From: Promethearchaeota archaeon
GTDB lineage: Archaea > Asgardarchaeota > Lokiarchaeia > Sigyniarchaeales > SOKP01
NCBI GenBank assembly: GCA_019057865.1
Contig: JAHLWP010000054.1
Location: 1 to 20,069 of the forward strand
Length of the DNA stretch: 20,069 nt
Direction of reading: 5' to 3'
This document shows, piece by piece, positions 1-20,069 of the stretch. Made by a program: the position numbers and the translations under genes. The notes below the pieces were generated by a model. It searched no databases and was not told the DNA's origin. It saw only the letters and a list, made by a program, of their open reading frames with translations. Within the stretch, counting starts at the first letter, position 1; the number at the start of each line of letters is the position of its first letter.

Positions 1-97
1 TAATCTAAATATTAGATTCCATATATAATCTATGATTTTCTCTTTTAGAATGCTTCATAATAAAAGTTTAAATAAAATAAAGATAAAATTAGGATAA

Positions 98-271
98 TTA
101 TTCCTTAGTATCTGGTTGAAAATCTAAGGAAATCGAATTTATACAATATCGACAGCCCGTAGGGGTTGGTCCATCATCAAAAACATGTCCCAAGTGTCCT
201 TTACAATTACTACAGAGGATCTCAGTTCGCTTCATTCCATAGCTTGTATCCAATTTTTCTTCAATATTAGC
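98..271 (-). pseudogene. msrB: 3' half of methionine-R-sulfoxide reductase MsrB (5'-truncated)
   Basis: Manual translation of the minus strand gives [57 protein letters not shown], with the MsrB motifs RxExxCxxC, HLGHVFxDGP and RYCINS. An in-frame TGA lies at 283-281 and the N-terminal half (first CxxC, GWPSF) is absent. Confidence 0.9.
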
Positions 272-326
272 AGAGGAGTATCACCAACAATATGTAGAAA
301 AAAGAAAAACACGCTTTATAGTTTAA
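270..326 (+). pseudogene. msrA: C-terminal remnant of methionine-S-sulfoxide reductase MsrA
   Basis: Plus strand 270-326 reads [18 protein letters not shown]. AEEYHQxY is the conserved C-terminal MsrA motif. No GCFW-containing N-terminus is seen upstream in frame. Confidence 0.75.
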
Positions 327-396
327 AAATTAAAGCTTTACTTTTCCTTATATTTCTATAAAGATAGTTATTTATTCCTATATTTTCTTGTGTTTT

Positions 397-750
397 ATGA
401 AAATGGCTATAAATTATTATGATATTCTTGGAATTAATAAAAATGCTACTAAAGAGGAAATCAAATTATCATATCGAAAATTAGCAAAAAAGTATCATCC
501 CGATCTTAACAAGGAAGATCCAAATGCTAAGGAAAGATTTATAGAATTAAAGGAAGCCTACGATACACTACTTGATCCAGTAAAGCGAAAAATATATGAT
601 GAAGCAGGATATGACCCCAGAAATATAGATTTAAGCGATATTATTGGGAGATATGGTTCCATGAGTGTAAGAGAGATATTTAGAGAATTATTTGCCCGAA
701 ATTATAGATATGTGTATTATAAACCTCCACCTGAAGAAATGTATATATAA
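397..750 (+). CDS. Small J-domain (DnaJ class C) protein
   Basis: YYDILG...[17 protein letters not shown]...[21 protein letters not shown] with intact HPD. No G/F-rich, Zn-finger or substrate-binding domains. ATG at 397 or 403 is more likely than TTG 388. Confidence 0.9.
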
Positions 751-772
751 AAATATGTGGAAGGGTTAATAT

Positions 773-1168
773 TCATTCAGGTTTTATAGTTTTTAACTCT
801 TTTTCTAATACCTTAATTTGCTTTGTAATACTTTTCATTTTGGTATCCTTTTCTTTTGAAATTGCCTTTAGTTCCTCGTTTACTCTTTTTATCTTCTCCT
901 TTTTCATAGTAGTATCTTTCTTTTTTAAATACTTTATACGAGCAATTAATCCTTTCTTTTCAGATACCGATTCTTGGATTCTTTTATTAATTTCATCTAA
1001 TTTATTTTGTTCTGCTTGTAATAGTGATTCAATTTCATTGATTTTAAGGTTATATTCCTCCTCAATTTTATTTGTAATATAAACAACTTTTTTCTGAGTC
1101 CCCCCTTCTATTTCTAGTAATTCTCGTTGCACTCTATTAATTTTATTCCTTATTTCATCTTTCGACAT
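773..1168 (-). CDS. Hypothetical coiled-coil protein
   Basis: 131 aa, K/E-rich with heptad hydrophobic periodicity throughout, ATG start, no recognisable motif. Confidence 0.7.
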   Translation of the reverse strand: MSKDEIRNKINRVQRELLEIEGGTQKKVVYITNKIEEEYNLKINEIESLLQAEQNKLDEINKRIQESVSEKKGLIARIKYLKKKDTTMKKEKIKRVNEELKAISKEKDTKMKSITKQIKVLEKELKTIKPE

Positions 1169-1465
1169 AGCAATATTTTTTCTTAAATTTTTAATTTTTT
1201 TTTAGATTTTAACCCATATTTGAATGATATAAAGAACAAAAATATATAAAGTCCCTATATCAACATTAGAAATCTCTATTATTTAGTAGCAATGACAAAC
1301 ATCCTTAATATGGAGGCTACATTATTAAAGAGAATGAAAACGAAATTAAAAATATTAAGAGATTAATTATTCTTTTTCAGCATATTCATCTGAATAATAT
1401 TGAAATTTTAATATTGGTACTAGACTATTTAAATAACTGAAAAAAGTAAATTAGAAAATTTTTCA

Positions 1466-2320
1466 ATGCAATTTCTAGTCGTTTTATCTTACTTCAACCG
1501 GAAAATAGGACCAACAGTATTCTATTCTTTTCCAAAAAAAAGACTTAATGAAGAAGATACAGCTATTGTTCCAAATCTAATGGACCAGATTATTTCTGAA
1601 GGATTTTTTACATATTCTTTCAATTCTTCTTATACATTGAATTACTATTTCGAAATTGATTCAGAATGGGCTCGTGCAAATAAAGATCTTCTTATGATTT
1701 CAATAATATTTAAAGAGTCACCATCAACTGAAACTGAAAAAGCAGTTTTTACTTTATGCATTGAATTTACAGAGTGGTTAAAATCAAAAGAGAAAGTTTT
1801 TACCGCCTTTTATGAGAATACTAACTTAACTAGCCTAAATAATCCAAAAGAAATTAAAAACAATAAAATCTTAGTTAAAGCCTGGATTAAAGAATTTTAT
1901 ATAGCTTGTGCCGATGAAATTCAAGAAAAATTAGAAGAGGATAATATCATAACTTTATTAGAAAAAAAAGATACCTTAGAGATCCTTAAACTCTTGTCTA
2001 ATAACCCCATGCCAATCAACAGTCTCAAGAAATGGTATCTTGAAACCTTCCCTCATAGAAATTTCCATAAAATAATTAGTAATTTATATAAATATCATTT
2101 AGTCAATATACCTAAAATTGGTGGAAGAAAAAACCCCCCATTTAACGTTTATATAACCAAAGAAGTTAAACCTATAATAAATTTGGTAGTTTTAAAAAAT
2201 AGACTGATTAAAAAGTTCATAAAAACAAATTTCAAAGAACCCTCCAATAGTTTAGAAAAGTATTCAGAAGAATTCCATGAGTTCTTAAAAAATGTTATTT
2301 CTGAGGAACAGGTCGTATAA
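1466..2320 (+). CDS. Putative uDENN/longin-like domain protein with C-terminal winged-helix-like region
   Basis: N-terminus VVLSYFNRKIGPTVFYSFP fits the uDENN/longin opening pattern (hydrophobic strand, F-x4-GP, strand, P). C-terminal ILKLLSNNPMPINSLKK...FHKIISNLYKYHLVNI resembles a wHTH. The ORF is solid; the fold is inferred. Confidence 0.6.
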   Translation: MQFLVVLSYFNRKIGPTVFYSFPKKRLNEEDTAIVPNLMDQIISEGFFTYSFNSSYTLNYYFEIDSEWARANKDLLMISIIFKESPSTETEKAVFTLCIEFTEWLKSKEKVFTAFYENTNLTSLNNPKEIKNNKILVKAWIKEFYIACADEIQEKLEEDNIITLLEKKDTLEILKLLSNNPMPINSLKKWYLETFPHRNFHKIISNLYKYHLVNIPKIGGRKNPPFNVYITKEVKPIINLVVLKNRLIKKFIKTNFKEPSNSLEKYSEEFHEFLKNVISEEQVV

Positions 2321-2379
2321 GTCTTAAAGATAATGAAAATTTATGCTGAAGGATTTGAAAACTAAAATAGAAATCACCA

Positions 2380-2925
2380 TTAATTAGTAGCAATTTCTTT
2401 AATATTGTCCCATCCATATGATACTACTATATATTTATCTCCACCTATTTCTTTATAATTCTCAGTTAAATATTTTCCTCGGAGTTTTTCATAAAAGGCA
2501 CGATATTTACTCTCCTTTAAGACCCACACCAGCATACTATTAATTCCATGTTCTAGAAGATGATTTACAACTTTTTGGACTAATTGAGCACCAATTCCCT
2601 TTCTTTGATACTCTCCAAGAACATATATGGCTAATAGTTCTCCATTGTACTTAGAAGTTATAGGATCCTCTATATTGGGTTCAAATTGTTCTAATCCACC
2701 TACAGTGAAACCAATTATATTCCTTAGCTCATCTTCAACAACATAAAAAAAGTGTTTTTCTTCCTGATTTTCCAATCGCTCCTTCCATCGACTTTCACGT
2801 CCTTTATAAACTAAGCTTTGAAGGAAATCATCTGAGATTATGTCTTTATAAGCACTTCTCCATGTATCAACATGAACTTTGGTGATTCCTAGCGCATCAG
2901 ATATTTCTGCTTTTCTACACTTCAT
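2380..2925 (-). CDS. GNAT family N-acetyltransferase
   Basis: AIYVLGEYQRKGIGAQL acetyl-CoA binding motif (Q/RxxGxG), IIGF strand and FYEKL motif. Start reassigned to ATG 2925 (MKCRKAEISDA), which removes the overlap with the upstream gene. Confidence 0.9.
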   Translation of the reverse strand: MKCRKAEISDALGITKVHVDTWRSAYKDIISDDFLQSLVYKGRESRWKERLENQEEKHFFYVVEDELRNIIGFTVGGLEQFEPNIEDPITSKYNGELLAIYVLGEYQRKGIGAQLVQKVVNHLLEHGINSMLVWVLKESKYRAFYEKLRGKYLTENYKEIGGDKYIVVSYGWDNIKEIATN

Positions 2926-2953
2926 TTCTTTTCTTTTTTTTTGAAAGGTTAAT

Positions 2954-4249
2954 TTAAGAGATACATATTTTATCAAAATCTTTCTTAAGTTGATCACGAA
3001 AATCAGGATGGGCTATATTAATCAAGGCTTTTGCTCGTTGGCGAATTGTTTTTCCACGTAAATTGGCAATACCATATTCAGTAATCACATTATGAACATC
3101 ATTACGTGAAGTGGTTACACAGGCTCCTTCACTTAATTTAGAAACAATTCGACTAATTGTTTTCTTTTTATTTGTTGAGGGAAGTGCTATAATTGATTTA
3201 CCTCCAGGAGATATACTTGACGCACGAACAAAATCAACCTGTCCTCCGACACCAGAGTATTGTTGGTATCCGAGTGTATCGGCGCATACTTGGCCAAATA
3301 AATCTATTTGGAGGGCAGAATTAATAGAAATTAGGTTATTTACTTTCCCTGCAATCATAAGATTATTAGTGTAATCAACAGGATGCATTTCAACATTAGG
3401 ATTATTATCAACAAATTGATAAAGCTTTTTTGTGCCCATTAAGAACGTAGCAATAAACTTACCCGGATTTAGGTTATTACATTTATTTGTTACAACTCCT
3501 TTTTCATATAACTCAACTACTCCATCAGAGAACATTTCTGTGTGAATTCCTAAATCTTTTTTTTCCGTTAGAAATTTCAATGCTGCATCAGGTATCCCAC
3601 CAATACCTAATTGGAGATTTGCTCGATCTGGAACTAATGAGGCAACATTCCTTCCAATATTTTCTTCAATACTGGTGATTTTAGGAAGAGGTATTTCGAT
3701 TAAGGGTCTGTCAGTCTCAACAATATAATCAACTTCAGATATATGAATATAAGCTCCATATGTTCTAGGCATTTGTTTATTTACTTCAGCAATTACAATT
3801 TTTGAGGATTTTGCAGCTTGCATTGTATAATCTACGGATACTCCGAAGCTAAGGTAACCATTCTCATCTGGCGGAGAAAGTTGAATTAATGCTACATCTA
3901 CCGGTAAAATATTATCTCGAAAAAGGCGTGGAATTTCCGAAAAAAATACGGGCGTATAATCAGCTCTCCCTTCCCTAATTGCTTGTCGTGCTCCTGCACC
4001 TGCAAATAAAGAGTTATGGTAAAAATGTTGTTCCATTTCGGGCAAGCAATATTGACATTCTCTTAGAGGGACCATATGAACAATCTCAATGTTGGTTAGC
4101 CGATCTTTTTGTCTAACAAGTTCATCTACTAAGACAATTGGTTCTCCGGCAGCATGTCCAAAAACTACTCTATTTCTTGACTTTATATTTAAGATGGCTT
4201 CTTCTTTAGAGGTAACTTTTCGAGAATAATGGTCGTCCCAATTCTTCAT
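2954..4249 (-). CDS. Acetyl-CoA hydrolase/transferase family protein, 4-hydroxybutyrate CoA-transferase-like (Cat2/AbfT type)
   Basis: Motifs LQLGIGGIP, LGIHTEMFSDG (catalytic Glu), SGVGGQVDF, ITEYGIANLRGK, LINIAHPDFR. SD-like AAGGTG lies upstream of the ATG. Confidence 0.9.
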   Translation of the reverse strand: MKNWDDHYSRKVTSKEEAILNIKSRNRVVFGHAAGEPIVLVDELVRQKDRLTNIEIVHMVPLRECQYCLPEMEQHFYHNSLFAGAGARQAIREGRADYTPVFFSEIPRLFRDNILPVDVALIQLSPPDENGYLSFGVSVDYTMQAAKSSKIVIAEVNKQMPRTYGAYIHISEVDYIVETDRPLIEIPLPKITSIEENIGRNVASLVPDRANLQLGIGGIPDAALKFLTEKKDLGIHTEMFSDGVVELYEKGVVTNKCNNLNPGKFIATFLMGTKKLYQFVDNNPNVEMHPVDYTNNLMIAGKVNNLISINSALQIDLFGQVCADTLGYQQYSGVGGQVDFVRASSISPGGKSIIALPSTNKKKTISRIVSKLSEGACVTTSRNDVHNVITEYGIANLRGKTIRQRAKALINIAHPDFRDQLKKDFDKICIS

Positions 4250-4409
4250 ATAAATGACACCTTTTATTTTTAAATATAAAAAAAATTCTAATTAAATTGT
4301 TATATGTTTAAAAACTCTATAATCTTTTTTTTAAGAAAAATCTATATAATTTAATTAATCCCAACTTATTTATCATTATAAACAATTCGACATCATTTGC
4401 CGTTTAAAA

Positions 4410-5222
4410 ATGCAATCGAAAAATATAGTAGATATTCAGAAGGTGGAAATCACTTTTGACGACGGTGTAAAATCAACTGGAAATTTTTATCGTTCAATTT
4501 CGGAAACAATAGTAACTCCTAATGGAAGGCGATATCCCCATCCTAGACCAACAATCATATTTTTTCATGGATTTTGGGCGAAAAAAGAAGTTAATGAAAT
4601 AAATCTCGTTGCCCTCGCTCATATGGGATATCTTACTATTGCTTTTGATCAGAGAGGTCATGGAGAAGCAGGTGGAAAAAAAGCAGAATGGTTTAATTTA
4701 TTTGAGGATGTTAATTGTGTCCTTGACTTTGTTTGCTCTTTTGAAGATGTTAAAAAGGGATCCTTGTGTTTTATAGGAAAATCAATGGGAGGTACATCTG
4801 TTTTAACAAAATGTTATGAAGACACACGAGTTGCAATGGTTGTAGGGATTAGTGCATTACATTCTGTTGAGCTCTTACTTAAAGCAAAGTTCCGCTTTTT
4901 TTCAGCAGGATGGTTCGTTAGGCGCATACTATCTAAAGTAGAAGATGAACGTGCAATTAAAATATCCGCGCATTATTTCCTTAAAAATGATCCGGAATTT
5001 AATAGAAATCAGGTATTTTTAATTCATGGAAAAGATGATACTATATTTCCACCCTCATTATCTTTTGAACTAAACAAAAAACAAGCAGCAATTCCTGAAA
5101 AACATGCAATTTTATTAGAAAATTGTGGTCATAGTTTAGAGGGTCAAGAATTATTAGTTTTTGGGATAATTCTTAGTTGGATATTTGAAAATGAAGCTAT
5201 GAAGTTTAAAAAAAATGTCTGA
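4410..5222 (+). CDS. Alpha/beta-fold hydrolase
   Basis: FFHGF oxyanion strand, FDQRGHGE, nucleophile elbow GKSMGG, IHGKDD (Asp) and CGH (His): a complete Ser-Asp-His triad. Confidence 0.9.
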   Translation: MQSKNIVDIQKVEITFDDGVKSTGNFYRSISETIVTPNGRRYPHPRPTIIFFHGFWAKKEVNEINLVALAHMGYLTIAFDQRGHGEAGGKKAEWFNLFEDVNCVLDFVCSFEDVKKGSLCFIGKSMGGTSVLTKCYEDTRVAMVVGISALHSVELLLKAKFRFFSAGWFVRRILSKVEDERAIKISAHYFLKNDPEFNRNQVFLIHGKDDTIFPPSLSFELNKKQAAIPEKHAILLENCGHSLEGQELLVFGIILSWIFENEAMKFKKNV

Positions 5223-5447
5223 TCTCCTAAAATATTAATTTTCTATTCCTAATATACAACGATAAATTTTGACGAATAAGACTCATTTTTTTTTAGATAT
5301 GTACTAATTTCGATTTAATAGTATATATAAGTTCTTGATAAACTCAAATCAAATAGGACCGATCATATATATATTTTCTAAAACAGCTCTAATACACACT
5401 TTAGATACTTCTATAGTGAAGGTTTAAATGGTATTATGGCTCCCTTT

Positions 5448-5590
5448 AAAGATGCTTTACGTACGTAAAAAACTAATAAATTTTATAAAGTATGATGATT
5501 TCATGGTATATTAAGATTTTTTTACTAATATAGAAAGATCTTTACGTACGTAAAAAACTAATATTATTTTAATAAATAAATGAATATTTA
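5448..5590 (+). promoter_or_regulatory. Tandemly duplicated operator/promoter: two copies of palindrome TTTACGTACGTAAA, each followed by a TATA-like box
   Basis: Identical 24-mer CTTTACGTACGTAAAAAACTAATA at 5455-5478 and 5540-5563 (85 bp period). Perfect 14-bp palindromes at 5456-5469 and 5541-5554. TTTATAAA at 5482-5489 and TTTAATAA at 5568-5575. Lies directly upstream of the DUF2284 ATG at 5620. Confidence 0.7.
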
Positions 5591-5619
5591 AGTAAAAAAA
5601 AAGAACAAGGATAAAATTA

Positions 5620-6405
5620 ATGACGCAGAAACTGATACCTGAAGTTGAGAAAGAATGGTCTAAAATATCTTTCAAATGGCGGAGATTATTACCAAAAAAG
5701 AAAGATAGGCCACCATCTCCAATAAAAATTGAACCTGATGAAAAGATCTTTCTTGAGCTCCTTGAACGATCTAATAAAATCATAAATCAAATAATTATAA
5801 AATCAAAAATTAAAGCTACTGGTCATGCTAAATTAATACCAACAGATAAAATTGTAATAGATCCGCGCGTACGCTGGAAATGTAGAATTCCTGTGTGTTT
5901 TGGTTACGGAACTAGTATAAATTGTCCTCCACATTCTCCAACTACCGAAGAGATGAGAGAAATTGTTAGTAGTTATAATCATGCTATATTAATTACATTT
6001 TATCCACCGACAAAAAATCATATTTTTCCCGGAATTCTTCTCGGTGTCCAGGGAGATGTAAATCTATTAAATCAAATAGTCTCAATGATAGAAGCAGAAG
6101 CAACATACTTGGGATATTATCTTGCTATGGGGTTTAAAGGTGGACCTTGTGTTGGTTGCGGATTTTTTTCTCCAGAATATTTTAAAGACTTAATGCAACA
6201 AAAAAAAATTCCCCCTTGTCCTGTGCTCGATAATCAAATGTGCCGGCAGTATTTAAGAGCTAGACCTTCACTAGAGGCTTGTGGAGTGGATATATTTGCT
6301 ACAGCTGTCAAATGTGGAGAAAAACCACCATTTGTAATTAATCCCGAACATCCAAAGGAATCTGTTCCCTATGTTGGTTGGCATGGTATCGTTTTAATTA
6401 TTTGA
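5620..6405 (+). CDS. DUF2284 family Cys-rich predicted metal-binding protein
   Basis: RVRWKCRIPVCFGYGTSINCPPHSP, GGPCVGC, C-x7-C and ARPSLEACGVDIFAT match the pattern I recognise as DUF2284. Confidence 0.8.
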   Translation: MTQKLIPEVEKEWSKISFKWRRLLPKKKDRPPSPIKIEPDEKIFLELLERSNKIINQIIIKSKIKATGHAKLIPTDKIVIDPRVRWKCRIPVCFGYGTSINCPPHSPTTEEMREIVSSYNHAILITFYPPTKNHIFPGILLGVQGDVNLLNQIVSMIEAEATYLGYYLAMGFKGGPCVGCGFFSPEYFKDLMQQKKIPPCPVLDNQMCRQYLRARPSLEACGVDIFATAVKCGEKPPFVINPEHPKESVPYVGWHGIVLII

Positions 6406-6445
6406 TAATATCTATTATTAAGAGTTGAGAGAGGTAAATTTTATA

Positions 6446-7108
6446 ATGGAAAATACAAGTTTAGAAAATCAGACAAAAACTAAAAATCCTTTATATTATA
6501 TTAATAACGTCATTGAAGCGGTTAGTTCACTCGACTTTTATTCAATGAAAGACACCATAAAACAAGCAATAGATGCAAGAGTACCCATAATCGATATTAT
6601 AAATAAGGGTATTTTAAAAGGATTGGAAGAATCAGGAGAAATGGGGCTTATTTTAGCGGCAGAAGCTCTCCAAGGTGAAATTATATCTATAGATGAGGAA
6701 GATAGAAGAAGATTATACAAGGCTAGGAATTACTCGGGAAAGGTAGTTGTCGGAACAATTGAAGGGGATATTCATAATTTAGGTAAAAATATTCTAATCG
6801 CGTTAATGAAATCTTATGGTATGGATATTATCGACCTTGGAATAGATGTGAAACCTGAAAAATTTGAAGAAGCCGCTCGAATGCCAGATGTTAAAGTTAT
6901 TGGTATATCATATCTTCTTTCTTCAGCGGAACCCTTCATAAAAAGAGCAGTGTCCTTATTAAAAAAAGGAGATTTAGCAAATAAGGTAAAAGTTATTTTG
7001 GGAGGTGCTGCTGCGTCTTATGAATTCACAGAACAAATAAAAGCAGATGCTTACGCAAAGGACGCTTTAGAAGGTTTTAATCTAATTGATAAATGGTTAC
7101 GGAATTAA
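6446..7108 (+). CDS. Methyltransferase-cognate corrinoid (B12-binding) protein, MtaC/MtbC/MttC-like
   Basis: VVVGTIEGDIHNLGKN (DxHxxG base-off/His-on), IDLGIDV, SYL (SxL), ILGGAA, ADAYAKDA, plus an N-terminal helical cap domain. ATG 6446 follows GAGGT and is preferred to TTG 6425. Confidence 0.92.
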   Translation: MENTSLENQTKTKNPLYYINNVIEAVSSLDFYSMKDTIKQAIDARVPIIDIINKGILKGLEESGEMGLILAAEALQGEIISIDEEDRRRLYKARNYSGKVVVGTIEGDIHNLGKNILIALMKSYGMDIIDLGIDVKPEKFEEAARMPDVKVIGISYLLSSAEPFIKRAVSLLKKGDLANKVKVILGGAAASYEFTEQIKADAYAKDALEGFNLIDKWLRN

Positions 7109-7149
7109 GAATAATTAATCCCTTCCTTTTATCTATAAGGGGTACTCAT

Positions 7150-9156
7150 ATGGAGAATAAAAGAAATACCCTCATTTTGGAACCAATATCTAAACGAATC
7201 AATGTTGTTGAAGGTTCAACTGTTTATGAATCGCTTTTAGCGTTAAATTTACCTATAGGTGCCCTATGTGCAGGTAAGGGAACATGTGGAAAATGCGTAA
7301 TTAGTGTTTTAGATCCTAATCCAAAAATTTCAGAACCATCAGAACAAGAAAAAAAAATATTAAACAATCAAAAAATATTAGAAGGTTATAGGTTAGCATG
7401 TCAAACTAAAATTTTAGGAGATTTAAGAGTATTTTTAACTGACTCATTAATTTCGAGAGGAATTAGAATTTTAGTAGATGCTGATTTAGAATCTCTCGGA
7501 ATAAAAAATAATGATAAAACTAACCCCGGAATTACTTCACTGCTTTGTAAGATCACCTCTGCGGATTTAGGTAATCCAAAAAATGATTTATCTAGATTAT
7601 TTGAGGACGTAATAGAAAGAAATAGTAATTATAAGATAAATGAAAATCACACCTTATTTCATGTAAATGATATTCTATATAACACTATTAAAAAATTACC
7701 ACATATTATGAGAAAAGAAGATGGTCTTGTTACAGCTTTTTTTAGAAAGCTCTCATTGGAAGATCCATGGACTCTTCATGATATTGATGTCGGAGATAAA
7801 AATAATAATCTTTTTGGATTAGCTATTGATATTGGAACTACTACTCTTGTTGGATATTTAATTTGTTTAAAAACAGGCGAAATTGCAGCGGTTTCTGCTA
7901 TGTTAAATCCTCAAGTGGCTATCGGTGAAGATATTATTTCAAGAATTACCTATATCGTAAAAAATAATGCAATTCATAAAGCAAAAGAATTGGTGATTAA
8001 TGCTTTAAATCATATACTTGAGGATTGTTGTGATAAGGCTCACATTTCTATTTCGTGTGTTAAAGATATTTCTGTTGTAGGAAATACAGGAATGCATCAC
8101 ATATTTTTTGGAATAACCCCAGAATTTTTAGCTGTTTCACCTTACATTCCAGTATTTAAAGCCCCAATTAATGTAAGTGCGGGTATGCTTGGAATAAAAT
8201 GTAATCCCAATGTAAATGTATATTCTCCTCCTGTTATTGCTGGCTACGTAGGAACAGACACAATTGGATGTATAATCTCATCTAAAATCAATACATACGA
8301 TAAATATTCTCTTTTAATTGATATTGGTACTAATGGTGAACTTGTGTTGGGAAATAATGAAGGATTAGTTACATGTTCATGTGCTGCTGGTTCGGCTTTG
8401 GAGGGTGCTCATATTTTATATGGTATGCGAGCTTCTGAAGGAGCAATAGAATCAGTCAAAATTGATAGAAATACTTTGGAACCTTCAATAGACGTAATAG
8501 GAAACATAAAACCACTTGGATTGTGTGGTTCAGGGCTCATTGACATGATAGCAGAAATGCTGAAATCAAATATCATCACGCGTGCGGGAAAATTTAATAT
8601 CAAATCAGAAAAAGTAATGAAACATCGTCGTGTTGTAAAAAGGGAAGATAAATACCATTATATTATATATAAAGCTGAATGGGATAATGAACAATATCAA
8701 AAAAATATTAATGATAATAACATTGAGGAAATCACCATTTCTCAGAAAGATATTCATCAGCTTCAACTAGCGAAAAGTGCATTTTTATCTGCAGCGAATT
8801 TATTACTTAAAATGGAACATAAAAAAAAAGAATCTCTTGAACAAGTTCTTTTAGCAGGAGCCTTTGGAACTTATATCAATAAAAAAAATGCCGCTTTTAT
8901 TGGTTTATTCCCTGAGGTTGAACAAAACTCCATTTTCCAGATTGGAAATTCAGCAGGAATGGGAGCACAATTATTTATAAAAGATATTGAGCAAAGATAT
9001 CTAGCAAATAAGATTGCCTATGAGATTAAGTATAGAGAAATTGCATCATTACCATCATTTCAAAAGGAATTCACTTTTTCTCTTTATTTTCCTCATTATA
9101 ATCTTGACAGATTCCCTCTAATAAAACAAGAATATGATGAAATTCCTTTAAAGTAA
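7150..9156 (+). CDS. ATP-dependent reductive activator of corrinoid proteins (RACo/AcsV type, ASKHA ATPase with N-terminal [2Fe-2S] ferredoxin)
   Basis: CAGKGTCGKC...RLACQ [2Fe-2S] domain, plus AIDIGTTT, GEDIISRI, VVGNTGMHH, IDIGTNGE, CAAGSALEG, GLCGSG, LAGAFG and GNSAG. Start reassigned to ATG 7150. Confidence 0.92.
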   Translation: MENKRNTLILEPISKRINVVEGSTVYESLLALNLPIGALCAGKGTCGKCVISVLDPNPKISEPSEQEKKILNNQKILEGYRLACQTKILGDLRVFLTDSLISRGIRILVDADLESLGIKNNDKTNPGITSLLCKITSADLGNPKNDLSRLFEDVIERNSNYKINENHTLFHVNDILYNTIKKLPHIMRKEDGLVTAFFRKLSLEDPWTLHDIDVGDKNNNLFGLAIDIGTTTLVGYLICLKTGEIAAVSAMLNPQVAIGEDIISRITYIVKNNAIHKAKELVINALNHILEDCCDKAHISISCVKDISVVGNTGMHHIFFGITPEFLAVSPYIPVFKAPINVSAGMLGIKCNPNVNVYSPPVIAGYVGTDTIGCIISSKINTYDKYSLLIDIGTNGELVLGNNEGLVTCSCAAGSALEGAHILYGMRASEGAIESVKIDRNTLEPSIDVIGNIKPLGLCGSGLIDMIAEMLKSNIITRAGKFNIKSEKVMKHRRVVKREDKYHYIIYKAEWDNEQYQKNINDNNIEEITISQKDIHQLQLAKSAFLSAANLLLKMEHKKKESLEQVLLAGAFGTYINKKNAAFIGLFPEVEQNSIFQIGNSAGMGAQLFIKDIEQRYLANKIAYEIKYREIASLPSFQKEFTFSLYFPHYNLDRFPLIKQEYDEIPLK

Positions 9157-9219
9157 GAATGCGAGAAAAAATTAATAAGATTATTTTTACGTTAGGAATT
9201 ATTTATTTACAATAGTAAA

Positions 9220-9230
9220 TTTTTTTTTTT
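9220..9230 (+). terminator. Possible archaeal oligo-T terminator after the corrinoid activator gene
   Basis: T11 run 64 bp downstream of the RACo stop, but only 8 bp before the next ATG, so its role is uncertain. Confidence 0.25.
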
Positions 9231-9238
9231 AAAAATCT

Positions 9239-11062
9239 ATGATAAAAACTGGAAAAGGTAAAATTTCGAAGAAAAAATCGGGTAACCGTGCATATGATAG
9301 TTATTGGGTTTATATCCCCAGTAAGATTGCTAAAGATAGCGCTTTTCCATTTAGAGATAAAGAAGAAGTCGTGATAGAATTAAAGGGTGAACACTTGGAA
9401 ATTCGAAAAATATATAACCTAAGTGACCTAACAAAAGTCTATGATATTGAGGATGCTACACTGCCAAAAATAATTGAAAGTAAAGCACTGATTAATAAAG
9501 ACAAACCATTTATTTATTATCGTGATGAGGTTTATACTTATGAAGAGGCAAATATAATTTCAAATCAGATAGCTAATGGACTTATAAAACAAATTAAAAA
9601 ATTAAAATTGAAAAATCCTCATATATCCTTGATATTTCCAAATAATCCAGAGGCTCTTTTTTGTTGGTTCGGCATTGTAAAAACTGGTAGCGTATTTGTA
9701 CCAATAAGTTACTTATTAAAAAAGAATTTACTGGAATATGTATTGAAAAATAGCGATTCAGAAATTTTAATTATCGATTATATATATCTTGCGAATGTTG
9801 AGGAGATTTACGAAAATTTACCCAAAATTAAGAAAATTTTTATCCAAAACGCACCAAATGATTATAAATACGAGGATAAATATGCTAGTTTTTCAGAAAT
9901 CTTTTCTGAAAATTTAGAGAAACCAAATATTCAAATGAACAGTTTCCATCCTCTCGAAATATCATATACATCAGGGACTACAGGAATACCAAAAGGAGTG
10001 TTGTATAGAAATTATTACACCTTGTCAGGAATTAGTGTAGGAAGACAGTTGGAAGATTTAGGATTTGGCAGTAATATTAATAAATTTTATTGTCCCTTGC
10101 CATTATTTCAAGGATTAGAACGATATTTCTTGATAATTCCAATAATGTATCATAATGGATCAATAATAATCGTAGAAAAATTTGATGTTTCAACTTTTTG
10201 GAGTGATATTGGAAAATATAAACCTGATGGATTTTGCTATTATGGAGCACACTTGGCAATGTTGGTAAATCAAACACCGTCAAAAATTGATAGAAACCAT
10301 TCGATTAAATATGCATTTGGAGCTGGAGCCTTAAAAAAGATATGGGAAACCTTCGAAAGAAGGTTTGGGATTCAAATAATTGAAATGTGGTCTCTTGTTG
10401 AGGGAATTGGTTTTACTATAAATAACGTAGGTTCCAAAGGAGGAAAACTAGGTTCTATCGGAAAGGCAGCACGGGGCGTTGAAATTAAAATTGTTGATTC
10501 AGAAGGAAAAGAACTTCCTCCTGGACGAGATCATATCGGTGAAATCTGTGCAAGAACAAGACTCCCCTTTGAACTTGAATACTATAACTTACAAGAAGAG
10601 ACAATAACAAGAAAAGGAGAAGATCGATGGGTTTACACGGGCGATTTTGGATATGCCGATCATGAAGGGTTCATATATTACTTAGGAAGGAAATCAGACA
10701 TGATTCATAGAGAAAAGGAGATATTTTTTTCGGGGGATATCGAAATAGTCGCAAATTCACATCCACTTATAGTCGAAAGCGCTGTTTTTGACGTTTTTGA
10801 TAGCAAATCCTCGGAAAAATATTTAAAAATTTGTGCTGTAATTCAAAAAGGAGCTTCGATTACCCATAAAGAATTTCACAATTTTCTAAAACAAAACCTG
10901 GCCTATTTTATGGTTCCAAGATATATAGAATTTAAAAAAGAATTACCAAAAAATGCAAACGAATTAATTCAGAAATTTATACTTAGAAAAGAATGGGAAT
11001 CAGGAAAATCATTAAAAAATAGCTACGATACGAGGAGTACTCTTGAAGAGAAGAAGAAGTAG
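9239..11062 (+). CDS. AbrB/MazE-like N-terminal domain fused to AMP-binding acyl-CoA ligase domain (CaiC-like, degenerate catalytic motifs)
   Basis: aa 1-57 SYWVYIPSKIAKDSAFPFRDKEEVVIELKGEHLEIRK fits a swapped-hairpin pattern. Ligase motifs YTSGTTGIPKG, WVYTGD, YLGRKSD and YFMVPRYIEF are present. The A10 motif reads PKNANEL. Confidence 0.85.
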   Translation: MIKTGKGKISKKKSGNRAYDSYWVYIPSKIAKDSAFPFRDKEEVVIELKGEHLEIRKIYNLSDLTKVYDIEDATLPKIIESKALINKDKPFIYYRDEVYTYEEANIISNQIANGLIKQIKKLKLKNPHISLIFPNNPEALFCWFGIVKTGSVFVPISYLLKKNLLEYVLKNSDSEILIIDYIYLANVEEIYENLPKIKKIFIQNAPNDYKYEDKYASFSEIFSENLEKPNIQMNSFHPLEISYTSGTTGIPKGVLYRNYYTLSGISVGRQLEDLGFGSNINKFYCPLPLFQGLERYFLIIPIMYHNGSIIIVEKFDVSTFWSDIGKYKPDGFCYYGAHLAMLVNQTPSKIDRNHSIKYAFGAGALKKIWETFERRFGIQIIEMWSLVEGIGFTINNVGSKGGKLGSIGKAARGVEIKIVDSEGKELPPGRDHIGEICARTRLPFELEYYNLQEETITRKGEDRWVYTGDFGYADHEGFIYYLGRKSDMIHREKEIFFSGDIEIVANSHPLIVESAVFDVFDSKSSEKYLKICAVIQKGASITHKEFHNFLKQNLAYFMVPRYIEFKKELPKNANELIQKFILRKEWESGKSLKNSYDTRSTLEEKKK

Positions 11063-11178
11063 AAGAAGGAGATTATAGATTATAATCTTTGTTTTTTGTT
11101 TCCCACTTATCCATGAAGAATTTTAACAAGGTTCTGTTTCAATGAGACTTTTTAAACATTATCAACTTGATATTTATT

Positions 11179-11724
11179 ATGGTAATTACGTTATTTGATC
11201 AACTTGATAAAAATCAATTAAAAGAACTACTAGTTAAATGTTGGATGACTCATGATGGCTCCTGGTTTTATAATTGCGCCCGTGAATTAGGTATTGATAC
11301 TGCTAACAAACTAAATAAAGCAGCTATTAAAACTCTTTCAGTAATTGAAATGCAGCGAGTAAAAAAGGCGATAGGAATGGAGAACATAAAAATCAAAACA
11401 TTTGAGCAGTTAAAAGATTTTATTACTAATGCTTTTAGCGTATTAAAAGCGGATTTTATGGACTTTGAATATACATTCCCTGAAAATAATCGGATACATT
11501 GGGAAATGAACCGATGTTTCGCCTACAAAGGAATGGAAATGATTGGACTCAACAAACAATATGAATGTGGCGTAATATACCGTGTTAGTTGCTGGTTGGA
11601 TGCTCTCGGTATAAACCATACAATTGAGCCTGAAATCGATAAATGCTTATTAAATTCTCATAAAAAATGTTATGGGGATATTATTCTGGATAACTTCCCT
11701 TCTAACATTTCGGTCAAATATTGA
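11179..11724 (+). CDS. DUF6125-like protein (V4R/ATC-hydrolase-like Cys-containing ligand-binding fold)
   Basis: KCWMTHDGSWF...GIDTANKLN N-terminal motif, followed by spaced Cys residues (RCF, YEC, KCL, KCY). ATG 11179 is preferred to TTG 11167. Confidence 0.65.
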   Translation: MVITLFDQLDKNQLKELLVKCWMTHDGSWFYNCARELGIDTANKLNKAAIKTLSVIEMQRVKKAIGMENIKIKTFEQLKDFITNAFSVLKADFMDFEYTFPENNRIHWEMNRCFAYKGMEMIGLNKQYECGVIYRVSCWLDALGINHTIEPEIDKCLLNSHKKCYGDIILDNFPSNISVKY

Positions 11725-11840
11725 TAAATTGGAATTGCAACCTTTCGCTTATTTGCATCACCTCAAAGTAAAAATGCGTTGATTATTAAGGTTTTCCGAT
11801 TTGTAAGCATATTCATGAAACGCATCAATAAACATTAGGA

Positions 11841-13784
11841 TTAAGACTTAATTTTGATGGAAACAGCTATGACTCCTTTCATTGAGCCCCCTCCCCCTCC
11901 AGGTGGTTTGAAGATAAAAGGATATGGAAAAAATCCCCCTTCATCATCATCTTTTTTATGTCCACACCAATCACAGATGTCTTGACCATTCGGAATTATT
12001 TTTCCACAGTAAGAGCATCTCGAATGACTCCTCTGAATTTGTTTCATAATCTTTTCTTTAATAAGTAATTTCTGTTCCTCATTTAATTCATTTAAAGGTA
12101 TATTCTTCATAGCTTCTAAACCTCTCCATCTTGATATATTAGGTATATAAACGTCTTTTCCTTCAAGTTTGTTTTTAATTACATGAATACAATCTAAAAT
12201 ATCTTTACCTATTTTTTCATCAACTTGGTTTAAGAGATTTTCTAATGTGGATTTCAAAGTATATAAAAATTGGGGGTTGTTGTATCTTGAATAAGGTCTA
12301 AAAGTGGGTATTTTTGGGTCTATTTGAATACTCGAAAATAAGATATTTTTACCCTCAGGAAGCTTTAGAATTTGTAATAAAATGTCTTCAAGCACTGTTG
12401 GAAACTTCGAAACGCAAGATCTTAAAAATTGAGACAATATTTTAAGTTCAGAGGAGATATTCTTAATTAGGTCAGGCGATTCCAAAATAGTTTTGAATTC
12501 TGAGGGACTAAAGACTTGTATATATCCTTGATTAAGAAGATACTGAACTACAGAAGGGTATCCGCTTTCGAGTCTTAAAGCAATTTCTTCTTTATATACT
12601 CTCCTTGCCTTGGGATCTCCTGCCTTTGTCAATTCTCTTAACAATGGAAATGAAATATTGCTCATTAGAATCCTTGTGTCGTAGTCATGCTCAACCCATG
12701 CTTGAATGTTTGAACAATGTCCCCAAAATTCCTGCTCTGGGGTAATATCATGTCTCTGATTTGGTACAGGTGCTGCCATGGGACCCCTTACGATTCTATT
12801 TTGGAATACATGTTTATTATACAATTTAGCTGCTTCATCTATAGAATCAACCTCATCGTATAAGGGTACATCCTCTCTTGGTATGTTTAAGATTAAACGG
12901 ATACACTGAATAAACCTCTTTCCGTTTACAAAAATAAAAGTTTTTCCATTCACCAATTTAAGAGTTATATATTGATTAATTTCTTTTTCAATTGTTGGAG
13001 TTGCTTTACCTATATTATATTGATTTATATTAACATTTAACCAATCAACACCAAAAGCATTCTTTTTAATAGGTTTTTTAGGTTTTTTTGAAATTTTATC
13101 TGGTTTTAATTTAATGAAAACAATTAATAAGATCAAACCGATTGTCCCTAAAATGATACAAATTATAATGCCAGCTATGCTTAGACTTTTCAAGATTGTT
13201 GGGTCTATCCCCTTATAACTTAATTCTATCCATGCTATATCGTTGTTACTTGAAGCACCTTCTTTTGAGTATCCTTGTATATATCCATCTCCCTCTCCCC
13301 CTCTTCCATATAAACAAACACTTACTCCATCGTTGATAATTTGGTCTGATCTTAAAGGAATTCTAAAATCAAAACCGTCACATAAAATATGACCTCTATA
13401 AACACTCTTATTCGGTTTATTGTTCCAGGTTATAGTCATTTCATCCCAACTCTCATAGGTAAGATTCGCTCCTACGTCTACAACACTTGAACCATAATCG
13501 AAATTTACTATAATATTTGCCTCTATCCACCTATTGGGAAGAGAAGAAATATTAAAGTAATAGAAAGCTTGCACCTTCCTGGCATAAAAATTCCCTACGC
13601 GGAGATAATTATCATTGCCATAATTATTATTTGGATCATTTTCATATACACTTGCATCTTTATTAATATTAATCGTTAATTCATATCCCCGAAAGTGAGC
13701 CGCTATTAAAAAAAGAGTAAACATGAAAATTATTAACAGAATTAATAATATGAATCCAATCCGTCTTTTAAGTTGATGATTCAT
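11841..13784 (-). CDS. Membrane protein: signal anchor, DNRLRE (CBM96-like) ectodomain, TM helix, Lokiarchaeal EFWGHCSN domain, Zn ribbon
   Basis: Hydrophobic aa 9-29; DASVYENDPNNNYG and WDEMTITWNNKP (DNRLRE hallmarks); second TM LSIAGIIICIILGTIGLILLIVFI followed by a Lys-rich stretch; INQYITLKL...SIDEAA...PEQEFWGHCSNIQAW...FPLLRELTKAGD; CSYC-x10-CDWC. Confidence 0.8.
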   Translation of the reverse strand: MNHQLKRRIGFILLILLIIFMFTLFLIAAHFRGYELTININKDASVYENDPNNNYGNDNYLRVGNFYARKVQAFYYFNISSLPNRWIEANIIVNFDYGSSVVDVGANLTYESWDEMTITWNNKPNKSVYRGHILCDGFDFRIPLRSDQIINDGVSVCLYGRGGEGDGYIQGYSKEGASSNNDIAWIELSYKGIDPTILKSLSIAGIIICIILGTIGLILLIVFIKLKPDKISKKPKKPIKKNAFGVDWLNVNINQYNIGKATPTIEKEINQYITLKLVNGKTFIFVNGKRFIQCIRLILNIPREDVPLYDEVDSIDEAAKLYNKHVFQNRIVRGPMAAPVPNQRHDITPEQEFWGHCSNIQAWVEHDYDTRILMSNISFPLLRELTKAGDPKARRVYKEEIALRLESGYPSVVQYLLNQGYIQVFSPSEFKTILESPDLIKNISSELKILSQFLRSCVSKFPTVLEDILLQILKLPEGKNILFSSIQIDPKIPTFRPYSRYNNPQFLYTLKSTLENLLNQVDEKIGKDILDCIHVIKNKLEGKDVYIPNISRWRGLEAMKNIPLNELNEEQKLLIKEKIMKQIQRSHSRCSYCGKIIPNGQDICDWCGHKKDDDEGGFFPYPFIFKPPGGGGGSMKGVIAVSIKIKS

Positions 13785-13932
13785 TTCTACTATCTTTTTA
13801 ATAATAATAATTTTTATGAATAAAATTTATAATAAATCTGCAATTTTTTTGTAAGACGTACAGTGAAGCAACAATACAGTGATGTAAGGCATCATTTGTT
13901 CATTAGGTACAATTGAATTTGACGACATCATC

Positions 13933-14184
13933 CTAAATCATCCATTTCTTATTCACTTTAGCCCATCCTTTAGCAGTATTAGTATATTCTCGCAATTTGG
14001 CACGTTTTTCTCCTAATTCATCTAATTCGGCAACGGTTAACACGGTTAAAGGATGTCCTTCATTTTGTTTTCTAAATTCTATTTCAAATTCTTGAAATCT
14101 TTTACTTGGAATTATGGGAAGACCCCACCCGCATTTAACACACACTAAATGTTTTATCTCATTTACATCTATAATGTAGATCAA
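13933..14184 (-). CDS. Small hypothetical protein with CxxC...GH possible Zn site
   Basis: 83 aa, TTG start, HLVCVKC and EGHPL; plausible amino-acid composition. Confidence 0.5.
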   Translation of the reverse strand: MIYIIDVNEIKHLVCVKCGWGLPIIPSKRFQEFEIEFRKQNEGHPLTVLTVAELDELGEKRAKLREYTNTAKGWAKVNKKWMI

Positions 14185-14291
14185 CTTTATTCAACTTCAT
14201 ATTAATTGAAATATATTTAATAATTTTACAACTCAATAATAATCATCATTTTTCTATTGATTTCTTCAAAATTGGTGATAATAAGGAGTTA

Positions 14292-14326
14292 CAATTACCG
14301 TACCAGTGATATTGATACGGTAATTG
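14292..14326. repeat. Inverted repeat / hairpin
   Basis: CAATTACCGTA (14292-14302) and TACGGTAATTG (14316-14326) are perfect 11-bp arms, extendable to 14 of 16 around a 3-nt loop. Confidence 0.75.
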
Positions 14327-14400
14327 ATTCGCCCTCCTCTTAATCTTCTTCTTCAATTATAAATCAACCCTCAACCCTGTCTACTGAAAAGTTTTTTAAG

Positions 14401-14440
14401 ATTGTATATCCTATATATTAAATGTATATCGTGTATATTA
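14401..14440. repeat. Tandem 20-bp direct repeat (possible operator pair)
   Basis: ATTGTATATCCTATATATTA and AATGTATATCGTGTATATTA, 17 of 20 identical, ending 57 bp upstream of the wHTH gene. Confidence 0.5.
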
Positions 14441-14497
14441 TATATACTTAAACATTTAAATCTTTGCTATCTTCAATAAATGTGATAGGGATATAAT

Positions 14498-14989
14498 ATG
14501 GAAGGAATGAGTTATACACGGCAAATTATTGAGCTCCTAAAAGATGATAAATTAACAAGTGATGAAATAGCTGATAAACTTGAAATAAGCAAACAAGATG
14601 CACGCACTTATCTCTTAAGATTGAAAAACGAAGATAAAGTGATGGTGATTGGTAAAAGAGGGCGATTTTATGTTTATACTCTTAAGGCATTGGAAGATAG
14701 CTTAAGAGAACCAAAAAAGGAGCATGTACTACTTGAATCTGTAGCTGATTTGAGTGAAAAATTTTATGAGGTATATAAAGATACAATAAAAATGAAAGAT
14801 GAATATATTGAATCCCTTGAAGAGTCTTTCAATTCAAAATTAGTATATATAGAAAGTCTACAGATTTCAAATGAAATTAAAAAAGAGTCAATAGTAAAAC
14901 TTGAAGAAGAAAATAATAGATTAAAAGCTGAGATAAAAGTACTTAAAAAAAAGATTCAAGAACTTACAGATCTGTTATCTGGAAAATAA
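14498..14989 (+). CDS. Winged helix-turn-helix protein with C-terminal coiled coil
   Basis: QIIELLKDDKLTSDEIADKLEISKQDARTYLLRLKNEDKV...GRFYVY (wHTH with wing) and a C-terminal leucine-zipper-like heptad LEEENNRLKAEIKVLKKKIQEL. Confidence 0.8.
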   Translation: MEGMSYTRQIIELLKDDKLTSDEIADKLEISKQDARTYLLRLKNEDKVMVIGKRGRFYVYTLKALEDSLREPKKEHVLLESVADLSEKFYEVYKDTIKMKDEYIESLEESFNSKLVYIESLQISNEIKKESIVKLEEENNRLKAEIKVLKKKIQELTDLLSGK

Positions 14990-15004
14990 AAATTAGTATG
15001 AATT

Positions 15005-15345
15005 TCATTCTTTTTCTTCTTTAATCTCTCTTTTTAAAACTCTTTTTAACTCTTTTTTGCTCTTTTGAATATCAGTATCCAATTCTTCTTCTGCGGAAAA
15101 CAAACTGTTTTCATATTCAATATCAAGCTCTGTCATTTTTTCTATGTATCCTTCATATAAATCATCAATAATTTTATTTAAATAAAAAAAAAAAAAAAAA
15201 ATTTTAGACCCTATTCTAATTCTATCTAAGAAAATTAAGTTCATCTTTTCCTGCCCGATAATTCTATATATCTTCAGAGGATTTTCGTGCTAAATCTTCT
15301 TTTAAACGACTATAGGTTTGTGATTCTTTAGGATTAGCAATCGTA
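15005..15345 (-). pseudogene. Probable decayed gene containing an A18/T18 tract
   Basis: The 3' part is protein-like (IIDDLYEGYIEKMTELDIEYE...). A homopolymer at 15184-15201 gives FFFFF. Upstream, another frame reads YTIANPKESQTYSRLKEDLARKSSEDI*NYRAGKDELNFLR* with several stops. Confidence 0.4.
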
Positions 15346-15400
15346 TATTGAAAAACAAAAGATATAATATTTTTAAAAGCTTAATCAAATATGATAAAAA

Positions 15401-15934
15401 ATGATATGGGTAACTAGAGATTATGTACATATAGATAGAGTAGCCAGCCCGTGGTTAATTAAAAGATTTGTTGATAAGCGTGCCCAATTTATTTTTCTCC
15501 CTCGCGATGAAATATCTGATTTTGTGGCGAAAACTGGGGCAATTCCATTTGATACTGCTGGTTTAGGGGTAGAACTTGATCATCATGTTTGCAATGATGA
15601 AAAGCACTGTACATTCGATGCCATCGTAGAAAAATTTAAGTTAGAAACCGATGAAGCTTTACAAAGAGTTAGGAAAATTGTAAGAGCAGCAGATACTGGA
15701 GGTATAAAAGAAGAACCCCTCGCATGGGCTTTAGAAGTTATAGCAGTTGGAACACCAATTTTAGTGGATTCAGATCAGGAAGCATTGGAAAAGGAATTTC
15801 CAGTTTATGACGCAGTATACGCATATTTCCAACAACAAATAATTCGTGAAAAATATAAAGATGAATTAGAGAAATTCAAAACTCGAGGAGAAAAACTGGC
15901 ATTCATTAAACAAAAATTAAACAAATTACAATGA
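15401..15934 (+). CDS. Chromate resistance ChrB C-terminal domain protein (ChrF-like stand-alone)
   Basis: WVTR...IDRVASPWLIKRFVD..AQF.F, GAIPFD, H...CTFD and DEAL..VR.IV..AD match the ChrB_C pattern. Confidence 0.8.
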   Translation: MIWVTRDYVHIDRVASPWLIKRFVDKRAQFIFLPRDEISDFVAKTGAIPFDTAGLGVELDHHVCNDEKHCTFDAIVEKFKLETDEALQRVRKIVRAADTGGIKEEPLAWALEVIAVGTPILVDSDQEALEKEFPVYDAVYAYFQQQIIREKYKDELEKFKTRGEKLAFIKQKLNKLQ

Positions 15935-17148
15935 CTAGAACAATAGCAGATAAAAAAGAATACAACAACCTAAAATTTGGCTATTTTTTTATTATAAGTT
16001 TTATTGGATTTTTTGCGATTTTTAGTTCCACCATGTCCAAGAGTCCAATTCTGCCCCTCTTTGCGGAATCTTTAATGGCATCTGAATTTGAGATGCAATT
16101 TATTGGTTATGTTATTGCGGCTTCTACCATACCAGGAATTTTAGTTAGTGTGATCGCCGGTCGATTATCAGATGTGTATGGACGAAAAAAACTTATTCTA
16201 ATTTCAACAGCTATATTTGCTAGTGCTCCCTTTTTTTATCTTTTTGCGACTAACATTTGGATATTGATGGTTATTCGATTCTATCATGGTTTTTCAACAG
16301 CAATTTTCGTTCCCGTTGCGATTGCAGCTATTGCAGAATCGTATCCAGAAAAAAAAGGAAAATACATTTCCTCCTTTTCTTCAATAACGCTTGTGGGACG
16401 TTTTCTAGCACCTATAACTGGTGGAGTAATACTTTACATCACAAGCTATTATTATTATGGTGTTTATCTTGGATGCGCGTGTTCAGGAATTATGGCTTTT
16501 ATACTTACATTGTTTCTTTATCGAACACGACGCCATCATACTGAACACGTACAAGTAGCTGGCAAGAGTTCACTCACAATAAAAGAATTTTTAAAAGGGA
16601 TTAAAGAAGTGGTGAAGCATAAAGTCATCTTAACAACCAGCATCGTTCAAGCTAGCCAATATTTTGCATATGGGATCATAGAAGCCTATGTGATCCTATA
16701 CGCTGATTCTCTTCACTTTGATGCCTGGATAATTGGATTACTTCCAGCAATCTTAATCTTGATGTTAGGTGTATTTAATCCTCTCATGGGATCCTTTTCG
16801 GACAAGGTGGGACGCCGTTCAATTATTATCACTGGCCTTCTCCTAGGAGGAGGAGTATCATTATTGATACCATTTATTACCAATTATTTATGGTTTATCT
16901 TGATACTCTGCGGTTTTGGAATCGGTATGGCCATGGTTATATCCTCTACAGCCGCTCACGTATCAGACTATTCTAAAAAAAAAGATTATGGAACAGCAAT
17001 CGGAGTTCTAAGCACAATTATGGATATAGGACAGACTATTGGTCCTATTCTAAGTGGATATGTCTTAATTGTTCTTTCCTTTGGAGGCGTTTTTTCGATG
17101 GTTGGCGTTGTACTACTAGCATCAGCTCTCATCTTTTCTTTTTCTTGA
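15931..17148 (+). CDS. MFS transporter (DHA1-like)
   Basis: About 12 hydrophobic segments, motif A twice (GRLSDVYGRK, GSFSDKVGRR), RFYHG motif B. ATGA overlap with the ChrB-domain gene. Confidence 0.92.
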   Translation: MTRTIADKKEYNNLKFGYFFIISFIGFFAIFSSTMSKSPILPLFAESLMASEFEMQFIGYVIAASTIPGILVSVIAGRLSDVYGRKKLILISTAIFASAPFFYLFATNIWILMVIRFYHGFSTAIFVPVAIAAIAESYPEKKGKYISSFSSITLVGRFLAPITGGVILYITSYYYYGVYLGCACSGIMAFILTLFLYRTRRHHTEHVQVAGKSSLTIKEFLKGIKEVVKHKVILTTSIVQASQYFAYGIIEAYVILYADSLHFDAWIIGLLPAILILMLGVFNPLMGSFSDKVGRRSIIITGLLLGGGVSLLIPFITNYLWFILILCGFGIGMAMVISSTAAHVSDYSKKKDYGTAIGVLSTIMDIGQTIGPILSGYVLIVLSFGGVFSMVGVVLLASALIFSFS

Positions 17149-17273
17149 AATTTTTTCTTTAATTTAATATAGAGCGATATAGAAATTAAATACGCAATTT
17201 TTTACTGCATCTAAAATTTAATACACTATAGAAACATATAATTAGTTAGATAAGTATTAAGATTATAAAAATT

Positions 17274-17693
17274 ATGAATCTTGGAAAAATTAAAAAAGCT
17301 ATAAGGAAAACATTATCGGAAAAAGAAGAGATAATTGCCTCTTATTTATATGGCTCGTTTATAAATCGTAAATATTTTAGAGATCTTGATGTTGGATTAT
17401 TAATTAATGATACATATAAACCCAATGTTTTATATGAAGCTAGAATATCGGGAGAATTAGAAATTGCTCTAAAACCTATATTCGATAATTTTAAAACCAT
17501 CGATGTCAGAATATTGAATGACAAACCTTTAAGCTTTTTGTTTTCGGTTCTAAAAAATTCAGAATTGATTTTTTCTAAGAATGAGTCAAAAAGAGTTAAA
17601 TTTGAAGCTGATATCATTAAAAAATATCTTGATATTAAACCCCATTATGAATTATATAATAAGATGCGGAGGTTAAGGTATGCAAATAGATAA
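17274..17693 (+). CDS. mntA: Minimal nucleotidyltransferase (MNT) antitoxin, type VII TA
   Basis: YLYGSF-x7-DLDVG and IDVRILND Pol-beta-type motifs; overlaps the downstream HEPN gene by 14 bp. Confidence 0.88.
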   Translation: MNLGKIKKAIRKTLSEKEEIIASYLYGSFINRKYFRDLDVGLLINDTYKPNVLYEARISGELEIALKPIFDNFKTIDVRILNDKPLSFLFSVLKNSELIFSKNESKRVKFEADIIKKYLDIKPHYELYNKMRRLRYANR

Positions 17694-18099
17694 GAATATA
17701 ATTCAAGGGAAAATTGATATAATTGAGAAAGATCTTAACTTCCTAAATGAATATAAGGATAAAGAGGTAGAAGATCTTTTAACAAGTTATAAAGATATCC
17801 AAGCTGTAAAATATTCTCTTTTTGAAATTATTGAAGCTTCAATTGATATGGCGTCTCATATTATATCAGCAAAAGGACTTAAAAGACCTGAAAGTTATGC
17901 TGAAATGTTTGAAATCCTTGGTAAACAAAATTTAATTAATATGAATTTAAGTAGAAAGTTATCCGAAATGGCTAGATTTAGAAATATTTTGGTTCATAGT
18001 TATGCTGAAGTAGATAATTCCAAAATTTTAAACTATGTTAAGGAAGAATTAAAAGATGTTGAGGATTATATTATAAATCTATTAGAATTAATTAAATGA
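17680..18099 (+). CDS. hepT: HEPN (DUF86) ribonuclease toxin, type VII TA
   Basis: IEASIDMASH and FRNILVHSY (R-x4-H-x-Y, including the Tyr adenylylated by MntA in characterised systems). Confidence 0.9.
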   Translation: MQIDKNIIQGKIDIIEKDLNFLNEYKDKEVEDLLTSYKDIQAVKYSLFEIIEASIDMASHIISAKGLKRPESYAEMFEILGKQNLINMNLSRKLSEMARFRNILVHSYAEVDNSKILNYVKEELKDVEDYIINLLELIK

Positions 18100-18192
18100 T
18101 TTCTCATTTTACAATTTTATTTAACTTAAGATATCATCGAAATAATAGACATTTTCCTGTTCGAGTTCTTCGATATATAATATAAAAAATGA

Positions 18193-18363
18193 AAAATTTA
18201 TTACCAGCACCTGTCGAAGCTGTGTAGCGAGGTGTATCGGCTCTGCAAGAAATATGAAAAGGTGGAGTTTTTTCATATCGACAGGAGTAACCCTTATATA
18301 CATAAGTGTGATGTATTATGTAATGAGCGACTAGATGCTGAAGGAATACAAAAAAATATATGA
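18193..18363 (+). pseudogene. C-terminal fragment of ribonuclease HI family protein
   Basis: Manual translation KIYYQHLSKLCSEVYRLCKKYEKVEFFHIDRSNPYIHKCDVLCNERLDAEGIQKNI* matches the archaeal RNase HI C-terminal pattern (L..L...V..L...F..V.F.H..R..N...D.L.N..LD). In-frame TGA at 18190 and no start codon. Confidence 0.65.
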
Positions 18364-18457
18364 AATAACAGATATAAATCTAAAAAAGTATATTTTTATA
18401 CTTATTTCTCTAATTTGAAATAATATTCAAAGAAGTTTTGAATATGCAAAATTTATT

Positions 18458-18916
18458 TCATACATCAACTATGTTATAATTTCTGTTTTTATTATAAAAA
18501 ACACTAATTGAATCTAAGAGCTCACCCATATTTTTTTGCTCTCGTTTACATAATTGTCTTTCTTTCGGTGCTTGCCAATTTATTACATATTTTCTCCAAT
18601 TAGAATCATTTAATTTTGTGGAATGAAATCCAAAAAATATGAGAATTTCTTTATCATTTACATGACCATTCTCGTCTTCAATAACAAAATGAGGGACCTC
18701 ATGTAAATATGTCCTTCCAGCGATCATATAAGAAAGTAAAGAATGGTGTCCATCGAATAGGACCCATTCCGATTGCTTTGTCTTTACTAATTTAATATTT
18801 GGCAATCCACGTGGAGATAGGATATCTTTTCCAGATTTTATTTGTTTAACCATTGTTCTTATCTGGTTCATGCTTTTAATGCCATTAATATTATGGAGGT
18901 TTATAATTTCTCTCAA
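18458..18916 (-). CDS. Hypothetical protein with ParB/sulfiredoxin-like DGHH motif; true 5' end uncertain
   Basis: LPNIKLV...WVLFDGHHSLLSY resembles ParB/Srx DGHHR. The frame stays open upstream to 19093 without ATG, GTG or TTG. Confidence 0.55.
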   Translation of the reverse strand: MREIINLHNINGIKSMNQIRTMVKQIKSGKDILSPRGLPNIKLVKTKQSEWVLFDGHHSLLSYMIAGRTYLHEVPHFVIEDENGHVNDKEILIFFGFHSTKLNDSNWRKYVINWQAPKERQLCKREQKNMGELLDSISVFYNKNRNYNIVDV

Positions 18917-19317
18917 TAAAACTAGTTTTTTAACTTCTTTAATTGTCTCTTTTATTTTTGAACCTAATCCTTTTTCATACTGATCTACAGTATCATAAAT
19001 GGTATTGCTTTTATTTCTTAAATAAACTTTTAATGATGAAATGCAAGTTAAATTTCCATCTTTAGATTTATACGGATTATTAGTTTCACGAATCTATAAT
19101 TCATCTGTATTAAAATATTCAAACTAATTTATAAAGCTTTTATGAGTGTTTTAACCAAATATTACTTCTTTCATTAATAATTGATAAATAACTATTCTTA
19201 CAATTAGATTTTTCTAGCTATTCTTTAATAAATTATTAAGAAACACCCTTTCCCTAATAATCAAGAATTTTAGATAATATCCATGAATTAATAAGAAAGA
19301 GTTCGTTATACCAAATT

Positions 19318-20069
19318 ATGGTAATAGTACGAAGGGAAGGAGTTCTTTTAGAAGCAACTGAGAATGAGTTTGAAAATCAGGCTGTATTAAACCCTACGGT
19401 GGTTCAGCAAGGAGATACATTACATATGTTCTATCGTGCTGTAAAAGAAGGAAATTATTCAAGTATTGGTTATTGTAAATTGGAAGGGCCCTTTAAAATC
19501 GTAGAAAGGAGAAATAGTCCTATTTTGTTTCCTGAACATGATTATGAAATGCATGGTACAGAAGATCCTAGAATTGTTTTATTTGATGATACTTATTTCA
19601 TGTTTTACACAGCTTATGATGGAAAAAATGCGTTAATAGCTTATGCTACTAGTAAAGATTTAAAAAATTGGGAAAAGCATGGAATAATTTCAGCTATAAT
19701 GAGATACGATGAAGCAGGGAATTTTTTCCATTTATCAAAACTAAAAGAAAAGTATCATTTCTTTATATCATATTATAAGGATGTCGTTGCCGAAGATGTA
19801 CTCTTATGGGAAAAAGACTCATTCATTTTACCAAAAAAACATAATAATCAGTTTGCACTCTTCCATAGAGTATTACCAGATATTCAAATTGTTTGTTTCG
19901 ATGATTTTAAAGATTTGACAATCGATTTCTGGAAGGATTATCTAAAAACATTAGGCGATCATGTTGTAATGGAGCCAAAATTTGGATTCGAATCAAGAAA
20001 TATCGGTGCTGGAGCACCATTAATAGAAACTGAAAGAGGTTGGCTCATGTTATATCATTCTGTAGAGGA
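19318..20069 (+). CDS. Glycoside hydrolase family 130-like glycosidase/phosphorylase (runs off window end)
   Basis: Not in the ORF track. ATG 19318 gives MVIVRREGVLLEATENEFENQAVLNP...HMFYRAV...SSIGY...HGTEDPRIV...MFYTAYDG...WEKD...LFHR..PDIQ...IGAGAPLIETERGWLMLYH, with no stop seen before the edge. Confidence 0.85.
   Translation, partial: MVIVRREGVLLEATENEFENQAVLNPTVVQQGDTLHMFYRAVKEGNYSSIGYCKLEGPFKIVERRNSPILFPEHDYEMHGTEDPRIVLFDDTYFMFYTAYDGKNALIAYATSKDLKNWEKHGIISAIMRYDEAGNFFHLSKLKEKYHFFISYYKDVVAEDVLLWEKDSFILPKKHNNQFALFHRVLPDIQIVCFDDFKDLTIDFWKDYLKTLGDHVVMEPKFGFESRNIGAGAPLIETERGWLMLYHSVE

What the first reader, a model, noticed from the sequence alone, without database searches (positions are those of the whole stretch)
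5620..9156. Corrinoid methyl-transfer operon in which DUF2284 occupies the slot of the missing methyltransferase
Seen: tightly spaced, co-directional DUF2284, corrinoid protein and RACo genes (gaps about 40 bp), with no MtaA/UroD-, MttB-, MtaB- or pterin-binding methyltransferase recognisable anywhere in the 20 kb. Known: corrinoid protein plus activator modules normally travel with a substrate-specific MT1 and/or a Zn-thiol or folate MT2. Inference: the Cys-rich DUF2284 protein (C-x4-C-x8-CPP, CxxC, C-x7-C, EAC) may be an undescribed metal-dependent methyltransferase, methyl acceptor or redox partner of the corrinoid protein. That would give a function to a DUF and indicate a new methyl-transfer system in Asgard archaea.
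Basis: partly seen in the sequence, partly recalled or inferred. Interest (0 to 1): 0.8.

Follow-up and report, generated by a model that had tools for sequence, protein, structure and literature searches.

The report
Methyltransferase-less B12 cassette in Asgard archaea
Many Lokiarchaeia carry a self-regulated gene set in which a vitamin-B12 carrier protein that has lost its methyl-shielding lid always follows an uncharacterised cysteine-rich protein; that protein looks more like a B12-processing or electron-relay helper than the missing methyl-transfer enzyme, but neither role is proven.

Summary
DUF2284, a corrinoid protein and RACo are co-directional, no methyltransferase (MT) was recognised in the window, and the pairing is strict: all 33 Lokiarchaeia genomes with this corrinoid ortholog carry it directly behind the DUF2284 ortholog. 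'DUF2284 is the missing MT' is only partly supported. Its predicted fold is nitroreductase-like (as in QueG, RdhA, CblC), not a TIM barrel. Its seven cysteines are family-wide. In Bacillota DUF2284 sits in operons that already have MT1 and MT2, and is fused to a BzaC-type protein. Yet no MT in this genome shares the operator, two tested UroD genes do not co-occur, and the RACo is a dedicated paralog. Best reading (0.40): a cobamide-processing or redox module, often beside BtuR and a CoA-transferase. A new B12 enzyme remains possible (about 0.35). The scan noted this cassette before on other DNA.

The parts
5456..5469 (.). Operator I, perfect 14-bp palindrome with core TTAC-N4-GTAA
   Evidence: (2 matches, 0.11 expected); function inferred
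5481..5489 (+). TATA-like box between the two operators (inferred archaeal promoter)
   Evidence: sequence; similar box in ortholog promoters; not tested functionally
5541..5554 (.). Operator II; core conserved 72-101 bp upstream of the start in 30/30 ortholog promoters
   Evidence: background 11 of 2972 genes
5620..6405 (+). DUF2284 protein, 261 aa, extended subfamily; seven family-wide Cys (88, 93, 102, 177, 180, 200, 208); predicted nitroreductase-like fold
6446..7108 (+). Corrinoid protein, 220 aa (alternative TTG start 6425); His-on motif intact, 9-residue deletion in the cap
7150..9156 (+). RACo/AcsV-type ATP-dependent corrinoid reductive activator with N-terminal [2Fe-2S] domain; operon-specific paralog (longest ORF starts 7093)
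9185..9219 (.). Two operator-like sites before gene 4 (9185-9200 imperfect, 9206-9219), suggesting autoregulation
9239..11062 (+). Gene 4, 607 aa: about 70-aa basic N-terminal domain fused to an acyl-CoA-ligase fold lacking the A10 lysine; probable one-component regulator
   Evidence: DNA binding inferred, AbrB fold not detected by profile searches

Best explanation
A regulated cobamide-processing or redox module, not a methyl-transfer relay. Shown: gene content, strict pairing, cap deletion, operator, dedicated RACo. Predicted: nitroreductase-like fold of DUF2284. Inferred: (1) the corrinoid protein binds a cobamide His-on with its upper face left open; (2) its own RACo uses ATP to drive Co(II) to Co(I); (3) DUF2284 binds Fe-S clusters or Zn through 3+4 Cys and works at the cobalt's upper face as a helper, relaying electrons and/or stripping or handing over the cofactor, as CblC/CblD-type proteins of this fold do; (4) the reduced or cleaned cobamide goes to B12 enzymes elsewhere, most plausibly through the BtuR adenosyltransferase that often lies next to the cassette, for acyl-CoA mutases; (5) gene 4 senses an organic acid or acyl-CoA and controls the cassette through TTAC-N4-GTAA.
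For: Fold: the top 50 VIA rows are almost all nitroreductase-like, Z 5.5-8.1, including QueG and PceA; QueG B12 domain and NpRdhA at Z 7.1; NpRdhA is the top Foldseek row (E 0.07). This fold binds or traffics B12 in QueG, RdhA, CblC and CblD (PMC5175355, PMC4705923). DUF2284 recurs beside corrinoid genes in at least 5 separate places on the tree, in operons that already have MTs, e.g. AcsE-type MT2 + corrinoid + UroD + DUF2284 (L183) and UroD + RACo + DUF2284 + corrinoid (L188), and is fused to a class I MT between cobT and bzaD (L196). The cap deletion removes the stretch that in MetH carries Phe708 and Leu715 over the methyl group (PMC3760249; the MetH register is from my own knowledge). BtuR lies in 5 and CoA-transferase genes in 9 of 16 Lokiarchaeia loci, in three genera; one deep locus sits near MeaB and methylmalonyl-CoA mutase.
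Against: Fold scores are middling (Z 8 or less is common), and sequence-profile links to RdhA/QueG were not significant. B12 or Fe-S binding by DUF2284 is not shown. An inducible operon with a metabolite sensor suggests a specific substrate, which fits a catalytic role better. In this genome the BtuR/CoA-transferase cluster is on another contig without the operator, and its synteny may be inherited. Most DUF2284s have no corrinoid neighbour (none of 62 generic loci).
Confidence: 0.4

Rival explanations
1. One reading: the extended DUF2284 subfamily is a non-canonical metal-dependent methyl or alkyl transferase that docks on the uncapped cobalt, perhaps acting on a CoA ester made by the neighbouring CoA-transferase.
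For: 33/33 pairing with a corrinoid protein whose cap is deleted in every ortholog seen. Dedicated RACo paralog only in cassette genomes, on top of a housekeeping RACo. No MT gene has the operator. Two orphan UroD genes occur in only 13 of 34 cassette genomes each. In Dehalococcoidia a 51% ortholog sits with a corrinoid protein and one His-Cys-Cys UroD, leaving an MT1 slot open.
Against: Not a TIM barrel. Same Cys set as non-corrinoid DUF2284s. Close subfamily members occur without any corrinoid gene nearby (L006, L007, L238-L242). Loss of the methyl cap is odd for a methyl carrier. One protein cannot easily supply both half-reactions.
Confidence: 0.22
2. A split QueG/RdhA-like reductase: RACo makes Co(I) on the open corrinoid protein and DUF2284 supplies the substrate pocket and Fe-S relay for reductive cleavage (C-halogen, epoxide or C-S).
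For: RdhA and QueG are among the fold neighbours; seven Cys could hold two clusters; the upper face is open.
Against: QueG and RdhA hold B12 base-off without His in their own domain and use a ferredoxin domain (PMC5175355); DUF2284 has no ferredoxin motif. The genome has separate RdhA-like and QueG-like genes (assigned by my reading).
Confidence: 0.14
3. An ordinary corrinoid methyl carrier served in trans by MTs encoded elsewhere, with DUF2284 as a generic accessory.
For: This genome has 7 UroD-family genes, one MttB and a homocysteine S-methyltransferase. All 18 cassette genomes tested have UroD-family genes and 14 have MttB.
Against: The MttB and the best MtaA-like gene have their own capped corrinoid partners. 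None shares the operator. Two tested UroDs do not co-occur; five were not profiled.
Confidence: 0.16
4. A B12 store or sensor with no turnover.
For: The cap is remodelled and deep-branching pairs lack an adjacent RACo.
Against: The main clade keeps a dedicated RACo with intact motifs.
Confidence: 0.08

Closest known systems
Four-component corrinoid methyltransferase systems (O-demethylases of Acetobacterium dehalogenans; MtaABC, MttBC with RamA/RACo)
   Same: Corrinoid protein of the MttC/MtaC fold (Z 21) plus ATP-dependent activator in one operon.
   Different: No MT1 or MT2 in the cassette or its operator-defined regulon; methyl cap deleted; DUF2284 in first position.
Type 1 mlp gene clusters (Kountz and Balskus preprint, PMC10418091)
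   Same: Corrinoid protein plus Ram/RACE activator without a folate methyltransferase.
   Different: mlp clusters are defined by two or three UroD-family MTs; none here. The preprint does not mention DUF2284.
QueG, RdhA/PceA, CblC (MMACHC) and CblD (MMADHC)
   Same: Nitroreductase-like fold reused for B12 binding, processing or trafficking.
   Different: No significant sequence similarity, no ferredoxin domain, and B12 binding by DUF2284 is untested.
BzaC-type and ArsM/MbdU DUF2284 fusions (NF041536, NF045648; PMC13188914)
   Same: Same DUF2284 domain with the same seven Cys, attached to methyl or cobamide chemistry.
   Different: There it is an appendage to a SAM methyltransferase; here it stands alone with a subfamily-specific N-terminal arm. 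I recall that Mathur et al. 2020 (JBC) noted DUF2284 in BzaC, but the paper was not held.

Membership tests
Corrinoid MT1/MT2 system | His-on corrinoid protein with D-x-H-x-x-G | tested here: met
Corrinoid MT1/MT2 system | ATP-dependent reductive activator (RACo/RamA) | tested here: met
Corrinoid MT1/MT2 system | Substrate MT1 and acceptor MT2 in the cluster or regulon | tested here: not met
   None in the window or in any Lokiarchaeia locus; none with the operator. Supply in trans not excluded.
Corrinoid MT1/MT2 system | Intact four-helix cap with the Phe/Leu methyl-shielding segment | tested here: not met
   9-residue deletion in all Lokiarchaeia orthologs; helices 3 and 4 fuse in the model
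Known corrinoid methyltransferases (UroD/MtaA, MttB, MtaB, pterin-binding), for DUF2284 | Family profile match and TIM-barrel architecture | tested here: not met
   Only PF10050 matches; the model has four strands and is not a barrel
Known corrinoid methyltransferases, for DUF2284 | Methyl transfer to or from cobalt | not testable with these tools
   needs an assay
QueG/RdhA/CblC B12-binding nitroreductase-fold proteins | Nitroreductase-like fold | tested here: inconclusive
   Consistent but middling: Z 6.5-8.2, rmsd 3.6-6.5, 124-169 aligned; Foldseek E 0.07
QueG/RdhA | Ferredoxin domain with two [4Fe-4S] motifs | tested here: not met
   No Fer4 family hit; different Cys spacing
QueG/RdhA/CblC | Base-off cobalamin binding in the domain | not testable with these tools
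   no cobalamin ligand or coordinates available
Type 1 mlp clusters | At least Mlp2 and Mlp3 UroD-family genes in the cluster | tested here: not met
Active acyl-CoA ligase (gene 4) | A10 catalytic lysine and A5 Y-G-x-T-E motif | tested here: not met
   Replaced in all aligned orthologs that reach the motif; role of the Lys from PMC8388817
AbrB/SpoVT regulators (gene 4 N-terminus) | Swapped-hairpin DNA-binding domain | tested here: inconclusive
   Pattern resemblance only; no Pfam, PDB or hhalign support. Operator before 17/17 paralogs supports DNA binding.

The most novel reading that the evidence does not exclude
The extended DUF2284 and the cap-deleted corrinoid protein form a two-subunit B12 enzyme of an undescribed class, in which a nitroreductase-fold metal-thiolate or Fe-S protein replaces both the cap and the TIM-barrel methyltransferase and performs alkyl transfer or reductive cleavage on an organic acid or its CoA ester, under a regulator derived from a dead acyl-CoA ligase.
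Probability: 0.35. Interest if true: 0.85.

Novelty: new variant of a known kind. Interest (0 to 1): 0.62.

Why it matters
DUF2284 (PF10050) is widespread in anaerobes (102 of 301 sampled genomes of one bacterial phylum) and appears in only two papers of the library, as table entries. This cassette gives it a small, testable context: one partner, one activator, one operator. Either outcome is useful: a general cobamide-handling or electron-relay factor for corrinoid enzymes, or a new class of B12 enzyme in Asgard archaea. A corrinoid protein naturally lacking its methyl cap and a ligase-derived regulator with a known site are each unusual.

Tried and rejected
Complex prediction of DUF2284 with the corrinoid protein (two 4Fe-4S riding along) gave no verdict, score 0.00; it is not used either way. 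No solved-structure relative by sequence. hhalign to the genome's RdhA-like and QueG-like proteins not significant. ESM Atlas gave only DUF2284 itself or nothing. CblC/CblD were not among the listed fold hits, which shows nothing. AbrB assignment of gene 4 not confirmed by profiles. Two orphan UroD genes rejected as obligate partners. The 'EAC' Cys rejected as a conserved ligand. DUF6125 (11167-11724) and the upstream hydrolase rejected as members: seen in only one other locus and in none, respectively. The RACo list for Bacillota was truncated, so no unbiased linkage rate was obtained; my first 20 Bacillota loci were chosen from multi-copy genomes (10/20 corrinoid-linked) against 2/20 and 0/20 in the other sets. 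The tree is the quick version. The sigma-70 scan is not suited to archaea. BzaC papers were not held. Expression data were not examined.

Full report
Observation. The three genes are present and co-directional: DUF2284 5620-6405, corrinoid protein 6446-7108, RACo 7150-9156, with 40- and 41-bp gaps. No methyltransferase family matched any window ORF scanned. Homologs are labelled Promethearchaeota or Lokiarchaeia, so the Asgard origin is supported.

Conservation. Among 161 genomes of the class, the DUF2284 ortholog is in 34 and the corrinoid ortholog in 33, always as the next gene; the exception is cut by a contig end. These genomes are kin from four genera, so this is not 33 independent events. 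The main clade continues with RACo and a fourth gene. This RACo is a separate paralog (62-100% identity) found in 31 cassette genomes only, in addition to a housekeeping RACo of about 43% identity in most of the family. Deeper-branching archaeal loci have only the DUF2284-corrinoid pair (L215, L023, L228-L232, L234-L237, L244), so the pair is the core. No archaeal locus has an intact MT beside it; L023 has a 133-aa UroD fragment two genes upstream.

The corrinoid protein is atypical. It keeps the cobalt-ligating His motif but has a 9-residue deletion in the cap in every Lokiarchaeia ortholog, including the deep pairs. The missing stretch corresponds, by my knowledge of the MetH sequence, to the segment holding Phe708 and Leu715, which cover the methyl group (PMC3760249). 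In the model, cap helices 3 and 4 fuse (pLDDT about 70 there). The upper face of the cobalt is therefore probably more open (inference).

DUF2284. The model is confident (pLDDT 86.6) and is not a TIM barrel. Fold neighbours are almost all nitroreductase-like at Z 5.5-8.2, including the B12 domain of QueG and reductive dehalogenases. The scores are middling but consistent. This fold binds or traffics B12 in QueG, RdhA, CblC and CblD. Six Cys are invariant and a seventh is 118/119 across diverse family members; C221 is not conserved. So the Cys cluster is a family trait, not a feature of the corrinoid-linked form. What is specific to this subfamily is an N-terminal arm and an insertion between the CxxC and the last Cys pair.

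Context outside Asgard archaea. A 51% ortholog in Dehalococcoidia sits with a corrinoid protein and a His-Cys-Cys UroD-family MT; another Dehalococcoidia DUF2284 lies between MtrH and RACo. Several close bacterial orthologs have no corrinoid neighbour. In Bacillota, generic DUF2284s lie in operons that already hold UroD, MttB, MtbB or AcsE-type MTs, along with CobW and DUF1638, and are fused to a class I MT between cobT and bzaD, the BzaC position. Corrinoid-linked copies fall in at least five places on a quick tree. Most copies have no such neighbour. The family behaves as a recurring helper of cobamide and methyl chemistry rather than as a substitute MT.

Regulation. Two perfect palindromes precede DUF2284 (0.11 expected by chance). 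The core is kept in 30/30 ortholog promoters against 0.4% of genes. In this genome they are the only strong sites (score 21.3, next 12.7), and none precedes an MT, another corrinoid gene or the second RACo. Gene 4 is an acyl-CoA-ligase fold without the A10 lysine and with an altered A5 motif, fused to a basic 70-residue domain. The same site lies 30-61 bp before gene 4 and before 17/17 paralogs in other neighbourhoods (background 0.17%). That indicates an autoregulated transcription factor; the AbrB fold itself was not confirmed. Deep pairs lacking gene 4 mostly lack the site.

Is the MT supplied in trans? The genome has a corrinoid-homocysteine MT-MttB cluster, a UroD-corrinoid pair, a lone corrinoid gene and six more UroD-family genes. 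Two orphan UroDs occur in 13 of 34 cassette genomes and in about half of the others, so they do not track the cassette. All tested cassette genomes have some UroD-family gene, so trans supply is not excluded. What does recur next to the cassette is a BtuR adenosyltransferase, DUF169, CoA-transferase and nitroreductase cluster; here it is on contig C68 without the operator.

Mechanism. I favour a cobamide-processing or redox module (0.40): RACo reduces the open corrinoid to Co(I), which needs an electron donor (PMC6739815); DUF2284 relays electrons or handles the cofactor; BtuR and acyl-CoA mutases are the likely clients; gene 4 senses an acid or acyl-CoA. All of these steps are inferred. A catalytic role for DUF2284, as a transferase (0.22) or a split reductase (0.14), stays open because the pair is exclusive, inducible and has its own activator. 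An ordinary carrier served in trans gets 0.16 and a store 0.08.

Verdict. Real, conserved and undescribed in the papers searched; a new variant of the corrinoid-activator cassette. The scan noted the same cassette, cap deletion and regulator on other DNA; those notes were used as leads only. Interest 0.62.

Noticed in passing
window 9239-11062; L308-L325: Gene 4 belongs to a Lokiarchaeia family (53 of 135 genomes) of ligase-like proteins lacking the A10 lysine, each with TTAC-N4-GTAA before its own start and lying beside catabolic genes: a candidate new one-component regulator family.
   Followed up: yes
L003:1237-1860: The Dehalococcoidia corrinoid protein beside the DUF2284 ortholog has an intact cap but lacks the Asp of D-x-H-x-x-G; the operon continues with an MGH1-like glycoside hydrolase and an MFS transporter.
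   Followed up: partly
L195-L200; L054, L076: DUF2284 fused to a BzaC-type methyltransferase in benzimidazole (bza) operons; similar 540-aa fusions in Deltaproteobacteria form the sister branch.
   Followed up: partly
L157, L159, L162, L166, L173: In Bacillota methylamine MT operons DUF2284 is often flanked by a MoxR-type AAA+ ATPase and a vWA protein, a possible metal-insertion or chaperone set.
   Followed up: no
G000 contig C68 41699-45750: BtuR, DUF169, CoA-transferase alpha, nitroreductase, CoA-transferase beta cluster; adjacent to the cassette in other genomes.
   Followed up: partly
G000 C9 51781-52896 (L122) and C37 34686-35621 (L119): RdhA-like and QueG-like Fe-S proteins, assigned by my reading of the sequence.
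   Followed up: partly
G000 C87 63142-63702 (L002): Second, short, divergent DUF2284 without corrinoid neighbours.
   Followed up: partly
window 17274-18099: MntA/HepT type VII toxin-antitoxin pair.
   Followed up: no
window 15401-17148: ChrB-like gene overlapping an MFS transporter gene.
   Followed up: no
window 11841-13784: 647-aa protein on the minus strand with a CBM96 carbohydrate-binding module, a predicted membrane helix and a C-terminal zinc ribbon.
   Followed up: no
L215; L013, L018, L023: Some loci lie near homoserine, threonine or methionine pathway genes (assigned by eye); possibly inherited synteny.
   Followed up: no

Follow-up and report, generated by a model that had tools for sequence, protein, structure and literature searches.

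The question raised by this locus is why an archaeon should carry, in one reading frame, a small domain of the AbrB type joined to an acyl-CoA ligase (ANL) fold, and whether such a protein could be a transcription regulator that senses its signal through an enzyme scaffold. The locus lies on contig C59 of a 4.26 Mb Promethearchaeota genome (99.7% complete), and by the window we mean the whole stretch of DNA that was analysed, 20,069 nucleotides in length. Translation of the window gives an uninterrupted open reading frame of 607 amino acids at 9239-11062 (+), present in one copy in the source genome; the N-terminal peptide quoted in the original prediction corresponds to its residues 6-57. The features that matter for the argument are collected in Table 1.

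Table 1. Fusion gene, predicted target operon and candidate control elements, in positions of the window
Feature	Position	Strand	Remarks
Perfect palindromic site	5456..5469	.	26 nt before start of the 5482 TATA-like box; well matched in about half of loci
TATA-like box	5482..5489	+	Predicted; 52-61 nt before proximal site in 22/22 loci
Candidate tandem operator of corrinoid operon	5521..5554	.	Weak site 5521-5534 and perfect site 5541-5554, 20 bp apart
Second TATA-like element	5567..5574	+	23-26 nt from start of proximal site in 14/22 loci
DUF2284 Cys-rich predicted metal-binding protein, first gene of predicted target operon	5620..6405	+	
Corrinoid (B12-binding) protein with His-on motif	6425..7108	+	
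RACE/RACo (AcsV-like) reductive activator of corrinoid proteins	7093..9156	+	True start probably about 20 codons later
Weaker site	9186..9199	.	Exactly 20 bp upstream of the strong 9206 site
Strong palindromic site	9206..9219	.	Ends 19 nt before fusion-gene ATG; candidate autoregulatory operator
Swapped-hairpin (AbrB/MazE/SpoVT-fold) domain, residues 1-58	9239..9412	+	Predicted to form a homodimer; strands 1 and 2 joined by a basic loop that contains Gly
Linker helix and CaiC-like ANL domain	9413..11062	+	Pfam/NCBIfam matches, motif alignment

According to the original prediction, it would count against the idea if the fusion were unique to this contig, an artefact of assembly or of a frameshift. 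It is not, as the same architecture is found across many genomes. A search with no more than the N-terminal 70 residues finds 34 clusters at 90% identity, every one of which has an ANL domain, and because of this recurrence the AbrB-ANL fusion is real, neither a chance product nor an assembly artefact. The search for the same architecture across Asgard genomes, which the original prediction had proposed, gave matches to the N-terminal profile in 56 of the 161 genomes of the class, nearly always in frames of about 600 amino acids; outside the class, 3 of 239 other genomes of the phylum match, in short stand-alone frames only. That the frame is an artefact of assembly, of a frameshift or of the start codon, or else a pseudogene in decay, might be argued from the few relatives that are split or broken (L120, L122, L123), yet the same in-frame architecture recurs in dozens of independent assemblies from several sources and dN/dS is well below 1 in both domains of the fusion protein; in our opinion this explanation deserves practically no credence.

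The named relatives of the fusion protein come mainly from Promethearchaeota or Lokiarchaeota metagenome-assembled genomes. Copies that are 58-91% identical also occur in records titled Hodarchaeota, Odinarchaeota, Thorarchaeota or Hermodarchaeota (L005, L010, L016, L021, L022, L031), and these labels may be wrong, given that the search of the phylum returned the fused form within this class only. Broken family members (L120, L121, L122, L123), one with stops inside the N-terminal domain (G032), one 62-aa stand-alone domain (G053) and two genes split into 160+434 (G008) and 326+272 (G034) amino acids were also encountered. In a tree of the ANL parts of 61 fused and 44 unfused proteins (a quick method, with a midpoint root), the fused proteins form a single clade with an SH-aLRT of 100, separate from the unfused ligases. 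According to the scheme that we propose, the fusion would have arisen once in this Asgard class (Lokiarchaeia/Promethearchaeia), from an archaeal AbrB-fold domain and a CaiC-like acyl-CoA ligase.

What is the N-terminal domain? Residues 1-65 match no Pfam or NCBIfam model, PF04014 and TIGR01439 included, and when the N-terminus by itself was searched directly with HMMs, against PDB sequences and by ESM features, nothing was returned. Among 101 aligned N-terminal homologues, PF04014 (MazE_antitoxin) matches 34, weakly and at best with E about 1e-4, and TIGR01439 matches 12, also weakly; compared as an alignment with PDB sequences, the family finds MazE at E 0.8-1.2 only. The structural comparisons say more. 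An AlphaFold monomer model of residues 1-62 (pLDDT 87) has the order strand-strand-helix-strand-strand, with strands at 8-13, 20-25, 44-49 and 52-57 and a helix at 28-31, and this, together with the search of 48,161 chains by VIA-align, in which AbrB-fold chains (SpoVT and AbrB among them) are the top 10 of 13 matches with Z 2.5-4.7 and unrelated chains score Z 2.1, supports the AbrB/MazE/SpoVT-type N-terminus that had been read from the sequence. The proposed check by Foldseek was less clear-cut: its best match, MazE, is not significant (E 1.3), although nearly all of the matches listed are MazE, VapB, AbrB, Abh, C56 or C68. In the ESM Atlas the matches include unnamed archaeal proteins (TM 0.78-0.84) and an AbrB/MazE/SpoVT cluster (TM 0.61), and a 52-member Promethearchaeota cluster of the AbrB-ANL fusion itself is returned as well.

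The AlphaFold dimer model, also part of the original proposal, gave the expected swapped-hairpin dimer. It scores 0.52, compared with 0.00 for the best control, with runs agreeing in at least 95% of contacts and pLDDT of at least 73, and the modelled cross-chain contacts (strand 1 with strand 3', strand 2 with strand 2', strand 4 with strand 4') are the expected pairs. The mark used for such models is reached by 20 of 30 solved homodimers and by 1 of 23 single chains, counts that hold only roughly, and the pass may stem from likeness to solved AbrB and MazE dimers, in which case it supports the fold and not the binding. The model of the full-length protein is poor (pLDDT 62). Each of these lines is weak when taken singly; all of them agree, and they indirectly support an AbrB-type swapped hairpin. 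With a profile of the N-terminus 197 representatives are recovered, most of them stand-alone proteins 55-90 amino acids long. These appear as a large unnamed AbrB-fold family with a nearly invariant Pro...Asp-x-x-Phe-Pro-Phe signature, barely detected by Pfam, at least one member of which is named from Bathyarchaeia.

The remainder of the protein was described in the original prediction as a full CaiC-like ANL domain. Indeed both subdomains are present, as Pfam AMP-binding (residues 85-440, E 7e-51, 173.6 bits) and AMP-binding_C (residues 501-574, 31.7 bits) both score above their gathering thresholds, while the best NCBIfam matches, including PRK06155 (263.3 against a cut-off of 722) and CaiC PRK08008 (221.6 against 651), are all below cut-off, and the nearest unfused ligases are about 30% identical. 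A PhoU domain sought in the fusion protein with Pfam and NCBIfam gave no match. The word "full" needs some refinement, however, as the original prediction overlooked the missing catalytic residues. With motif positions assigned against the motif table of PMC8388817, four of the seven scored catalytic motifs are kept: the P-loop (243-253), the A5 Glu (E388), the A7 Asp (D469) and the A8 Arg (R484) are retained, whereas the A4 His is replaced by Q291, the A8 Gly by K493 and the A10 Lys/Arg by L576; the position of the A5 Tyr is occupied by W384. The A10 Lys is the key catalytic residue, and in a characterised ligase an A4 His mutant is 500-fold down (PMC8388817). K579 was considered as a stand-in for the A10 lysine and rejected, since normal ligases also have this residue, the second basic one in the A10 motif.

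The comparison across the tree points the same way. All seven motifs are kept by 44 of 44 unfused proteins and by 3 of the 61 fused ones, most of which keep two to four. The A8 Gly is found in 44/44 unfused and 17/61 fused proteins, the A4 His in 44/44 and 15/61, and the A10 position is Lys or Arg throughout the unfused set; in 33 of those 44 (L044-L083) it is Arg, not Lys, with all other motifs intact, so that, judged by alignment, this unfused CaiC-like subfamily already departs from the textbook motif and these controls are themselves uncharacterised relatives. The deepest fused branch, L109 (43% identical), has every motif intact, including the A8 Gly-Glu-Asn and an A10 Arg, and because of that the fusion seems most likely to have preceded the catalytic decay. 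At the same time the ANL domain itself is not decaying and is kept under selection, its dN/dS being 0.07-0.18 compared with 0.16-0.26 for RACE.

These observations bear on the possibility of a bifunctional trigger enzyme, in which the ANL domain has kept its acyl-CoA ligase activity, if perhaps at a slow rate, and DNA is bound in step with its catalytic cycle. The intact P-loop, E388, D469 and R484 and the purifying selection are what one would expect of it, as are the complete motifs of the basal L109 and an A10 residue that is already Arg in most unfused relatives. Nevertheless, three catalytic positions are jointly replaced in the fusion protein, with no substitute for the A10 lysine in K579; 51 of the 61 fused proteins have Leu, Phe, Glu, Tyr, Met, Gln or Thr at position 576, and other fused branches have lost P-loop residues, R484 or D469. 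We consider a trigger enzyme improbable. The ANL domain of the fusion protein is probably a catalytically impaired pseudoenzyme, with which partial activity would still be compatible in view of the retained P-loop, E388, D469 and R484. We hold with good confidence, on the basis of its motifs, that it would not turn over a substrate and would be retained by selection as an input domain.

If the protein is a regulator, its neighbours should tell what it regulates, and a possible link to the adjacent corrinoid operon had been suggested from the outset. In 27 of 41 loci the fusion gene comes after RACE, in 23 after the corrinoid gene and in 22 after DUF2284, and a close fusion gene is present in 30 of the 34 genomes that have a close DUF2284 orthologue. 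This synteny and the shared palindrome described below strengthen the link. The idea of a regulated operon needs some refinement, as the family adjoins other carboxylate and acyl-CoA genes as well as the corrinoid operon: CoA-transferase subunits are near the fusion gene in 9-13 of the 41 loci, and distant paralogues have as neighbours CoA-transferases, thiolases, acyl-CoA dehydrogenase, hydroxyacyl-CoA dehydratase and esterases, and also flavin and molybdopterin oxidoreductases and a family-5 ABC binding protein. Since no toxin gene adjoins the fusion gene, an interpretation as a toxin-antitoxin system was rejected.

Several further observations on the neighbourhood can be recorded here. The corrinoid protein and RACE belong to an operon (5620-9156) without a recognised methyltransferase. 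DUF2284 has eight Cys including a CxxC, occupies the first slot in 22 loci and is highly conserved, with a dN/dS of 0.08-0.15; it may be the missing methyl-transfer or metal-binding component, and in the literature searched DUF2284 and corrinoid are co-mentioned only in a selenoproteome review. An acetyl-CoA hydrolase/transferase gene (2954-4249, -) lies near the cassette, in a position that is not conserved in relatives, and a DUF6125 gene (11167-11724, +) directly 3' of the fusion gene is found there in four close loci only. Farther away are a protein with a membrane anchor, a CBM96 domain and a zinc ribbon at its C-terminus (11841-13784, -) and, from translation only, two 139-aa frames (17274-18099, +) resembling a minimal nucleotidyltransferase and HEPN/DUF86, as in toxin-antitoxin systems of the MNT-HEPN type. 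A CoA-transferase pair (83% identity) and a CdhC-like/CooC-like pair, which flank the cassette in relatives, lie elsewhere in the source genome (G000:C68:43165-45750 and C3:32988-34562) and have no high-scoring operator.

A further argument for regulation comes from a 14-bp palindrome, TTTAC-N4-GTAAA, a candidate operator not defined in the original prediction, which occurs three times in the window (at 5456, 5541 and 9206) where 0.10 would be expected; the two regions that had been proposed for gel-shift experiments, 5448-5590 and 9160-9238, are exactly where it occurs. With at most one mismatch allowed, DUF2284 has it upstream in 21 of 22 loci and the fusion gene in 17 of 32, compared with about one in shuffles, and of 27 distant paralogues in unrelated neighbourhoods 20 are preceded by it, the basal L109 included, compared with 0.19 in shuffles; all these counts span related genomes and so overstate independence. 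It is nearly absent from other genes of the corrinoid-cassette loci, it also marks a few recurring neighbours of distant paralogues, and it is absent before DUF2284 in two related loci that lack the RACE and fusion genes and where the contig continues. A clear site in front of the fusion gene has been lost in several close relatives (L019, L020, L022, L023, L041).

How far does this regulon extend? When a matrix for the tandem sites was trained with the source genome and the two relatives nearest to it left out, the two promoters of the window took first and second place in that genome (34.7 and 28.1 bits), well above the next site (18.3 bits), and because of this the predicted regulon is local, comprising two promoters. 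A global regulon was rejected, with 10 perfect copies in the source genome compared with 7-17 for other spacers, and with palindrome matches in 160 of 161 genomes. Since such genome-wide counts are uninformative, the evidence for the palindrome rests on position and conservation. As separate observations, the perfect sites at 5456 and 5541 are 85 bp apart (85-87 bp in most relatives having both), about eight helical turns, a spacing that would suit DNA looping. In a clade of paralogues (L091-L098, L099, L102) the palindrome is found ahead of a small protein without annotation and of a family-5 ABC solute-binding protein, and a molybdopterin oxidoreductase and a flavin oxidoreductase are present too in several of the loci; this would be a second predicted regulon.

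It may be asked whether the palindrome is owned by another regulator, with the AbrB-fold domain binding DNA without sequence preference or having some other role. AbrB itself binds varied sequences (PMC4022651), and a winged-HTH gene is found near the fusion gene in 10 loci. On the other hand, the site precedes the fusion gene across the tree down to the basal L109, whatever the neighbours are, no other gene is common to these loci, and the winged-HTH gene lacks the palindrome in the nine loci tested. Another owner is therefore, in our opinion, very improbable. Co-conservation of domain and site makes it very likely instead that the regulator itself is bound here: two N-terminal domains would form the modelled swapped-hairpin dimer, each dimer would bind one 14-bp palindrome, and with a distance of 20 bp between two sites, a pair of dimers would sit on approximately the same face of the DNA.

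The sign of control can be judged in part from positions. In most close relatives 16-23 nt separate the end of the strong site from the fusion gene's ATG, and since this leaves no room for a promoter behind the site, it fits repression of the regulator's own gene. For the operon, with transcription from the canonical TATA-like box at 5482 the tandem sites would fall just downstream of the start site, which is repressor-like. The second TATA-like element has about the offset from the proximal site that the first box has from the 5456 site, an activator-like geometry. Between ligand-relieved repression and activation, the arrangement of sites slightly favours repression. A sigma-70 promoter scan was set aside, as it does not apply to archaea. 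We are fairly confident that the regulator would repress its own gene and would also control the DUF2284-corrinoid-RACE operon.

What the ANL domain would sense is a more difficult matter. In our scheme it would bind a carboxylate or its CoA thioester, possibly together with an adenine nucleotide in the retained AMP pocket, and movement of the C-terminal subdomain would change the hold on the tandem operator; we give this ligand class and this switch about even chances of being correct. RACE is an ATP-dependent protein. This dependence would agree with a regulator that acts on these same sites but whose ANL domain reads the adenylate state only (AMP/ATP), or is an oligomerisation or docking module without a small-molecule ligand, and so would the fact that the best-kept residues of the fused clade form the adenine/ribose pocket (W384 in 59, E388 in 60, D469 in 58 and K252 in 60 of 61 proteins). 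Against it, the acyl-pocket positions hardly vary inside a paralogue clade, whereas clades with different neighbours have different residues there, as one would expect if the ligands were pathway-specific, and the regulon appears local, with its two promoters. A sensor of adenylates alone, or a mere docking module, thus has a small likelihood in our judgement, and we return to the carboxylate or acyl-CoA. In active ligases the C-terminal subdomain moves by 140 degrees (PMC8388817).

Taken as a whole, the scheme of a one-component transcription regulator with an ANL-derived input domain, acting by tandem-operator control, seems likely to us. A wider proposal is more tentative, and we consider it possible rather than probable: that this is a transcription-factor family with an ANL-fold sensor, in which the C-terminal domain's rotation has been reused as an allosteric switch, and which diversified in Lokiarchaeia to give paralogues that differ in acyl pocket and regulon, forming a series from a still-active L109 to pseudoenzymes.

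Why this family deserves attention is easy to illustrate. In the literature searched, which was incomplete for subscription papers, we found no AbrB-ANL fusion, so that the family is undescribed there, and no transcription factor with an ANL-fold sensor. An operator and a regulon have been predicted for very few transcription factors of Asgard archaea, and the present one comes with exact candidate sites. If the hypothesis is true, the ANL fold joins the enzyme scaffolds that have been reused as input domains of regulators, and the identity of the ligand would give a lead to the substrate used by the unexplained corrinoid operon, a matter that bears on the diet of Lokiarchaeia.

Among the known systems, SpoVT of Bacillus subtilis has a C-terminal second domain that is GAF-like. 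The N-terminal fold is the same as here (PDB 2w1t; Z 4.2, rmsd 2.1 over 48 residues), and both proteins have a second domain, in our case an ANL fold of about 540 amino acids. Compared with SpoVT, AbrB, MazE and VapB, the present N-terminus belongs to an unnamed archaeal subfamily with the Asp-x-x-Phe-Pro-Phe signature and no adjacent toxin gene. The archaeal C68, C56 and Sso7c4 are also swapped-hairpin dimers, recovered as structural matches (5itj, Z 4.7; 7xi6, Z 4.0; 3o27), and C68 binds two sites at its own promoter (PMC5569661, PMC3159460); these proteins are stand-alone, without a sensor domain, and the C68 motif differs from our palindrome. With the CaiC/PRK06155-like acid:CoA ligases of the ANL superfamily (PMC8388817) the fusion protein shares the two-subdomain ANL architecture with its P-loop, A5 Glu, A7 Asp and A8 Arg; it differs from them in the replaced A4 His, A8 Gly and A10 Lys/Arg and in the added, predicted DNA-binding module at the N-terminus.

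Closest in its working is BzdR of Azoarcus sp. CIB, which likewise has a DNA-binding N-terminus followed by an enzyme-derived domain that has lost its activity, sensing by the AbrB-ANL protein itself being predicted. BzdR's own DNA-binding domain is of the HTH-XRE type. Its effector is an inactivated shikimate-kinase-like domain, by which it senses benzoyl-CoA (PMC3602430). Pfam and NCBIfam searches found no such domain in the fusion protein, the effector region of which is ANL only; with an AbrB fold and an ANL fold there is no homologous module in common, and the fusion protein is analogous to BzdR rather than a member of its family. For BzdR the intermediate between enzyme and regulator was built in the laboratory (PMC3602430), whereas here a motif-intact fused relative, L109, occurs in nature, and with it a natural series from a motif-intact basal fusion to its eroded descendants.

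What the first reader, a model, noticed from the sequence alone, without database searches (positions are those of the whole stretch)
10381..10980. The acyl-CoA ligase domain looks like a pseudo-enzyme: catalytic A10 lysine replaced by leucine
Seen: the A10 motif P-x4-(G/E)-K reads PKNANEL (Leu576, codon TTA at 10964-10966). A5 YGxTE reads WSLVE. The A8 loop reads GRKSDMIHREKEI where G-E-N is usual. The P-loop YTSGTTGIPKG and TGD are intact. Known: the A10 Lys is required for adenylate formation in ANL enzymes (and is the acetylation-control site), and the A8 Gly lines the CoA tunnel. Inference: nucleotide binding is retained and catalysis is lost, as expected for an enzyme repurposed as a sensor. 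This independently supports the regulator hypothesis.
Basis: partly seen in the sequence, partly recalled or inferred. Interest (0 to 1): 0.7.

Follow-up and report, generated by a model that had tools for sequence, protein, structure and literature searches.

The report
Decayed acyl-CoA ligase domain, likely sensor
An Asgard-archaeal protein joins a small DNA-binding-type domain to an acyl-CoA-ligase fold whose catalytic residues have decayed, and its gene sits behind a conserved palindrome, so it is most likely a ligand-sensing gene regulator built from a dead enzyme.

Summary
In ORF 9239-11062 (607 aa), PDB relatives align Leu576 (TTA, 10964-10966) with the A10 catalytic Lys. A5 reads WSLVE, and A8 lacks the usual G-E-N. 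The P-loop and TGD are intact.

This is a family trait. About 120 Asgard proteins of roughly 600 aa share an AbrB/MazE-like N-domain fused to this ANL fold.
- At A10, 116 scored members read L42, F27, E20, M8, R8, K3.
- The 65 nearest unfused bacterial relatives read K37, R26.
- Fourteen other ANL paralogs in this genome keep Lys.

The loss does not coincide with the fusion. The earliest-branching fused members keep canonical motifs (TSGTTG, His, GRKKDMIRRRGENIS, and Arg at A10). A crown clade of 106, which includes this protein, lost the basic A10 residue, A4 His, A5 Thr and the A8 Gly-Glu-Asn. Lys579 is not a replacement, because active relatives also carry it.

The regulator reading has independent support. 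TTTAC-N4-GTAAA lies about 35 bp upstream of 18 of 48 fused genes, against 3 of 434 control genes. The genome's only two TTTACG-NN-CGTAAA sites head this operon.

Loss of catalysis, ligand binding and DNA binding are all untested.

The parts
9239..11062 (+). Gene for the 607-aa AbrB-like/ANL fusion protein (P0001)
   Evidence: ORF. Pfam AMP-binding 7.4e-51 and AMP-binding_C 3e-07. About 120 full-length homologues of roughly 600 aa in Asgard MAGs.
9239..9418 (+). N-terminal domain (residues 1-60) with beta-beta-alpha-beta-beta topology, AbrB/MazE/VapB-like
   Evidence: AF2 on a 27-sequence alignment gave pLDDT 78.5. Foldseek top hits are MazE, VapB, AbrB-N and SpoVT. The seven best VIA-align rows are all AbrB/MazE-type: Sso7c4-type 5itj, VapB 5k8j, 3zvk and 9h6a, pSSVi C56 7xi6, AbrB 1yfb and SpoVT 2w1t, Z 2.6-3.8. 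Y19, F36, P37 and F38 are invariant. Pfam is silent.
9491..10558 (+). ANL large (N-terminal) subdomain, residues 85-440
   Evidence: Pfam PF00501. The AF2 full model has pLDDT 89.2. Foldseek E 1e-38 to 4wv3.
9965..9997 (+). A3 P-loop YTSGTTGIPKG, intact in this protein
   Evidence: In sister subfamilies Ser245 and Thr247 are replaced (fused entropy 1.63 and 1.51, against 0.23 and 0.11 in unfused relatives).
10109..10111 (+). A4 position 291 is Gln where the nearest unfused relatives have His
   Evidence: Unfused H in 64 of 65; fused Q82, H19. Basal fused members keep His.
10388..10402 (+). A5 WSLVE: Glu388 kept (invariant), Thr387 replaced by Val
   Evidence: Position 387 in unfused relatives is T53, S6; in fused members it is V51, A17, T15, M14.
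10637..10645 (+). A7 TGD, intact
   Evidence: Asp469 is present in 114 of 116 fused members.
10685..10723 (+). A8 GRKSDMIHREKEI: Arg484 and hinge Asp487 kept, the G-E-N of ...RRRGENIS replaced by K-E-I
   Evidence: Gly493 is present in 64 of 65 unfused relatives and 43 of 116 fused members.
10946..10975 (+). A10 PKNANELIQK: Leu576 (10964-10966) at the catalytic Lys/Arg position; Lys579 (10973-10975) at the usual +3 basic position
   Evidence: Gap-free alignments to PDB ANL enzymes. Genome paralogs keep G-K.
9206..9219 (.). Inverted repeat TTTACAATAGTAAA, starting 33 bp before the start codon (20 bp lie between its end and the ATG)
   Evidence: The exact pattern TTTAC-N4-GTAAA lies within 120 bp upstream of 18 of 48 fused genes, against 3 of 434 other genes in the same loci (Fisher p = 3.6e-17). 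Its position is conserved at about 30-55 bp.
5456..5469 (.). Palindrome TTTACGTACGTAAA, copy 1, upstream of the DUF2284-corrinoid protein-RACo-fusion gene row
   Evidence: 0 of 100 shuffles give two or more matches. One of only two TTTACG-NN-CGTAAA sites in the 4.26-Mb genome, where 0.10 are expected. Conserved upstream of DUF2284 in orthologous loci.
5541..5554 (.). Palindrome TTTACGTACGTAAA, copy 2, ending 65 bp before the DUF2284 start
5620..9156 (+). Co-oriented upstream genes: DUF2284 (5620-6405), B12-binding corrinoid protein (6425-7108), RACo reductive activase (7093-9156)
   Evidence: Pfam. The order DUF2284-B12-RACo-fusion gene is kept in about 20 orthologous loci, and five further loci cut at a contig end show RACo next to the fusion gene.

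Best explanation
The protein is most likely a one-component transcription regulator of Lokiarchaeia-type Asgard archaea. Its N-terminal AbrB/MazE-like domain would dimerise into a swapped-hairpin barrel. That barrel would bind the inverted repeat TTTAC-N4-GTAAA in front of its own gene and the stronger TTTACG-NN-CGTAAA palindromes heading the DUF2284-corrinoid protein-RACo row. Its acyl-CoA-ligase (ANL) fold would no longer run the canonical adenylation and thioesterification cycle. Instead it would act as the effector-binding module, probably for an adenine nucleotide and/or an acyl or carboxylate ligand.

Shown here: the residue states, their family-wide pattern, the order of events on the tree, the fold of both domains, and the association of the repeat with the gene family.

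Inferred: loss of catalysis, ligand binding, DNA binding by this protein, and repression.

The family appears to record a path. The earliest fused members look like competent ligases that already carry the DNA-binding-type domain. The crown group, which includes this protein, has let the catalytic residues drift.
For: 1. A10 is Leu in this protein. Across 116 fused members it reads L42, F27, E20, M8, R8, K3. In 65 nearest unfused relatives it reads K37, R26. Fourteen other ANL paralogs of this genome keep Lys.
2. A4 His, A5 Thr, the A8 Gly-Glu-Asn and the A8 Arg pair (positions 490/491) are relaxed together in the crown clade, although the fused set is overall the more conserved. At the same time 18 family-specific positions became nearly invariant. 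That pattern indicates a new constraint rather than decay of the gene.
3. The fused family is monophyletic. Basal members carry canonical motifs and Arg at A10. The crown of 106 (support 0.98) has lost the basic residue.
4. The N-domain has a beta-beta-alpha-beta-beta topology, and its best structural matches are all MazE, VapB, AbrB, SpoVT or Sso7c4-type DNA binders.
5. The inverted repeat lies about 35 bp upstream of fused genes in several paralogous subfamilies with different neighbours: 18 of 48 against 3 of 434 (p = 3.6e-17). Sites within two substitutions of the 14-mer number 35 in 718 kb of fused loci, against 2.9 +/- 1.8 in shuffles. Of these, 33 are intergenic and 19-177 bp upstream of a gene start.
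6. The genome's only two TTTACG-NN-CGTAAA sites head this operon. In another genome the subfamily-specific variant also precedes two ABC-permease paralogs at a second locus.
Against: - No biochemical data exist.
- The AbrB assignment rests on weak scores (Z 2.6-3.8, Foldseek E 0.15 or worse), which is usual for a 50-residue domain. Pfam PF04014 does not match.
- The loci were chosen because they contain the gene, so outside this genome the association of the repeat with the gene is not a genome-wide test. The 12-mer core is no more frequent than a reversed control in five other genomes.
- Other regulators lie nearby in many loci (a wHTH gene, cluster c7) and could be the binder.
- This protein keeps an intact P-loop, Glu388, Asp469, Arg484 and hinge Asp487, and AF2 places it in the adenylate-forming conformation. 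A residual or altered activity therefore cannot be excluded.
- The neighbours are CoA-metabolic genes (CoA transferase, thiolase, enoate/dienoyl-CoA-reductase-like), which would suit an enzyme as well as a regulator.
Confidence: 0.55

Rival explanations
1. The protein is still an enzyme with a non-canonical mechanism. The ANL domain would work without the A10 basic residue. It might catalyse only the second half-reaction on an acyl-adenylate made elsewhere, as reported for PtmA2. It might run in reverse, or use another residue. The N-domain would then serve oligomerisation or partner binding rather than gene control.
For: - The P-loop, Glu388, TGD, Arg484 and hinge Asp487 are intact in this orthologue group.
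- The whole ANL core is strongly conserved (83-94% identity among the five closest full-length homologues).
- The fused genes sit among CoA-transferase, thiolase, flavin-reductase and FAD-oxidase genes, with up to three family members in one locus (L040).
- ANL proteins that split the two half-reactions are reported (PtmA1/PtmA2, as cited in PMC6594144).
Against: - The A8 Gly-Glu-Asn that shapes the pantetheine tunnel has decayed as well (Gly493 in 34 of 105 crown members), so the thioester half-reaction is not specially preserved.
- A4 His and A5 Thr are also lost.
- Subfamilies place Glu in the P-loop and at A10.
- The rival does not explain the inverted repeat that travels with the gene.
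Confidence: 0.25
2. The protein is a bifunctional 'trigger enzyme' in the manner of BirA. It would still make, and hold, an acyl-adenylate that acts as co-repressor, so catalysis and DNA binding would be coupled.
For: - Basal fused members carry a complete canonical motif set plus the same N-domain, so this mode is plausible for the ancestor.
- The AF2 model is in the adenylate-forming conformation.
- The P-loop is intact in this protein.
Against: Adenylate formation is the step that depends on the A10 basic residue (established for acetyl-CoA synthetase, luciferase and 4-chlorobenzoate-CoA ligase; from general knowledge). Here it is Leu, and A5 Thr387 is Val. This reading is therefore more likely for the basal lineages than for this protein.
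Confidence: 0.12
3. The palindromes belong to a different regulator, and the fusion protein has some other non-catalytic role, such as scaffold or chaperone for the corrinoid/RACo system.
For: - The row DUF2284-B12-RACo-fusion gene is conserved in about 20 loci, with RACo next to the fusion gene in five more truncated ones.
- wHTH genes lie nearby in many loci and at 14498-14989 in the window.
Against: - Paralogous subfamilies lack the corrinoid genes and the wHTH neighbour, yet they keep the repeat directly upstream of the fused gene.
- The N-domain occurs only in this one protein in the genome.
Confidence: 0.08

Closest known systems
ANL superfamily acyl-CoA ligases of the PRK06155/PRK06187/CaiC-like clade (NCBIfam NF004808, NF004837, NF005947)
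   Same: Same two-subdomain fold and clear homology: NCBIfam E 3e-79 to 2e-65, about 30-36% identity to bacterial relatives, and Foldseek E 1e-38 to 4wv3. The clade-typical A10 context P-K-T-x-T-E-[KR]-[VI]-x-K is still recognisable as P-K-N-A-N-E-L-I-Q-K.
   Different: All scores lie far below the curated cut-offs (266 against 476 bits, and similar). The basic A10 residue, A4 His, A5 Thr and A8 Gly-Glu-Asn are replaced. There is an extra 60-residue N-terminal AbrB-like domain. The family is restricted to Asgard archaea.
PtmA2, the non-adenylating acyl-CoA ligase homologue of platensimycin biosynthesis (Wang et al. 2018, cited in PMC6594144)
   Same: It is an ANL-fold protein reported to have given up the adenylation half-reaction.
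   Different: PtmA2 is still an enzyme (it performs the thioesterification step) and has no DNA-binding-type domain. Here the thioester-side A8 motif has decayed too. I could not read the primary paper, so its motif states were not compared.
Transcription factors with enzyme-derived effector domains: MocR/GabR/PdxR (GntR wHTH plus aminotransferase fold), ROK repressors, BirA (general knowledge, not tested here)
   Same: The architecture follows the same logic. A small DNA-binding domain is fused to a full enzyme fold that keeps cofactor or ligand binding and has reduced or lost turnover. Autoregulation works through a palindrome near the factor's own gene.
   Different: The DNA-binding module (AbrB/MazE swapped hairpin rather than HTH) and the enzyme fold (ANL) both differ. 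I found no report of an ANL fold serving as a regulator's sensor.
AbrB/MazE/VapB/SpoVT swapped-hairpin DNA-binding domains (including archaeal Sso7c4 and pSSVi C56)
   Same: Same size and beta-beta-alpha-beta-beta topology. The best structural matches all come from this group. These domains typically bind palindromic operators as dimers.
   Different: No Pfam PF04014 match. The domain has its own signature (invariant Y19 and F36-P37-F38). It is fused to a 540-residue C-terminal domain instead of a short antitoxin tail or a GAF domain.

Membership tests
ANL superfamily (fold and homology) | AMP-binding large subdomain plus AMP-binding_C small subdomain | tested here: met
   Pfam PF00501 7.4e-51 and PF13193 3e-07. 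AF2 pLDDT 89. Foldseek E 1e-38, TM 0.8 to 4wv3.
Catalytically competent acyl-CoA synthetase | A10 basic residue (Lys; Arg in part of the nearest clade) needed for adenylate formation | tested here: not met
   Leu576 aligns to the A10 Lys. The crown clade reads L/F/E/M.
Catalytically competent acyl-CoA synthetase | A3 P-loop [YF]-T-S-G-T-T-G-x-P-K-G | tested here: met
   YTSGTTGIPKG at residues 243-253. It is eroded in sister subfamilies.
Catalytically competent acyl-CoA synthetase | A5 Thr-Glu (Thr to the alpha-phosphate, Glu to Mg) | tested here: not met
   Val387-Glu388: the Glu is kept and the Thr is lost.
Catalytically competent acyl-CoA synthetase | A7 Asp and A8 Arg (ribose contacts), A8 hinge Asp | tested here: met
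   Asp469, Arg484 and Asp487 are present.
Catalytically competent acyl-CoA synthetase | A8 Gly(-Glu-Asn) hairpin lining the pantetheine tunnel | tested here: not met
   K493-E494-I495 in place of G-E-N. Gly is present in 64 of 65 unfused relatives and 43 of 116 fused members.
Catalytically competent acyl-CoA synthetase | A4 His of the nearest clade | tested here: not met
   Gln291. Unfused relatives have His in 64 of 65.
Catalytically competent acyl-CoA synthetase | Measured adenylation and thioesterification activity | not testable with these tools
   Needs ATP-PPi exchange and CoA-ligation assays.
AbrB/MazE/SpoVT swapped-hairpin domain | Sequence-profile match (Pfam PF04014 or a PDB profile) | tested here: inconclusive
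   No AbrB-family hit at E up to 10. Five of 27 members weakly match a B3-like DNA-binding domain, PF20731, E 0.004.
AbrB/MazE/SpoVT swapped-hairpin domain | beta-beta-alpha-beta-beta half-barrel fold | tested here: inconclusive
   The topology is predicted at pLDDT 78. The seven best VIA rows and the ten best Foldseek rows are all MazE, VapB, AbrB, SpoVT, Sso7c4 or C56, but scores are low (Z 2.6-3.8; E 0.15 or worse).
AbrB/MazE/SpoVT swapped-hairpin domain | Homodimerisation into an interleaved barrel that binds DNA | not testable with these tools
   No multimer prediction and no model coordinates were available.
One-component transcription regulator | A conserved operator associated with the regulator gene | tested here: met
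   TTTAC-N4-GTAAA upstream of 18 of 48 fused genes against 3 of 434 controls, p = 3.6e-17. The only two TTTACG-NN-CGTAAA sites in the genome head the operon.
One-component transcription regulator | Direct, ligand-modulated DNA binding | not testable with these tools
   Needs EMSA or footprinting with and without ligands.

The most novel reading that the evidence does not exclude
The AbrB-ANL family may be the first case of an acyl-CoA-ligase fold recruited as the effector domain of a transcription factor. It may also preserve the whole path in living lineages. Basal Asgard members would be active ligases tethered to a DNA-binding domain (BirA-like trigger enzymes). Crown members, such as this one, would be dead-enzyme sensors that autoregulate through TTTAC-N4-GTAAA and control CoA, corrinoid and transport gene sets.
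Probability: 0.4. Interest if true: 0.75.

Novelty: new variant of a known kind. Interest (0 to 1): 0.6.

Why it matters
Regulators built from enzyme folds are known (MocR/GabR, ROK, BirA). I found no report of an ANL adenylate-forming fold used this way, nor of an AbrB-type domain as its DNA-binding partner.

If confirmed, the family would give Asgard archaea, whose gene regulation is almost unstudied, a defined regulator. It would come with a predicted operator and predicted target genes: a methyltransferase-less corrinoid cassette, CoA-metabolic genes and ABC transporters.

It would also offer a graded natural series from apparently active to apparently dead members, useful for studying how an enzyme becomes a sensor.

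For annotation, these proteins are currently labelled 'AMP-binding protein' or 'crotonobetaine/carnitine-CoA ligase'. That label is probably wrong as a statement of function.

Tried and rejected
- Lys579 as a substitute catalytic Lys: rejected as an explanation. The same +3 Lys is present in 55 of 65 unfused relatives that also have K/R at A10. Canonical ANL enzymes also carry R/K there. Its geometry could not be measured because model coordinates are not exposed.
- 'Lys loss tracks the fusion': rejected in its strict form.
- 'No fused member has Lys': wrong. P0083, P0087 and P0090 read S-T-K-F-L-K and are nested in the Glu clade.
- Pfam and PDB sequence profiles for the N-domain gave nothing useful.
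- Genome-wide enrichment of the 12-mer core TTACG-NN-CGTAA in five other Asgard genomes: not enriched over a reversed control. Nine of the ten extra sites examined are not near fused genes or recognisable shared targets. The exception is L090, where two sites precede ABC-permease paralogs.
Synteny was therefore taken from the search for related loci.
- The primary PtmA2 paper is not held, so its motif states were not compared.
- Literature searches for an AbrB-ANL fusion and for ANL pseudoenzymes found nothing relevant.
Full report
**What is there**

The window is contig C59 of a 4.26-Mb, 30.5% G+C assembly. Close homologues come from Promethearchaeota/Lokiarchaeia-type Asgard MAGs. ORF 9239-11062 (+) encodes 607 residues. 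Pfam finds AMP-binding at residues 85-440 (7.4e-51) and AMP-binding_C at 501-574 (3e-07), and nothing in residues 1-84. NCBIfam places the protein nearest the PRK06187, PRK06155 and CaiC models, far below their cut-offs.

**The observation**

- phmmer alignments to solved ANL enzymes are gap-free across the C-terminus. They put Leu576 on the A10 Lys and Lys579 on the usual +3 Arg/Lys.
- The A8 segment reads ...HREKEIFF where relatives read ...RRRGENIS.
- A5 reads W-S-L-V-E where relatives read Y-G-x-T-E.
- The P-loop and TGD are intact.

**A family trait, not a private mutation**

The large protein search returned about 120 full-length proteins of roughly 600 aa, at 41-94% identity, all from Asgard MAGs.
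- Across 116 of them, position 576 reads L42, F27, E20, M8, R8, K3.
- Lys579 is K in 109 of the 116.
- Every one of the 14 other ANL paralogs of this genome that aligns across A10 keeps Lys there.
- The 65 nearest unfused relatives, which are bacterial at about 30-36% identity, read K37 and R26 at this position. Arg is therefore a common natural state in this clade.

**Order of events**

A FastTree of 116 fused and 65 unfused proteins, built on the ANL region only, makes the fused family monophyletic with support 1.0.
- The successive early branches carry Arg at A10 (8 members) or Gln/Tyr.
- The three earliest (P0117, P0105, P0081) have YTSGTTGRPKG, His291, W-S-[ML]-S-E, TGD, GRKKDMIRRRGENIS and ...T-A-T-E-R-I-[QK]-K-F. 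This is a complete canonical motif set, together with the N-terminal domain.
- A crown clade of 106 (support 0.98), which includes the window's protein, has lost the basic residue.
- Three Lys-bearing members are nested inside the Glu subclade and look like a reversion.
- One unfused protein (P0126) is nested in the family and also lacks the basic residue. Its contig could not be inspected.

The fusion therefore preceded the loss, and the ancestral residue was probably Arg.

**Multi-site erosion**

The table compares crown members with unfused relatives at catalytic positions.

| Position | Unfused relatives (n = 64; R490: n = 65) | Crown fused members (n = 105) |
|---|---|---|
| A4 His291 | H 64 | Q79, H14 |
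| A5 Thr387 | T53, S6 | V51, A15, M14, T12 |
| A8 Arg484 | R 64 | R68, K21, N8 |
| A8 Arg490 | R 63 | any residue |
| A8 Gly493 | G 64 | G34 |
| P-loop Ser245 | S 63 | S64, E20, A17 |

- The fused set is overall the more conserved: mean column entropy is 1.54 bits against 2.16. The higher entropy at just these positions is therefore specific. Of 44 positions with entropy below 0.5 in unfused relatives, 15 exceed 1.0 in the fused set, and most of those lie in A3, A4 and A8.
- Conversely, 18 positions are nearly invariant only in the fused family, among them P286, W369, G391, K403 and Y472.
- Kept throughout are G246, P251, K252, E388, D469 and G483.

I read this as loss of the canonical two-step reaction, retention of a folded pocket that probably still binds a nucleotide or ligand, and new constraints. 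Binding itself is an inference.

**Lys579**

Lys579 is conserved in the active-looking relatives as well, and it corresponds to the R/K at +3 of canonical enzymes. It is not evidence of compensation. In the AF2 model it is the first residue of the C-terminal helix. The model (pLDDT 89, pTM 0.83) superposes at 3.5-3.8 Å on adenylate-forming-state structures (4wv3, 5bsm, 4g36). It superposes at about 10 Å or worse on thioester-state structures (5bsr, 3a9v).

**The N-terminal domain**

Residues 1-60 are strongly conserved across all subfamilies, with invariant Y19 and F36-P37-F38 and a basic G-K-G-K-I-x-x-K-K-S-G stretch.
- AF2 predicts a beta-beta-alpha-beta-beta topology at pLDDT 78.
- The top ten Foldseek rows are MazE and VapB chains, with AbrB-N and SpoVT further down the list.
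- The seven best VIA-align rows are Sso7c4-type 5itj, VapB (5k8j, 3zvk, 9h6a), pSSVi C56, AbrB-N and SpoVT.
- Scores are low (Z 2.6-3.8), as expected for 50 residues, and sequence profiles are silent. I treat the fold assignment as likely rather than proven.
- The domain occurs once in this genome.

**Context**

In about 20 loci with fused genes at 58-94% identity, the gene follows DUF2284, a B12-binding corrinoid protein and a RACo-type activase on the same strand. Five further loci that are cut at a contig end show RACo directly before the gene. Two CoA-transferase subunit genes often lie upstream.

Paralogous subfamilies (40-60% identity) sit instead beside thiolases, an OYE/dienoyl-CoA-reductase-like flavoprotein, a molybdopterin oxidoreductase, a nitroreductase and ABC-transporter genes. 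Several genomes hold two or three family members.

**An operator that travels with the gene**

- I confirmed two perfect TTTACGTACGTAAA palindromes at 5456 and 5541, upstream of DUF2284.
- They are the only TTTACG-NN-CGTAAA sites in the 4.26-Mb genome, where 0.10 are expected.
- In 718 kb of Asgard loci holding fused genes, sites within two substitutions number 35, against 2.9 +/- 1.8 in composition-preserving shuffles.
- Of these 35, 33 are intergenic and lie 19-177 bp upstream of a gene start. That gene is DUF2284, the fused gene itself, or the gene just downstream of it.
- The looser pattern TTTAC-N4-GTAAA lies within 120 bp upstream of 18 of 48 fused genes, at a conserved 30-55 bp from the start codon. 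In the window it is at 9206-9219. It lies upstream of only 3 of 434 other genes in the same loci (p = 3.6e-17). Allowing one mismatch per arm gives 38 of 48 against 69 of 434.
- The spacer differs by subfamily (GTAC/GTCA, GGTC, GAAC, TTAA).
- In one other genome, the GAAC variant also precedes two ABC-permease paralogs at a second locus.

Caveats:
- The loci were selected for the gene.
- The 12-mer core is not enriched genome-wide in five other genomes.
- A different nearby regulator cannot be excluded.

**Reading**

The best-supported explanation (about 0.55) is an autoregulated one-component regulator whose sensor is a catalytically decayed ANL fold. The rivals are:
- a non-canonical enzyme (0.25);
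- a BirA-like trigger enzyme, more plausible for the basal members (0.12);
- an unrelated non-catalytic role (0.08).

The inference is partly supported. The claimed coupling of Lys loss to the fusion is corrected, as is the idea that Lys579 might substitute.

**Limits**

Noticed in passing
G000 contigs C37, C24, C22, C7, C45, C66, C5, C25, C65, C76, C68, C52, C30, C39: Fourteen further ANL paralogs in the same genome all keep Lys at A10 (G-K, A-K or M-K). The nearest, C37:48663-50213 at about 31% identity, has an in-frame TAA inside the match.
   Followed up: partly
L090 (G002:C20:71000-85000), sites at 6216 and 7954: Two copies of TTTACGTTCGTAAT each lie about 167 bp upstream of an ABC-permease paralog, with no fused ANL gene on this 14-kb stretch. 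The same operator variant flanks the fused gene, the neighbouring small gene and the ABC-transporter genes in L044, L046, L047, L049 and L050. This hints at a small regulon.
   Followed up: partly
proteins P0128, P0139, P0174, P0187, P0207, P0226, P0229, P0238, P0239, P0254, P0258: Giant proteins of 3,462-7,137 aa, each with 5-13 separate ANL-like stretches, rank among the best representative hits. They may be NRPS-like or something else. They were not examined.
   Followed up: no
protein P0126 (544 aa): This is the only apparently unfused protein nested inside the fused family, and it also lacks the A10 basic residue (S-N). It may reflect a truncated gene call or secondary loss of the N-domain. 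Its contig could not be fetched.
   Followed up: no
L040 (JAHQWS010000238.1), ANL-family genes at about 4735, 8001 and 15038: Three ANL-family genes lie in one 18-kb locus, interleaved with thiolase-like, FAD-oxidase, CCG/Fe-S and OYE-type reductase genes.
   Followed up: no
window 17274-18099: Two overlapping small ORFs look like a nucleotidyltransferase plus HEPN/DUF86 pair; the second carries an R-N-I-L-V-H motif. That would be a MNT-HEPN toxin-antitoxin-type module. This was judged from sequence only.
   Followed up: no
window 2954-4249 (-) and 2380-2997 (-): An acetyl-CoA hydrolase/transferase (PF13336, PF02550) overlaps by 44 bp with a GNAT acetyltransferase gene. Both lie a few kb upstream of the corrinoid row.
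   Followed up: no
window 11167-11724: A DUF6125 gene follows the fusion gene on the same strand. This is so only in the closest relatives (L009-L011), so it is not part of the conserved set.
   Followed up: partly
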